Shown: positions 1 through 64,000 of the stretch, one piece after another
Layout of the letters: the number at the start of each line of letters is the position of its first letter
Position numbering within the stretch: position 1 is the stretch's first letter
DNA from: a virus
Taxonomy: Duplodnaviria; Caudoviricetes
Strand: one strand, 5' to 3'
Virus record (IMG/VR): IMGVR_UViG_3300026549_000895
Span: 96,001-160,000 of that record
DNA length: 64,000 nucleotides
The notes under the pieces: model-generated
The model's database searches: none
Told to the model about the DNA's origin: nothing
What the model saw: only the letters and a program-made list of their open reading frames with translations
Made by a program: the position numbers and the translations under genes

Positions 1-385
1 CGTTATGATAATATGATTGAATCTTATATGGAACATCCAGAAATCGTTCTTTGTTTTTGGATATAATTGATTCATATAATCTATATGGATAAAAGAGTTC
101 ATCCAGTTCTTCTATACCTAAACTCTTGTGCTGTATGTTCTGTGTATCATCTTTGTTCTCTATCAAGTAAAGGTCGTCTTCATGTCCAATTGCAAAGGGA
201 TTGCCTTGGACTAAAACAATTTCCCATTCTGTTAAATCATTTTTGTTTATAATCGTATGTGCCTTTTCGTCGCGTTTCTTTGGTTGCTCGAGCATGTAGA
301 CATGAGATGCCCGAACTTCTTGTACATCTACAAGTATTCCAGCCCATCTATCAACTATGCCACGCCATTTCAGATCATCTATCAT
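1..385 (-). CDS. Hypothetical protein, runs off the window edge; tandem paralog of 471..1112
   Basis: Not in the ORF track. I translated it from the ATG at 385, which follows a GGAGG RBS: MIDDLKWRGIVDRWAG...KNDLTEWEI...LGIEELDELFYPYRLYESII. This matches ERW...KKDLSLWKI...LNILELDEEFYTRARYEQII of the neighbour. Confidence 0.75.
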   Translation of the reverse strand, partial: MIDDLKWRGIVDRWAGILVDVQEVRASHVYMLEQPKKRDEKAHTIINKNDLTEWEIVLVQGNPFAIGHEDDLYLIENKDDTQNIQHKSLGIEELDELFYPYRLYESIISKNKERFLDVPYKIQSYYHN

Positions 386-421
386 TTATCATTACCTCCG
401 ATAAATTTATTGTAAAAAATA

Positions 422-444
422 TTAGGGGGGTGTGAACCCCCTAA
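422..444. terminator. Intrinsic terminator-like hairpin
   Basis: TTAGGGGG-N-CCCCCTAA stem between genes. Confidence 0.6.
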
Positions 445-470
445 ATTAATACAGTATTACATAATCGAAT

Positions 471-1112
471 TCATTTTATAATGCCTTCGTTTTGTAATAT
501 TTTGAGTATCTCAAGTTTTTCTTCAAGCAATCCTCTTGGGTTTTCCACACCATCAAGAATTTCTGCTTTGGACAAATTCAACAATCTGGAGTACACCTTG
601 GGTAGTTCTGGTTCTTCTGAATCAGAAAACAGAATAAAATCCATTCTATAAATGTATAAGTCTTCATTTATTTTCTGCTGGAATGTGAATCGAAAACTTT
701 CTGGAATCTCATTGTCGGGCCTTATTTCAGAAGGCACATCCAGAAATGCTTTTCTGTTTTCTGATATAATTTGTTCATATCGAGCTCGAGTATAAAACTC
801 TTCATCGAGTTCAAGTATATTCAAACTTTTTGGGTTTGAACATTTATAGTCATCTTCTTTAAATAAAAGAAAGCACATAGACAACTCTGGTCGATTTGTT
901 GTTGGATCGTCATTATATGTATTGATTTTCCATAATGAAAGATCCTTTTTGCATATCGCATCAAATATGTATGGACGCTCATCTTTGTCAGGATCTTTCA
1001 TAGTCATTCCGATACCTGGGCCATTACTAACATATTTGATAGCTTGAAAATGACGTAATGTTTTTATCCATCTTTCCTGAGCAAATACTATTTTCTGTTC
1101 ATCTGTCATCAT
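471..1112 (-). CDS. Hypothetical protein
   Basis: 213 aa ORF coupled to upstream gene; paralog downstream. Confidence 0.8.
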   Translation of the reverse strand: MMTDEQKIVFAQERWIKTLRHFQAIKYVSNGPGIGMTMKDPDKDERPYIFDAICKKDLSLWKINTYNDDPTTNRPELSMCFLLFKEDDYKCSNPKSLNILELDEEFYTRARYEQIISENRKAFLDVPSEIRPDNEIPESFRFTFQQKINEDLYIYRMDFILFSDSEEPELPKVYSRLLNLSKAEILDGVENPRGLLEEKLEILKILQNEGIIK

Positions 1113-1483
1113 TATTCCCTCCTATCGAATATGCAGAATGGACCACATACATACCTAAAGTTCAGAGATTTCTTTTCCTTGCTCTTCTTTGACTTGGACA
1201 TCAATTCAAAGAATATAACACACTTTCCTGTGTGATGAATATATTCAACAGCCTTTTGTAATTTCAGACCGCTGAAATGCAGACCTGTTACGAAAGCTCG
1301 TAAATGAAAGATATCAATCCTATCATTGTCTGTTATATATTTCTTTTTCAAATTATCCATCAAATTATCAACGAATTTATTGAAGTTTTCTTTGGAAAGA
1401 TTCCAGTCGCATCCTACGGTAAATCCAACATGGTTTGTCGGCATTCCCTTTATAGATACTCGAATATATTTTCGTGTGCTCAT
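1112..1483 (-). CDS. Hypothetical protein
   Basis: 123 aa ORF with ATGA overlap in the operon. Confidence 0.7.
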   Translation of the reverse strand: MSTRKYIRVSIKGMPTNHVGFTVGCDWNLSKENFNKFVDNLMDNLKKKYITDNDRIDIFHLRAFVTGLHFSGLKLQKAVEYIHHTGKCVIFFELMSKSKKSKEKKSLNFRYVCGPFCIFDRRE

Positions 1484-1944
1484 ATATAATCATCGCTCCC
1501 TTGTATTTGTTTCATGAACTTTTCAAGTTCCTTTCGTTTTTCAATATTGATATCATGAACCGGACCCATATACACTCCGGACAAACGAAGAGTTTTCAGT
1601 TTGTTAAGTTGTGTCTGATTTGGCTCTCCTCGATATCCTTGGGACCATACTGCGATGCATCCGGTTTTTGCACAAAGATATTCACACATGTCAAGTGATG
1701 CTGTCCACGCAGCTTCAACGATTTCTTTTTTCGTTTTTTCATAATTGTCAACGCCAAATCTGCTCATGTAGATTTCGCATAGTTTGTGAGTATGACTTGG
1801 CACAGCATAGAAAATCTCCCCGTTTTCATCAATGATCACTTCGAGATATGAAACGAAAGTTTCCTTATGCGTATTAATATCAAACGGAGAATTCAAAACT
1901 TCTTGCTGTCTTTCAAAGCTCGGTTGTTCCCACATGATAATCAC
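1480..1944 (-). CDS. Hypothetical phage protein
   Basis: 154 aa ORF with RBS. Confidence 0.75.
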   Translation of the reverse strand: MIIMWEQPSFERQQEVLNSPFDINTHKETFVSYLEVIIDENGEIFYAVPSHTHKLCEIYMSRFGVDNYEKTKKEIVEAAWTASLDMCEYLCAKTGCIAVWSQGYRGEPNQTQLNKLKTLRLSGVYMGPVHDINIEKRKELEKFMKQIQGSDDYI

Positions 1945-1959
1945 TTCCCTTTATGGCTA

Positions 1960-2391
1960 TTAATATCCCTGTGCGTCCATTATCTTTTGAACAGCCTTTC
2001 TTTCAGCCATACCTTTCTTTGTTGTGCCCGGAAGGACATGTTTGAAAGAGTTAATATAATTTGGTAACATTGCAATGGGGATTAATTCCCCATTGTAAAA
2101 GTTACCATTGTTAGCCGATCTTGGATATGTACGGTATACGCCATTTATATCATAAGCGACATTATCGAGCATCCATACGATATGTCTATCATCTCTTGTC
2201 ATGTATATTTCACCACGACCATCAAAAGCTTCTTTCAGTATTATGGCGAAATAATAACAGAAGCCTCTGGAAAAAACAGCAGATACAGCATCGATTTCTT
2301 CCTGTTGGAATTCGCCAAATAGAGTTGCGAAATTATCAATGAATTCTATTATTACTTTTTTGGATCTTGAAGAAATATGTAAACCTTCCAT
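1960..2391 (-). CDS. Phage protein with possible Cys-His-Asp (papain/transglutaminase-like) triad
   Basis: Motifs GFCYYFA, HIVW and YDING in catalytic-triad order; function is inference. Confidence 0.5.
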   Translation of the reverse strand: MEGLHISSRSKKVIIEFIDNFATLFGEFQQEEIDAVSAVFSRGFCYYFAIILKEAFDGRGEIYMTRDDRHIVWMLDNVAYDINGVYRTYPRSANNGNFYNGELIPIAMLPNYINSFKHVLPGTTKKGMAERKAVQKIMDAQGY

Positions 2392-2394
2392 ATA

Positions 2395-2751
2395 TCATTC
2401 TCCTTTTTCATCATCATTATCAGCTTCGATTATTGGCGGAATTATTTTCGGTAATTCAAAATATTTGATATCCTTACATAAAGCTTTAGCAAATTCGATC
2501 TCTTCTTTTGTTGAATCGCCAATATATCCTCCTTTATTCACAACAAGAATAGCATCGGACATAGCGATCATATCACGATGAATATCAACCAACAGATCTT
2601 TGAGATCAGGACGTTCTTCATTACTGTAATAGCAATGAGGCATCAGAACTATCCAACCCATTTTTGTATATTCTGAAGCGAGCTGCTGAAATAAATCGCG
2701 GAAACGTGTTGAACCGCAAAATGTTATTATTTTTCTTTTATTACCTGACAT
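2395..2751 (-). CDS. Nucleoside 2-deoxyribosyltransferase-like (DUF4406-type) protein
   Basis: KIITFCGSTRF...IAMSDAILVVNKGGYIGDSTKEEIEFA, an NDT-like pattern. Confidence 0.65.
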   Translation of the reverse strand: MSGNKRKIITFCGSTRFRDLFQQLASEYTKMGWIVLMPHCYYSNEERPDLKDLLVDIHRDMIAMSDAILVVNKGGYIGDSTKEEIEFAKALCKDIKYFELPKIIPPIIEADNDDEKGE

Positions 2752-2754
2752 ATA

Positions 2755-3825
2755 TTATTCCTCCTCTTCATTGATATGGTCATATAATGCACCAACGATT
2801 TCTTCCATTCCGTCAGCCAAACTATTATCGACTTTTGAAATTGATGAACCAATGGTGTGAATCATTATTGGCATATCCGGATCTTTTTGTGGTGATTGTT
2901 TGATACATGATTCTACTATCGGGAAAGTATTGTCATCCATATCCTTCATAATACTCTTAATGGTTTTGGTTAAAACCTCGCTTTCCTCATCGGTATAACC
3001 AATTGACTTTCCATTCTTATTACAGAACCATATGAATCCATATCCCGCTAAACGGTGAATCATTTTCAAATTTTTTCGTCTGATTTCTTCGTCGATGCAG
3101 CACATATAATATTCCATGCTGTTTCTATCGATTGTTCCATGCGGAATTATAATTTGAGAAATTCCATGTAATCGACAATGTGGATCTGAATATTGTCCGT
3201 ATTTGTACATATTCATACGAACAAACATATTCAATAGAATTTCAATATTCTCATCTTCGATATATTCCGTTGGTAGAATGATTGTCCAATGGACATATGC
3301 GTGACGGAAGTCCGATGCTTCTTCAGCCATATAATCTGTGTATATGTGATTGATGTAATCATGTAATAATTCGCATATTGAGATATCATTCATATCAAGT
3401 GATTCATTCTCATTGTCATGAGTCGTTATGAACTCTTCTATTACATGTTTCAGAACTATATCATTCTTTTCATCCTGATACAGAAAAGCATATATTGAAT
3501 CTTCAACACACTTTAACTGTAGATTTGGTGTCTTGACTTCTGTCATATGTTTTGCAACGATATGACAGTAAGTCGTCCACATACTTAAATCGTCCTTTGG
3601 TATTTTTGCACATACGAAAAGACGATTATCAGGCTGAGGATTATACTCAATCTTGTCAGAATTATCTTCCATCTCCCCGTAATCCGTGGAGATTGGTATT
3701 GGAACTATCATTGGTGTGTCTTGAGTCATCATTATTCCATCGATTAAATCTTCTGGAAACTGTAACAATGTATCTACTGTTTGAGTTCCGTTTGCATATA
3801 ATAGGTATACATTTTTGGTGTTCAT
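2755..3825 (-). CDS. Hypothetical protein
   Basis: 356 aa ORF with GGAGG RBS. Confidence 0.8.
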   Translation of the reverse strand: MNTKNVYLLYANGTQTVDTLLQFPEDLIDGIMMTQDTPMIVPIPISTDYGEMEDNSDKIEYNPQPDNRLFVCAKIPKDDLSMWTTYCHIVAKHMTEVKTPNLQLKCVEDSIYAFLYQDEKNDIVLKHVIEEFITTHDNENESLDMNDISICELLHDYINHIYTDYMAEEASDFRHAYVHWTIILPTEYIEDENIEILLNMFVRMNMYKYGQYSDPHCRLHGISQIIIPHGTIDRNSMEYYMCCIDEEIRRKNLKMIHRLAGYGFIWFCNKNGKSIGYTDEESEVLTKTIKSIMKDMDDNTFPIVESCIKQSPQKDPDMPIMIHTIGSSISKVDNSLADGMEEIVGALYDHINEEEE

Positions 3826-3843
3826 AATTTTTTAACCTCCTAT

Positions 3844-4245
3844 TTAGCTAAAATCCATTTTCTGAACAATCAACAAAATATCGGCATACACACTGTGAGG
3901 TTCTGGATGAATGAATTTGTAAAATATTGACACATCCAAAGTTTTAGTATCGTTGATATTATTCACAACGGGTTCGATAAACATTTCATTGTGGCAAATT
4001 GTCATACTTTTGAAATTCTCAATATATGCTGATACAAAGAGTTTCAGATCCGTGAATGTACATTTACTGTCTTCTCGATAAATCTTATCGAAATCGATAT
4101 CGATATTTTGAGTAATAAATCTCTCATATTTTTCAATTCCGAATATTGAGAAATCTTCATCATAGATTTCTATGAAAGGATGTTTTATCTTCTTTGGGAG
4201 AGCTTTTCCTTCATAGATTATTTTGTAATCTTTTAAATTTTTCAT
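3844..4245 (-). CDS. Hypothetical protein
   Basis: 133 aa ORF with AGGAGG RBS. Confidence 0.75.
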   Translation of the reverse strand: MKNLKDYKIIYEGKALPKKIKHPFIEIYDEDFSIFGIEKYERFITQNIDIDFDKIYREDSKCTFTDLKLFVSAYIENFKSMTICHNEMFIEPVVNNINDTKTLDVSIFYKFIHPEPHSVYADILLIVQKMDFS

Positions 4246-4432
4246 GAAAGCCTCCTGACGATTTGTTTTTCCACTTTCTCGAAGTGTTTACATAAAGAAT
4301 TTGACAGATGTACTTTGGAGCACATCTGTCGATATTGATGTTTGATGGACGTCTTACCGAAAGATCCTATAGTCAACATTTTCCAATTCGTTCTTTTCTT
4401 ATCAACAACGAATTTCATCAAATATTGACGAA

Positions 4433-4577
4433 CTGACGATTTGTTCTTACTCAAGGAATCTATTGATTCCAGACAGTAAGCTATCACCCGGTGTCGAATC
4501 CGGGCTAATTACAGATTAAATATTAATCGTCTTTTTCCTTTTCTTAATATTTTTCAACATAATATACTTAATCCATT
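4433..4577 (-). ncRNA. TnpB omegaRNA (reRNA) scaffold; guide predicted at 4432 to ~4413
   Basis: Overlaps the tnpB 3' end. Hairpins CCCGG-ATTCGACA-CCGGG, CTTACT/AGTAAG and GGAATC/GATTCC, plus GACGATT/AATCGTC pairing. A conserved second copy lies at 62483-62626. Confidence 0.8.
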
Positions 4578-5738
4578 GATGTAATTAAATGCATATTGTT
4601 TAAGATTGATAGCAGCATTGATATCTCTATCAATTGTTAAACCACATTCATTACATTTATAAATCCGATCTTTTAATTTCAAATCGGATTTGATATTTCC
4701 GCATTTGGAACATCTTTTAGATGATGGAAACCATTTGTTTGCCAATATCAATTTATGATGTGGAATTCGTTCTTGTTTGTATAATAGCATTTCACGAAAC
4801 ATACCAAATCCATTATCCATTGTGGATTTTCCAAGATGTAAACATTGTGACATACCCTTCATGTTGATATCCTCAACACAAATTATTCTAAACTTCTTGG
4901 TTATCGAAGTTGATAATTTGTGTAAGAAATCTCTTCTTTGATTGGATATTTTCTCATGAAGAACTCTTATTCTTTGTAATGTTTTATCTCTATTAACACT
5001 TCCTTTCTGCTGTCTTGAGAATTTCTTTTGTAGTATTCGTAATTTTTGTTGGTTACTTCTATAATACTTTGGATAGTTGGCTTTATTGCTATTACTATCA
5101 ACATACAGCGAAGATGATGAATAATCAATTCCAAGAATATTAATATTCTTATCTTTATTCTTTTGAATATTATCAATACCAATTGAATATTGGAAACATA
5201 TTGAACAATAATATTTGTTTGTAATGGATTTGGATATTGTAATATGTCTTATTTTCCAATTGTCCGGAATATTCTTTTCTCTTGGATTGTATTTAACCCA
5301 TCCAAGACATGGAATCTTTATTTGATGATTATCATTGTCAATATGACAATCTTTCCATGCGTTATAATTTGAATATGAATTCTTACAATACTTCTTAGAT
5401 TTGAATCTTGGAAAACTTTTTGGTCTTCCATCCTTCCTCATTTTAATATTACTATTCTTGATATTTTCAAAATATCTTGAAAATGATTCGCGTAGAAATT
5501 GTTTTGTATTAGATACAGCATGTCTATCAAAGCGGTATTCTTTATTATCTTTTGATAACCATGAATTTTGTAATACAATATCGCCATAATTAGGAATTCT
5601 TAGTTGACCTTCATCAAATGATTTTATGGATAATTCCAACATTTGATTCCATACAAACCTACAAACATTGAATGTGTTATTGATAATGATTAATTGATTA
5701 TCATCTGGATAGATACGAATCTTTCTGGATGTTATCAA
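4554..5738 (-). CDS. tnpB: TnpB RNA-guided endonuclease, catalytic residues intact
   Basis: N-terminal KIRIYP...CRFVWN; RuvC-I GID, RuvC-II VEDIN, zinc finger CSKCG/CNECG, RuvC-III DRDINAAINL. Confidence 0.95.
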   Translation of the reverse strand: MITSRKIRIYPDDNQLIIINNTFNVCRFVWNQMLELSIKSFDEGQLRIPNYGDIVLQNSWLSKDNKEYRFDRHAVSNTKQFLRESFSRYFENIKNSNIKMRKDGRPKSFPRFKSKKYCKNSYSNYNAWKDCHIDNDNHQIKIPCLGWVKYNPREKNIPDNWKIRHITISKSITNKYYCSICFQYSIGIDNIQKNKDKNINILGIDYSSSSLYVDSNSNKANYPKYYRSNQQKLRILQKKFSRQQKGSVNRDKTLQRIRVLHEKISNQRRDFLHKLSTSITKKFRIICVEDINMKGMSQCLHLGKSTMDNGFGMFREMLLYKQERIPHHKLILANKWFPSSKRCSKCGNIKSDLKLKDRIYKCNECGLTIDRDINAAINLKQYAFNYINGLSILC

Positions 5739-5909
5739 ATCATCAATTGTCTCCTTTCTTTTTCTGTTTTCTCATACAAACAATATACATTTGTTTGTAT
5801 TGGAATCGGGGAATATTTGAATATTTTAATCGAATGGCTCTTTCCAACAATACTCGAGCGAATCTGGTTGAATTCTTGATTAAGCCTTTCTTTTTCTTTA
5901 TTCTGGTAT

Positions 5910-6374
5910 TCATTCTGGATGATACATTCCCTTCTCTCCTTTATTATGCATCCAAAGATTCAGTATACCAACGGCTGAGACATTAGATGGTACCCCATAA
6001 TCGATCGTGGCATTAGTTAGTGTGACAAGATTGTATCTTTTACATATCTCACGAGTTTCATCTTTTATCATGTTTGATATACATTCGTGATGTTGGGATT
6101 CTCCAACCTCAACATCGCATATGTAGTCTAAGTTAAAATCAAACATGATTCCGGTTACATTACATATTTCCTGAAGAGCTTTTAAAATATCATATGTTAA
6201 TATAATATCAACCTTTTTTCCTTCTGGGATGGTAGTGTAAATAAGTTGAATCATTTCGCACAAAGTTTTGATGTGCTCGTCAACATTATTGACGTTTGCA
6301 ATATATTTAGCGGCACTATAAACAGTGCCCTCCCTATACATTAATACTTTACTCATTATATACCAGACCTCCAT
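5910..6374 (-). CDS. Hypothetical protein
   Basis: 154 aa ORF in operon. Confidence 0.7.
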   Translation of the reverse strand: MEVWYIMSKVLMYREGTVYSAAKYIANVNNVDEHIKTLCEMIQLIYTTIPEGKKVDIILTYDILKALQEICNVTGIMFDFNLDYICDVEVGESQHHECISNMIKDETREICKRYNLVTLTNATIDYGVPSNVSAVGILNLWMHNKGEKGMYHPE

Positions 6375-6786
6375 CTTCCGTCACGGAAATATTCTCAAAT
6401 GGAAATTCTGTAGCGAATGTACTGCAGATTATTGTTAATTTAAAAACCGTAAGAGGAGGCTGATCTTCGTTGAAAAGATTTTTTGATTTATAAACATAAT
6501 CAATATATTTCTTTTTTATCAACACATCTGCATCCATGTGATGGTCGAACAGAGATGAAAATGTTTTGGTTTTTATCCAATCATTTTCATTTTCTGATAT
6601 GATGAGTTTCATAAACTCATTCCAATCAACGTTTTCTTCTTTGTCAATATGATGAGTATTGGTGTGCTTATTTTCGTCATATTGTCCGGAAGTATAGAGG
6701 AATATACTTCCATCTGGATAATGCTTAAAACATATGATTGAATCAATGTTGATTATCAAGTTCTCTGTAAGTTTTTTAAATCTCAT
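6349..6786 (-). CDS. Hypothetical protein
   Basis: 145 aa ORF with ATGA overlap. Confidence 0.7.
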   Translation of the reverse strand: MRFKKLTENLIINIDSIICFKHYPDGSIFLYTSGQYDENKHTNTHHIDKEENVDWNEFMKLIISENENDWIKTKTFSSLFDHHMDADVLIKKKYIDYVYKSKNLFNEDQPPLTVFKLTIICSTFATEFPFENISVTEDGGLVYNE

Positions 6787-7553
6787 TTTTCTTCCTCCTT
6801 TGATAAGCCAAGAATATCATCGATTGCTTCTTTTGTTTCTTTCCTTATTTCATCGATAGCATCTTTGGGTATTGATGCATCAACATCTGGAAAACCATCA
6901 ACAGGAACGCCTTTCTCCCAATTTTCATAAAGTCGTCTCCTCAAATTACTCAGAACATGTTGCATCATATCGTGTCCATGATGAATATTATACCGGGTCG
7001 AATCAATCTCATCATCAAATATATTATCGATGTAAAGATTCTTTCCTTTTATACGGTGAATCTCACCCATGCAATTATGAAGATACAATGCTGCCTCATC
7101 ATCCGTCATCTTCATCTGTGTAGGATATGCAGCGTTATATAATGCTGATAACCTTAGATGAGGCGGGACTCCTTTCCATGAAACGTATGGACTATAGCGG
7201 TCTTTTACAACCTCCACTTTCAGACCTGATTCCGGAAGTGTCACTGCCATGGATTGTGACACTTCTTTTTCGATTATACGTGATCCGGCGACTTCGGAAA
7301 AGTTTTCTTCGAAGAGTCTTTTGTTTATGTCAATTACTTTTTTATCCTGACAAAGTTTATCTGGATTTTGTTCGGCAACTGAACAGATATATTTAATATC
7401 ATTGATTTTATTGAGAATCATATCATCTGAATTTGGTACTGATGAGAAATAAAATGTAAGGTTTTCACAAGTAGTTTTTAACATCTTGCAGAACTTTCTG
7501 AGTTCCTTATTTTCACGAGTTCTCCTCTTTTTTCTTATCCTTTTATTTGCCAT
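6783..7553 (-). CDS. Hypothetical protein with basic NKRIRKK N-terminus
   Basis: 256 aa ORF with AAGGAG RBS. Confidence 0.8.
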   Translation of the reverse strand: MANKRIRKKRRTRENKELRKFCKMLKTTCENLTFYFSSVPNSDDMILNKINDIKYICSVAEQNPDKLCQDKKVIDINKRLFEENFSEVAGSRIIEKEVSQSMAVTLPESGLKVEVVKDRYSPYVSWKGVPPHLRLSALYNAAYPTQMKMTDDEAALYLHNCMGEIHRIKGKNLYIDNIFDDEIDSTRYNIHHGHDMMQHVLSNLRRRLYENWEKGVPVDGFPDVDASIPKDAIDEIRKETKEAIDDILGLSKEEEK

Positions 7554-7905
7554 CTCCTTGGGTCTCCTTTCTATATCTTGTCATGAAGTGAGCCTTTGTC
7601 TCATAATGACATTCGATTTTATCGAAGTCAATACCGAATCTCTCTTCGTATCTTTTTCTCACGTCTTCCTCTCTAACTTTCTCACCAAAGAAGTGAGTCA
7701 TTGATGAAATGAGAACATATTTATCAAAGAACTCTTTGATTTGCTCATCTGAGTAACCCAGATTGTCCAATGCTCCGACAGCCATAATGGCTGCGGATAT
7801 AGCGGCTGAATCTACACAGTTTGAGAATACCTCATACTGGAAATCCAGTCTTGTCTGTTCTCTGCACTTCTGGCAGTCAATTATGTTTCTTGCGCGTGAT
7901 TTCAT
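7543..7905 (-). CDS. Hypothetical protein, first gene of operon
   Basis: 120 aa ORF with RBS, downstream of a class A promoter motif. Confidence 0.75.
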   Translation of the reverse strand: MKSRARNIIDCQKCREQTRLDFQYEVFSNCVDSAAISAAIMAVGALDNLGYSDEQIKEFFDKYVLISSMTHFFGEKVREEDVRKRYEERFGIDFDKIECHYETKAHFMTRYRKETQGDGK

Positions 7906-7959
7906 TTTTAATTACTCCTATCCTATTATAGATTTAATGGAATACTTTAATTCCATCAC

Positions 7960-7974
7960 ATTAAAAATATACAT
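7960..7974 (-). promoter_or_regulatory. Class A (putative early) phage promoter ATGTATATTTTTAAT
   Basis: Motif recurs at operon heads at 12639, 22326, 25325, 29372, 38635 and 57751. Confidence 0.65.
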
Positions 7975-8041
7975 TTATAAAGTCAAAAAGTTATTATCAA
8001 AATAAAAATTTTAACCGCGAAATAAGTTCAAAGAATCAATA

Positions 8042-8053
8042 AACATTTAAATA
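8042..8053 (+). promoter_or_regulatory. Class B (putative late) promoter AACA-N6-TA
   Basis: Matches the AR9 late-promoter layout, upstream of 8082. Confidence 0.45.
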
Positions 8054-8081
8054 TTATTTTTATTTAAGGAGGACTTTATTT

Positions 8082-8366
8082 ATGAATGTCATACTTACAA
8101 ATGGAGATATCTCCACATTACCCCAGGAGGAAATTGAAGCATACAAAGAACACGTCAAAAAGAAGTATCCGAATGATTACATTGATGAGTTAATTCTGAC
8201 ACTCGATGGAGATTATGTCAATATGGAAATTCACAAACATGCAAAACCATTTGACAGAATTCGCCGTATAACCGGCTATTTAGTCGGAACTCTTGACAGG
8301 TTCAACAACGGAAAAAGAGCTGAAGAACGTGACAGAGTTAAGCATGGTGTGACGGAGGAATCTTAA
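8082..8366 (+). CDS. Stand-alone C-terminal glycyl-radical domain of class III ribonucleotide reductase (NrdD-like)
   Basis: FDRIRRITGYLVGTLDRFNNGKRAEERDRVKH is the NrdD glycyl-radical loop. Only 94 aa, with its own AAGGAGG RBS. Confidence 0.85.
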   Translation: MNVILTNGDISTLPQEEIEAYKEHVKKKYPNDYIDELILTLDGDYVNMEIHKHAKPFDRIRRITGYLVGTLDRFNNGKRAEERDRVKHGVTEES

Positions 8367-8692
8367 TGCCATCAAGAGAAGAAATATTAAAAAGAGATTT
8401 CTCAGAAGAGTTTGTTACAAAAATGAAAAACTCTATCGAGACATCATTCTACAAATATGGATATACTTCAAAGACATATCCAGAACTTGCTCAAGCATAC
8501 AAGAGTATTCGCAAAAGACTTGAGTTGTATGAAGAAACTCACAATACCGAATACCTTGTGGACATCGCAAATTTTGCGATGATTGAATTCAAATATCCTT
8601 CATTCAAAGATTCTAAATATGACCCAAAGGATTCAGACCAGTCTCCGGGTTTGACCGATGGTATATCATATAAAGAATTGATGGGTGAATGA
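8366..8692 (+). CDS. Phage protein, possibly MazG-like all-alpha NTP pyrophosphohydrolase
   Basis: FYKYG...EYLVDIANFAM motif; function tentative. Confidence 0.45.
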   Translation: MPSREEILKRDFSEEFVTKMKNSIETSFYKYGYTSKTYPELAQAYKSIRKRLELYEETHNTEYLVDIANFAMIEFKYPSFKDSKYDPKDSDQSPGLTDGISYKELMGE

Positions 8693-8725
8693 TAAAATAA
8701 AACTCCAAAGGAAGGTGATCAATAA

Positions 8726-9142
8726 ATGAAACCATCTATCGAAGAGCGTATGCTGAGGCAGATTGGTAAGACACGTAAGTACAATGGTATGTTTGATGCT
8801 GCAGTAACATCTGTAGAAACAACTACTGCTACTACTTCCGTAGAGACCATGGATAATCAGTACACTGTTACCAAGGACCTTTTCAAGGTATACATCCAGT
8901 GCACAGATAACGATTATTCTACAATCATTGTTAGCATCGATTACGAAAATCAGCCGGGTGGATATACTCGTGTTGCTGATTTGTCAATCAATGCCGACGG
9001 TGTATACGAGGAGAATTATCATTCTATTCCTCGTCCGATCCGCACCACAGTATTCAATATCGTCAACAATGCCATTGATGACGTTATTGCATTCATTGAA
9101 GGATTCGATCCTGATGCTGATCCTTCTTCAAACGAAGAATAA
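8726..9142 (+). CDS. Hypothetical protein
   Basis: 138 aa ORF with RBS, followed by a terminator. Confidence 0.75.
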   Translation: MKPSIEERMLRQIGKTRKYNGMFDAAVTSVETTTATTSVETMDNQYTVTKDLFKVYIQCTDNDYSTIIVSIDYENQPGGYTRVADLSINADGVYEENYHSIPRPIRTTVFNIVNNAIDDVIAFIEGFDPDADPSSNEE

Positions 9143-9170
9143 TAAAAACGTTATTCTTACAAAAAGAAAG

Positions 9171-9202
9171 TTATATGGGCTCCCGTGAGGGAGCCCATAT
9201 AA
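9171..9202. terminator. Bidirectional terminator between convergent operons
   Basis: TTATATGGGCTCCC-GTGA-GGGAGCCCATATAA perfect stem. Confidence 0.85.
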
Positions 9203-9212
9203 TCTTTATTGC

Positions 9213-9483
9213 TTATTTTAAATCTTTCTTAAAGAGTCCTTCTTCGATTTTTCTCATTGGAGCAAGAGGCTCTTCATTGATAGAATCAATAAATTGCTGA
9301 TATGGAGATTTGCATGATTCTCCATATTCAGAAGCCATTTCCGTTTTCGGATGATGTATTTTCTGCTGGAGCTTCACGTACTGATCAACATATAACTCAT
9401 CGGTTGCTGAATTATATGTGACCTCGTAATATTTTCCGTCAGATAAATTTGTACTGATTGATTGTTACTAAATACTTATCCAT
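9213..9483 (-). pseudogene. Frameshifted DUF6275-like gene
   Basis: ATG 9483 reads MDKYLVTI, then a 4 bp tandem duplication (AATC-AATC, ~9456-9463) shifts the frame. Removing it gives 88 aa with ISTNLSDGKYYEVTYNSATDELYVDQY, the DUF6275-type motif. Confidence 0.7.
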
Positions 9484-9485
9484 TT

Positions 9486-9914
9486 TTATCTCTCCTTTTT
9501 AAATATATTTTGAAAAAGCTGCCTAAAAGCCTCTTGTATTTCGTGAGTCTCTTCCCATATCTTCGGAGTTGATCGAAATCCAACTACTGGAGCTTTTGCA
9601 TCCGAGATATACATATTGCATATCATCAGACCATCATAACATACTTCAATGAATCTCTCATGGAAGGAAACACGAAGTGTTATTTTCCTATGTGTTTTAT
9701 CAATAGAATAGTCGTCGAAGATTCTTATGAAGACATCTTCATTTCTGTCCCATTCGGTTTTATATTCATATTTATTAGAAAGATATCTTTCCACATAACC
9801 TGCAAGAAGTGCGAAGTTATTTTTAACTTCGCATGGAATATCATAATTAGAATTGAAAATCCAGTCATATGCGGTCATCTGAATTAGATAATCAATCTTC
9901 TTTTTCTTCGGCAT
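9486..9914 (-). CDS. Hypothetical protein (start reassigned to MPKKKK)
   Basis: GAAGGAGGTGATGACA-ATG RBS at 9914. Confidence 0.7.
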   Translation of the reverse strand: MPKKKKIDYLIQMTAYDWIFNSNYDIPCEVKNNFALLAGYVERYLSNKYEYKTEWDRNEDVFIRIFDDYSIDKTHRKITLRVSFHERFIEVCYDGLMICNMYISDAKAPVVGFRSTPKIWEETHEIQEAFRQLFQNIFKKER

Positions 9915-10389
9915 TGTCATCACCTCCTTCATCAAACGAATATGACCATTTACCATCTTTATCGGTAATACCAGAAACATTGAATTGAAGACAGATATTC
10001 TTAAGCATCTCAATCATATCATCTTCTTCTAAGTCCCTGATAGTAACATCAGAAAAACCGAATTCGTTCTTAGTAATGGAGACATCAAGTGCTTTGCTCG
10101 GGCATCTGACATCAACAACTTTAGGCTCTTCTTTTTCTTTGTACCAATCTTCGGTCAGTTCGAAAACCATTTCGATTTCAGACTTTATACCCATTCTTAT
10201 TACTTCAGCTTCTAAAATGGAATCCTTCAAGAAACATTTAGGCTTGAAATCAGAACTGAACGAGCATACTGTTTCCTTTTCCGAACCGTCCAAATAGTTA
10301 TAGATTTCATAATCAACAAGAGTGAATGTCGTATTTTCTTCTCTTGCAGAACGCATGATAGCTAATAACTCTTTAAGTTTCATTGTCAT
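9892..10389 (-). CDS. Hypothetical protein
   Basis: 165 aa ORF in operon. Confidence 0.7.
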   Translation of the reverse strand: MTMKLKELLAIMRSAREENTTFTLVDYEIYNYLDGSEKETVCSFSSDFKPKCFLKDSILEAEVIRMGIKSEIEMVFELTEDWYKEKEEPKVVDVRCPSKALDVSITKNEFGFSDVTIRDLEEDDMIEMLKNICLQFNVSGITDKDGKWSYSFDEGGDDNAEEKED

Positions 10390-10850
10390 CTCTCCTTTTC
10401 ATCTATTATTACAGGATTGCCATTTTCATCATATCCCCAGTTGTCGAATCTGTGATCAAGAGTCTTTATATTATAATGAATCAATTTTAATCCATTAACG
10501 AGCTCATTATATAATTCGACGGAAACTTCTTTATTTGCGAATCTCGCAGTGTACCAGTCCTTCATAGCCTTCCGGAATACTGATGACAACTCAATTTCTT
10601 TATGAAATGAAGGCCATGATTTGAATCCTTGTAAATCAACCAGAGTTGTAGATGAATCATCCACAAGATCTTTGGTGACAAGATTCCAGATGTTTTTGAG
10701 AATCTGATATTTGGAACCTCTACCGCTATATACGATTACTCCTATCATGGCGATTAACCGATTCCAACACCAATCGATGTCATCTCCGGTTATAAACTTC
10801 TCATATTCTTCCGGGATTTCCATGGTGTAATCTTTTAATTGAATCTTCAT
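10386..10850 (-). CDS. Hypothetical protein
   Basis: 154 aa ORF in operon. Confidence 0.7.
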   Translation of the reverse strand: MKIQLKDYTMEIPEEYEKFITGDDIDWCWNRLIAMIGVIVYSGRGSKYQILKNIWNLVTKDLVDDSSTTLVDLQGFKSWPSFHKEIELSSVFRKAMKDWYTARFANKEVSVELYNELVNGLKLIHYNIKTLDHRFDNWGYDENGNPVIIDEKER

Positions 10851-10852
10851 AA

Positions 10853-12277
10853 TTAATCTTCCTTTCTCAGAATTTCCAGAACTTCATCATATGATTTCTC
10901 ACATACGATTTCATTTTGCAATTCTGCAATCAATAGATCTGTGTTCACTTTCATATCATCTGGGATATGTTTTCCGAAATGATAAAACATAAACTGATCG
11001 TATTCATTTCTACCTGGACGATCAATATGAATCATCTTATCAATTCGACCCGGTCTGATAAGTGCTGGATCCAGATGATCGATATGATTTGTTGTAAAGA
11101 TATAGATGACATTTTCCAGATTGGAAACACCATCAATAGTATTTAGAACCTCTGACAATGATACGTTTATTTTTCCAAATGAACGACGCATGTAATCTGA
11201 CTCATCGTCTTCATATGATATTTCAGAGACTTCAACTGTAGGTCCTTCCTTCTTATCAAAGATTTTATCTTCTCTTTTCTGAAGATATGTCGCGTCTATG
11301 TCTTCAATGACAATCATACGAGGTTTCATTGACATCTCGTATGCTTCATTGCGAACTCCAGGAAGATCCCCGACGTTCTTCAGATACAATGGAGAATTAA
11401 CATTGTTCTTATACTTCTCAATGTATTCAGTTATCAGAGCTCTGATAAGAGTTGATTTACCAGTTCCAGGAGGTCCGTACAGAAGAATTCCATAATGATA
11501 TGGAACGAAATTCTTTTCATACCAAGCTTTTCGATTTACAAACGCATCAATCGAATTGATAAGATTCTCCTTTGTGGATGAATTCATAAACACGGTTTCC
11601 ATGGAACGCTTTCGCATCATCGTAGACTGAAAACCATTAAGCTGGATGAAGGCATTTTTGTCACCGTTCATCGTTTCCTTAGCCTTCTTCTGAATCACGT
11701 TCTTAAAGAATAACTTAAGATTTTTCTTATTCTCTTTGGTATTTGTAACCATCAGTACAAAATCACGTCTTCTCTGTTGAGTCGTGAAAACTGGTGCTGG
11801 GTCTGGGCAAAAAGCTCCACTTAAATCTCCATCATAGTCACCGGATGTAGATGCACCACATTGACCATTAAGATTATAAAGAAAGCTGGGTCGAAGCTTT
11901 ACAGCCTTCTTCTGTAATTTTTCTTCAGGATTTCTGTTTGATGGAGCAAGCAGTAAAATAGGCGTTCCGTGATATACAATAATCCTGAAAGGTTTATAAA
12001 TAGATCTTAACTTTTCAGAATTATCAAGATGAATGGTTCTTTTCTCATCCAGGAGGTACTCAAGTAATACACTGTGAATAGACTGCGTTGTCTGAGAAAA
12101 TGGAGGACCTACTTCGATAGTATATACGGTAGCTTTCTTTACAGAATCTTTCAGACTCTGTAATGCCCAGTTCTCTGCTTCTGTTACTGCATCGAAAATT
12201 GACTGACCGACGCATGCTTCGAATGCATATTTTATTGCGGCTTTTGTAAATGCCTTTCTTTTTTCTTTCTTTGTCAT
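10853..12277 (-). CDS. BCS1-like AAA+ ATPase
   Basis: PYHYGILLYGPPGTGKS (Walker A), VIEDID (Walker B), LSEVLNTIDG, FTTNHIDHLDPALIRPGRID (second region of homology). Confidence 0.9.
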   Translation of the reverse strand: MTKKEKRKAFTKAAIKYAFEACVGQSIFDAVTEAENWALQSLKDSVKKATVYTIEVGPPFSQTTQSIHSVLLEYLLDEKRTIHLDNSEKLRSIYKPFRIIVYHGTPILLLAPSNRNPEEKLQKKAVKLRPSFLYNLNGQCGASTSGDYDGDLSGAFCPDPAPVFTTQQRRRDFVLMVTNTKENKKNLKLFFKNVIQKKAKETMNGDKNAFIQLNGFQSTMMRKRSMETVFMNSSTKENLINSIDAFVNRKAWYEKNFVPYHYGILLYGPPGTGKSTLIRALITEYIEKYKNNVNSPLYLKNVGDLPGVRNEAYEMSMKPRMIVIEDIDATYLQKREDKIFDKKEGPTVEVSEISYEDDESDYMRRSFGKINVSLSEVLNTIDGVSNLENVIYIFTTNHIDHLDPALIRPGRIDKMIHIDRPGRNEYDQFMFYHFGKHIPDDMKVNTDLLIAELQNEIVCEKSYDEVLEILRKED

Positions 12278-12313
12278 AATTTTACTCCTTTTTGATTTAT
12301 TCAGTTTCCCGGG

Positions 12314-12580
12314 TTATTCCCGGGAAACCAATCTTTTTACAAATTCATCCAAGGCTTCATTGAAGCTCTTGTCAAACTTTTCTTTTGCATGGTCATAGAT
12401 CGATTTATCATCAATCTTTTTATTTCCATATTCGATAATAGTGTGTACCTGAAAGCGATCATCTTCGTTCAGTTCAATGTCAAATATTAAACCAAACTTG
12501 GCGATAGTTAGAGTATTGCAGAAAACATAAAATCTCCCATCTGTCGGTTCTGGTGATAATTGTGCTTTAGTTATTTTCAT
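12314..12580 (-). CDS. Hypothetical protein, operon head
   Basis: 88 aa ORF with RBS in the repeated leader. Confidence 0.7.
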   Translation of the reverse strand: MKITKAQLSPEPTDGRFYVFCNTLTIAKFGLIFDIELNEDDRFQVHTIIEYGNKKIDDKSIYDHAKEKFDKSFNEALDEFVKRLVSRE

Positions 12581-12589
12581 AATAAACTT

Positions 12590-12620
12590 TCCTTTCTGAT
12601 ATCAATTGTAGGAAGATATC
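12590..12620 (-). repeat. 31 nt 5' leader, identical to 25279..25309
   Basis: GATATCTTCCTACAATTGATATCAGAAAGGA (hairpin plus RBS) at both sites. Confidence 0.9.
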
Positions 12621-12638
12621 CTTTCCTTATTTTATCAT

Positions 12639-12653
12639 AATAAAAATATACAT
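12639..12653 (-). promoter_or_regulatory. Class A promoter ATGTATATTTTTATT
   Basis: Recurring motif at operon head. Confidence 0.6.
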
Positions 12654-12673
12654 ATGAAATGATGAAACCTTAA

Positions 12674-12686
12674 AACGCAACCATAA
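12674..12686 (+). promoter_or_regulatory. Class B (late) promoter AACG-N6-TAA
   Basis: Upstream of tail fibre gene; recurring motif. Confidence 0.6.
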
Positions 12687-12726
12687 GCCTCTTAATTTAT
12701 TACATGACGAAAGGAGAATTTTCATA

Positions 12727-15700
12727 ATGGCAAGATTAGAAGAATTTGATGATGTTCAGCTTGACGTTGAATTTACACAAGCTGGCACAAGATCAAATAT
12801 TACATCAAATGAAAATATAGCAATATCATTCGGCAAAATTGCCAAATGGTACGAAGCATTGGTACCCACTGGTGGATCAAGCGGTCAATTCTTAGGATTC
12901 AATTCTTCAGGTACTGCAAAGTGGGTTTCTAATCCAAATGTAGATGAAAAAGTAAAAGCTACTAAATTAGCTCAGTCTACTGCTGATGCAAGTTATTATC
13001 CAACGCTGGTAGCAGGTGAAGGAACTGCAGGTGTTAGTATATTTGATTCAGCAAAAATTAATCATACCAAAGGTACTACATCGGCTGTTGGTAATACACG
13101 TTTGATATTGGGTAATGCAACAAACGAAGGTACTACAAACAACGAAGAAGGTTTGTTAAGAATATATTCACCTGGTACAAAGTATCATACTCTCAAAGGT
13201 GCAAAAATAACAACTGACAACGTTGATCATACATTACCAACAACAGGTGGTACTATTTTAAATACAGGAACAACTTCCTTTACGCAAACATTGTCATCCG
13301 GTACAAAAATTGGTACTATTAAAATCAATGGAACCTCGTCAGATATCTATGCTCCAACGGATACTGATACAAAAGTAACTGATACTGTCGGAACTGCAAA
13401 TACTTATTATCCCGCGGGTGGAACTTCAACTTCTACAGCAACTGGAACACAAGTATTTGATACTTCTTTAAAGTTTATTGGAACAACCGGTTCCACATCT
13501 GCTGTTGGTAAAGCTCAGCTTGTTCTGGGTAATGCAACCGCTTCTGGTACAGCAAACAATAAACAAGGTTCTATTGTTGTTTATGGTTCAACGGCATATG
13601 CTCATACTATACAAGGAGCACCAACTGCGGCAAGAACTCTAACATTACCTGACAAAACAGGTACATTTGCACTCACAAGTGATATACCTTCTGTTCCAAC
13701 GGTAAATGATGCTGCGTTAACATTGAAAGGTGCTGGAACAACGGTAACGACATTTACAGCAAATGCATCATCCGCTAAATCGCTTGATATTGTTGCGGGT
13801 TCAAATGTTACTGTAACTGCAGATGCAACTAATGCAAAAATATCGATTGCAGCATCACATCCAACAATCACAAAATCAACAGATACAACATCAACTGCAT
13901 CACCCGCACATGGTGGGACATTTACAGTTGTCGATTCTATTACCCGTGAAGCCAATGGCCATGTTACAAAAATAAATACAAAAACTGTCACATTGCCAGC
14001 TGATTCTAATACAGATACGAAAGTAACCCAATCACAGACTACCACAACAAATTATCGTCCAATATTGTTTGGTGCAAAGGATTCTACGGACATTTCAACA
14101 TTGGCGAATACAGTAACAGATCAAGCATATACATCAACAAAAATGTTTGCTAAACCGGATACTGGAAATCTATATGCATCAGGATTTTCAACATCGAGTT
14201 ACATAAACGGAACTGGAGCACAATTAAATCAGTATGGATTATATTTAAAATCATATAAATCAGCATCATTGCCAGCAGGTGGTAATTACAGTTATGCGGA
14301 ATATGCTATAAGAGTATACGATGGAAAAGCTACAGATAATAATGGAATGCTACTGACAATAGATGGTGGCGGACTAACAATAGTTGGTGGTGGCGAATCT
14401 GCAAAATCTTTAGCAGCTCTTATATCCGATGATCAGCGAGATTCAAATACATCAAGGACAAGACTGAATGTTGGTGGAACGCTGAATACGGCATATCATG
14501 GATCCGAAGAACAACTTATACTTTCATCAGATAATAATATATACTTCTTAACGACTTGCCAAACTATCGCCAATAGAAAACCGGTTGTATTAGATGTGAA
14601 TTCATATTTTTATCCGGGTACAACAAAGACTGGTTCAATCGGTACTTCGTCATATATGTGGAATTCAGTTTATGCTGCGACAATATATGAGAACGGTACA
14701 TCATTAGCGAGCAAGTATGCAGCTATAGGTCATACACATACAACGACAATAGCTGCTGATTCAGGTACGAATCAACTTACATTAGCAGCAAGCACAAAGT
14801 ATAAGTTGACTACAGGTGGAACTAATTTCATTTTCACAACTCCTCCAAATACTACTTATTCAGCCGGAACAGGATTGTCTCTATCAGGAACAACTTTCAA
14901 TCATTCTAATTCTGTAACAGCCGTAACGTCGGCAGTTTTCAAAAAGATAACATATGATGCTCAAGGTCATATAACGGGAACTGCTAATGTGACTGCTTCG
15001 GATATCCCATCGCATACTCATTCTTATTTACCACTCTCAGGCACTACGATAAACAATCCAAACACATCCTCGGTATCTTTCACCAATGGAATGACCGGAA
15101 ACATATTGTTCGCAAATACTGGAAACACAAATGGTGTTGCACGAGGTATAGGTGGTATTGTTGGTACGACCGATTCATGGTCTGTTAGAGGATATCAGAC
15201 GGGTGAGAATAAAGGTTGCCTTGAAATATCCGTCGGTGATGACGGTGATGAAGGTATATATGTTCGTCAATATACATCAGGAGCGTATAAAGCAACATTC
15301 TCTAATAATGCTGGTTCTGCAAGCGGTCTTACTTATCGAGAACTCGTACTGATGGCGCCAAGCACAGGAGCGTCCACATTCCCTTCTGATGTAACACTTT
15401 CTGGTGGTAGGCTATATCTATCCGGAAGTCCTGGAAACTATGGTCAGCTCAATTTGAAATCCGCATCATACAATGTTATGTTCCGTAATGACAACGCGAA
15501 CACATATATCCTACTAACAGCACAAGGTGATCCCGACGGAGCATGGACATCTTCAAGACCATTGACAATAAATAATTCAACAGGTATATGCTCAATCAAT
15601 GGTAATGCTGCTAATGTGACAGGTACTGTTGCTATAGCTCATGGTGGCACTGGAGCTACAAATAGATTAGCCGCTTTAAGAGCATTAACAGAGGAAAATG

Positions 15701-18700
15701 TTGGTACAAGTGCACAGTACTTCTTAACAATAACAGATAGCTGGGGTAAAGGTGGATATACAACAGTAGCAGATGCTAAAACTGTATTGGGATTGAAATC
15801 TGCTGCATATACAGCATCGACAGATTATCTATCATCATCTACAAAATATGCAGGTTCTTCATCAGCTGGCGGCGCGGCAACATCTGCGAATATATTAAAT
15901 AAAAATAATGCAGCTGGCGCTACGACGGCAGGTGTTCAATATGCGAACGGCCCGCTCACAGTAGGAACTGCTGATGGAAATGCTGTAGAGGGTAGTAATG
16001 GTTCATATAAATTATGGAGTTATCCGGCTGGTGGAACGGCTGTTGGAGGAGGAACGGCGAATATACAAAATCTTAGATTATATTGGTCATCCACATGGTT
16101 CAGAGATATATTCATATCACCAAATAATTATGATATATATCACAGGAGTGTAGCTGCAGGAACAGCACAGCCTTGGAGAAAAGTATTAGATTCCGGTAAC
16201 TACACATCATATACTCTTCCAAGAAATATCAAGCATATTCATACAGCCAGTGGAACGGAAGGATCTGCCGGATGGGTAAAGATTGCGAGAATAACCGTAA
16301 CAGCGGATTATCCAAATCACCCAATGACATTCACAATTGCGCAACGCGGCGTAATGCAATATCGAATACATTTAGTATTGAAGAACTACCGTGTTGCATC
16401 TGCGGCAATTTCTGAATTTATTATAGCCAGAGATAATTCATGGACAGATACCAATAATAATCCTCGAGCTTATATTATAAAACCATCTGATGGTATTTTT
16501 GATCTGTATATTAGAAAAATAGAAGCATGGGATCATATATTTGTTGTTGATTTTACGAAGGCCGATGGTAGTGAGGGTGACAATTATTCAGTTACTTGGA
16601 CAAATGTTCATGCAGCTGATTCTGAAATAACAGGTGGAACAGAAGCTGTTAAAAAATTATATCTTCTGACAACAACAAACTATGCTGGTTCATCATCGGT
16701 TGGTGGTGCCGCTACATCTGCGAATAAACTTAATACAAATGCCGGTGCAACAAATCGACCTGTATATTTTTCTGGTGGTGTTCCTGTTCAATGTGATGCA
16801 CCAGAATCAAAAACATGGTTTAAAGGTGTCCCATCAATAGGAACTAATGGTGTTATGGAAGTTGGTCGCTATTTTGATATGCATTCAACAAATACTGGAA
16901 CGAGCGACTATGATGTGAGACTTGACGCTTCTGGTGTTTCATCTTTCAGATTCACTTTTAACACACCAGCGAGTAGCTCGATTGCTCCATCAACAAACAA
17001 TCAGACATCTTTGGGAACTTCATCCCTCAAATGGTCGAATGTATATGCTACAACATTTTATGGTGCTTTATCCGGAAACGCTTCAACTGCAACAAAACTG
17101 GAAACAGCAAGAAACATTGCGTTGGCGGAAGATTTCGCCGGAAGTGCAAATTTTGACGGCAGTGGTAATATATCAATCTCTGGCACCTTCTACCGTTGCT
17201 CAGCATCCAGCAATAATACTGCCAATTATCCATGGCATCGTATAGCATACAGAACAGGTGTTACTGGCAGTTATAATGATACAGATGCCATTTTCATGAT
17301 AAGAGCATGCTATAATAGTGGCCCATTCGGTATAATTAAAGTTGCAATGAGAACAAATGGACCCGGAACTAACTGTCAAGTTGCAGCACGTTGGCTTGTT
17401 AGACAAAATATTGCTGCGGACGATGTGTATATTGCACAATGGGGAAAAACCGGTCAATCAGTATATGCGGATATATTCTTAAAAGGAACAACATATAATC
17501 GAGCATACGTGTATCAAATTGCTGGTAGTAGATGGTGGACTCTTGTTAATAGTGCTGAAGCAATTGATACAACAACCAGTGATAAGAAAACAAGTACTGA
17601 AGTATATGCGAGTATTGCAGCAGCTGGAACTACACTTCATAATCAAGCATATACACAAACCGTAGCGGGCATTGATGAAGGTCATGTTAATTCAGCAAAT
17701 AGTGCCGCATATGCAACGCGTGCGAACTATCTTGATGTTGTTGCTGGTAATGAAGTTCGGTTTTACAATAATAATCAATTTAAAGAGGCTCGTCATTTTT
17801 GGTTAGGCTATTCTTGGGCTGATGGTTCACATTACACACCATCCGGTGGAAGCGACACGAGTTCAACAACCGCTCCCAATATAACAAAATTCGTCATGGG
17901 TGATTGTTCAGGAGGAGGTCTTACAAGCGTACATGCTAAAACATTTATATTAGGCAATGGGTCATCTCCTACGTTTAGCTCAAAAACAACAACAATTACT
18001 ACAGCTGCAACTACAACCGATAGAACAATAACACTTCCTGATGATTCTGGTACTGTCGCTTTAACGTCTAAAACATTTAATGTGACTCGAGGATCTTCAA
18101 AATCGACTGCAACAACTGGTTATTGGGCTGCTATGTGTAATTCAACACAAGCAGGATCGCCGACATTACCAACAGCTGTAAAATGGTGGCATGTAATATC
18201 GATGGATTGGACCAATAATGATACCAATAATTGGATATCTCAATTAGCTATTGCAACACAAGATGGAAGTGGCGTTTGGTGGAGACGAAATAATGCCAGT
18301 GGAACATCTATAGATTCATCTTCGTGGCATAGGCTTGCAGAAGGAAATTCTTCTGGCGCTGCAACGAATATCGCGACAGAAGTTGAAAGTTCAGCTGGTG
18401 CTCGCCCTGTATTCTATGCATATCTGGGTGATAATACTCGTGTTGTATATAATACAAATTTCACATATAATCCATCCGGTAATGTATTAAAAGCAACAAC
18501 ATTTGATGGCGAAATAACAACTCTTGCATTCCATAACAGAATATATGCTCTTTCTCAAACACCGTCAGGTTCTACTTGGAATGGCAATGAAACATTAATA
18601 ACCTCAATTCCAAGTTCGTCCGGAACTTCGACTCCAAGCTATCAGCGTGTTAAAACAATCGATTTCGTCAAAGATTGTATTTCAGGTTTGAAGGAACCAG

Positions 18701-19080
18701 TTCTCTATGAGAATACAACCAATCCTTCGACAAGCACAACGATACAATTACCAAATGGAATTCCAAAATATCTCAAAGTATTCATTGGAGTAGAATATAG
18801 TAGTGACGGATCAACATACAGTGATTCAGCAGCTTGTATAAATTGTATTGATGTTGATATGGCTCACACCCACCACGGTGGCTTCATTGGTTATGATACA
18901 CCTGGTCAATCAGGAGTTGGAAACTATTTGGCATATTGCTATGTCAATGTAAAACAAAATACCGGAAGTACGACGGCGTATACAGTTGGTATTTCATATG
19001 CAAAATTCTTGAATTTAGCAACATCGGCAACCGTGCAAAATATTATCGCTCGTATCGTAAAAATAATAGCTGTGTACTAA
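12727..19080 (+). CDS. Long tail fibre / receptor-binding protein (2117 aa)
   Basis: Thr/Ser/Gly/Ala-rich. Fibre motifs IAHGGTGAT, YSAGTGLSLSGTTF, ITYDAQGHITG and ASTATKLETARNI; internal repeats YAGSSSxGGAATSAN. Confidence 0.85.
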   Translation: MARLEEFDDVQLDVEFTQAGTRSNITSNENIAISFGKIAKWYEALVPTGGSSGQFLGFNSSGTAKWVSNPNVDEKVKATKLAQSTADASYYPTLVAGEGTAGVSIFDSAKINHTKGTTSAVGNTRLILGNATNEGTTNNEEGLLRIYSPGTKYHTLKGAKITTDNVDHTLPTTGGTILNTGTTSFTQTLSSGTKIGTIKINGTSSDIYAPTDTDTKVTDTVGTANTYYPAGGTSTSTATGTQVFDTSLKFIGTTGSTSAVGKAQLVLGNATASGTANNKQGSIVVYGSTAYAHTIQGAPTAARTLTLPDKTGTFALTSDIPSVPTVNDAALTLKGAGTTVTTFTANASSAKSLDIVAGSNVTVTADATNAKISIAASHPTITKSTDTTSTASPAHGGTFTVVDSITREANGHVTKINTKTVTLPADSNTDTKVTQSQTTTTNYRPILFGAKDSTDISTLANTVTDQAYTSTKMFAKPDTGNLYASGFSTSSYINGTGAQLNQYGLYLKSYKSASLPAGGNYSYAEYAIRVYDGKATDNNGMLLTIDGGGLTIVGGGESAKSLAALISDDQRDSNTSRTRLNVGGTLNTAYHGSEEQLILSSDNNIYFLTTCQTIANRKPVVLDVNSYFYPGTTKTGSIGTSSYMWNSVYAATIYENGTSLASKYAAIGHTHTTTIAADSGTNQLTLAASTKYKLTTGGTNFIFTTPPNTTYSAGTGLSLSGTTFNHSNSVTAVTSAVFKKITYDAQGHITGTANVTASDIPSHTHSYLPLSGTTINNPNTSSVSFTNGMTGNILFANTGNTNGVARGIGGIVGTTDSWSVRGYQTGENKGCLEISVGDDGDEGIYVRQYTSGAYKATFSNNAGSASGLTYRELVLMAPSTGASTFPSDVTLSGGRLYLSGSPGNYGQLNLKSASYNVMFRNDNANTYILLTAQGDPDGAWTSSRPLTINNSTGICSINGNAANVTGTVAIAHGGTGATNRLAALRALTEENVGTSAQYFLTITDSWGKGGYTTVADAKTVLGLKSAAYTASTDYLSSSTKYAGSSSAGGAATSANILNKNNAAGATTAGVQYANGPLTVGTADGNAVEGSNGSYKLWSYPAGGTAVGGGTANIQNLRLYWSSTWFRDIFISPNNYDIYHRSVAAGTAQPWRKVLDSGNYTSYTLPRNIKHIHTASGTEGSAGWVKIARITVTADYPNHPMTFTIAQRGVMQYRIHLVLKNYRVASAAISEFIIARDNSWTDTNNNPRAYIIKPSDGIFDLYIRKIEAWDHIFVVDFTKADGSEGDNYSVTWTNVHAADSEITGGTEAVKKLYLLTTTNYAGSSSVGGAATSANKLNTNAGATNRPVYFSGGVPVQCDAPESKTWFKGVPSIGTNGVMEVGRYFDMHSTNTGTSDYDVRLDASGVSSFRFTFNTPASSSIAPSTNNQTSLGTSSLKWSNVYATTFYGALSGNASTATKLETARNIALAEDFAGSANFDGSGNISISGTFYRCSASSNNTANYPWHRIAYRTGVTGSYNDTDAIFMIRACYNSGPFGIIKVAMRTNGPGTNCQVAARWLVRQNIAADDVYIAQWGKTGQSVYADIFLKGTTYNRAYVYQIAGSRWWTLVNSAEAIDTTTSDKKTSTEVYASIAAAGTTLHNQAYTQTVAGIDEGHVNSANSAAYATRANYLDVVAGNEVRFYNNNQFKEARHFWLGYSWADGSHYTPSGGSDTSSTTAPNITKFVMGDCSGGGLTSVHAKTFILGNGSSPTFSSKTTTITTAATTTDRTITLPDDSGTVALTSKTFNVTRGSSKSTATTGYWAAMCNSTQAGSPTLPTAVKWWHVISMDWTNNDTNNWISQLAIATQDGSGVWWRRNNASGTSIDSSSWHRLAEGNSSGAATNIATEVESSAGARPVFYAYLGDNTRVVYNTNFTYNPSGNVLKATTFDGEITTLAFHNRIYALSQTPSGSTWNGNETLITSIPSSSGTSTPSYQRVKTIDFVKDCISGLKEPVLYENTTNPSTSTTIQLPNGIPKYLKVFIGVEYSSDGSTYSDSAACINCIDVDMAHTHHGGFIGYDTPGQSGVGNYLAYCYVNVKQNTGSTTAYTVGISYAKFLNLATSATVQNIIARIVKIIAVY

Positions 19081-19095
19081 AACAAAAAAAATATG

Positions 19096-19120
19096 TTGGA
19101 GCCCCATTACGGGGCTCCAA
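19096..19120. terminator. Bidirectional terminator
   Basis: TTGGAGCCCC-ATTAC-GGGGCTCCAA between convergent genes; near-identical stem at 20005-20028. Confidence 0.85.
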
Positions 19121-19131
19121 TAACTTTTTGT

Positions 19132-19986
19132 TTACTTGTTTTTTATTTCTTCTTTGGCCTTTCGCTCGTATCTTGTGAGTCTACATGAGCTGCATCTTTT
19201 AGGAATCGATAATCCTCTTCCCAGATAATAATCTCGATGTGACTTGGAAAGTATGAAATAATCTCCACAATCTTTACATCGAATAACTTCCTCATTTATC
19301 TTCTTCAGGATGGACTCGGCTCTCTCCATATCTTCATCTATTTCATGAACATAAATTCGTTTCAATTGTTTTTCTATATATTCAACAGATGAAGCAGAAT
19401 TTTCAAATATTCCGAATATCGAATCTGTTATTGTACCTCTAACATCCAGATGCTCAGTTAAATGGTAATCAGTCATGAATGTTAAAGCTTCACCATTATC
19501 ATTCATACTAATACCATTAGCGTTGTGAAGTTCCCCAAGATGAAATAAATTCTTCCTGTCAAATCTTATATCATACACAGGAATATATGTTTTCAGAACT
19601 CTTCTCAGTCTTGGATTCTTAATAACATTACGATGCTGATCAGATTTGTCCCAAACGACAGCATACATGTCATAATCACTTCCATTGACTTCTTCAATCA
19701 AAGTGTTTATTACATTAAGATTATCAGGAATATTCTGAATTTTGTGATTAGTAGCTTTGTCAAAATAGTACTTATCACCAAGATATGAACGATATGTGTC
19801 ATTATTGTTTATAAAAGATTGTGCAGTTTTCGTTCTTTTCTCGATTCCTTCTTTTAATCCATCGCGAATATCATACAGATATTCGAGAATGTCGTTTGTG
19901 TATGAAATGTTTTCATCAGAGTCATTATATTCTCTGATGACCCAGATTTTATTTTCCTTGAAATCTACAGTGTTCATTATTTTCAC
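19132..19986 (-). CDS. Protein with C-terminal zf-trcl-type zinc ribbon
   Basis: CKDCGDYFILS...YYLGRGLSIPKRCSSCR. Confidence 0.75.
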   Translation of the reverse strand: MKIMNTVDFKENKIWVIREYNDSDENISYTNDILEYLYDIRDGLKEGIEKRTKTAQSFINNNDTYRSYLGDKYYFDKATNHKIQNIPDNLNVINTLIEEVNGSDYDMYAVVWDKSDQHRNVIKNPRLRRVLKTYIPVYDIRFDRKNLFHLGELHNANGISMNDNGEALTFMTDYHLTEHLDVRGTITDSIFGIFENSASSVEYIEKQLKRIYVHEIDEDMERAESILKKINEEVIRCKDCGDYFILSKSHRDYYLGRGLSIPKRCSSCRLTRYERKAKEEIKNK

Positions 19987-20058
19987 TCCTTTGTATTATC
20001 TATGTTGGAGCCCTGTGACGGGCTCCAATAATCTTTATGGCTTCTCATAGATAGTTGG

Positions 20059-20253
20059 TCATGTTGAACTTGGGTAAGCTCCTTCCGCGGCATATATCTT
20101 TTTAATACAGCCGCGCCTTGTTGTTTCGCAAATTATGAGATTTGTATTTGGATATGTTTGACATACATTCTGTGTTATTTTTGCGAGTCTTGCATCACAG
20201 TAATGCATTCTTCCAAGTCTCTGTTTTAGCTTCTTTCTTATTCTTACTTTCAT
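20059..20253 (-). CDS. Small basic protein (start reassigned to MKVRIRKK)
   Basis: GAGGAG RBS upstream of ATG 20253; shares the RIRKK N-terminal motif. Confidence 0.5.
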   Translation of the reverse strand: MKVRIRKKLKQRLGRMHYCDARLAKITQNVCQTYPNTNLIICETTRRGCIKKIYAAEGAYPSST

Positions 20254-20620
20254 TATTTGAAAACTCCTCATCAAGAAATTCCAATATAGACATATCTTCA
20301 AGATATTCAATTTTTGATTGAATAATATCGTTGAACTTTAAATGCGATTCACGAGTCGGCTTTTTAGGAATTCTTTTTATTTTCTTAAAATACTTATAAG
20401 CACGCTTAATATTTTTATTGAATATCTTGTAAGTAGGTAATTCAGATTCTTTTAAGCAATTCACCAGAACATCATTCATCACACTCTTATATTTTTTCAG
20501 ATATGCTTTATCAAGTCCTCTCTGATAATATTTCAATAACTCCCCGTAGCCTATTGCTGTACAATCATATGCAGGGATATAAATCTGATGTTTCTTTGAA
20601 TATCTATATGCTGCTATCAT
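20195..20620 (-). CDS. Hypothetical basic protein
   Basis: 141 aa ORF with ATGA overlap. Confidence 0.65.
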   Translation of the reverse strand: MIAAYRYSKKHQIYIPAYDCTAIGYGELLKYYQRGLDKAYLKKYKSVMNDVLVNCLKESELPTYKIFNKNIKRAYKYFKKIKRIPKKPTRESHLKFNDIIQSKIEYLEDMSILEFLDEEFSNNESKNKKEAKTETWKNALL

Positions 20621-20991
20621 TCTACTTCACCTGCCTCATATGCTCGATTGAATGCATGAAATGCGGATACTGATAAATCCAAAATTATCTTATCCCACAT
20701 TTCCTGATTTCTGGCAAACGACGAATTCTTATTTTTATACTTAAAAGCTCTGCGAATATTCTTTTCGAACATCGAGGATTTTTTCTTAGGCGGATTGTGC
20801 ATTATAAAAATCATGCGGTCATGCATCCAAAATCTGTATTTGTGACGATAATTCAATTTAAAAGCCATTCTTGTTATTGCTTTTCTTAAATAAGATGAAT
20901 AAGATTCATTTACGACAAATTTATTATCACTACCGAAATTAAATTGGATTTGATGCTTCTTTCGAATACGTTTATTTGGCATCTTCTTCAC
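20617..20991 (-). CDS. Hypothetical basic protein (NKRIRKK N-terminus)
   Basis: 124 aa ORF with RBS. Confidence 0.7.
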   Translation of the reverse strand: MKKMPNKRIRKKHQIQFNFGSDNKFVVNESYSSYLRKAITRMAFKLNYRHKYRFWMHDRMIFIMHNPPKKKSSMFEKNIRRAFKYKNKNSSFARNQEMWDKIILDLSVSAFHAFNRAYEAGEVE

Positions 20992-20994
20992 TCC

Positions 20995-22125
20995 TTACTT
21001 CACGGATGTTCTTGACCCGATATCAAAATGACGGAAGCCAACTTGGTCACATGCTGCGAGTGTGAAAGGTCCGTATGGTGCACAATCCTTATTATGAGGA
21101 CCACCATATGACAATTGACATTCCTGATTCTCTCTTGGACTTACATAATATGAATTGCAGAAACGTTCTAAATGTGCAACGTTATTATCTACAATTGCAT
21201 ATGGTATAAATAACCAGTCATATTTATGCGTCGTATCCTGATAGAACGACCATACGAAGCCGGATGTAGAGGGTAAAGAAATGTGTGTTTCCACTTCATC
21301 AATGACAAGAGCACCAAATATATCAACTTTCGCATTTGATATATATTGATATTTCGTTGGGTTAATAAAATCTTCTATTCCGTGATATGATGCATAAGGA
21401 CGACTGTTCAAACCATACTCAATGAAGTATAACATCTGAAGGCCTGATGCAATTTGAATTGTCCAAGACATAGATAAATCATTCGCTCCAGGAATCTCAA
21501 CATTTTTAGATATGCATACGCTATATATGAATCTATTGGCTTTACGATTCCAAAACATTGGATGAACTTTAAAACCTTCTGGTATTTTTGATGTTTCATC
21601 AAATGCTCGAGATGGAATGATTTCGTATTTAACAATGTTGCCATCATCTATATACGAAACTTTGTAAGCGAATTGTCTGATGAGAATCGAGTTATTTGAT
21701 TTACTAATAAACAATTCTGACAAATCGTTTTCTTCCGTTGTCACATATCTTTCGTTAATGTTATTTCGAGTATCATGATACACGATTGAACGTGTATAGA
21801 TTTTTGGTTCTTCTTTCTCTTCATCATCTAATTCTTTGACTTCTTCATTGTCAGAAGCATTTAAGTCAAACGGTAATGGCTTTTCTATGGTATACATTCC
21901 TTGACATATACCAAACATGCTTATACACGCGGTTTTTGGTTCTCCATTGTCATCATATATTCTGAATATTAATTTATGATTTTCATCATCAATTTCACTC
22001 AGAGTACCTGTATATGTTTTGTTCATATTATATGATGTAATCAAATACGGATATCCAGGTGTCAATGCATCTTTGTTGAATATCTGCACGACAACATCGT
22101 TAATTTTTTCATTGTTCAGTTTCAT
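20995..22125 (-). CDS. Protein with degenerate C-terminal CLec/Mtd-like (FGE-sulfatase-type) domain
   Basis: GFKVHPMF, LQMLYFIEYG, SYHGIED, YGG...GPF...IGSR terminal pattern. Confidence 0.55.
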   Translation of the reverse strand: MKLNNEKINDVVVQIFNKDALTPGYPYLITSYNMNKTYTGTLSEIDDENHKLIFRIYDDNGEPKTACISMFGICQGMYTIEKPLPFDLNASDNEEVKELDDEEKEEPKIYTRSIVYHDTRNNINERYVTTEENDLSELFISKSNNSILIRQFAYKVSYIDDGNIVKYEIIPSRAFDETSKIPEGFKVHPMFWNRKANRFIYSVCISKNVEIPGANDLSMSWTIQIASGLQMLYFIEYGLNSRPYASYHGIEDFINPTKYQYISNAKVDIFGALVIDEVETHISLPSTSGFVWSFYQDTTHKYDWLFIPYAIVDNNVAHLERFCNSYYVSPRENQECQLSYGGPHNKDCAPYGPFTLAACDQVGFRHFDIGSRTSVK

Positions 22126-22143
22126 TATTATTCCTCTTTTCTC

Positions 22144-22278
22144 TTAAATATTTTTCATTCTTTTTAAACAATTACTATCCATTGACAACAGCATGTTGAT
22201 AATTTCATCTTGTTCATTGCTTATTGAATTAATTGTTGGCGTAATATTTTTCAACGGATCCATTGTGTAAATAATCAT
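22144..22278 (-). CDS. 44 aa peptide, first ORF after a class A promoter
   Basis: AGGAGG RBS and ATG 22278; below the ORF-track cutoff. Confidence 0.45.
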   Translation of the reverse strand: MIIYTMDPLKNITPTINSISNEQDEIINMLLSMDSNCLKRMKNI

Positions 22279-22325
22279 TATTTATAACCTCCTGAAGTTA
22301 TTGACAGATATTTTCATATCTTCAT

Positions 22326-22340
22326 TTGAATAATATACAT
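22326..22340 (-). promoter_or_regulatory. Class A promoter ATGTATATTATTCAA
   Basis: Recurring motif just after the terminator at 22363-22381. Confidence 0.6.
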
Positions 22341-22396
22341 ATAAAGAATTAAATGTTAAAAAGCCCCGGATTTACCGGGGCCTTTATTAATAAGAA

Positions 22397-22885
22397 TCAA
22401 GCAATGGTTCCATCCTTGGGTTTGCTGGGATCTTCTACAATTTCAACCTCAGGTGCTTTCTCCTCTTCTGAGTCCTTCGGATCGTTCCTTTCCTTAATTA
22501 CCTGAGCAACTTCGCAGAACAAGCTTGTTATGGTATTTGCTTTTCCCGAAGATGTGTCAATTTCTGATAATCTCAAAGACTGAATCATTGACCAGTCAAT
22601 GGTGTTTATTGTCAGCTGTCCGATGGGAATTTCTTTTTGAGCTGTAAGATCAACATCAAGAACTTCGACTGTTACAGTCTGTGCAGTATGAGTTATAGCA
22701 CAGAAAACTGACTTGTCTTTTGCAATTGATGCCACATATGCATCGCGATCTTTGTTATATACAATGGCATCCGGACCCAACTGGAATTTGGAAGATACAG
22801 TTGCAATAGCTCTGTCAATAACATTGTAGACCTTTGTGATGTTGTTCTGAGCATTCATCATTTGCTGTTCGATAAATCCATTCAT
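22397..22885 (-). CDS. Hypothetical protein
   Basis: 162 aa ORF with RBS and a downstream terminator. Confidence 0.75.
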   Translation of the reverse strand: MNGFIEQQMMNAQNNITKVYNVIDRAIATVSSKFQLGPDAIVYNKDRDAYVASIAKDKSVFCAITHTAQTVTVEVLDVDLTAQKEIPIGQLTINTIDWSMIQSLRLSEIDTSSGKANTITSLFCEVAQVIKERNDPKDSEEEKAPEVEIVEDPSKPKDGTIA

Positions 22886-22918
22886 GTGAATTTACTCCTT
22901 TCAATTTTAAAAAGATAT

Positions 22919-23494
22919 TTATTGGTCTTTTGAGGTTGTAATAAATATACCAGCTTTGTCATTCAGTGCGATTCCTACATTTCCATATGTTGATTGAATC
23001 TGATATGAATAATCAAGAAATGAATGTTCCTCAATCGCTTTAACATATTTTGATACTATGTGTAGTTTTCCATCACGGATATCATAACCTAAAATTGAAC
23101 TGAATGATTTGACGTCTTTTGCATATATTTGTTCGCACTCAGATAGATTCAATAGTGTGTAAGGAGAACATATAAATTTTCCATCATCAAATATTAATTT
23201 TATTGTCTGAAGAAAATCCTTGTTTCGTATTATAGTAAACTCTTCAAGACTTGGTTTGAGATTCAGAAAAGAAACTCTTTCATCTATATTCGAAATCGAT
23301 ATTCCGTAATTGGGTTCATTATCTTCCTTTGTATGGGAGTGCGGAGACTTGTACAGCTTTTTGACGTTCTCAGAATCTCCATTGATAGAAATTAAAATCT
23401 TTGAATATTTGCTAATACCCGGAAGCTTGGAAGTTTCTGTTATACGTACTTTCGACAAATCGATTGAATTGTAAAATTTGTCTTTCTCTATCAT
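22919..23494 (-). CDS. Hypothetical protein
   Basis: 191 aa ORF with RBS; TACA-N6-TAA motif at 23520-23532. Confidence 0.75.
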   Translation of the reverse strand: MIEKDKFYNSIDLSKVRITETSKLPGISKYSKILISINGDSENVKKLYKSPHSHTKEDNEPNYGISISNIDERVSFLNLKPSLEEFTIIRNKDFLQTIKLIFDDGKFICSPYTLLNLSECEQIYAKDVKSFSSILGYDIRDGKLHIVSKYVKAIEEHSFLDYSYQIQSTYGNVGIALNDKAGIFITTSKDQ

Positions 23495-23573
23495 GACTAA
23501 GTCATCTCCTTATAAAAAATTATGTTCATGTAGAAAAAAGAACACCCCTCATATAGAAGGGTGCTCGTTCATA

Positions 23574-24635
23574 TTAGAAATATTTATTGGCAATTCTTTC
23601 GAATCGTCTCTTTTCTAATATAGATTTTGCAAATCCATATCCAATCTGATAATTTGTATCAGATTCGATATTGGAAATATCTTTGTTGTGTGCTACTATA
23701 TATTCACACGCAGCCACGGCGTCTGATTCGTCGTATTGACCATTCGGAGCCTTATATGAAGCAAATGTCGATATCGACAAATTGCCATATGACAAATCAC
23801 TCTTGTTTCCATTTAAAACAGAAACATGGTGATTATCTATTTCATGGTGAACATAACATTCGAGTGCTAACAGTCGAGCTGAGTGATTAGATTTACCACC
23901 AAGCACTGACAAATACAATGCCCTCGGGCTTTTAATGATTTTGTTTTCTTTTATCGTCTTTCCATCCGGAAGGAGATAAAAGAAAACACCATCCTCTCTG
24001 CACCATAAATATTTAAATTTAGGATGTCTGTATAATGTCATGTTAGTTTCATCGAATTTTCTTTCGTTCGGAAAATCATCTGATTTTGCTTTCAGATGGA
24101 TTTTGTCTCCATCCACAGTATAGATGTTTCGTAAATATTCACGAAACTTTGCATATATTTGGTTATTTGGTTTGATATCTGCATATAATGAAAACATTCT
24201 GATGATTTCATCAATAGGTGTTAATGCCTTCGGTGATTCATCGTGAGATATCTCATTATATGAGTCAAGGATAAATTCATCAAATTTATCCTTCAGAGGA
24301 TCTTTTTCTTTCTTCTTTGGAGTTGTTGTAGTTGTAGCTTTCTTTGGTGTCTTCTTCTCTTTTGGAATATCAACTATGGTTCCATCCGAATGATATTCCG
24401 TTATTCCCTCAACCTTTTCTTCCTTCTTTTCAGAAGGTGAAGGTCTTCGATTGTTAACATTACTGCTGACTTTACATTCGAGAAGAATCTCGCGTACCTT
24501 GAAGAACGCCGAGCGAAATTCTGATGAAGCCATTCTAAGTCCCATTATACATGCAACTGCGTCTGGCTCTTCATTGAATATTGTTTCCAATTCTGTCATG
24601 TTTTGGTATAACTTATTAATCTTTTCAATGTTCAT
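23574..24635 (-). CDS. Protein with degenerate NUMOD4/HNH-like C-terminal domain
   Basis: HPKFKYLWCREDG...ARLLALE...VSVLNGNKSDLSYGNL; C-terminus resembles that of 29441..31654. Confidence 0.6.
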   Translation of the reverse strand: MNIEKINKLYQNMTELETIFNEEPDAVACIMGLRMASSEFRSAFFKVREILLECKVSSNVNNRRPSPSEKKEEKVEGITEYHSDGTIVDIPKEKKTPKKATTTTTPKKKEKDPLKDKFDEFILDSYNEISHDESPKALTPIDEIIRMFSLYADIKPNNQIYAKFREYLRNIYTVDGDKIHLKAKSDDFPNERKFDETNMTLYRHPKFKYLWCREDGVFFYLLPDGKTIKENKIIKSPRALYLSVLGGKSNHSARLLALECYVHHEIDNHHVSVLNGNKSDLSYGNLSISTFASYKAPNGQYDESDAVAACEYIVAHNKDISNIESDTNYQIGYGFAKSILEKRRFERIANKYF

Positions 24636-24668
24636 AATATGAACCCTCCTTCTAATCCGTAAGGTGGA

Positions 24669-25271
24669 TCAAGCCGTTGTTTTTGTTTTAGTTGTGTAAG
24701 TTTCTTCTGTGAATATCGGAAGAAATTCATTTACGACATTATCATTGAGCTCTTCGAACTCAAGATATATGTCATGTTCGTCTTGGTGATAATCCACCAA
24801 GGTTCGAGGTTGCTGAACGTTGTCAGCCCCTCTGCAGTCGAAACATGTCAGTGGATTTACCAAGTTTCGAGATGAGTAAAACGCACTCTCTTTTTTGGAC
24901 AGAATGAAGACCCTACCACATTTTCTGCAAATTGTAGGTTCTTCATACGTGTCTGTTTTGTTCAACTTTTTCAGGTCACGGATACAGTTGTTTAGGGATT
25001 TGAATTTGTCCCATGACCTAACTTTGTATCTGGTTGGGTCGTATGGATTATCTATTACTCCGATAATCCATTTGTTTTCATACAAATCAAAGAGGGGTAT
25101 AAACTTCCTCTTGAAATACGAATTCAGAACTGCCAGTCTAATCTTTGTTAAAGAATTGACATTGTTAACAGTCCACTCCGGTGTTGGTATTGTGAATTCA
25201 TCAGCGATGTCTCCATCATCGCGGTGAACAACAATACTATTGTTGTTCTTAAGAACGATGTCTATGGTCAT
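24669..25271 (-). CDS. Protein with zf-trcl-type zinc ribbon
   Basis: CRKCGRVFILSKKESAFYSSRNLVNPLTCFDCR. Confidence 0.75.
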   Translation of the reverse strand: MTIDIVLKNNNSIVVHRDDGDIADEFTIPTPEWTVNNVNSLTKIRLAVLNSYFKRKFIPLFDLYENKWIIGVIDNPYDPTRYKVRSWDKFKSLNNCIRDLKKLNKTDTYEEPTICRKCGRVFILSKKESAFYSSRNLVNPLTCFDCRGADNVQQPRTLVDYHQDEHDIYLEFEELNDNVVNEFLPIFTEETYTTKTKTTA

Positions 25272-25278
25272 AATGACC

Positions 25279-25309
25279 TCCTTTCTGATATCAATTGTAG
25301 GAAGATATC
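25279..25309 (-). repeat. 31 nt 5' leader, identical to 12590..12620
   Basis: Exact match; preceded by class A motif ATTTATATCTTTAAT at 25325-25339. Confidence 0.9.
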
Positions 25310-25435
25310 GTATCCTTTTTCCATATTAAAGATATAAATATATAAAAAATAAAATATTTTTTGAAAATAAAAATTAATGAATCCCGGGAATAACCCGGGA
25401 TTTTGATGAAACAAATTGTCTATGCTAATTTAATG

Positions 25436-25448
25436 GACGGAACCGTAA
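25436..25448 (+). promoter_or_regulatory. Class B (late) promoter GACG-N6-TAA
   Basis: Upstream of the reassigned start at 25496. Confidence 0.6.
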
Positions 25449-25495
25449 TGGTCACTCATCTCATACTCAATACAAAAAAGGAAGGTCGTGTTTAT

Positions 25496-28315
25496 ATGAG
25501 TTTAAAAATTATGACAGATGTGGATTTGAATCAGAACGCGGTTAGAAATATTCCTGATAGTATAGAAACTGTATCGGGAAAACGAATGCATGCATTAGAT
25601 GCCGAATTGTCTTCAGAGTCCGAAAATCCAGTTCAGAACAAAGCTATCAAAGAAGCACTTGATGCACTTGATACAAAGATTGATGGAAAGACCGTAAATG
25701 TTGATGGTAGTTCCGTGATGAAAAGTACGGTCAATAATAGCGAAGTTCTATATGCAGTAGGATATCGAAACATTGTAAACAACGTTGAAAAAGGTGAATC
25801 ATTCAATGTTTCATTTGGTGGTAGAGTACCCCCTGCTGGATCATTGACTGCGACAGGTTTACAGTCACATGCAGAAGGAAATCATCCTACAGCCGAGGGT
25901 GATTACTCTCACGCCGAAGGATACTATGACACAGCTACCGGAACAGCATCACATGCCGAGGGAAATACAACTGTTGCTACAGGTGACTATTCGCATACCG
26001 AAGGTCATCAAGTTACGGCATATGGCGAATCTTCACATGCTGAAGGATATGGTGAACATCAGTATCAGTCCAGTATGGGAACGAACGTAAGATCATTATT
26101 TGACATCGCGGGTACGGCTAATGGTCGTATGAGTTTGGCATTTGGAGATTATTCGCATGCTGAAGGATCATCATCTGTTGCACTTGAAGAAGCTTCACAT
26201 GCTGAAGGAAAATATTCTCGAGCAATGGGATCTTTCTCTCATGCTGAAGGTTTTATGTCATGCACCTCCAAACAAACAGGAAACGCATCACATGCAGAAG
26301 GAATTGAAACTGATGCATATGAGTCTGCCTCACATGCGGAGGGCTACAGAACAAGAGCTGTTGGATATGGCTCTCACGCCGAAGGTCTTGGATCAAGCCG
26401 TAATTCGATTCCTTCATATTATCTTTATGAGAATATGAGTGGATATCAAATTGCACAAATGTGGATCAATTCTGATATAAATGTTGCATATTCAAATGCG
26501 TGTCATACCGAAGGTTGGGGTTGCGTGGCAATTTCCGAATACTCTCATGCCGAAGGAAGCAATACTCTTGCTTATGGTTCTACGTCACACTCAGAAGGCG
26601 AAAGCACAGATGCTTATGGAAATTATTCTCATATAGAAGGATATTCCTCTAACAAATTTTTTCCAACTTCGCTCAGTGATAGTAAAATAATATCAGCATT
26701 TGGGCAAGGCGCTTTTTCATTGGCGAAAGGAACTGCTTCGCATGTTGAAGGTAGTTGCAATATTGCATTAGGCGATAACTCACATGCTGAAGGAGCATAT
26801 AACGCTGTGATCAATCCACACTCGCATGTTGAAGGAATACATAATATTGTATATGGTTCAGAATCACATGCTGAAGGAGACTCAAATACAATAAATTCTG
26901 GATCGAATTACTCTCATGCCGAAGGATACTATAATACTATATCGGGTAATGGTTACTCTCATGCTGAAGGCAAACAAAATGTGATAAATGGAAATTGCTC
27001 TCATGCCGAGGGTTATTCTAATAATATCACAAGCGCAGATTATGCTCATGCTGAAGGTTCTAATAATACAGTTTCAAACAGCAGTGCGCATGCTGAAGGC
27101 TACAGAAATACTGTATCAGGATTACGTGCACATGCAGAAGGTTCTAATAATTTAGCATCTGGAAATTCTACTCATGCCGAAGGTTATGATACTGAAGCAA
27201 CCGGTGATTGTGCTCATGCGGAAGGCGAAAGCACAGAGGCTTCTGGTGATCAGTCTCATGCAGAGGGCTCTACCACATATGCTCAGGGAAATTATTCACA
27301 TGCTGAAGGTTTTACCAACTATGCAGAAGGACAGTGCTCTCACGCAGAAGGTTTTAACAATCATGCATATGATCCATTCTGTCATACAGAAGGTACCGGT
27401 AATGAGGCGCGTGGTGAGTGTTGTCACGTAGAAGGAAGCTTTAATATTATTACAGGAGATTCTGCACACGGTTCTGGAAGCCATAATAAAGGAACTGGTA
27501 AAGGCGGAATGTTCATAACAGGATCCTTGAATACAGGAATTGATAATAATAATCAATACGCTTCTCTTGTTGCAGGTCAAAGCAATAGTATTGGTGAACT
27601 CTCGTATGCCATCGGTACTAATTTGCATGCAAAGAACGGCTCATTTGTAATAGGAAATTACAACAGAACGCATACTACACCAACTCCTGGTGGAAATGTT
27701 CTGAACAATGTTATCAGATTCTTCACTCCTCAAAGTGGAGAAACTTTCTTACCAGAGAATGTGGTTTATGAGAATAAAATCATTGTAAAGAAAGATGACC
27801 AAGATAATGTTGTTAGTTTGATTATGTGCTTAAGAGGACTTGAGTCCAATGTCACAAAGAATCATATCACAAGTGTTACTGTAAACACAAATTTGGTTAA
27901 TGCACAATATTACTCCGTTGAGCGTAGTGCTGGAATTAGTCAGTGTATTGATCTGACAACTTTGCAAGCTGGATATCTGATAATTGATGCCGCTGGAATT
28001 ACTATCGATCCAAATGATAATTATCACGTTGATGTCGAGTATGTAAGTGCCCTTAATGATTCAAGAATCTTCCAAGTAGGAAATGGCATGTATGCAGAAT
28101 TTGAAGATTGTAATAATGAACATGAAGCGAATGCATTCTCTGTTTCTTATGATGGCACAGCAAGAGTTCAAAAGGATATCACATTCAAATACAAAGAACC
28201 CGGTACTGGTCCAATGGCAGGAATACATCGTATTTCCTGTCAGAAGATAGTTCAAGTTTTACTGAACATGGGTGTTAACATAACTGATTTGGAAGTATTA
28301 GATGATACTCCATAA
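25496..28315 (+). CDS. YadA-head-like (SHAEG repeat) trimeric adhesin / tail spike
   Basis: About 32 (S/A/C)H(A/T/V)EG repeats, mostly at 14-residue spacing. LDAELSSESENPVQNKAI motif and C-terminal FQVGNG...NAFSVSYDG. Start moved to ATG 25496 after the AAGGAAGG RBS. Confidence 0.85.
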   Translation: MSLKIMTDVDLNQNAVRNIPDSIETVSGKRMHALDAELSSESENPVQNKAIKEALDALDTKIDGKTVNVDGSSVMKSTVNNSEVLYAVGYRNIVNNVEKGESFNVSFGGRVPPAGSLTATGLQSHAEGNHPTAEGDYSHAEGYYDTATGTASHAEGNTTVATGDYSHTEGHQVTAYGESSHAEGYGEHQYQSSMGTNVRSLFDIAGTANGRMSLAFGDYSHAEGSSSVALEEASHAEGKYSRAMGSFSHAEGFMSCTSKQTGNASHAEGIETDAYESASHAEGYRTRAVGYGSHAEGLGSSRNSIPSYYLYENMSGYQIAQMWINSDINVAYSNACHTEGWGCVAISEYSHAEGSNTLAYGSTSHSEGESTDAYGNYSHIEGYSSNKFFPTSLSDSKIISAFGQGAFSLAKGTASHVEGSCNIALGDNSHAEGAYNAVINPHSHVEGIHNIVYGSESHAEGDSNTINSGSNYSHAEGYYNTISGNGYSHAEGKQNVINGNCSHAEGYSNNITSADYAHAEGSNNTVSNSSAHAEGYRNTVSGLRAHAEGSNNLASGNSTHAEGYDTEATGDCAHAEGESTEASGDQSHAEGSTTYAQGNYSHAEGFTNYAEGQCSHAEGFNNHAYDPFCHTEGTGNEARGECCHVEGSFNIITGDSAHGSGSHNKGTGKGGMFITGSLNTGIDNNNQYASLVAGQSNSIGELSYAIGTNLHAKNGSFVIGNYNRTHTTPTPGGNVLNNVIRFFTPQSGETFLPENVVYENKIIVKKDDQDNVVSLIMCLRGLESNVTKNHITSVTVNTNLVNAQYYSVERSAGISQCIDLTTLQAGYLIIDAAGITIDPNDNYHVDVEYVSALNDSRIFQVGNGMYAEFEDCNNEHEANAFSVSYDGTARVQKDITFKYKEPGTGPMAGIHRISCQKIVQVLLNMGVNITDLEVLDDTP

Positions 28316-28319
28316 TTAT

Positions 28320-28356
28320 AATTATATCCTCCCCCAAAACGGGGGAGGATATAATT
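28320..28356. terminator. Bidirectional terminator
   Basis: 16 bp perfect stem between convergent genes. Confidence 0.85.
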
Positions 28357-28358
28357 CA

Positions 28359-28580
28359 TTATGGATTTGGAGAAACATCTCCACCTTGTTCTGCCAACCA
28401 TTCATCAACTCTTGCAATGATTCCTTCAAGAGAAGCATTTTGAGATTGCATCAAATCTGTTGCTGCTTCCATGAATTCCGTCATTTGAGAAACAACATAT
28501 TTCCATGTAATTAAATACACATTCTTGTTGTCATCTTTTGGGAGTTTGAATCTGATTTGATCAGGTATACTGTTTGCCAT
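28359..28580 (-). CDS. Small hypothetical (possibly virion) protein
   Basis: 73 aa ORF with RBS. Confidence 0.6.
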   Translation of the reverse strand: MANSIPDQIRFKLPKDDNKNVYLITWKYVVSQMTEFMEAATDLMQSQNASLEGIIARVDEWLAEQGGDVSPNP

Positions 28581-28710
28581 ATTTATTACCCCCTTTAATA
28601 TTCTTCATAATATTCAACAGCACAATCACATTCAATTGCACAGATATAGGGTCAGACAAAGATGAATAAAAGATTCATAAAGAAACATGAGTGTTCATTG
28701 CCTTGCCTCC

Positions 28711-29307
28711 TCAGAACTTGATACCGTATACGCGCACAAGTCCGTTTGTGTCCGATAAGTTATTAGCTATTTTCTGTACAGTCGTGTCTTTAATGTACCA
28801 ATTGGTTGAGCGTCTCTCGAATGAAGTATGGAGGAAGTAATTATTTTTTAGCGAATTATTAAGCACATACACCGGTATTATCGGAGAAAACATCGTTGCG
28901 TTCCAGCGAGGGTCATCCAGATCATCACTCCACGATACCATCTCGAGTTGTATTGCGTCATAGTTGTTGATGTTATCGTGCAGCGTCCCCGTGAACGGCT
29001 CATATGGGATAGTGCCGCTGTTGTCTGCGGTGTAGTCCCATAGAACTGTAATACTGTAATTTCCACCACCGCCTCCACCTCCTCCTTCTTCGGGAAAGTA
29101 GTCGTAATAATTTCTTCCATTTATGACGTTTGACGTTCCAGATTCATATACCGTATACTTAGGAATCTGAATAAGATCCTTTACTTCCTTTGCATTTGCA
29201 GAATATCCAATAACTGGATTCGGCAAATTGATAATTGCTATATTGATGGGATTTAACTCCGGAACAGAGATATCATAAACATCAATACTTATTGTATGAT
29301 CAGCCAT
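28711..29307 (-). CDS. Putative virion fibre-associated protein with poly-Gly linker and swapped C-terminal module
   Basis: Gly8 linker; late motif AACG-N6-TAA at 29335-29347; higher-GC 3' half. Confidence 0.65.
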   Translation of the reverse strand: MADHTISIDVYDISVPELNPINIAIINLPNPVIGYSANAKEVKDLIQIPKYTVYESGTSNVINGRNYYDYFPEEGGGGGGGGNYSITVLWDYTADNSGTIPYEPFTGTLHDNINNYDAIQLEMVSWSDDLDDPRWNATMFSPIIPVYVLNNSLKNNYFLHTSFERRSTNWYIKDTTVQKIANNLSDTNGLVRVYGIKF

Positions 29308-29371
29308 GGCTTTTCGTTCCTTTCTATAATTTAATTAAAAATCCGTTCGAAACATTATTCCTTCTTCATAC

Positions 29372-29386
29372 ATGTATATCTTTAAT
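29372..29386 (+). promoter_or_regulatory. Class A promoter ATGTATATCTTTAAT
   Basis: Identical to the site at 57751-57765. Confidence 0.65.
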
Positions 29387-29440
29387 ATGATATGATAATG
29401 ATTCATATTATAATTCAATAAAACGGAGGTCGATTTAAAA

Positions 29441-31654
29441 ATGAATAAAAATGAAGAATGGAAATTTGTGGATTGGATACCAGGTTTTCCAAAAGACATA
29501 TTAAAAATATCTTCAACTGGACGAGTTTTGAAGAAAACAAACGACACGCTTGTGGAAGTAATAGGTGACAGATTTAAGGTAAACGTAGATAAACAAAAAT
29601 ACTATTTTAGCGCATCAAAGCTTATGTTTTGGGCTTTTCGTTCAAATGAATTAAATGTTTCTTTTGAAGAATTCAGTGCTTCAACAATCATGATAGTAAA
29701 ACCGAAAGACTACTTTAAGCCATTGGATGTATTTACTAATGCAATCATTCGTAACCCAAAATCATTGGATTATATTAAAAAATATAAACCAATAGAAGAC
29801 AAATTTAAAGAATTCCCTCTAAATTATACGAAATATCATTATGATATAATTCATTTATCATCGGAGGAGGTCAATAGTATTGTTACAAACTATTGTCATG
29901 AAATTGGCCTTCCGGAAAGCAAAGAATTGTTAGATTTGTTCAAACTTGCATTTTGCGATCAAGCAGACAGTAAATCAAAAGTAAGCAAATCAAAGTTACC
30001 TCGCGGTAAGTATTCCCAATATGTTTCGTTATTGAAGACAATACCTAATATTTTGGAACTCCCTGAAGGATTTAAATATGTAAAAATTGACGGAATTCCC
30101 AAGAACAAATACATCATTTCAAAGGATGGTAGATTGTTCAATCGATGGGAAAATGACAAGCCTGTCATAATAAATGATAGATTAAACGATGTAACACTAA
30201 CCGCGTCACCATTAAACCAATATAGGGTATGTATATTCATGGCCCGTTTAATGGCGTTTTGTTTCCATGATGACTTCAATCCTGAATCAGATGTTGTAGA
30301 AATAATAGACACCAATCGAAAAGATTTGTTTGCGCTGGATAATATTGCGTATAGTACACGCACTGGGATATACATGAGAAAAAAATACAAAGGTGACTTT
30401 CAAACAATTTTATTTAATAATTTATCAATAGAAGATAAAAATGTTCCGTTTGACATCATAGAAAAGTTCAGCAAAATAATAGTTGGAGAAAAACAATATG
30501 ACTTCATCAAAAAATATTTGTCTTCAGATCTACAGCGAAGTGACTATGATAACTTTCTAAAAGAATACGGATACAAAACTGACAAAACTTTGACAACTAA
30601 AGCAAAACTCACGCTGAATAAAATATCAAGAGATATTAATACATTTATTGATGGATGGAAAAATGGTGAAATATGGAAAAAGTGTGATTTCATGGGAGAT
30701 GACACAATTCCGGGATATTGGATATCTTCACATGGCAGATTTATTAACGAAAATCATGTAATGCAAAATGAGAAAAGAAATGGACCGGATGTATTATTCG
30801 TTAATGCAATTTTGTCATCTGGTAAATCAAAACAATATCCATTGATTAAATTGATGGCATATAATTTTATACCAAATCCAAAAGGATATTCGCATGTCTC
30901 ATACAAAAATGGATACGATCTTTCTATTGATAATATCGAATGGTGCGAAGAAGGATCTAATAAATCAGATGTTAAAATATCTTTTCATGATTGGGTAGAA
31001 TCCGATAACGACGATATGTGGGTTCCATTAATACAACCCGGTATTGATGAGAATAGGTATGAAATAACCCGTTCTGGTAAAATCAGAGATCTTGTAGAAC
31101 ATAGAATCGTACCCATAACCGGAAGCCGTCGATTAAAATTTACCAATATCAATGAATTTATAAAAATATCTCTTATTGACGAATTCGACAAGATAAGAAT
31201 TTACAATATACACAGACTAATAGCACAATCATTTCTAATTAATGATTATAACGATAAATATGTCATCTTTCTCGATAACAATCATAGGAATATTAATTTG
31301 GATAATTTGTGTTATTCTAAATCACCAATGTTTGAAAAATGGGAAACTTTCAAAAGACATTTCAGATATCAGATTGATGGTCATGATATGATTGAAGATG
31401 TTCACACTACAAGCACAAATATCGAATGTTCCCGTTTCTGTGAACAATCTGATTGCCATATTATATGTAAGGAATTTGTCGAAAATGATTTCAACAAAGC
31501 ACTGACACGACGGAAACTTTATAAGTCTGGAATAAAGGTGAGTAGAGAAACGTTAAACGAGATATTTACTGGAAATTATTATAGAAATATTTCTCGTAAA
31601 TATTTTACGTATGATCCTTCCAAAAAAGGCAAAGCTCGTTGGGTAGCGGTATAA
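29441..31654 (+). CDS. Multi-repeat NUMOD4/HNH-derived protein (737 aa)
   Basis: Four units: EEWK..KISSTGRV, KYIISKDGRL, EIWK..YWISSHGRF and MWVP..YEITRSGKIR..IHRLIA..FLDNNHRNINLDNL. Confidence 0.75.
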   Translation: MNKNEEWKFVDWIPGFPKDILKISSTGRVLKKTNDTLVEVIGDRFKVNVDKQKYYFSASKLMFWAFRSNELNVSFEEFSASTIMIVKPKDYFKPLDVFTNAIIRNPKSLDYIKKYKPIEDKFKEFPLNYTKYHYDIIHLSSEEVNSIVTNYCHEIGLPESKELLDLFKLAFCDQADSKSKVSKSKLPRGKYSQYVSLLKTIPNILELPEGFKYVKIDGIPKNKYIISKDGRLFNRWENDKPVIINDRLNDVTLTASPLNQYRVCIFMARLMAFCFHDDFNPESDVVEIIDTNRKDLFALDNIAYSTRTGIYMRKKYKGDFQTILFNNLSIEDKNVPFDIIEKFSKIIVGEKQYDFIKKYLSSDLQRSDYDNFLKEYGYKTDKTLTTKAKLTLNKISRDINTFIDGWKNGEIWKKCDFMGDDTIPGYWISSHGRFINENHVMQNEKRNGPDVLFVNAILSSGKSKQYPLIKLMAYNFIPNPKGYSHVSYKNGYDLSIDNIEWCEEGSNKSDVKISFHDWVESDNDDMWVPLIQPGIDENRYEITRSGKIRDLVEHRIVPITGSRRLKFTNINEFIKISLIDEFDKIRIYNIHRLIAQSFLINDYNDKYVIFLDNNHRNINLDNLCYSKSPMFEKWETFKRHFRYQIDGHDMIEDVHTTSTNIECSRFCEQSDCHIICKEFVENDFNKALTRRKLYKSGIKVSRETLNEIFTGNYYRNISRKYFTYDPSKKGKARWVAV

Positions 31655-31657
31655 GAT

Positions 31658-31696
31658 AAAAATGAATAGCCGGGGAATCCCCGGCTATTCATTTTT
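31658..31696. terminator. Bidirectional terminator
   Basis: AAAAATGAATAGCCGGGG-AAT-CCCCGGCTATTCATTTTT. Confidence 0.9.
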
Positions 31697-31700
31697 TTCT

Positions 31701-33230
31701 TTATGACAACAATTCAGGTCTTGAATTGCAATGGAGAATTAATACATCTCCTGTATGAACATAATGTTCGCCTGTTGTATTCTCGATATCATCAGAAACT
31801 ATTTTGTCTGATACTATACCAGGTACATGGATTGTTCCAGTTGTTGTATCGACATAAACAGTATTCATTCGGTAACCTAAATTGTCAACGTCTGTAGTTG
31901 AAGACGATGTTTCCGCATATGACATCAGCAGAGGTCTGAGTTTAGCATCTGTTGTAGTTATAAGTCTCTGACGCATATGGATATCAGTATTTGCAATAGT
32001 AGTATCCAAGTCGCCTACGAGTTGATAGTTTGTTCCATCATACACGAAGAGATACACTCTCTGAGCGGTCAGAGTAGAAGCATTCGGAAGATTGGCGTTT
32101 CTATACTTGATAGGTGCTCCACCTGTACCATTTACATTCAATTGTAGAGAAGCAACAGCTCCAGTATTTGTAACAGTAAACTTTACCGCTATCCATGCAC
32201 CGGTTACTTTGGTAAATCCTGGACATGCAACAGCCTTTGTTGTTGTCGTAGCATCTGTAGAACATACACCATAGTGGATGATTCCAGCAGAACCATCAAA
32301 GGAAACACCATCGATAGTAGCCGGAGTTGTTAACTTTGTTGCAGATAGAACGTTCTTATCTGCATCAGCTGTATTATCAACATTACCCAATCCAACATCA
32401 GACTTCGTAACATTATGAGGATTTCCTGATGTAAGCTGTGAGTGGTCATATGCTATCTTACCTCTATCACCTCTATATGCAGTGGATGAAGTTTCACCCA
32501 ATGCAAGGGACTCTGAGATTTCAACATATGCCGTCCCACCCCAACGATATGTTTTATTAGTGGATAAGTCAGTATATATTTTTCCGGCTTCAGCAGGGAT
32601 CTCTGTTGTATGAGCAGAATCCTCATAGAACTTTCCGTTGTAAAGATATCCTTCTTTAACATCGTCAACAAACGAAGGAAGTTGTGAAGAAGGTACCTTA
32701 CCAGATGCATCAAGTGTTGCAACATTATGAACATTAATTGTTTGCCATGCTGAGCCAGATTCCTGAACTTGGAAAGCACCATCCGCAGTACCTTCTCTGA
32801 AAGCATATGTAGTATCAGTACCCGACAAACTCTCATAACGGGCATCGGCTGTATCATATCTGAACGTCGCATTCGATGCTTTGTCTATATAGATTCTATC
32901 ACCAACAGTTTCCATCTCGGTGGTGAAAGCTGAATCCGTATAGAATTTATTTGTTTCTGCATCATAATAACCTTCGACGGTATTCTTTGCAACATCTGGA
33001 ATTGCAGCAGGCTTAATGGTAAATTCATGTGTTGACGGATTGTAGTCAACCATGTTTTGATACCAGCTATATATTTTTGCAAGTTCTATTGCGAGATTTG
33101 TCTTACCCGATGGATCGAGATTTGTAAGTAAATCTACAGTAACGCCTTCGGTAGTTACTCGCTTGGTGACATCATTGAGAACCGTTAAGAACTCGAAAAA
33201 AGCTTGAATATCATCAAATGTTCTTGCCAT
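31701..33230 (-). CDS. Tail/head fibre protein
   Basis: VATLDASGKVPSSQLPSFVDDV, LALGETSSTAYRGDRGK and NPHNVTKSDVGLGNVDNT fibre motifs. Confidence 0.8.
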   Translation of the reverse strand: MARTFDDIQAFFEFLTVLNDVTKRVTTEGVTVDLLTNLDPSGKTNLAIELAKIYSWYQNMVDYNPSTHEFTIKPAAIPDVAKNTVEGYYDAETNKFYTDSAFTTEMETVGDRIYIDKASNATFRYDTADARYESLSGTDTTYAFREGTADGAFQVQESGSAWQTINVHNVATLDASGKVPSSQLPSFVDDVKEGYLYNGKFYEDSAHTTEIPAEAGKIYTDLSTNKTYRWGGTAYVEISESLALGETSSTAYRGDRGKIAYDHSQLTSGNPHNVTKSDVGLGNVDNTADADKNVLSATKLTTPATIDGVSFDGSAGIIHYGVCSTDATTTTKAVACPGFTKVTGAWIAVKFTVTNTGAVASLQLNVNGTGGAPIKYRNANLPNASTLTAQRVYLFVYDGTNYQLVGDLDTTIANTDIHMRQRLITTTDAKLRPLLMSYAETSSSTTDVDNLGYRMNTVYVDTTTGTIHVPGIVSDKIVSDDIENTTGEHYVHTGDVLILHCNSRPELLS

Positions 33231-33257
33231 TTATTCTCACTCCTCTTTTATTAAATT

Positions 33258-34322
33258 TTAATCCGGGTTCATATTACAATTCAATGTAATTTTTCCCAAG
33301 CTACTAAACAAATCAATGTCCGTGTCAGCATCTCTTTTTGATACCGTGAATACACCCGGAGCTGATTGTTTTTCTGAAACCTCAAGTACACCCTCATTGA
33401 CAATACTATTATCTTCATTATCAACGGACAAACCTTGTCCTATGTTAACATTGATTGTATCGTCCTCTTCTGATATTGTTATCGCAGTTCCGGCATGATA
33501 TTCATTACCAGACAAAACTCCTTCTTCGGTAATTTCTAAACCGTCGCCAACAATAATGCCGCCCAAAGTAGTATCAGTCGCAGGTGGTAAAACATATGAG
33601 CCGCCTTCGACATCAACCCATGTTCCATCCCCACGCAGGAATTTGTTAGTTTCGGAAGCAGATGGAGCGGGGACTAATCCATCCACTCCATCCTCTTCTT
33701 CAGTAGCTGGTACGAAGACATCATAATTCTTCAGTGATTCAAGTTTCTCATCCTTTTCGGTTGTGTATACAGCGGAAGTACTGTCAAGGATAGCCTTGTT
33801 TCTATGAGCATGCGATAAAGCTTCAAGCTGTTGTAATCGAGGAAGTATTTCAGACTTCTTACAGTACTCAGAAAGATCAATATCTATAATACTTCCTCCA
33901 GAGAATACCCATTTGGAACCATTCCAAACGTATAACAATGGATCATCATGTTGATTATTTGGATTCTTAACAAATCTGACATCACCAAGTTTATTACCGG
34001 TCTTTGGTAATTGATTACGTGATTCATATTCCTCTGTGGATTTAATTGACATGAATTCGAGATTCTCTACTATCAAATCAACTTCTTCTTTTGTATAGTA
34101 ATTGGATAAGTCCTCCATATCAGATATGTAGGGAAGTTGTGAATAGAATTTATTTCCTTCACCAACTTTTATTTTTGTTTTACCATTGGAAGTTAATTCT
34201 ATACAAAGAACTCCACGTGGAATTACATGATACTGATCACCGGATGAATTCCATTGATCCGATGTTCGTATAACGTGACTCTTATCAGATGATGATGGAA
34301 TCGGACTTTCTTTTTGTACCAT
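33258..34322 (-). CDS. Fibre protein with Mtd_N/hyaluronidase-type N-terminal anchor
   Basis: W...VIPRGVLCIE...KIKVGEG...LPY; YVLPPATDTTLGGIIVG; GLVPAP..KFLRGDGTW. Confidence 0.75.
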   Translation of the reverse strand: MVQKESPIPSSSDKSHVIRTSDQWNSSGDQYHVIPRGVLCIELTSNGKTKIKVGEGNKFYSQLPYISDMEDLSNYYTKEEVDLIVENLEFMSIKSTEEYESRNQLPKTGNKLGDVRFVKNPNNQHDDPLLYVWNGSKWVFSGGSIIDIDLSEYCKKSEILPRLQQLEALSHAHRNKAILDSTSAVYTTEKDEKLESLKNYDVFVPATEEEDGVDGLVPAPSASETNKFLRGDGTWVDVEGGSYVLPPATDTTLGGIIVGDGLEITEEGVLSGNEYHAGTAITISEEDDTINVNIGQGLSVDNEDNSIVNEGVLEVSEKQSAPGVFTVSKRDADTDIDLFSSLGKITLNCNMNPD

Positions 34323-34356
34323 TAAAAGTCACCTCCTTTTGAAAATATTCTTATCA

Positions 34357-35808
34357 TCAAGGAGTATCATTTGTTGGCTCTTCGTTATCATCAGGGGTTG
34401 TATTTACAACATCACCATCAGATGTTTCAGTTCCGTCAGCAGGTTCGATCGCATCAGATGTCGTTGAATTTTCATCTCTGAGACGAACCAAGTTACCAGC
34501 TTCAACATCAGCATTGAAATCTCCTGATGCTATGAAATCCTTTGTAGCCTGATACAAATCTCCATATGTCTGCCAAATCAGCTGTGAAGCATATATCTGC
34601 TTATCAGCTCTGTACCAAACAACCGCCGCTTTGATAGATTCAAGAGCAGTAACTCTTGTATCCAAATCGGAGAGTGAAGTTGTATGGGAAGTGAGTGTTT
34701 CATTCTGAGCAGCATCACTTTGTTCAAGAGCTGTAACTCTTGTATCCAAAGCAGCCAGAGCATCATCAACTTCCTGGAACTTAGCATCATATCTGGTAAT
34801 AGTATCGGTGAGAAGAGTCTGAGTATTTTTGAGTTCAGTAGTCAATTCAGCTACCTTTTCTTCAAGAGCAGTGATTCTTTCCTGAGCAGGATTATAAAGA
34901 GCCTGATATGTTTCATAGGTATTTGTTTCCCAAATCATATCAGACATATATGCTTCGAAAGTGAACTTGAATCTGGTTGCTATATTTGCCTCAAATTCAA
35001 AGATATTTCCTTCGGTGAATGGAACCTGAACAATGGGAAGTATTGTGACCTTGTCAATGATACTCTTTACAGCTTCATGATTAATCATTATAGATGAATA
35101 ATCATCCGAGAATGCATAGAACGGATTCATTCCAGCATCAAGATGTTCCTTAGTATCAAAGGAAATAATTGCCACATCAAAAGATGTAAGTTCCACGAAA
35201 TACGGACCAGCATATCCCATCGGAAGAATATCTCCAATTAATGTAGAATATGCAGATGTAAGATAATAGTCATTGATATTCGTTTCATGGAACTTAATAT
35301 TCTCAGTAGTTCCACTAAGTTCTCCGGATGTTACAATACCTCTATCTTGATCGAGAATATTGTAATGCAGAGTACATACGAGAGGACTTTGTATCATAGG
35401 AAGATATTCCTGAAGTTCATGATATGACTGTGCAATTGTATCGTTCAGATACTTCACAAGAGCTGTATCAGTATGAGTTGAAGTTGTCATATCGATTCTT
35501 GCCGAAAGATCTATACAACCTAAATCAGCTCTTTTTGTTATACGGGTATAAACATTGTCACCAACATTTATCTTAGCACCGAACAACATCTGAGTTGTAT
35601 CAATAAGATACGGAACTCCTGATACAAGTCTGAATCCATTACCTGTCAGAGGACCGGATGTTGGAATCTTATGTTTCATAGGTGATATCGGTCGAGGTCT
35701 AACAGGCTGACCAGGATGACAAGGTCTTGCTATAACAGGTTCCACCTTCTGGTTAATTATGACCTGATTGGTCGGCGGGAAATACGGATAATTATTTTTG
35801 GGCATCAT
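34357..35808 (-). CDS. Virion protein with coiled-coil stalk
   Basis: Heptads including two copies of LDTRVTALE; in the structural operon. Confidence 0.7.
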   Translation of the reverse strand: MMPKNNYPYFPPTNQVIINQKVEPVIARPCHPGQPVRPRPISPMKHKIPTSGPLTGNGFRLVSGVPYLIDTTQMLFGAKINVGDNVYTRITKRADLGCIDLSARIDMTTSTHTDTALVKYLNDTIAQSYHELQEYLPMIQSPLVCTLHYNILDQDRGIVTSGELSGTTENIKFHETNINDYYLTSAYSTLIGDILPMGYAGPYFVELTSFDVAIISFDTKEHLDAGMNPFYAFSDDYSSIMINHEAVKSIIDKVTILPIVQVPFTEGNIFEFEANIATRFKFTFEAYMSDMIWETNTYETYQALYNPAQERITALEEKVAELTTELKNTQTLLTDTITRYDAKFQEVDDALAALDTRVTALEQSDAAQNETLTSHTTSLSDLDTRVTALESIKAAVVWYRADKQIYASQLIWQTYGDLYQATKDFIASGDFNADVEAGNLVRLRDENSTTSDAIEPADGTETSDGDVVNTTPDDNEEPTNDTP

Positions 35809-35824
35809 AATTTTAAACCTTCTT

Positions 35825-37129
35825 TCATTTAATTTTCAAAGTTTCTTTGATGATATGAATAACAATCGGAGTCCACAAATATACTTCACGGGACGGAACA
35901 TTGTTGAATAATGTATCACCAATGTACAAAGACAAATCTTCCATCTTTGTAATTTGTCCCCAAATATAATCATGAATCAATGATATATAATCATACCGTC
36001 TTTGATGATATGTCTTTTCACATGTGTTACAACATGGACAAGAATTGCACTGTTCTAATGTACAAGTACGAGGATCGAACTTGTTTGCAAGAATCTTGTA
36101 AACATCTTCTGGGAAGAAAAGTTTACAGTCACTCATATGACATGTTGGCTGAGTTGGAATCATAATCTGCCAATCATCATATCCATACATTGCGAACGAT
36201 GAATCTCCATATGCGACAGCTGGAGCAAGATAGAATTTAAATGTTTCCAGATATCTAATAGGAGCATGACGTTCAATCCATTTATATGGAGACAATTCAT
36301 ATAGCTCATTCATTTCACGAATACGAATTTTATTTTCGTTCAATGTAACATTATGAGCTCGGTCATCTATAATCATTGTGGCATTGCGAGCCATGAACAT
36401 ATTTCCACACAAATCGAACCATGTCTCTCCACCAAAATGAAGCACATAACAATTGTGCATTTCATTATAATATCGAGCTTCATAATTCTCAATCATGTCA
36501 TATAGCATTGATATCAGCCTGCTACGTAATTCATGGTCTTCTTTTCCTATTACCGGAGTTAAGTCTTCTCCACCAATAGTCTGTAAATCCATGACACTAT
36601 GATTCGTAACCTGCTTATCAATCCAACAGATTTCCTCAGGGTTAGTTGAATACAAAGAATACTGGATTTTATAACTACCATCTGTATTCAATCCATCCTG
36701 TGTAACTTGATTGATTCTGAATATATGATTCATATGAACATAATTCACAATGAACATATCGTTTTCCTTTGGCATTACAGTACCTGGAATCGTAGTACAT
36801 TCTCCAGAAATAGAATAGTTTCTCACATTTGTTTCAGAGGCAGTTGTCTCTTCTGGTGTGAAAGGTGACATTCCAAGAAGTACCATATTCTCGATCTTAT
36901 TGTAACGGAAAGGAGAATCAGGACCGAGCACCTGATAATGAGTTCCCAATCCAAGCGAACCAGTTGTGTTCTCTTCATCTATGCTGAAATATGTTACAAG
37001 TGTACGGGCATCGCCTGTATATTTGTTAATTCTTGAATGAAGAAATTTATCATATTTATAGATTTGAGAATCAACCAATTCCTTTTCATCATATATTAAT
37101 CTTGACATCTTTTCACCACATTTCTCCAA
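35825..37129 (-). CDS. Jumbo-phage virion structural protein
   Basis: VTYFSID...LGPDSPFRYNKIEN...IPGTVMPKENDMF pattern, recalled from AR9-like phages; late motif AACG-N6-TAA at 37160-37172. Confidence 0.65.
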   Translation of the reverse strand: MEKCGEKMSRLIYDEKELVDSQIYKYDKFLHSRINKYTGDARTLVTYFSIDEENTTGSLGLGTHYQVLGPDSPFRYNKIENMVLLGMSPFTPEETTASETNVRNYSISGECTTIPGTVMPKENDMFIVNYVHMNHIFRINQVTQDGLNTDGSYKIQYSLYSTNPEEICWIDKQVTNHSVMDLQTIGGEDLTPVIGKEDHELRSRLISMLYDMIENYEARYYNEMHNCYVLHFGGETWFDLCGNMFMARNATMIIDDRAHNVTLNENKIRIREMNELYELSPYKWIERHAPIRYLETFKFYLAPAVAYGDSSFAMYGYDDWQIMIPTQPTCHMSDCKLFFPEDVYKILANKFDPRTCTLEQCNSCPCCNTCEKTYHQRRYDYISLIHDYIWGQITKMEDLSLYIGDTLFNNVPSREVYLWTPIVIHIIKETLKIK

Positions 37130-37357
37130 AAATTTGGTTTGTTATAAAACCATCAGAGGTTAACTGGACGTTTTGGCAATTTCCATCACCCCCATACAGG
37201 GGGTGACAAAATTACCATTGGTGAATAACGAAGGATGTATAACTGTTCGTCGATGTTAACTGGCAACCATCGACGATATATGAAACAGCGCGAATATTTC
37301 ATATAATTAAATGTAATTTTCATATATACATATTTATTATAGAAAGGAGCTGATGTT

Positions 37358-38566
37358 ATGGATGAAGAGTCCAAATATTCTTATTCCACCGAAGAACTTG
37401 ATGCAATATTAAGAAAGATGGAAAAAGGAATCACACCAATAATTCCAGATGATATGATGAAAGAAGTTCTACTTCGTAAACGTGAATTGGAATTATTGAG
37501 AACAGGCGATGATGAAGACTTGGAAGAATATCTGTCCGAGGTCGAGAAACATAAAAAACTCACCAGAGCCCTGAAGGAACGAGAACACAAGGCAACAAAA
37601 ACAGAAGCGTATGTATATACAATGACTCCTGAACAATTAAAAGAAATCGAAGAGGATATGACAACCACCTTTGTTAGAGAGAATCCAAATTCCCCATATA
37701 ACAAATCTTCCTTTGATTCTGAAATGTCCGAAGAGAAGCGTGAGATATTAATTAAATTATCAAAGCTTCGCAATTGTTATTATAATCAGAAGGATTATCA
37801 GGAGGCTATTGAAACTATTCGAAAAGCAATTGAGATATCTTTGAAGACTGATTATCCTTGGCTTTCTCCAGAAGAAGCAATACGTAAATTCAAGAATAAA
37901 GAAATCGTATATTCTTTCGGAGCTCTTCCCAAGATATATCTCAATTATATCACACCAGTAACAGATCCGGAAATGGCTAAGAAGATAGCATCTGGAGAAA
38001 TTACTCTTGTTGATAAGAATGAGAATCGTCCCAAGAAGAGAAGAAGGAAGAGTAAAGAAGGAGTCACTGTCGAAGTTCGTCCTATTGGTAAACAAGAAAT
38101 TGAAGATGAACGTAAGATGTTCAATGCAGGATATGATTCCAGTATTGCACCTATGCTCAAGGGAAGTGTTAATGCATATGGTAGATTCGATATGCCAAAT
38201 TCTGGATATTTCCATGATGATATTGAATCTCCTTATGAGCAAGAAAAAGAAGATATGCTTAGTGATTTTGATTGGCTCCAAGAGGATGCTGCTGAGAAGT
38301 ATTATAATCTGCTCAATAATATCGATGATAAGATGACAGTATATGATCTTCTCAAGGATATTCAGAAAACTCGGAATATTGATATCAATCCAGCAGTTGG
38401 CAATAATATGACTGATTTCTTGAATTCATATAATCTTGGTCCATCTGAATATGACAATGTTGCATATTCTTCACATGGTTACGCAAGATCTATAATCCAA
38501 CCAAATCAAAAGGCTTTGGAGATAGAGGAGCAATTGTTGGAAAATATACGTAATTCCAATCCATAA
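37358..38566 (+). CDS. Hypothetical protein
   Basis: 402 aa ORF with RBS; terminator at 38584-38605. Confidence 0.8.
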   Translation: MDEESKYSYSTEELDAILRKMEKGITPIIPDDMMKEVLLRKRELELLRTGDDEDLEEYLSEVEKHKKLTRALKEREHKATKTEAYVYTMTPEQLKEIEEDMTTTFVRENPNSPYNKSSFDSEMSEEKREILIKLSKLRNCYYNQKDYQEAIETIRKAIEISLKTDYPWLSPEEAIRKFKNKEIVYSFGALPKIYLNYITPVTDPEMAKKIASGEITLVDKNENRPKKRRRKSKEGVTVEVRPIGKQEIEDERKMFNAGYDSSIAPMLKGSVNAYGRFDMPNSGYFHDDIESPYEQEKEDMLSDFDWLQEDAAEKYYNLLNNIDDKMTVYDLLKDIQKTRNIDINPAVGNNMTDFLNSYNLGPSEYDNVAYSSHGYARSIIQPNQKALEIEEQLLENIRNSNP

Positions 38567-38634
38567 TTTCTATGCTATATGAGATACCCCGGGAAACCGG
38601 GGTATTCTTTTTTCCGGATTTTTTGAAATTTCAT

Positions 38635-38649
38635 ATGTATATTATTAAT
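38635..38649 (+). promoter_or_regulatory. Class A promoter ATGTATATTATTAAT
   Basis: Recurring motif directly after a terminator. Confidence 0.65.
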
Positions 38650-38829
38650 ATGAATAAGAGATAAGAATCCCTTAATCAGAATCAGATTCAAGCCTCATAA
38701 GGCAAATATAAAATAATAGAATCTTTAGATGTCTGAGTAATATATCTTATCATCTTACGATATTATGGGTTATCCGAAACCCAATACAATTCGGGAATGA
38801 TGTTTACCAAGCATCAGAAAGGTACATTT

Positions 38830-39165
38830 ATGACTAACGATTTCAGAACAATTATGGGTATTGAAGAAGAAAGCACACCCACAACAACAGAAACAAAAGA
38901 AGCTACAACCTTCCAGAAGGTTGTATACGTTGCAGCAGGCGTAGGCGTCATAGCCGGTGCAGCCCTCGTAACTATGAAGGCAGCAGACCACCTCACAGCT
39001 GAAGTTGTCGGCGGTGTAAAGGCTGCAAAGGCTTGGAAGGCTACAAGACCTACCAAGCTCGATAAGGAAGTCGCTGCACGCGATGCATTCGCCAAGAGCC
39101 TCAAGGACGCAGGCTGGGAAGATGATAAGATTCTCGAAGCTTGTGTAAACAAGTACGGTTTCTGA
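38830..39165 (+). CDS. Small single-pass membrane protein
   Basis: TM segment VVYVAAGVGVIAGAALVTM. Start reassigned to ATG 38830 after AGAAAGG. Terminator at 39175-39198. Confidence 0.75.
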   Translation: MTNDFRTIMGIEEESTPTTTETKEATTFQKVVYVAAGVGVIAGAALVTMKAADHLTAEVVGGVKAAKAWKATRPTKLDKEVAARDAFAKSLKDAGWEDDKILEACVNKYGF

Positions 39166-39213
39166 TCAAGAAAGGAAACCCCGCATATGCGGGGTTTCTT
39201 TTTTCTTCTTTTT

Positions 39214-42200
39214 TCATTCGATTAAGATATAATCATTTCCAGCGGTAGTCTTTAAATACATACCAGCATATTCAGAAGGTATTGACAATGTCACACCAAG
39301 TCTCATAACAGTTACAATTCTTTCAGTATTATTAGTATCTGAAATATCGGCTGTTGGATCCTTTGTTATATACACTGAGAAATATCCTTCGTACTTTCCG
39401 GAAGTATGCACATCATATGTATCATCTTCTGGATTGTATTTGCAATGTAACTGAATAAATGTTTCATCACCAGTATCAGAAACATACTCAAATGAAGTAT
39501 CCATATCAAAGTCAGTTAAACGTTCATACTTCCAAACATCGTTCAACATTTCCATCATCATTTTAGCATCTATTTCAACACCCTTCAAATCATCCAACAA
39601 TACATTCTTTACTGTTGTTCCGTTTATAGAAATATCATAATAGGAAGAAGATGATTGAACAATGTCAAGCATAATGTCATGTTCGATATCAGCATTGTTC
39701 GGGTTGTCTACATAGTTGCCTAAATATGTATCAATTGTAGATGAATTGTTTGTACCAAATCCAAATCGAATTGATTGTTTAACATACTTGGAAGCATCTT
39801 CATTATGCAACATTACTTGTTTCATAGATGAGCATCTCTTTCCATCAAGTGTTTCATAAACAACCGATCTATGGAAAGTAGGCGAATCCTGATAGTAATC
39901 ATCGCATAATTCAATGACTTCAAAGTTCCTCAGAGATCTGAGGTTAACAAGTTGCAAGGTAGTAGGAGATGTTATAATAACATTCTTTTTTGTCAAGTAT
40001 CTACCATTTATCCAGAATTCATATCTATCAAATGAAAGAGGGGTTGGAATGTATCCTGTAAGATCAATGATGCCATTTTCATTTATCATTGATTTTGAAT
40101 ATCTGCAGACATGTAAACATGTTGTGGATATCAACTGAACATCCGGATTATCTTCTTTTGAAAGTTGTAATCTTGATGAATAGTTATCAGATGATATATT
40201 TGAGAATGGTAATCTGTAATGATGTTTCGTATCATAATAGTATGAATATGGAGTTAATGGTCCAAAGTCTGATTCTGAACTCTTTTCAGATAAATAAGCT
40301 GTACCTGCAACATTATGTGAATATCGTACTTCTATTTCTGAATCCGATAAGTATGATACATCTCCAAATGTTTGGTTTTCCGAAGAATCAAATGTTGTCA
40401 CATTTGGATATCTGTGGAAGGTATGTTGAATATTCCAAACATTGTTAGCATTGTCAAAATCAAACTTACTATTTGCTGGAGTGAAGTCATCAGAATATGC
40501 CAAGTACGCATTACCCTTTTGAGGTGATGAGAAAGTTATCGTGATTGTATTTGCATCCGTATAAACCAAATCACCAAGTAAAGTATTTCCAAATTCGTCC
40601 TTTGCAACTATATACGGATATTGATTCAAGTTATGAACTATTGTCCATACAGCAGAAGCCGTGGTTTGAGTGAACGTAAAGTTTCTTGCTATTGTATTAT
40701 TTGAATAATACGCTGATTCAATATTGAGATACAAAGGATTCTGATCAGATATACTCAACTGAGTCTTTGGAATGAGTAAGAATTTTTCAGGAAGTTCATG
40801 ATAATAAGAATAAGAATCTTCTATCTTAACATAATCCGTGAAAGTTTCTGGTGTGTCATTGTTTTCGATTGTTATTGTAATCAATCCACCTTCGCAAGGA
40901 TACTCATCATTTCGAGCGCATGTGAATACAAATGTACCAGTCGTCCTATACGGAACTTTGGAATCAACTACACGCAATCTTTGCTCATGTTCTTGTGTAT
41001 AGTATGTTCTACAAACAAGAACGATATTTGATACGTTTCCATTGAATGAAGCAACATCGTCATTCTGAATGCATATCAGATTAATATCTAATCCATCCTG
41101 GAAAGAATCGATTGGTTTGTTGATTGTTATTGTATATTCCGGATTGTATTCAGTATATTCAACCGATACATCCCTGAACGGGTTTGGAACATACAAATCA
41201 AAATCCAAATATGATAACATTTGTGTTGAATCATATCCGGTTATATGATGGAATCTGAGAACTGGAATTTCGTCATATTCGTCACAGTATCTCTTTCTAT
41301 CGACTATAATTCCTCTATCATCATAATCAAATTCTGTGAATTTGTATTTCTCGATGACATCGAAATGTTTTCTTACAATGATATTTGAATACAAAGGATT
41401 TCCTTCTGCATCATTATAATGGTGAGAAGAAGTTGTCAATACTGGTTTGAATACAACATTACATATTCCATCATCATTTAACTGAATATCATCATAGATA
41501 TCAGATTTGTAGTATCCGAAGTATACATACAATTTACTTGATGAAATAGACTGGTCAAGCTCGATGATTATCTTTGTATGAACATTGTCGGTTTTGTAAT
41601 TACCTGAAACATCTACGTTCATCTGATTCTCAACTTCCGTTGAAACTGTATACAACTCAGGAGATATCCAAACATGATGTTCTTGGTCATATAAGAAACA
41701 ATCAATCTTATCGGTATAAATTAAATCACGAATATCATGTTTAATATAAGCATCAGCCATTACCGCTTTACCGTTGTCGATGTATATCATTGCAGCATCA
41801 TTTGATACTACATTGAACCAAGATGTTGGTTTCTCCAATTCATCATATAAGTATTGAACCTTTTTGATACGTTGCTCCAAAGAAACGTTCTCCATCTTCA
41901 GATGATCGATTTGCGCTTGGATTCTATCTTTTTCTGATTGGTCAGTTACTCGTGCTTTTTCTGCTTCATATCGAGCAATAGACGATTTGTTTGCAGATAT
42001 TTTACTTTGTGAAGAATAGATATCCTGATAGAATACTATTTTCTCTCGTTCCCATATAGCTTGATCATTTGGTTCTGTTCTGAGAATAGGATATTCTTCC
42101 TGAGGTGTTAATGGAGAACGATAATGATTCAATGCATTTATAACAATCTTTTCATCAAAGGAATTTGTTGTTGTTATGAACTGCATATCATATTTCTTAT

Positions 42201-45200
42201 GCTCATCATCGATGAAACGATTCTCCCATTCATCATTGAATATCCAATTAAGACGAGTGTGAATATAATCAGTATTATTCAATACATATATCGGATCTCC
42301 TCTTAATGAATACATATCAACGAAGATATCATCAGATGATTCCGCATCAGTATTATAGTAACTTACGTAATCATGATTGTTATATTCATCCAGCAAGTTT
42401 CTCATGTTGTCATCAACAATCTTACACTGAACATAATCGCCAAGATAAGTTTCTATATCTTCATTGGAATCAATCTTTAACCATTTAGCATTGTTCTGAT
42501 CAACTTTGCATTCAACAAAACCATGCTTTTCGGAATGGTCTATTTTTGTGATAATGCACGGGAAGAAATATTTTCCATCGATAGTTTGTAAGTAGATTGT
42601 TTCACCTTCGTGATACATTCCACCTATTGATTCGATAACTCCAAATTCATCGGGTTCTAAATGCAAAACCTGAACTGGCTTTACATATAATTGATTAGAT
42701 GAGCTATTTGAATTCTCCAAGATAGCCAAATTATTCAACTTGGAATTCGGAATATAAATAACATCGCACGGACCAGGAAGATTACCTTTGGCTGTAAGAA
42801 TCAATTCTTCTTCATGTTTCAGAACATCGAAATGATTTCCTACATACAACTCATAATTCATTCTACAGTTCTTATGAGTAATCATGTGAGTTTCAGTAAC
42901 AGTATACTCATAATTATTTTCGAATTGAATACGAGTATTAGCCATCGAAGATATTGTATGAATATCCTCTAACTTAATTCCATATTCAGATACTTCATTG
43001 AATTCCAAAACAAATTGTTCTGTTGTTGAAGTACCATCTTCGAAATGAATTGTTCCTGTTATTGTTAAATCAGAAGAATCAAATATTGCATATTCAGCAA
43101 TCGGTAAAATGTTAGTTATAGAATATTTGCCATTATTGACATCATATTCAATTGCGAAATTTAATGTTGATGCTATTGGAGCTTGCTGACCAATAATCGG
43201 AATAAAATGTGAATCGGATCTGTCAATAGTATATGTCATATACACAGGCTTTGAGGTATACTCAGATCCTTCTGTATATTTAACATTTGATATACGAGAA
43301 TATGAACCATTGTATCTTTTCAATAAATCAATACATTTGCTTCTCCAATCATGAAGAATTCCTTCTCTTAAGCCAGGAATCTTATCTTTGATTTCTCCAT
43401 AAATATCCAATACAGTATGATATGCTCTCTCGTTATTGATGATATTGTAAACTCTTTCGAACATAGATCCTGAGTAATCATTGTTTTCATTGTTGGAAAT
43501 ATATTTAGGAACATCTCTTAATATCGATAAATCAATATCTTGTTCAATGAACTTTTTAATCTTCCACCAATTGTTTGCTTTATTGATTTGCTTTAATGAC
43601 ATATACAAAGCACGAATTCTTGGTGCTGCATATTCAACAAATCCGAAGTTAACGTAGAGATATTTTATCTCTGACATTACCATATTCAGAAGAGTGTTAT
43701 AAGACATCTTTCTTCCTGCATATGTGACATATGGAGCTTGTTCTATTGCAGCGTGTAATCTAACGATGTTGTCATACACAAGATTATTCTCTTCGGATAC
43801 AATTGTTTCTAACAAAGTCGGAAGCGTGGGATCATTGTATTCCAAGTTCATCAAGTCTTCTTTGATAGCTGTTATATCAGCCAACAATTGCTTCTTTGCA
43901 GTTGTCAATTGTGAGAATGTATTGAATGATGCTTCATAATCTGTTTCGATAATATTCCAATAATAAGTAGCATCCGAAATAAATTTCAGAATGTATTTAC
44001 AAGCAAGAATATCATTATAACAGAAATAAGAAACAAAAGTATCTTCTGCTGAAAAGCCAACATACTTATCATAATTCAATGCATTATCTTTGTATAGATA
44101 ATAACGATTTGAAGTATAAGTGTTATAAGTATAAGGATAAACTGGTGTAATCGAACGACCATGAGAATTTATCAATGCTGGGAAACCAGAGAAGATATTA
44201 ACTTCATCCAAATCTGCCAACGAACTTGCTGAATCATCGATTTGCGGAATATCAGAAACTTGTGAGAAGTTCAAAGATATTGTATTTTCATTATCAATAA
44301 CATCACTGATATCGATGTCAGTATATCGGTTAGTGAACTTGGTTCTTGCAATAACATCATAGAAGTAAGCTTGAAGTTTATCTTCCTGATTGTTCATCAT
44401 GTTCATAGTATAGAACAAGAAGTTTATTGCAAATGGAGATTCATACAAATCTTCACCATCACCAACAATACCATTTGTGGTAGCATTAGATGATTCATAA
44501 TTCATTTCAGAAGGATAGATATATAACAAATCATTTGATATAATCTTTCTTCTGAGAATCTTTGAAATGATCGCCGCTGTTTTCTCACGAGAATAATCAG
44601 AGAAATACATTCTGCTTAGCTTAGCCAATTTATTCTCGGAATACCAGTATCTGATATATCCTAAATGAGACATTACTTCATTCTCAAATTGTGAGAAATC
44701 AAATACTTGTTCTTCTGTTAATTGGTCAACAGAAGTCTCATCTGGAGAATCAGTATCAGTATAGACAACAAAGAGTTTGAATATTTCATCACCCTTCAAA
44801 TCAGTCAGATAGAACACATTACCAATTCCACAGAAATGATGAATCTTTGGTACATCAAAAGTCCAACAGTTTTCAGTATTCTTATATCTTAATGCAATGA
44901 AATTCTGTTCGGAAACAGGTCTCTTGAAATGATTGTAATCATAATCTTCAAAGAAGTTCTGATTGATTTCAGATATGTATGAGAATTTCTTCAATACTTC
45001 TGATTCATATACCGAGCATACTTTGTCAACGAAACTGAGATATTGATGAAATTCATCCGGAATCAAACCAACCATCTTATTGAATGATGATTCTTGATTA
45101 CCTTGTTCATCTTTATGAGGAGACGAATTATTTCTTAATTCATTCATATTATATAATGAATTTCTGAAATTAATCATCATAGTCACATAAGATTCAGGAA

Positions 45201-46518
45201 TCAAAGATGTTGCAATAGCACCGAATGAATATTTAATTAAAGCTTCTTCTGCAACTTCAAGAGCTGGTTTAACATATGGGTCAAGATAAGCTATCGTGAT
45301 TGTATAAGTATTCATCCATTGATTACCAAATTTTGAAATCTCAACAATCTTATCATTGATTGATGTTAACATATCACGAATTGACAGCAAGTCCGTTATT
45401 ACGGAAAACGAAACATCTGAAGGTCTGTCGAGAATTATTGGAGGAGCCGATATCTTCTGATCGGTTTTAATATAATCTCTACTAACATCAGCAGCGTATA
45501 TTTTGTTACCGTTTTCATCATCAATGTGTTGATGTTGTTCGTCATACACAAACCTTCTGGTGGTCAAATCTTCGAAGTTTGCAGCTGGATAAATACTCGG
45601 TAATTCATTTAATCCATCAACCATTGTCAATATAATATTGACTTTCTTAGCGTTGACAGATTGAAGTTGATTGAGTGTATGTTTCTGAATGCTCTTGATA
45701 ACAAGTTTGCCATTCTTAAATGTTGCAAAGTTTGGTGCAACAACATGAGATGTTCTGTAATTCGGATCATAAATATCGCATATGAATTTATATCCATCCA
45801 GAGTTTTATTGCCAATTACATTATTTACAACTCCATTGTTGATACTTTTAATATCAACATCTTTCAGAAGCAGCACATTTGATGATTTGATTTTGTAGAT
45901 TGTGAAAGTTACTGATTGAGAATATCTCCAACCCACTTTGAATTTGAATCCGTATTCATCAAAGCCAACTTTGATATTGTTATTAATGAAACCATTTGAA
46001 CAACATACAAACGAAAAGTCCAAATACTTCATTATGTCTGATGATACAAAATCTTCATAATCAACATAGTTATCAAAATCGGAATGATGCATCAACTGAA
46101 GCTTGTTACGAATGAAATTATCTCTGTCTCCAAAGTTAATCAAATCATAAGGAACGTCAATAACGTAATAATGAGATGACGGTTCGGACTTTACATGAGG
46201 ATCATTAATGCCTCCATTGAATACTATCAATCCAGAATTTACAACAGATCTGGACATTGCATTCTGTAAAGATTGTCTGTATGTATTTATTAACGATTCA
46301 TGAATATCATCGAACGTATAATTCGACTGACTCATCAAATCTATCAGACGATTCAAACCATTCTCATTACCAACAATTCCAAATGGTTGATTAGAAGAAT
46401 CTTGTAATTTCGATTGTTGTTCTTTGAAAGTAGCCCATTTAGTATCATTGAATGTTTTGTCATTTTTACGATACTTATGGAAATCATAGAACCATTTGTT
46501 GTAGTTTATTCTATTCAC
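39214..46518 (-). CDS. Very large virion structural protein (baseplate/tail-associated, 2434 aa)
   Basis: WTIVHNLNQYP/WNIQHTFHRYP repeats and IIDLTGYIPTPL..YEFWINGR motif; late motif TACG-N6-TAA at 46547-46559. Confidence 0.7.
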   Translation of the reverse strand: MNRINYNKWFYDFHKYRKNDKTFNDTKWATFKEQQSKLQDSSNQPFGIVGNENGLNRLIDLMSQSNYTFDDIHESLINTYRQSLQNAMSRSVVNSGLIVFNGGINDPHVKSEPSSHYYVIDVPYDLINFGDRDNFIRNKLQLMHHSDFDNYVDYEDFVSSDIMKYLDFSFVCCSNGFINNNIKVGFDEYGFKFKVGWRYSQSVTFTIYKIKSSNVLLLKDVDIKSINNGVVNNVIGNKTLDGYKFICDIYDPNYRTSHVVAPNFATFKNGKLVIKSIQKHTLNQLQSVNAKKVNIILTMVDGLNELPSIYPAANFEDLTTRRFVYDEQHQHIDDENGNKIYAADVSRDYIKTDQKISAPPIILDRPSDVSFSVITDLLSIRDMLTSINDKIVEISKFGNQWMNTYTITIAYLDPYVKPALEVAEEALIKYSFGAIATSLIPESYVTMMINFRNSLYNMNELRNNSSPHKDEQGNQESSFNKMVGLIPDEFHQYLSFVDKVCSVYESEVLKKFSYISEINQNFFEDYDYNHFKRPVSEQNFIALRYKNTENCWTFDVPKIHHFCGIGNVFYLTDLKGDEIFKLFVVYTDTDSPDETSVDQLTEEQVFDFSQFENEVMSHLGYIRYWYSENKLAKLSRMYFSDYSREKTAAIISKILRRKIISNDLLYIYPSEMNYESSNATTNGIVGDGEDLYESPFAINFLFYTMNMMNNQEDKLQAYFYDVIARTKFTNRYTDIDISDVIDNENTISLNFSQVSDIPQIDDSASSLADLDEVNIFSGFPALINSHGRSITPVYPYTYNTYTSNRYYLYKDNALNYDKYVGFSAEDTFVSYFCYNDILACKYILKFISDATYYWNIIETDYEASFNTFSQLTTAKKQLLADITAIKEDLMNLEYNDPTLPTLLETIVSEENNLVYDNIVRLHAAIEQAPYVTYAGRKMSYNTLLNMVMSEIKYLYVNFGFVEYAAPRIRALYMSLKQINKANNWWKIKKFIEQDIDLSILRDVPKYISNNENNDYSGSMFERVYNIINNERAYHTVLDIYGEIKDKIPGLREGILHDWRSKCIDLLKRYNGSYSRISNVKYTEGSEYTSKPVYMTYTIDRSDSHFIPIIGQQAPIASTLNFAIEYDVNNGKYSITNILPIAEYAIFDSSDLTITGTIHFEDGTSTTEQFVLEFNEVSEYGIKLEDIHTISSMANTRIQFENNYEYTVTETHMITHKNCRMNYELYVGNHFDVLKHEEELILTAKGNLPGPCDVIYIPNSKLNNLAILENSNSSSNQLYVKPVQVLHLEPDEFGVIESIGGMYHEGETIYLQTIDGKYFFPCIITKIDHSEKHGFVECKVDQNNAKWLKIDSNEDIETYLGDYVQCKIVDDNMRNLLDEYNNHDYVSYYNTDAESSDDIFVDMYSLRGDPIYVLNNTDYIHTRLNWIFNDEWENRFIDDEHKKYDMQFITTTNSFDEKIVINALNHYRSPLTPQEEYPILRTEPNDQAIWEREKIVFYQDIYSSQSKISANKSSIARYEAEKARVTDQSEKDRIQAQIDHLKMENVSLEQRIKKVQYLYDELEKPTSWFNVVSNDAAMIYIDNGKAVMADAYIKHDIRDLIYTDKIDCFLYDQEHHVWISPELYTVSTEVENQMNVDVSGNYKTDNVHTKIIIELDQSISSSKLYVYFGYYKSDIYDDIQLNDDGICNVVFKPVLTTSSHHYNDAEGNPLYSNIIVRKHFDVIEKYKFTEFDYDDRGIIVDRKRYCDEYDEIPVLRFHHITGYDSTQMLSYLDFDLYVPNPFRDVSVEYTEYNPEYTITINKPIDSFQDGLDINLICIQNDDVASFNGNVSNIVLVCRTYYTQEHEQRLRVVDSKVPYRTTGTFVFTCARNDEYPCEGGLITITIENNDTPETFTDYVKIEDSYSYYHELPEKFLLIPKTQLSISDQNPLYLNIESAYYSNNTIARNFTFTQTTASAVWTIVHNLNQYPYIVAKDEFGNTLLGDLVYTDANTITITFSSPQKGNAYLAYSDDFTPANSKFDFDNANNVWNIQHTFHRYPNVTTFDSSENQTFGDVSYLSDSEIEVRYSHNVAGTAYLSEKSSESDFGPLTPYSYYYDTKHHYRLPFSNISSDNYSSRLQLSKEDNPDVQLISTTCLHVCRYSKSMINENGIIDLTGYIPTPLSFDRYEFWINGRYLTKKNVIITSPTTLQLVNLRSLRNFEVIELCDDYYQDSPTFHRSVVYETLDGKRCSSMKQVMLHNEDASKYVKQSIRFGFGTNNSSTIDTYLGNYVDNPNNADIEHDIMLDIVQSSSSYYDISINGTTVKNVLLDDLKGVEIDAKMMMEMLNDVWKYERLTDFDMDTSFEYVSDTGDETFIQLHCKYNPEDDTYDVHTSGKYEGYFSVYITKDPTADISDTNNTERIVTVMRLGVTLSIPSEYAGMYLKTTAGNDYILIE

Positions 46519-46573
46519 TACATAATCCCTCCTTTTAGTATCAAGGTTATCGAAACGTAAAATTTAAGCGTCG

Positions 46574-46593
46574 ACCCCGGCATATGCCGGGGT
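46574..46593. terminator. GC-rich hairpin downstream of the vRNAP gene
   Basis: ACCCCGGCATATGCCGGGGT palindrome. Confidence 0.65.
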
Positions 46594-46608
46594 GACACAT
46601 ATAAGAAG

Positions 46609-46776
46609 ATAGATTCAATTCATAAGGAGGATATGCATCAATGTGATTAATGGCAATCACGACAAAGAGCAAGTGAACTCGTAAAGCAAAAGGAGGTATA
46701 TCCTTATCATGAGAGGGTTCTCATCAGCAGGGATAGCAGCAGTACCGACTTTTTGTGCCCAATGAATTGAATCTAT
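46609..46776. ncRNA. Putative structured RNA closed by a perfect 15 bp stem
   Basis: ATAGATTCAATTCAT (46609-46623) pairs with ATGAATTGAATCTAT (46762-46776). Internal hairpins GTGATT/AATCAC and ATGAGA/TCTCAT. No ORF. Confidence 0.5.
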
Positions 46777-46794
46777 TAATTTGATAGTATGTCG

Positions 46795-49700
46795 TTAAGA
46801 ATTATATATTTCTTCTAATTGACGTTTAAGTTCTATCATTACTTTGTTAGCAGCGCCAATGAGAATTGGTGAAGCTATCATACGTCTCAAACAAGATGTC
46901 GATGAAACGAAAACAGATATCTCTTCATCAGGTCTTGTTTCAGAGAAAGGTTCAAGTCCCTCTGGAATAACTTCTGATATGATTTGCTTTGAAGCAGCAT
47001 ATACAGCAAGCTTATCTCCAACCGATGCTTCATCAGCATGCTCAATATATATTTCAATAAGAACATCTGTATTTATTCCGTTGATAGAATCTGTTTGCAT
47101 AGGTTCGGTTGGTCTTGTGTAAAGAGTATCCAACTTATATGGAGAAGCTGAAGAATCATGTTTGTCCAACATCTTTCTTCTCTTCTTGTTTTCTTTGAAA
47201 TGTTCGGAAAGTAATTCGAACAATGAAGGAGATAATTTATCCATTGCCTTTGTAGTATACATTCTTACATCAACAACAGTACCGGCATGCTTTGCCTTGA
47301 TTACTCTCTTGGCAGTATCAGCATTTATCTTATCAGAAGAGAACGCTTTAAGGAAAGCATCAACTGACTTATCACCAGTATCACCAAGTCCGAACAGTAC
47401 AAGAGGATCTCCAATCTCAACAACATCTCCAACCTTTACAACAGAATCGATTTGATCTGTCGCATTGATTTTTATTTGTTGACACATTGTCAGTGTTGTT
47501 CCAAGTCGTTTTGAAAATGCATGAGTTACAACACCGGCGTCTTCATATGTTGAATATGTATCAGTGAAAGCAACCTTTGCCATAGGACCAATGTTCTGAC
47601 GAACTACTCCATCCGATCCTTTGTGGAAGAACTTCTCATGGAATGCAAGTATGTCTCCTTCTTTGAAGCTATCACCAACTTCAAAAGTAGTTTTCAATTT
47701 GTTATTAACATAGAAGCCACTTCCTGAGTTGAATGAATACTTCGGAGATATCTGAATTGCTTTCTTAGTTTTGGATTTGTATTCAACAACGATGAACTGG
47801 TCGTTCATATCGATTACCTTGCCATCCTCATCTGCAACAACTGCAAATTCCTCTGATAAGTATGAAGGAACAATTTCATCAACGCCATTTGAAACAATAG
47901 CAGGTTCTGCATCTTCGGTTGAAATAATATGAGAAGACTGTGAACAAGCAATTGCAGTACGAATAGCATCATCTCTCGCAACAGTTCCAGGTGTTAACAA
48001 TTCAGAGAATGATGAAAGCTGAAGGTCTGTTTTCGGATCATCAGGAGAATATACACGAGTATATCCACGAATGGATTCGATATTAGGATCAACAACAAGC
48101 TGACGAGATACACCAACTTCTGCAGAGTTTGGAGTTGACATTGCAATCTTGGAAATCATTGTTTTATCAAATGATCTCTTTTGAACGGTGAATACTTTAC
48201 CACCGCCACCAGATTCATTAACACCTGCATATCCTTTCTTTGATATTGCTTCACGAGTATGAAGTTCAATAATAGGATTCAATGCAGATATAGGAGCAAC
48301 TGTTTCAACATTCATCAAATCATTTATTACACAATTGGCAGTCAAAGACAACTTGTTTCCTCTTGCCTTACTACCAGAAGTGTTATTATACTTTGATACA
48401 GCAACTGCGAGATTGTAATGCAGAATTGCAGGAATGATTTCAGTTGATCTGATTCTGTACAATGAAGCGTTTGTTTCATCAACGTGTTCATTATCACACA
48501 GAATATTCGAAGCATAAATCAACATACCAACCAAATCATTCGGTAAGTTATAATGATTACATACTTCATACGTGATTGGATCAACGAAGAATTTATAACG
48601 TGAAATGAAAGTTGTCAACTGAGAATATGTTGTGAAGAATAACTGGTCAAAGATATCAATGTATATCGAACTTTGATCCATAATCGGAACATCGAATTCA
48701 GCAACAGTATGACTCTTTGTAGGAAGCTTGTATAAGCCATTGAACAACAACTGATTTGACAATGTGTTCTTAACAGCCAATACCTTATCCTTGAATGGAA
48801 TCTTTATATATCCTAAATCATTAAATGACTTATCGACATATTTATGTTCAGCGCGTGTCTTATTCAGGAATTCAGTTATACCTTCCCATGCACAACAAGC
48901 AACACCAAGAGGAATCTTGATTCCAATAACTATTTCTGAATACATATGAACCTTTGTGGGTTTCTGCTTCATATATGCTTCACGTATTTCCTGAGGAAGA
49001 TTATCGAGAATAACTTCTGTCAATGTTTTGTTGTCTCTGGTAAGTCCAGATTCAGTATTTATAACAACAGGAACTTTGTTGACCATACCACAACAGAATT
49101 CATTATCAGCCACAGTGACGAATCCATATTTCTTAAAGCACTCATTCATGTTGAAATAAATTTCCATGTGAGTTTCTTTACATTTAATATACGACCATCT
49201 CTTGGCGAATTCATCAAACTCGATAGTTGTCATATATGAAGAATTCGCGTATGTGGATCCACCTGGCTTTACATATTTATTTACTCCATTGGCATCTGTT
49301 TCCTTATCAATCAACTTAACAAGCATGCCTACATCAACGAGTGATTTAGTATCATATCTATTGACAGAAATCTTGTTGTAGTTTGTTGTAAGAATAACCT
49401 TCTTCGGATTAACTTTCAGAATCGGAATCGGGAAATCTTGTTTACCAATGTTGAACCATTTACCACCCGAGAAGAACTCACCATTCTTAACTATCGGAAT
49501 TCGAACATTGATAACATTCTGAAGTCCAGATTGTTTTGATTTCAAAGTAACTTTCCAGTTCTTTACCAGTTCGGATATTGTTGATATATCAGAAACTTCG
49601 ATGTTGAGAACTTCAAATCCATCGGGAAGTTTCTCCAACTGATTGAATACCGCAACGATATCCTTATCCATCATTTCCTTCTCATATATACGAGAAGCAT

Positions 49701-51030
49701 TTGGGAATCCAGAACCACGTGCAACACCCTGATTGGTGGTTGATATGTTTCGAGGTCGTTGTGGTTCTGGCATTGGCATATCAGTTACATTTGATAATTT
49801 CTCAATATCATTCTTATCAAGTTTGATTTGAGACAAAGTGTTTCTCAAAGCAAGTTCACGCTTTGAAGATACAATATGTTTTGATTCTTCCTTTTCATCA
49901 GACTTGACAATGTTTGATAATATCTTACCTGCATCATCAAGATACTTCTTTGATACGTCATCTGTATCAGGAGTTTCCAAGTCAGATGAAATATGTTCAT
50001 AGTTATTAATGCTCTCTTTGATTTTTGTTGTGTTAATTCTGGACAACAGTTCAGCATTTATCTTCATTGATTTTGCATAATACAAAGTATCTTTCTTGAC
50101 TTCACCCTTTGGAACTCCATACTTAGAATGAAGAGCATTCAGAGTAGACTTAGTATTCTTTGAAACTGATTGAGCTTTATGTTGTAAATCAGAAACTTCT
50201 TCATCTCCAAGAGATTCCATTTCATCTTCAATAGAGATGTCTTTCTCAACAACTTCATCTTCAGCAGCTATGTCATCTCTTCTCTTAGTAACCTCAACAG
50301 TTCCTATTTCAGATAACAAAGTTTCAAATTGTGATTGTTCTTCTGATAAGTCATTGTTGAAATCAACCTTGTAATCAGTCCCCTTTGAAATAGAACGGAA
50401 TACAATTATGAGATTCATCTTCTTTGAAATACCTTCTGTACAACAAGCACTCAAGAATCCATTCAACACATCATCGCTGACTCTTTCGATATCATAATTC
50501 TTGAAGATGTCATATCTATCGACATCAACAACCATAATGTTCATCTTCTTGGGATCGGTCATGTTGAATACATTCATCATATTCCATACGATGTCTCGCA
50601 TGTTTGATATCAGTTTCTCATTATCTAACTTACTCTTCCTGAGATGATTTGTTACTTCCTGCATATAACCAGTCATTGATACATAAAGAGGATTTTTTGC
50701 TTTATCCAAATCTTCCTTCTTGGAGAACATAACAGGTTTTATTGGAGTAACAGATTTCAGATTATTCAAAACATAATCAACTCTACGATTGAATTCCTTT
50801 CCGCTTATTGAATAATTAACTCTCAATGTGGAATTGTTTATTGCAAGCGGAATATACAAATCCTTATAATTTATTCTACTTGGAGGAAGCATTGATTCTA
50901 CGAGTTTCATTTCATATTCAAATGAATTAGATACAAGGAAAACTCGTGTGTTAGAATCTTTATTGTCAGGCATACTTGTTATTGGATTCTTCACATAGTT
51001 TTTCAATCTTGTTATATCCATAAATTTCAA
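46795..51030 (-). CDS. Phage RNA polymerase beta subunit, virion type (large N-terminal polypeptide)
   Basis: RpoB motifs SELLTPG...DDAIR...SQ, TYEDAG and VGDKLAVYAASKQIIS. Long N-terminal extension. Late motif GACG-N6-TAA at 51078-51090. Confidence 0.9.
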   Translation of the reverse strand: MKFMDITRLKNYVKNPITSMPDNKDSNTRVFLVSNSFEYEMKLVESMLPPSRINYKDLYIPLAINNSTLRVNYSISGKEFNRRVDYVLNNLKSVTPIKPVMFSKKEDLDKAKNPLYVSMTGYMQEVTNHLRKSKLDNEKLISNMRDIVWNMMNVFNMTDPKKMNIMVVDVDRYDIFKNYDIERVSDDVLNGFLSACCTEGISKKMNLIIVFRSISKGTDYKVDFNNDLSEEQSQFETLLSEIGTVEVTKRRDDIAAEDEVVEKDISIEDEMESLGDEEVSDLQHKAQSVSKNTKSTLNALHSKYGVPKGEVKKDTLYYAKSMKINAELLSRINTTKIKESINNYEHISSDLETPDTDDVSKKYLDDAGKILSNIVKSDEKEESKHIVSSKRELALRNTLSQIKLDKNDIEKLSNVTDMPMPEPQRPRNISTTNQGVARGSGFPNASRIYEKEMMDKDIVAVFNQLEKLPDGFEVLNIEVSDISTISELVKNWKVTLKSKQSGLQNVINVRIPIVKNGEFFSGGKWFNIGKQDFPIPILKVNPKKVILTTNYNKISVNRYDTKSLVDVGMLVKLIDKETDANGVNKYVKPGGSTYANSSYMTTIEFDEFAKRWSYIKCKETHMEIYFNMNECFKKYGFVTVADNEFCCGMVNKVPVVINTESGLTRDNKTLTEVILDNLPQEIREAYMKQKPTKVHMYSEIVIGIKIPLGVACCAWEGITEFLNKTRAEHKYVDKSFNDLGYIKIPFKDKVLAVKNTLSNQLLFNGLYKLPTKSHTVAEFDVPIMDQSSIYIDIFDQLFFTTYSQLTTFISRYKFFVDPITYEVCNHYNLPNDLVGMLIYASNILCDNEHVDETNASLYRIRSTEIIPAILHYNLAVAVSKYNNTSGSKARGNKLSLTANCVINDLMNVETVAPISALNPIIELHTREAISKKGYAGVNESGGGGKVFTVQKRSFDKTMISKIAMSTPNSAEVGVSRQLVVDPNIESIRGYTRVYSPDDPKTDLQLSSFSELLTPGTVARDDAIRTAIACSQSSHIISTEDAEPAIVSNGVDEIVPSYLSEEFAVVADEDGKVIDMNDQFIVVEYKSKTKKAIQISPKYSFNSGSGFYVNNKLKTTFEVGDSFKEGDILAFHEKFFHKGSDGVVRQNIGPMAKVAFTDTYSTYEDAGVVTHAFSKRLGTTLTMCQQIKINATDQIDSVVKVGDVVEIGDPLVLFGLGDTGDKSVDAFLKAFSSDKINADTAKRVIKAKHAGTVVDVRMYTTKAMDKLSPSLFELLSEHFKENKKRRKMLDKHDSSASPYKLDTLYTRPTEPMQTDSINGINTDVLIEIYIEHADEASVGDKLAVYAASKQIISEVIPEGLEPFSETRPDEEISVFVSSTSCLRRMIASPILIGAANKVMIELKRQLEEIYNS

Positions 51031-51124
51031 TCAACCTTTCGTTTAATATTTGTCATTTGATAAATAGATGACCAAAATTACACTCTCGTCAGAGGATGTA
51101 AAATAATAAAGGAGGAAAGAAAAA

Positions 51125-51469
51125 ATGTATGAAATTATTGAAAATCCAATTCTCCATGCATGGAGCAAACCAATATATGGTTTGAATAAAATAGGAGAAC
51201 GAGTAAAGGAATTTGTTGATGAAATTCTTTATTCAGATGAGTGCACATGTGAAAAGTTTTCAGTCTTATTCATTCCTGGATATAACAAAGTGAATATCTT
51301 CAAAGATAATATCAATGGGATAAAAGACGAGGAAATGCCAATAACATGTTCATTCATAGAATACAATGATCACATAGGTCAACTTATAATTTCAATACCG
51401 ATATCGACGAAGCCAAGCCTTGCAAAAGAAATCGGTAATAAAATAAAGAAAGCTTTCAAAGGAGAATAA
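51125..51469 (+). CDS. Hypothetical protein
   Basis: 114 aa ORF with AAGGAGG RBS. Confidence 0.7.
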   Translation: MYEIIENPILHAWSKPIYGLNKIGERVKEFVDEILYSDECTCEKFSVLFIPGYNKVNIFKDNINGIKDEEMPITCSFIEYNDHIGQLIISIPISTKPSLAKEIGNKIKKAFKGE

Positions 51470-51476
51470 AAAGAAA

Positions 51477-51728
51477 ATGAGCAGAGATTTAAATTATGCA
51501 GTTTTTGTATGCTATGATGACATATCTTCAAACATTATTAACGAAGCGAACCCAGTCATCTATAATCCAATACTTGATGAAGCAGAAAAAAGAACACAAC
51601 TTCATGACAAAGTTAAAGATTGCTTCAATGTTGAACTCACAACAGAGCAGCTTGATTCTTTGTGTTCAAAAGACAAATATCATATTGAAGAATTTGTCGA
51701 AGAATTAAAATCGTACATTTATAAGTAA
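51477..51728 (+). CDS. Hypothetical protein
   Basis: 83 aa ORF with RBS; terminator at 51737-51756. Confidence 0.65.
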   Translation: MSRDLNYAVFVCYDDISSNIINEANPVIYNPILDEAEKRTQLHDKVKDCFNVELTTEQLDSLCSKDKYHIEEFVEELKSYIYK

Positions 51729-51763
51729 AAAGAAAACCCTCCCCATATGGGGAGGGCGTAATC

Positions 51764-52171
51764 TTACTTATTATTTTTCTCGGCTAACGATTTAAACATT
51801 TCTCCGAGGATTTCAAACTCACTGGGAACAACATCAATCTCGTCAAGTTTATGCTGTTCAACATATTCAATGGCTTTTAATGCCGATCCTTCACCGCAGT
51901 CGCGTTCATATAACCTTTCATCGAATGTGTCTCCGGTTATGTTACACTTTATGACATGTCCATCGACATAGTCAAAGTATAAACAGTTTGGACGGTTTTC
52001 GCCTTCTGGATCATACCCTCTTTCTTTTATGAGTTCTTTCGCTCTATCAAGAGTGAACCCCTCTTTTGTCTGAGGAAGTCCAATAAATGATATTCCCTGC
52101 GCATGTGAATTGTGCCAAAGACTATACAAGACTTCAGCTTTATCGAGTCCTTTTATGTTCAACATATTCAT
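51764..52171 (-). CDS. Conserved viral hypothetical protein
   Basis: NIKGLDKAEVL...YFDYVDGHVIK...FDERLYERDCGEG, a motif family recalled from other large viruses. Confidence 0.7.
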   Translation of the reverse strand: MNMLNIKGLDKAEVLYSLWHNSHAQGISFIGLPQTKEGFTLDRAKELIKERGYDPEGENRPNCLYFDYVDGHVIKCNITGDTFDERLYERDCGEGSALKAIEYVEQHKLDEIDVVPSEFEILGEMFKSLAEKNNK

Positions 52172-52509
52172 TCTCCTTTCGCTAATAACACATTCGTGTT
52201 ATCATACGGATTTCCTATGACAACGAAGTCAGTACCATTCAAATTATTCAAATGATGAATGACACGGCTTCTCACGTTGTTGGTATTGAATCTGATGACT
52301 GATACTTTCATGACATATTTTATGATGGCAAGAATCTCATCACAGTCATGAGCTGTATCCTTTTCATCAAGATCAATGACTATCATCTTTTCTCCAATAT
52401 GGAGATTCTTTTTCAAATCCTTCAGATATTGAAGATACATGAGTTTTGAATCATACAGAACATCGTCAGCTTTTATAGAATTCAATAACTTCTGGACTTT
52501 TACTTTCAT
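52168..52509 (-). CDS. Hypothetical protein
   Basis: 113 aa ORF with ATGA overlaps. Confidence 0.65.
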   Translation of the reverse strand: MKVKVQKLLNSIKADDVLYDSKLMYLQYLKDLKKNLHIGEKMIVIDLDEKDTAHDCDEILAIIKYVMKVSVIRFNTNNVRSRVIHHLNNLNGTDFVVIGNPYDNTNVLLAKGE

Positions 52510-54467
52510 ACAGGCCGTACCTCCACAGCATCGCGTAAGAAATTATAATAAAATCTGTCCCAGAGATCTTTTGAAATCTTTTTCGGTGTTGATCTGAAAT
52601 CAAATTTGTAAAGTACTGCTTCTTGCGGAGCTTGTCTAACTTCAAGAGCAGTAGATAATTCCGCTTTGACATTGAATTCAGAATCCGAATTTTCTGAGGA
52701 TAAACGATCTATATTCAGTTTACACTGAACACCATGAATATCTATACCAGTTATTTCAAAATGTTCATCAGATTTATTGTTATAATATTCTCTGAATACT
52801 GTGATAGAGACTTTGTCCTTATTGAAGATATGCCAATCCTTCATATCATTTGGATTGAAAACAATGCCGAAATTATTGGTATGGATATTTCCCATTAAGA
52901 AACACTGGAACTTCATATCCGGATCAGGATGTGATAAATCGATTACAGTATCAACCAACATTGCATTGATTAATTTGTTTATATCCTGATCACAATCTTT
53001 GCTCATTTTTCTCTGAAGATCTTTCAGACCATTACTGATTTTAGACCAATCAGGGTTCTTCATTTCATCACAATTCTCACGAGTATCCTTATCCTGATGC
53101 TTCTTGACATACATTGCACCGATGAAATTCCAGATAGCAGCTATCTGATGAGGTTCATCTGTTTGTCCATCAAGAAGCTGCTGAAGATGTCTCAGACCTG
53201 AGTCTCTGAAAGAACCACCACGTTCACCCTTTGTTTCGGGTATTCCTTTCTTCCAGTTGTCAACACCATACTTCTCAGCTCCCATTTCATAATGAATAGC
53301 AAGGTCTTTCAGCATCTTAACGAATCCCATCATGAATGCATAGAAATTCTGATTATTAGATGTAACGATGTAACAGTATCTGATGATATTGATGATTATC
53401 TCGATATAATTATCATATGTCAGATCGTCAGCATCTGGATAAGCTGACATCAGTACATTGTATATTGAGCAGAATTTATCGTCTTTTCCGATTATGTTAT
53501 CCCAATTCGGTTTAGCGTAGTCGAGTATATCATGAATCTGTTGAGAAGGAATAAGGTCATAACGACCTTTTCCCTTCTTTGTATACCTGATGGCGCCTCC
53601 TTCGAAAGAATCCTTCTCACCATCCATCTTGATATAATTATCTTTATTTTCCATTTCTTTTTCTCCTTCTATCTTGATTTTTTCAGAAGTTTTGTTTGTT
53701 TCAGTTTTAACAACCTCTTGTGGAATCTCTGATATTCCATGATACATATCGGCTGCTGTAAGAGTTTTCAGATTGAATGCATTTTCAAGGGCATTAAATA
53801 ATTTGAGCATTCTATCGTCATCATGCATCATCCATATTATATGATCATTATAAAGCTCAATATATGTTCTGACAACATTTCTACCAGAAGCAATCATCCA
53901 ATGCTCTTGTTCCGTAGAATTAATAAGAGCGATCTTGAGAATACTTCCATCCTTGAGAGCCCATTCATGTACTTTCGTATTATTTTTATCGGGGAAAAAC
54001 TCTCCAAGACAATCACTCATATTTTCATTTATGAATTTTATGAGTTCTTCTTTGGAAATCAGTTTTCTTTCAGAAGTTTCAACGACTTTCGATTCTGCTG
54101 ATTCATCTTTAATTAACTCACTAAGTTCTATGAAAGCATCATATATTAGTGCCTGTAATGATGATGTTGAAACAACTTTACCTCCTTCCCAACTAATACT
54201 CCTGATATTAGGATAAATGATTATAAACACAACATCCGCTGGTCCATAGATTTCCCAAGCGTTAGTATCAGAATTCCATAAAGCACCTATCCTTGCTTTA
54301 CCGCCGAATATATTTTCCCAATAGAATACTCCTGGGGTTGATGCACAAAAATTCCATTCTGATTTATTAATTGATGAAGAATTCATAACTGTTTCTTCTA
54401 ATACTTTGCGTATCTCATCCTCGGTGATACACGGCTTATTCTTTTTCTTCGACATTTTCATTTTCAT
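52506..54467 (-). CDS. Multidomain protein with central dATP/dGTP diphosphohydrolase (DUF5664) domain
   Basis: FEGGAIR...GKGRYDLIP...HYEMGAEKYGVDNWKKGIP...FRDSGLRHL...DEPHQIAAIWN. Confidence 0.8.
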   Translation of the reverse strand: MKMKMSKKKNKPCITEDEIRKVLEETVMNSSSINKSEWNFCASTPGVFYWENIFGGKARIGALWNSDTNAWEIYGPADVVFIIIYPNIRSISWEGGKVVSTSSLQALIYDAFIELSELIKDESAESKVVETSERKLISKEELIKFINENMSDCLGEFFPDKNNTKVHEWALKDGSILKIALINSTEQEHWMIASGRNVVRTYIELYNDHIIWMMHDDDRMLKLFNALENAFNLKTLTAADMYHGISEIPQEVVKTETNKTSEKIKIEGEKEMENKDNYIKMDGEKDSFEGGAIRYTKKGKGRYDLIPSQQIHDILDYAKPNWDNIIGKDDKFCSIYNVLMSAYPDADDLTYDNYIEIIINIIRYCYIVTSNNQNFYAFMMGFVKMLKDLAIHYEMGAEKYGVDNWKKGIPETKGERGGSFRDSGLRHLQQLLDGQTDEPHQIAAIWNFIGAMYVKKHQDKDTRENCDEMKNPDWSKISNGLKDLQRKMSKDCDQDINKLINAMLVDTVIDLSHPDPDMKFQCFLMGNIHTNNFGIVFNPNDMKDWHIFNKDKVSITVFREYYNNKSDEHFEITGIDIHGVQCKLNIDRLSSENSDSEFNVKAELSTALEVRQAPQEAVLYKFDFRSTPKKISKDLWDRFYYNFLRDAVEVRPV

Positions 54468-55170
54468 TTTCCTCCGGAATAGGCGCAGTCAACATTCTGT
54501 GCTGAGCTGCTATAATTACTCCATCCATATATGACAGAGCATTCAATAATAAGATCGATATTTCCTTATCGAAATCATGTTTCGGAAGCCATTCAGAAAT
54601 ATCAACACGAATGTTTTGTTCGTTGAAGAAGTTCATGAGATCATTTCTTACAACATCTGATCTAACTTCACCGCCGAACCAATCAGATGCCATGTCAAGA
54701 ATTCTACCTCTGAAATTCATACATGCGTCAAGATCTTCCATGGATATCTGATCTGTAGTAATATAGTAATTATCCTTATTAAGCATCATAGATCTGTCGT
54801 AGTGGACAGTGTTTGATACTTCAGCTTCCGGAATATCTTCAGCAGATTGCTGCTGATTAGGATCAAGATCTATTGTATGATATTGATCACCAGATGTAGA
54901 GACTGCATCATCTGTATTCGCAAAATTGGTTTCGTCTTCCATATATTTCTTCCTCATAGAAAGCACTTCGTCATATGCTTTCTGGAAAGTCATCTCTTCT
55001 TTCACGATATCAGATATCAACTCATTGTCATCAATCGTAAACTGATCCTGATAATATAGATAGATGTCATCATCTGTTGGATGACGATATATGAGAAATG
55101 GTATACCCGCTGCCAGACCAACACCAAACTGTTTCTCTTCCTTATTTACATTTGACTCATCTAAAATCAT
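54436..55170 (-). CDS. Acidic hypothetical protein
   Basis: 244 aa ORF with RBS. Confidence 0.75.
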   Translation of the reverse strand: MILDESNVNKEEKQFGVGLAAGIPFLIYRHPTDDDIYLYYQDQFTIDDNELISDIVKEEMTFQKAYDEVLSMRKKYMEDETNFANTDDAVSTSGDQYHTIDLDPNQQQSAEDIPEAEVSNTVHYDRSMMLNKDNYYITTDQISMEDLDACMNFRGRILDMASDWFGGEVRSDVVRNDLMNFFNEQNIRVDISEWLPKHDFDKEISILLLNALSYMDGVIIAAQHRMLTAPIPEENENENVEEKE

Positions 55171-55236
55171 TTCTTTTTTCGTCCTTTCGATTTATTATTT
55201 TTCTCCATCTGGTGGAGTTTGACTATCATCGGAGTC

Positions 55237-55464
55237 TCATCCTTCTTGAACAGCGACTCCTTTTTCTTCTTCCTCTGCTGAGACAGATTCTTCAGAATGT
55301 TCTCCACATCGCTCATCTGATTCACCCTCCTTATTAAATTTTTCTCCGTATGCTTTACTCAAAGCTTCGGTAGTTTCAGGATTTCCCCAACCTTTCATCA
55401 GGAATTCCAAATCCTTATTAGTAGTCATCTTCTTAATCTTATCTTTCATGCGATTGTTCTTCAT
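55237..55464 (-). CDS. Hypothetical protein
   Basis: 75 aa ORF with AAAGGAG RBS. Confidence 0.5.
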   Translation of the reverse strand: MKNNRMKDKIKKMTTNKDLEFLMKGWGNPETTEALSKAYGEKFNKEGESDERCGEHSEESVSAEEEEKGVAVQEG

Positions 55465-55541
55465 TTGAATTCTCCTTTAACAAAATCATTAATACAGTAT
55501 TAGTTGCTGTATCATTTTAAAATAATAGGGAGGTAAACAAT

Positions 55542-55868
55542 ATGTTGGAATTCTCAATCGTTTCAATCTCTGCATTTGTTTCCGTTCTGAATGAACTGAC
55601 GAAAACAATTGCAAACAATTGCTTCAAGAAGTCTATTAACAGATACATTCCAATATTCTCATTGGCATATGGTGTCGCACTTGCGATATGCGGCTACTAT
55701 ATTCCTGATACATATTTTGGAAATAATCTGGTTGAAGCAATCTTCATTGGATTGTCTGCAGGTGGAGCTGCAGTTGGTGTCCACCAAACATTCCATCAAC
55801 TTTCGAAACCGTCAGAGAACGGTGATGATGTCATCCTTCCTCCTAACAATGAAGATGACACCAAATAA
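55542..55868 (+). CDS. Holin
   Basis: Three hydrophobic segments; RYIPIFSLAYG...AIFIGLSAGGAAVGVHQTFHQL is a Firmicute-phage holin pattern; acidic tail; terminator at 55888-55909. Confidence 0.8.
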   Translation: MLEFSIVSISAFVSVLNELTKTIANNCFKKSINRYIPIFSLAYGVALAICGYYIPDTYFGNNLVEAIFIGLSAGGAAVGVHQTFHQLSKPSENGDDVILPPNNEDDTK

Positions 55869-56063
55869 AATGAAAAAGTTACTTAAGTCTCCCCCATGTA
55901 CGGGGGAGATTAATGTAACTTATTTCGACATCTTGTCCGATGTCACGGATACAGAATGCATCCGTTATCAAGCCCCTCGCCATTCAACATTGATTGTTGT
56001 GCCAATCGAATATCAAAATACAAGTTAACTTAATAGTGGAATGACATTCTTTTGATTATTGGA

Positions 56064-56468
56064 TTAATCATCATCTACTACTATTGCACGTTTAACAATA
56101 GACAGTAGTTTCTCAGTACTGTATTCCTTGTCCAGTTCAACACATTTGATTCCATACATTTCGGAAATGAACTGTTCAACGATACATCCTCTGGCTGCAC
56201 GCCAGCTATGTCCAAATGCTATAATGTCACACTTTGCAATTCCTTCAGCCAATGATAAGCCGAAGTAATACAAATTCGGATGCCTTAACTGCTTGAGTTC
56301 TACCTCATCTTTCAATTCGTCCATATGAGGATGAAGTATCATTACGTCAATACCAGCTGTCTCAAACAACTGTCTGATTTCTTCGTCTTCCTTTGCCATT
56401 CTTTTAGCGATTTCATCATCATCGAATCCTGACAATGGAAGTGCGTGAAACACTTTTATCGCTCTCAC
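56064..56468 (-). CDS. Nucleoside 2-deoxyribosyltransferase-like (DUF4406-type) protein
   Basis: KVFHALPLSG...CDIIAFGHSWRAARGCIVEQ..SEMYGI. Confidence 0.7.
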   Translation of the reverse strand: MRAIKVFHALPLSGFDDDEIAKRMAKEDEEIRQLFETAGIDVMILHPHMDELKDEVELKQLRHPNLYYFGLSLAEGIAKCDIIAFGHSWRAARGCIVEQFISEMYGIKCVELDKEYSTEKLLSIVKRAIVVDDD

Positions 56469-56479
56469 GATATTCCTCC

Positions 56480-57631
56480 TTAGCGGAAGTAATTCCTTTT
56501 ACCATCACCACAGAATGCTGTGTAGTGCGGGAACTCGTCCTGATGCTGGAAATAGTATTCAACAGAATCAATTACGGACTGAGTTACGTTACACCTGTAA
56601 TAAGGCACGGCGTATGCTGGGTTGTACTGATACGGGGCTGTCAATACATTGTATATTGTACTTGGCTTACCATTCGTCCAACCTCCATCACGAACTCGGT
56701 TCATGACTGTCGCTACCACACAAGCTTTATCGTACAATGAAACCCAATCAGCACCATATTCGGTACCAACGACATTGCACAGATAAATACGTTCCACATC
56801 TGTGATGAAGTTAAGTGAATAATAACCTCCATCATTATTTGTCACTGCAGGTTGTGTTGTTGGTTGTTGCGGTGTAGTATCCACATACTCTGTTGCAATT
56901 TCCATTTCTGGATTGCACTCAGAACAACGCCTGCATTCTAATCCTTCAGTGTCCCCAATTTCATAACATTCTGAATCGAACCATCTGCATGTGCTGCGAT
57001 GTATGTAATGCGTACTTGGTTTATACGCTACATACTCACGTACAGGTTCTGTTGGTTCTTCAACAACTTCATCAACGGTAGTAGCAACTTCGGCAGTTGT
57101 TTCTGCCTCGGTTGTCTTCTCTGTTTCAGTAGTTGTTACTTCAGTAATTGTCGTTGTTGTCATTTCCGTTGTTGTCGTTGACTCAGTCGTCGTTGTTGTG
57201 GTAGCAGTTGTAACCATTGTTGATGTTGACGACGTTGTCTTTGTGGACACTTCGATTGGCGTTGGCATCTCATCATATATCTTATAGAATAATGATTCGA
57301 TTCCAACTAAAGAACCATTCAAACTTGCAGGTTTATATTCCTCCTGTTTTTCAGACTCGGCTGCGACCGAAGATCTGCTTGCAAAATTGAGTAAACTTAC
57401 TGGAGTGAAACCAATTAATGCCGCCATGGTAATAGCACCAATTCTCTTAGATATTGAACGATTCTTTTTGATGTTTGTGAATTTCATTTTAGACCTCTTT
57501 TTCTTTTCCTTAGATTTTTGCTTATGTCCAATTCTGTCAGCGAATTTTATAAGAGATTTGACAGATTTGGTGTCGACAAATTTCTTCAGTAATAGTGAAG
57601 AAGTGTTCGAACGAATCACACGCGTGTTCAT
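56480..57631 (-). CDS. Secreted or anchored SleB/CwlJ-family (Hydrolase_2) cell-wall hydrolase; likely start 57487
   Basis: LCNVVGTEYG...VVATVMNRV...TIYNVLTAPYQY; signal-like segment, Thr-rich linker and HxxxC..CxxC metal-binding module. Confidence 0.8.
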   Translation of the reverse strand: MNTRVIRSNTSSLLLKKFVDTKSVKSLIKFADRIGHKQKSKEKKKRSKMKFTNIKKNRSISKRIGAITMAALIGFTPVSLLNFASRSSVAAESEKQEEYKPASLNGSLVGIESLFYKIYDEMPTPIEVSTKTTSSTSTMVTTATTTTTTESTTTTEMTTTTITEVTTTETEKTTEAETTAEVATTVDEVVEEPTEPVREYVAYKPSTHYIHRSTCRWFDSECYEIGDTEGLECRRCSECNPEMEIATEYVDTTPQQPTTQPAVTNNDGGYYSLNFITDVERIYLCNVVGTEYGADWVSLYDKACVVATVMNRVRDGGWTNGKPSTIYNVLTAPYQYNPAYAVPYYRCNVTQSVIDSVEYYFQHQDEFPHYTAFCGDGKRNYFR

Positions 57632-57750
57632 TAAGGGTATTCCCTTAATGTATTAAATAGTACTATACGTATGAGCAGAATTATAATAAATACATTCTTT
57701 TCTCCTTTCATTTTAATATATTAAATTGAATATATTATCTCCTTCTGCGT

Positions 57751-57765
57751 ATTAAAGATATACAT
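57751..57765 (-). promoter_or_regulatory. Class A promoter ATGTATATCTTTAAT
   Basis: Identical to 29372-29386. Confidence 0.65.
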
Positions 57766-57903
57766 ACATATTGAAATATTTTAATTACCGAACTATAATA
57801 AATGTAGTATATGTTTTCCGCAGCTTAAAATCACATCATCACATCAGAACAAGAAACTATCTACAGTTATTTGAAATATCCTACAAGAAAAGGGGAGTTT
57901 ACA

Positions 57904-58356
57904 ATGTCAACGCCAGAGGCAATTTTCACCATCGCTGGTATCGTGATTGGTAGTGGTGGTATAGGTGCAGTAATCACATCGTTCATTAACCGACGAAAAG
58001 TTGTGTCAGACTCACGATCGACAGACGTGCATGCAAACATTGATCAGTTTCAAGCCATTACTGAGAAATTAAAAATAATGGCTGATGATGCTAACGCACG
58101 TGCCGAGCGTGCTCGACAAATGAATGATGAATTGATGTCAAAAATAAACGATCTGCAAATCAAGCTATCACAACTCACAATGTGGGTTATCGGTGACAAC
58201 ATGCAGTACCGATCAGCTTTGGAAACAGCACTTAAACAACTTAACCCAGATTTCACATTCCCGCAGGTATCAGATCCTCCGATAGAATTAATGAAAGAAT
58301 ATAATTCTCATATTCGTTCATCCAAAGAAAAAGAACAGGAAGCAGAGAATAATTAA
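57904..58356 (+). CDS. Membrane-anchored coiled-coil protein (possibly lysis-associated)
   Basis: N-terminal TM segment AIFTIAGIVIGSGGIGAVITSF then heptads; start reassigned after AAGGGGAG. Confidence 0.7.
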   Translation: MSTPEAIFTIAGIVIGSGGIGAVITSFINRRKVVSDSRSTDVHANIDQFQAITEKLKIMADDANARAERARQMNDELMSKINDLQIKLSQLTMWVIGDNMQYRSALETALKQLNPDFTFPQVSDPPIELMKEYNSHIRSSKEKEQEAENN

Positions 58357-58393
58357 AACATGAATAAGGCGGCTTTAAGCCGCCTTATCTGAA

Positions 58394-58678
58394 TCATGTA
58401 TCGTGTCCCGGTCTACCTGCAGCAACCCAATCATCATATGTCAGAGAACCTCTGTTGTATAAATATGCATTATATACTAAGACATTACTACCGTCATCCG
58501 GATCAACATAACCATCTTTATCAGTATCAGAAAGCACTCGTTGTTGATCGGTGAAGTAATGAGTACTACTCTCACTCGGATGTAGACTTGCCCAAGCAAC
58601 ACATGCGAGAATGATAGAAGCGTCAAATTGACCAGGTCTTCCTGTGAAAGATGGATTAGCCAATAATGGTGTACTCAT
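58394..58678 (-). CDS. Stand-alone Ruminococcus-type dockerin domain protein
   Basis: Ca-loop DTDKDGYVDPDD (Asp at 1, 3, 5, 9, 12), helix GSNVLVYNAYL, first helix DASIILACVA and linker FTDQQRVLS. Own RBS, late motif at 58706-58718, flanking terminators at 58364-58388 and 58725-58749. Confidence 0.75.
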   Translation of the reverse strand: MSTPLLANPSFTGRPGQFDASIILACVAWASLHPSESSTHYFTDQQRVLSDTDKDGYVDPDDGSNVLVYNAYLYNRGSLTYDDWVAAGRPGHDT

Positions 58679-58758
58679 AAGAATACATCTCCTTTCAAAA
58701 TAAAATTACTGATTCGTCATTATATCACAGCCCCATGAAGGGGCTGTGACAAATATGA

Positions 58759-60141
58759 TTATTCAGTAATTAGACCAGCAGAGATAGCAACCCATTCCTT
58801 ATTATCGAAATCGATTGTATTGTCAATGTAATTATACATTGAAACAAGTTCAAACTCTGCAAATATATCCTTGGTGTTTTCTTCGAGATTTAGAATATCA
58901 AGCTCATCACCATCAAAGTCTGCATTTAGTCCAGTAAGAACTTCAAGCGGAATTGATATGGTCGAGTCGTGCATTTTGTATTTACGAATCTTAAAACGAC
59001 CAACCGATTTGATATTGTTAACCGGTTCACGAAGCATCATAGCATATCTACCAGAATGCATAAGTTCATCTACTATCTCAACAACACGAGGATCATACTT
59101 ATGCTGATCTACAGTGAGATATGATTGCTCAAGAGGTTTGTGAAATCTCTTTGCAAATATTGATGTAATTCTGTATATCAGAACATTAACAATTGATGTG
59201 TAAGGAAGATCAATTTCATCAGCTCTAAGTGTGATGTCAGGAATAACAACACCTCTGATTGAGAAGTTGAAAGCACCGCCAACAATTTCAGATCTGATGA
59301 AACCTGTTTTCTTTGATAAAGAATTCTGCTGCAAGAACTCAGCACCTTCAACCCAGTTGGATTCAATCTCATTCAATCCAGAAATAATCTCTTCTTCCAG
59401 TATCATGGAATCGAGTTTATTAGATATCGAAAGCATCTTTGTGAGATACTTATTGATTATTGGATAGAACATTGTTTCCGAAGTCTTTGTAACTGGGCGG
59501 AAAGCTGTTGGATAAACTGGGATCTTGGAAGTGAATATAGCTTCTTTTTCACATCTAAGCATTATATATGCATCAGAATCTTTGTCTGAAATACATTCAT
59601 CAATAATGTCATACCAGTTGTCGTATAAAGCATCAAGTCCAATTCCCTGCAGATGATGTTTAGCTTTTGGAATTTTCTTGATTATTACAGAAAGATCGGA
59701 AGGTGTAGGTCTACCTTGTCTTCTCTTCCTCTTTTCGGAAAGTCCATCATCTTTATCAGAGTACTGCATCTCTGATAAATCATCTTTGTAGTCTCCCATG
59801 ATGAACCTGAGTAAGTTCGCACCAAATATATGACGAACAGAGTTGAAGTATCTTGGTGTGATGACGTGATGATCACCTAAATCAATCCATCCTGTATATT
59901 GGAAATTCAAAGAGTGAAGTGCTATTTCGGTATTGCATAATGGACAAGTGTGTCCTACTAATTCTTGTCCTATGAAAGCACCGCATTCACAACGATATTC
60001 ATTGTCATTGAACTTTTGATTGTTGATAAGATCATCCAAAGATACTGGTGAGAATTCATCTTCTGATTTAATAACAAAGCCATTGTGTTCTGCTATATCA
60101 GTAAGATATTCATTGTATAAATTAGCCTTTACGAGTTTCAT
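58759..60141 (-). CDS. Phage non-virion RNA polymerase beta' subunit, N-terminal half
   Basis: Zinc site CECG...CPLC; KTGFIRSEIVG..FSIRGVV; REP; catalytic NADFDGD. Confidence 0.93.
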   Translation of the reverse strand: MKLVKANLYNEYLTDIAEHNGFVIKSEDEFSPVSLDDLINNQKFNDNEYRCECGAFIGQELVGHTCPLCNTEIALHSLNFQYTGWIDLGDHHVITPRYFNSVRHIFGANLLRFIMGDYKDDLSEMQYSDKDDGLSEKRKRRQGRPTPSDLSVIIKKIPKAKHHLQGIGLDALYDNWYDIIDECISDKDSDAYIMLRCEKEAIFTSKIPVYPTAFRPVTKTSETMFYPIINKYLTKMLSISNKLDSMILEEEIISGLNEIESNWVEGAEFLQQNSLSKKTGFIRSEIVGGAFNFSIRGVVIPDITLRADEIDLPYTSIVNVLIYRITSIFAKRFHKPLEQSYLTVDQHKYDPRVVEIVDELMHSGRYAMMLREPVNNIKSVGRFKIRKYKMHDSTISIPLEVLTGLNADFDGDELDILNLEENTKDIFAEFELVSMYNYIDNTIDFDNKEWVAISAGLITE

Positions 60142-60172
60142 TGTTCATATCCTCCTTTAATGACAATTCCTA

Positions 60173-61813
60173 TTATAACATCTCTCCATTCATCCATTCA
60201 AACAGTTTGCAAATTGTATCTAATACATCCAACATCATCTTGGAAGATTCATAGATGAAAGGTTTTCCAAGTAATGAAGGATCATTATGATTTACAATGG
60301 TATATGAACTCAGAATAGAATTCAATATATTCTGTATGAATGATTGTACGTTTGTTCCAGATAATAAATAATCTGATAACTTATTTGCAGATGCATATCT
60401 GTAAATGGTATCAAGATCTTTCTTTGTAAGTGTCTTTGTAGAAGTAGTAACTGTTTTAGCAGTCAACAGATTGATGATTGGTGAGGTTGTCGAATCATAT
60501 TCTGATACTTCGCAAAGTTCCATTATTATATCACGCACATACAAAAGCAATATGTATCTCTGCTTCTGTGATATTGTACGAGTGGAAACCGTTGAATGGA
60601 ATCTGTTATAAAGAATTGCGTCTATGAGGATTGCTGAAAGTTCGTTCATTTCAGGAAGATTCTTCATATAGAAATCAAGTGATGACAAATCGGTTGACAA
60701 TGCGATTTCACCGATGATGTTATTCAAGTCTTCCGTCATGCATACAAACTTACCGGGATTGAATGAACGAAGTGCGGATATAGATGAATTCGAAGTTATG
60801 GAATCATCAAGTATCTGACTGACGTCATCAACCGTTGCAAGTGAATAACGAAGCTGAACTTTTCTTGTTACGCTTGCTGCTGAATTAATAACCGATTTAA
60901 TCAATCCTACACATGAATATGCCGGACGCTTATTATCATAATCCCATTCTGAAGCAAATGTTAATTTGATAAGTCCATTACACATCAATTCTTTCTTAAG
61001 AACTGAATTTGTGAGTGTTGTAATAGTAACACCTTGAAGCGCCTGCATATCACATATATTTGAATTGGCTTTAACGAATTGGAGTACTGACTTACTTACA
61101 TAGCGATACAGTACAACATACATATTCTCATTACGCTTGTTCATTGTTTCGGTATATGCATGAGCGAACAGTTTGTACATGTTCGTAGGACTATTTCCTG
61201 TTGATAGAATGAAGTGTTCAATAAAGATATGAAGTATCTTCATCTGGAAAGTCACTATGTAAGTATCTCTCAAGAATGAGAGGTCAAACAATCCAACTAC
61301 GTCATCACCAACATCGTTTTCATCGACCATCTTTTCTATCTTTTCAATTGTTCTTGGAGGGAACAACTCTTCATATATCTTATCAAAATATTCATTGAAT
61401 GTTTCAATAGTATATGTTTGTGAGTCAGTTATGTTCTTTGCTATGAACATAGAAGTTATAAGATCATTGTCAGGATCATACAGAGCACAGAAGAATGAGA
61501 TCTGTTCACATATGATATTCTGTAACTTTGGACGACGTGATCTCATCTGGAAAATCTGTATTTCCGGAACCTTTACAACAGATTCCCCGAACACGCTTTT
61601 GAAGTTGACAATGATTTGTTTGGAAGCATGTCTCATGATTACATCTTCAGGAACAGGCATCCAATCTTTGAAGCGAGTCTTTTTATAATGCTTCTTATGC
61701 ATTCCAAGCGGAAATGCATTGTATGGATATTCGGTTGAATGTGTTGTATCATACGTATATTCCTCATCGGGATCATACGTATAAAGCAAAGCCTTGTCGA
61801 GTATATCTGCCAT
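60173..61813 (-). CDS. Putative promoter-specificity (sigma-like) subunit of nvRNAP, AR9 gp226-like
   Basis: Helical 546 aa protein next to beta'. IIVNFKSVFG, NDLITSM..YT...F and MKILHIFIEHF resemble gp226 as recalled from memory (not aligned). Confidence 0.6.
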   Translation of the reverse strand: MADILDKALLYTYDPDEEYTYDTTHSTEYPYNAFPLGMHKKHYKKTRFKDWMPVPEDVIMRHASKQIIVNFKSVFGESVVKVPEIQIFQMRSRRPKLQNIICEQISFFCALYDPDNDLITSMFIAKNITDSQTYTIETFNEYFDKIYEELFPPRTIEKIEKMVDENDVGDDVVGLFDLSFLRDTYIVTFQMKILHIFIEHFILSTGNSPTNMYKLFAHAYTETMNKRNENMYVVLYRYVSKSVLQFVKANSNICDMQALQGVTITTLTNSVLKKELMCNGLIKLTFASEWDYDNKRPAYSCVGLIKSVINSAASVTRKVQLRYSLATVDDVSQILDDSITSNSSISALRSFNPGKFVCMTEDLNNIIGEIALSTDLSSLDFYMKNLPEMNELSAILIDAILYNRFHSTVSTRTISQKQRYILLLYVRDIIMELCEVSEYDSTTSPIINLLTAKTVTTSTKTLTKKDLDTIYRYASANKLSDYLLSGTNVQSFIQNILNSILSSYTIVNHNDPSLLGKPFIYESSKMMLDVLDTICKLFEWMNGEML

Positions 61814-61835
61814 TTCGAATTACACACCCTTTATA

Positions 61836-62474
61836 TTAGTATTGAATGAAACCTGCGGTGATACATGAGATGTATCCTAAAAACACATTATCCTTTTTCT
61901 GTATTTTTCCTTCGGTTCCATCTTGGAACATTTGTGACAAATATAAGAAATCATCACAAACTGTTAGTACAATTGGTTCTTCGATAGTTGCACATTTATT
62001 AATGATATTCAAATCTGATGTGACAATTGTTGAGTTTACATGTTCTTTGATTATGGGATCTATGTCTCCATAGACATATTCTACTTTGAATGGAAATGAA
62101 CCCTTAATATATTTTTCTATATGAGAAGAATACTGTCGTGAGTATATTGCAAGATATGGAATACTTTGAATTTTTGCTGCATCGAATATCTTATAGATGA
62201 ATTTATTCGTAGGCTTCAAAGCGTATGCTGATTCATAAAATACTTCTTCTTGAGATATGTAATCAGCATCTTCCTTGGGGATACCTTGCTTTTGTAAATA
62301 CTCGGAGAAATTATATTCTTTTCGATTTACATAATCAGATATCAACTGCTGGTCAGAAACATCTATTATTTTATTTTTGCGATATTGGTCGGCTACATTG
62401 TAGCCGACCATCGCAACTATTTCTTCATATGAACAGATGATACCCTCTTTACCGATGAATGATAAATCGAGCAT
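61836..62474 (-). CDS. Hypothetical protein (possible degenerate HAD fold); start reassigned to MLDLSF
   Basis: The first 21 codons of the track ORF lie in the omegaRNA copy and its flank; ATG at 62474. Confidence 0.7.
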   Translation of the reverse strand: MLDLSFIGKEGIICSYEEIVAMVGYNVADQYRKNKIIDVSDQQLISDYVNRKEYNFSEYLQKQGIPKEDADYISQEEVFYESAYALKPTNKFIYKIFDAAKIQSIPYLAIYSRQYSSHIEKYIKGSFPFKVEYVYGDIDPIIKEHVNSTIVTSDLNIINKCATIEEPIVLTVCDDFLYLSQMFQDGTEGKIQKKDNVFLGYISCITAGFIQY

Positions 62475-62482
62475 GTGAAATC

Positions 62483-62626
62483 CTGACGATTTGTTCTTAC
62501 CCAAGAAATCTAACGATTTCAGACAGTAAGCTATCACCCGGTGTCGAATCCGGGCTAATTATGAATTAAATATTAATCGTTTTTCCTTTCATTATATTAT
62601 TTTCAACATAATATATTTAATCCATT
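62483..62626 (-). ncRNA. Orphan omegaRNA scaffold; guide predicted at 62482 to ~62463
   Basis: Same hairpins as copy 1, with a compensatory change from GGAATC/GATTCC to GAAATC/GATTTC. Confidence 0.75.
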
Positions 62627-62749
62627 AAAACATTTTAAAATGTTTGATACTGATTTCTCAAATCACAAATTAACTATTCATGGTATCTTGGTTATCGATT
62701 ACCAATTAATTTGTGATTATTATATGAGAAATTTGATGTTTGTGTTTGA
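62483..62749 (-). mobile_element. Non-autonomous 267 bp derivative of the TnpB element, carrying the omegaRNA scaffold
   Basis: 62483-62626 is homologous to 4433-4577 (42 nt identical core). Left end TCAAACACAAACAT resembles TCCAATACAAACAA. Sits between an AAGGAGG (62752-62758) and the ATG at 62474. Confidence 0.8.
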
Positions 62750-62768
62750 ATCCTCCTTCAATGATGAA

Positions 62769-63395
62769 TTAGAATGGAGATTCCATCTCTGCTGATGTTG
62801 AAGTTTCAGGTGTGGATGTAGCTTCACCCATAGCAGCACCGAAATCATCAGGTACCTTTGACACGATCATCTTATCATATATCTTCTGACAGATATCAAT
62901 GAATGCTGTCCAGCCTCCATTCCATCCGAAGTACTGACGGAACATAATGGAACGAGGATTACCCTTTCCATCTTCAGCTATTGTAAGCTTAACACCGCTC
63001 TCAGAACCAATGATTGAAATGGTGCGAGTACCACGAGTGTGTGATACATTCAGTTCCTTAGGATTTGCATTCTTGAGATTAACAAGAGCGGATACTTCAT
63101 CAATTCCGAGATATACTGCTGGGAGTGTTGAAGGCTTTCCTTCCTCGAAGGTTATCTTTCCTGTACCAGGATTCTTTACACCGGTATATACTCTTACGAT
63201 TGCTTTAGCTCCACCCTGCTGGGAAAGCCAAAGCTCTGTTGATACATAAGAATCATCTCCATAGATCTTCGGGAACTTGTAATGCTTGTCAGTAGCGTTT
63301 AGATTTCCTCCATTGTTACCAGCATTGAAGTTTCCACCGCCGTTGTTCTGATTTCCTCCGTTGTTAAAGCTTCCATTGTAAGTGTTGAATGGCAT
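62769..63395 (-). CDS. Putative single-stranded DNA-binding protein
   Basis: Beta-rich core, Asn/Gly-rich N-tail and acidic C-tail ending EMESPF (like the SSB DDDIPF tip); in the RNAP/replication block. Confidence 0.55.
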   Translation of the reverse strand: MPFNTYNGSFNNGGNQNNGGGNFNAGNNGGNLNATDKHYKFPKIYGDDSYVSTELWLSQQGGAKAIVRVYTGVKNPGTGKITFEEGKPSTLPAVYLGIDEVSALVNLKNANPKELNVSHTRGTRTISIIGSESGVKLTIAEDGKGNPRSIMFRQYFGWNGGWTAFIDICQKIYDKMIVSKVPDDFGAAMGEATSTPETSTSAEMESPF

Positions 63396-63487
63396 GATTT
63401 TTCATTCCTTTCGTTGTAATAAAATTCATCGTTACCTTCATGAGATAACAAAGTATATGTTAGTTGTGTTAAATATATACTTTTATA

Positions 63488-64000
63488 TTATTCTTCTTCG
63501 TATTTATCACGAATAGATTGAATAATATCATAAATATTTGAACAATCTTGCTGATGAACATTGAATGTATTTCTAAGAATATTATCATTCTCTTCATCGT
63601 ATTTATCAATCAATTCCTGATTTTCAATATCATCAATATCTTCATTGACAAATATCTCAACATACTCATGAAGAGTCTCACATATCATATTAAGATCTGA
63701 TATATTCTTGATTGGAGTTTGATTCATTAATAATGTAGCTTCAATTCCATTAATAATCTTGACGAATTTCTCCGTGAAGTATTCATTAACGAATTTAACA
63801 ACATCATCTTCGGAGCCCATGTCATCTGTAAGTTCACTACTATTATCTCTGATGACAGAAAGAATATCTCTGAGATGATCTATTACGTTCAGATATTGAA
63901 CATACCAACCATATGGATCTGTAAAGATTGCATCACCTCCTAATTCATTCAATTCTTCATCACAGTTATATGCGACTCCAGCTCTTGCTTCAATCCATGG
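63488..64000 (-). CDS. Acidic hypothetical protein, 5' end outside the window
   Basis: Frame stays open from 63952 to the window edge. Confidence 0.7.
   Translation of the reverse strand, partial: PWIEARAGVAYNCDEELNELGGDAIFTDPYGWYVQYLNVIDHLRDILSVIRDNSSELTDDMGSEDDVVKFVNEYFTEKFVKIINGIEATLLMNQTPIKNISDLNMICETLHEYVEIFVNEDIDDIENQELIDKYDEENDNILRNTFNVHQQDCSNIYDIIQSIRDKYEEE

Follow-up and report, generated by a model that had tools for sequence, protein, structure and literature searches.

The 270-bp element at positions 62483-62752 of the window, called D below, is best explained, at a probability that we put at roughly 0.55, as a non-autonomous derivative of a tnpB element that has lost the gene and that would be served in trans as a guide-only satellite in jumbo phages of ~240 kb from the rumen and gut. 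The window is the whole stretch of DNA that was analysed, 64,000 nucleotides long, and corresponds to bases 96001-160000 of a 239,830-bp virus record that is 89% complete. The locus is made up of the following features.

62483..62752, minus strand: orphan element D, a tnpB-less derivative whose length, 270 bp, is exactly the difference between occupied and empty alleles.
62483..62614, minus strand: omegaRNA scaffold of D as delimited by covariance model R1, with ACGAUU/AAUCGU as long-range stem, GCCCGG/CCGGGU as a hairpin, and a stem CUUAC/GUAAG around the hairpin GAAAUC/GAUUUC; covariation is present.
62463..62482, minus strand: predicted guide-encoding flank of D, (G)ATTTCACATGCTCGATTTA, in a register certain to +/-1 nt; the homology of all copies stops at GTCAG(G), and the flank is identical to that of the empty alleles in contigs L122 and L123.
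62752..62758, minus strand: AAGGAGG, the Shine-Dalgarno sequence of the interrupted gene, TAM-like, directly 5' of D and found before the spacer and ATG in every empty allele.
62615..62751, minus strand: 5' part of D, with a diverged tnpB-start stub, a 13-bp inverted repeat (AATCACAAATTAA/TTAATTTGTGATT), and a palindrome (AAACATTTT/AAAATGTTT).
58759..60141, minus strand: a 460-aa protein matching PF00623 (RNA polymerase Rpb1 domain 2, 9.5e-8, above the cut-off) and phrog_2987 (2e-43).

Within an operon, element D occupies an intergenic gap of 24 nt, with its sense strand the same as that of the genes. It has AAGGAGG (62752-62758) on one side and on the other the ATG (62474) that starts a gene for a 212-aa protein, which is where the original prediction had put it. 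The predicted RNA polymerase neighbourhood also holds, as the 460-aa protein two genes downstream is, judged by its domain matches, a beta'-like piece of a split multisubunit RNA polymerase; no family was found for the 212-aa gene or the 546-aa gene that lead from D to it. A pairwise alignment recovers the proposed second copy of the tnpB 3' end and omegaRNA, with ~145 nt common to 62483-62626 and 4433-4577 (minus strand) and an identical run that covers TAGCCCGGATTCGACACCGGGTGATAGCTTACTGTCTG. Covariance model R1 scores D at 143.7 bits (E 5e-26) and the tnpB-bearing copy, C, at 151.1 bits, while the rest of the window stays at E>=0.33. The homology of the two ends sharply, as had been noticed, at ...AAATCGTCAG (terminal 13-mer AACAAATCGTCAG), and the flanks beyond are unrelated, GATTTCACATGC... 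in D vs TTCGTCAATATT... in C. The compensatory change reported for one stem is likewise seen, GAAATC/GATTTC in D vs GGAATC/GATTCC in C, and the view is upheld that D, though devoid of tnpB, has kept its scaffold intact and has a guide of its own that derives from the flank.

Several details of the earlier account needed revision. The copy had been given as 267 bp without an ORF; no credible ORF lies inside D, and the true size, taken from the empty sites, is 270 bp. Its boundary is ambiguous within AGGATT, which is repeated at 62749-62754 and 62479-62484. The occupied junction reads GTCAGGATTTCAC, and in the right end, GTCAGGA, the AGGA is a candidate ribosome-binding site 7-8 nt before the ATG. 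The predicted guide takes in the spacer and the beginning of the 212-aa gene, from its ATG (62472-62474) through the first codons. The palindrome in the 5' part covaries with its counterpart in a sister orphan, A (AAGCATTTT/AAAATGCTT), and a promoter-like TTGAGA-18-TAAAAT in the same part is not above chance, with 6 matches vs 4.0 expected.

A single active TnpB serving two guides had been proposed. In the whole record tnpB is in fact present twice, at 85% identity, alongside four omegaRNA scaffolds that are intact and a fifth copy that has decayed to a relic; the scan by covariance model that had been suggested as a check recovers the sister orphan A. The scaffolds are distributed as follows, and nhmmer together with the covariance model detected no further scaffold copy in the record.

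Genome 27337: scaffold A, orphan.
Genome 91231: scaffold B, with tnpB B at 91353-92522, just upstream of the window.
Genome 100433, window 4433: scaffold C, tnpB-bearing.
Genome 158483, window 62483: scaffold D, orphan.

The two orphans are 90% identical over ~265 nt and have an internal deletion in common. Both start with a diverged tnpB-start stub, which in A still reads ...AAAATTGTTGATTTGATAACATCC as in copy B, and the stub is followed by ~70 nt that could not be assigned to any part of the parent and that have two hairpins, and then by the complete scaffold. From this shared arrangement of deletion, 5' stub, and scaffold, D is to be classed as a MITE/PATE-like internal-deletion derivative of a tnpB element rather than as a separate type of cassette. 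A and D also agree with such elements in having no ORF, in keeping the ends of the parent, in occurring as dispersed copies, and in being polymorphic for insertion. The left end of D is ~10 nt shorter than that of A, and its start point is a GATT common to source and target.

The tnpB-bearing copy C and the relic next to it, E, comprise these features.

4554..5738, minus strand: tnpB of copy C, 394 aa, TTG start; Pfam OrfB_IS605, Cas12f1-like_TNB, and HTH_OrfB_IS605.
4433..4565, minus strand: omegaRNA scaffold of C, 151.1 bits with the covariance model.
4413..4432, minus strand: predicted guide of C, TTCGTCAATATTTGATGAAA, the flank directly after GTCAG.
4255..4415, minus strand: relic E, the third copy without tnpB, decayed and adjoining C on the downstream side, with the terminal 13-mer AACAAATCGTCAG.

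The TnpB of copy C is probably an active nuclease, as its alignment with ISDra2 TnpB (E 2e-42) spans the whole protein and nine relatives show no change at D205, E289, or D372. Alignment with copies A and B indicates that the whole element probably runs from 4433 to 5750, with its left junction AAAGGAG|ACAATTG at 5751/5750. A left end after CCGAT at 5807 was considered and rejected, as this position falls inside a 142-bp repeat whose second copy lies 2.2 kb from the other tnpB; the cleavage target CCGAT|TTCG... that had been derived for C from this end is thus probably wrong, and homology with A and B gives AAAGGAG|ACAATTG in its place. For the same reason the 11/14 match between the left ends of C and D, which does exist in the sequence, probably does not compare two left ends, because its partner on the side of C lies inside the repeat. 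The repeat itself is 95.8% identical between window 5761-5902 and genome 94805-94946, just upstream of the window; one copy abuts tnpB C, the other is located upstream of tnpB B, and both orphans are without it. It holds a hairpin, CAAACAAATGTATATTGTTTG, and most of a basic ORF of 56 aa. When copy C is removed at AAAGGAG|...CAG|TTCG, this upstream 56-aa ORF and a 58-aa ORF downstream fuse in frame (window 5743-5913 and 4242-4416, minus strand), which could be a split small gene or chance.

Relic E escapes detection by the covariance model. Its terminal 13-mer stands 9 nt before the ATG of the gene at 3844-4245, it has hairpins at equivalent positions (GACAGATGT/ACATCTGTC and CACTT/AAGTG), and it has a stub, AAATTCGTTGTTGATAAG, that resembles a tnpB start. 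Since E lies directly downstream of C, a tandem insertion is implied in which the guide of C targets the junction with the older copy E. An empty allele for copy C was not found, and four other contigs with an identical downstream protein all have both C and relic E. In L139, a relative of 66% identity, the DNA past the right end (2869-2920, AATTGTTGAATCATGAGAAAATTTAATATT...) is like a left end plus a degenerate tnpB start (MRKFNINEDN vs SRKIRIYPDDN), and this likeness suggests tandem copies there too.

The scaffold structure was derived from an alignment of ten copies, A-D and six more, taken from related contigs that encode a TnpB of 61-85% identity. Three helices are supported, namely GCCCGG/CCGGGU, CUUAC/GUAAG, and the terminal hairpin that the latter encloses, each with compensatory changes. 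Pairing is kept in 90.8% of the helix cells and nine pairs are changed on both sides, a result that was reached in 0/500 shuffles and that collapses in slid controls. Most copies have a long-range closing stem, GACGAUU/AAUCGUC, which L129 and L139 keep in a shifted register and of which D has lost the first G (AACGATT vs GACGATT). The terminal hairpin (window 62502-62517 and equivalents) is hypervariable in sequence and always paired, with the variants GAAATC/GATTTC, GGAATC/GATTCC, TACTC/GAGTA, TACATC/GATGTA, and AGAAC/GTTCT. Between A and D there are seven differences in this hairpin, and they are compensated (TACTC/GAGTA vs GAAATC/GATTTC), while a core of 60 nt is identical. Differences among otherwise near-identical scaffolds concentrate in this hairpin, which might act as a module for specificity or be a hotspot of recombination. 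No Rfam family was found for the scaffold; one match to an sRNA was dismissed, as it was below threshold and on the opposite strand. The sequence as a whole has the parts of an OMEGA system: a TnpB encoded by the same genome, though not by orphan D itself, a scaffold of the predicted RNA that ends at the element boundary with a guide from the flank, and a TAM-like motif.

Many relatives of TnpB, 76-93% identical, are found on metagenomic contigs of ~240-250 kb (ENA and Logan, rumen sets included). Tubulin, a divergent DNA polymerase, and RNA polymerase in split pieces are encoded there as well, and on this gene content they form with the record a jumbo-phage clade of ~240-kb genomes from the rumen and gut. 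The D site was scored on 34 of the many related contigs on which the 212-aa gene was found, own record included. It is occupied in the own record only (1/34) and uninterrupted in the 33 others, so the empty-site alleles that the original prediction expected in related phages exist. The empty gap measures 24 nt in close relatives and 18 nt in five contigs of an 85%-identical lineage (L019-L023). Most of the close empty alleles read TTGAAGGAGGATTCAATATG or one of the variants ATTCGAC, ATTCAAC, and ATTCGAT. L122 and L123, which belong to one lineage (L122 is 240,536 bp), read TTGAAGGAGGATTTCACATGCTCG, the exact flank of D with AAGGAGG in place. The exact match in these two empty alleles is AAGGAGGATTTCACATGCTCG; the empty allele of L122 is AAGGAGGATTTCACATGCTCGATTTATC, and own record and L122 are identical from -34 to +44 around the D junction. 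For orphan A, two contigs have the insertion and seven the empty site, all seven empty alleles reading AAAAAGGAGGAAATCTAAATG and matching the flank of A. The empty sites can be written as AAGGAGG+ATTTCACATG for D and AAGGAGG+AAATCTAAATG for A. As the two orphans stand at unrelated sites that both have empty alleles, the tnpB-less form itself must have moved at least once.

The empty alleles also set the register of the target. AGGATT occurs once in the empty allele and at both ends of the occupied one, so the statement that both copies follow GAT was made in the wrong register, and the target deduced from it, AGGAT|GATTTCAC..., is present in no empty allele. The real target of D is AAGGAG|GATTTCACATGC... 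or, shifted by one nt, AAGGAGG|ATTTCAC..., that is, AAGGAG(G)|(G)ATTTCACATGCTCG. In 20 of the 22 close empty alleles the D guide is mismatched at two to three of the first seven target positions, and most relatives may therefore escape cutting guided by D. In close relatives (L016-L031 and L113-L123) the 7 nt of spacer that separate AAGGAGG from the ATG occur as five haplotypes, ATTCAAT, ATTCGAC, ATTCAAC, ATTCGAT, and ATTTCAC, the last being the only one that matches the D guide; within the gene, about one site in 14 is variable over the first 300 nt. We considered this spacer polymorphism as a sign of escape from cutting and found it unsupported, as the spacer is non-coding and only 7 nt long and the diversity map of the left flank is spoilt by indels. 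Behind an RRAGG motif no other match was found in the whole genome to any of the guides. A blastn search of a phage collection with the D locus returned no match, and scans of IMG/VR for a close relative returned none for the 212-aa protein, none for a 26-nt core of the scaffold, and one match of 28% identity for TnpB. A pattern scan of JGI metagenomes added a single copy, L128.

A minor but real possibility is that D is an inert relic or hitchhiker, left when a tnpB element landed at the site or was recombined into it and then lost its gene. The remnant would have no effect and be kept through near neutrality, with its AGGA still on offer to the ATG. The great rarity of the insertion among relatives would fit such a history, as would the mismatch of the guide to most empty alleles, and relic E demonstrates that copies of this kind do decay in place. 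What speaks against it is that a single deletion derivative is found at two unrelated sites, both with natural empty alleles, that nearly all of the tnpB coding sequence has been deleted while the scaffold is exactly spared, and that the hairpin changes between A and D are compensated.

The insertions of this family follow a common pattern. All nine independent copies in which both junctions are readable have an RRAG(G) motif at the 5' side, in most cases the Shine-Dalgarno AAGGAGG, and terminate with GTCAG(G). The tnpB start follows at a variable distance of 8-21 nt past the motif, and from this spacing tnpB appears to use a ribosome-binding site captured by the insertion. The right end of A, B, D, E, and L129 is 9-10 nt before the start codon of the displaced gene, to which it offers AGGA. 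Each copy (A-D, L008, L009, L129, L133, and L139) has a junction repeat of 2-9 nt, made up of AG or AGG and 0-6 more nt, and the repeats sum to 53 vs ~27 in mismatched pairs (permutation p<5e-5). In both orphans, whose empty sites are known, exactly 6 bp are common to the two junctions. Canonical insertion of IS200/IS605 and IS607 elements is not known to leave a junction repeat of this kind. Neither Y1 TnpA (PF01797) nor serine TnpA (PF00239) was found in the 89%-complete record. The copies thus depart from IS200/IS605 elements in the absence of a Y1 TnpA and, at the right end, of the terminal hairpin of the bacterial relatives, and in the presence of a junction repeat, and from IS607 elements in the absence of a serine TnpA and of a constant GG core, since AGG stands at both ends in 7/9 copies and C and L008 have only AG. 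Spread between genomes would occur by recombination, either plain or as homing stimulated by TnpB, and rare new insertions would arise through microhomology-dependent joining at ribosome-binding sites.

That D is instead a classical IS200/IS605 PATE, moved by peel-and-paste through a Y1 TnpA supplied by the host, with TnpB only restoring excised copies, is improbable. Such PATEs are known, and the nearest bacterial relatives of the phage TnpB, at most 42% identical and from rumen Clostridia, often have a Y1 TnpA ORF directly upstream as well as a homologous omegaRNA core. Their right ends, however, have a GC-rich terminal hairpin and the end TATGTCAC, both of which are missing in the phage copies. 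The left end of the latter is merely the 8-21 variable nt before the tnpB start, and the lack of any TnpA in the record and the significant junction repeats likewise argue against this route. It is more doubtful still that D is a regulatory insert that tunes the downstream gene, by replacing the strong AAGGAGG with the weak AGGA and a structured leader or by placing a TnpB RNP on the start region, for although five copies share the distance of 9-10 nt to a start codon and RNA-guided repressor relatives of TnpB exist according to a report on TldR (PMC10705468), the RuvC triad is intact, the targeted genes are unrelated, the insertion is not fixed but polymorphic and rare, and the guide is D's own flank, which in the occupied allele is without a TAM-like motif.

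The closest published parallel to a guide-only satellite is found in Geobacillus stearothermophilus, whose PATE-like IS200/IS605 elements (PMC10055086) resemble D in having no coding capacity, in keeping the ends and the omegaRNA scaffold, in taking a guide from the flank, and in coexisting with a full-length tnpB. Meers et al. 2023 argue that omegaRNA-encoding PATEs must be served by TnpB in trans (PMC10055086). Unlike those elements, D is viral, has no TnpA and no matching end hairpins, and has a short junction repeat; insertion in the phages is usually after a Shine-Dalgarno sequence, and exact natural empty alleles are present in sister genomes. The IS607 IStrons of Clostridium botulinum have a TGGG TAM vs a UCGG scaffold end (Zedaveinyte et al., PMC10690162), and the phage family is similar in that the TAM-like motif resembles the scaffold end and differs upstream, RRAG(G) vs UCAG(G), which would spare the occupied allele. 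In both, the boundary is ambiguous because the same G(G) stands at both ends. Unlike the IStrons, the phage family is without a serine recombinase and without an intron, C and L008 share AG only, and the closest bacterial TnpB relatives adjoin Y1 rather than serine TnpA. The ISDra2 TnpB-omegaRNA complex (PDB 8exa, 8bf8, and 8h1j) shares with the phage system the full-length protein alignment, the D-E-D triad, and the zinc ribbon, as well as an omegaRNA that overlaps the 3' end of the gene and a guide that starts at the element boundary. It differs in its TAM, TTGAT rather than RRAG(G), and the phage-borne system has neither a TnpA nor, at the right end, a terminal hairpin of the TnpA type.

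Intronless homing by the free-standing homing endonuclease genes of T-even phages (Seg/Mob) is reviewed in PMC13565253, and the same 2026 review anticipates the phage setting under the term "non-restorative homing". Like Seg/Mob genes, D lies between conserved phage genes, is present or absent in close relatives, and would presumably spread by cutting of the empty allele in a co-infecting phage and recombinational repair. Unlike in Seg/Mob, recognition by D would be through RNA, so that a satellite without a gene can carry its own specificity, which no protein homing endonuclease is known to permit.

As a guide-only satellite, D would have inserted recently, directly after the Shine-Dalgarno sequence of the 212-aa gene, with ~110 nt of left end and the ~145-nt scaffold kept. 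Given its sense orientation in the 24-nt gap of the operon, D is expected to share a transcript with the neighbouring genes. Its scaffold would be bound and processed in trans by one of the two TnpB proteins of the phage, the flank-derived guide, (G)ATTTCACATGCTCG..., would direct cleavage of uninterrupted alleles with AAGGAG(G) and the target in co-infecting relatives, and recombinational repair would then copy the satellite into the cut allele. The occupied allele would be protected, as its own junction reads GTCAG(G) and not RRAG(G). The prerequisites for homing are present, with an exact empty target in L122 and L123 and matching flanks. The rarity of D, one record among 34 contigs, argues against an efficient drive, and so does the mismatch of its guide to 20 of the 22 close empty alleles. 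The missing first G of the long-range stem also speaks against the satellite reading. Conservation of structure in D could merely reflect its youth, and were TnpB to bind the operon mRNA at the guide, translation of the gene downstream could suffer.

A wider and distinctly more tentative proposal is that the jumbo-phage clade harbours a TnpA-independent family of RNA-guided homing elements. In such a family the Shine-Dalgarno sequence would act both as target-adjacent motif and as ribosome-binding site of tnpB, the displaced gene would receive a substitute AGGA, guide-only satellites would parasitise TnpB in trans, and new sites would be reached without a transposase, by microhomology at AGG and a few further nt. 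TnpB biology has so far come from bacterial transposons with a TnpA partner, and orphan omegaRNA elements are already known in bacteria; here TnpB is phage-borne and transposase-less, ribosome-binding sites are targeted, and the substrates are natural ones. The system comprises a pair of nucleases, two guide cassettes that lack a gene, and one copy in decay; sister genomes provide both occupied and exact empty alleles, and the target sequences for cleavage assays are now corrected. It makes testable whether an omegaRNA alone can be a selfish element that borrows its nuclease, whether TnpB may serve as a weapon of homing or exclusion between phages, and whether a ribosome-binding site can act as a TAM.
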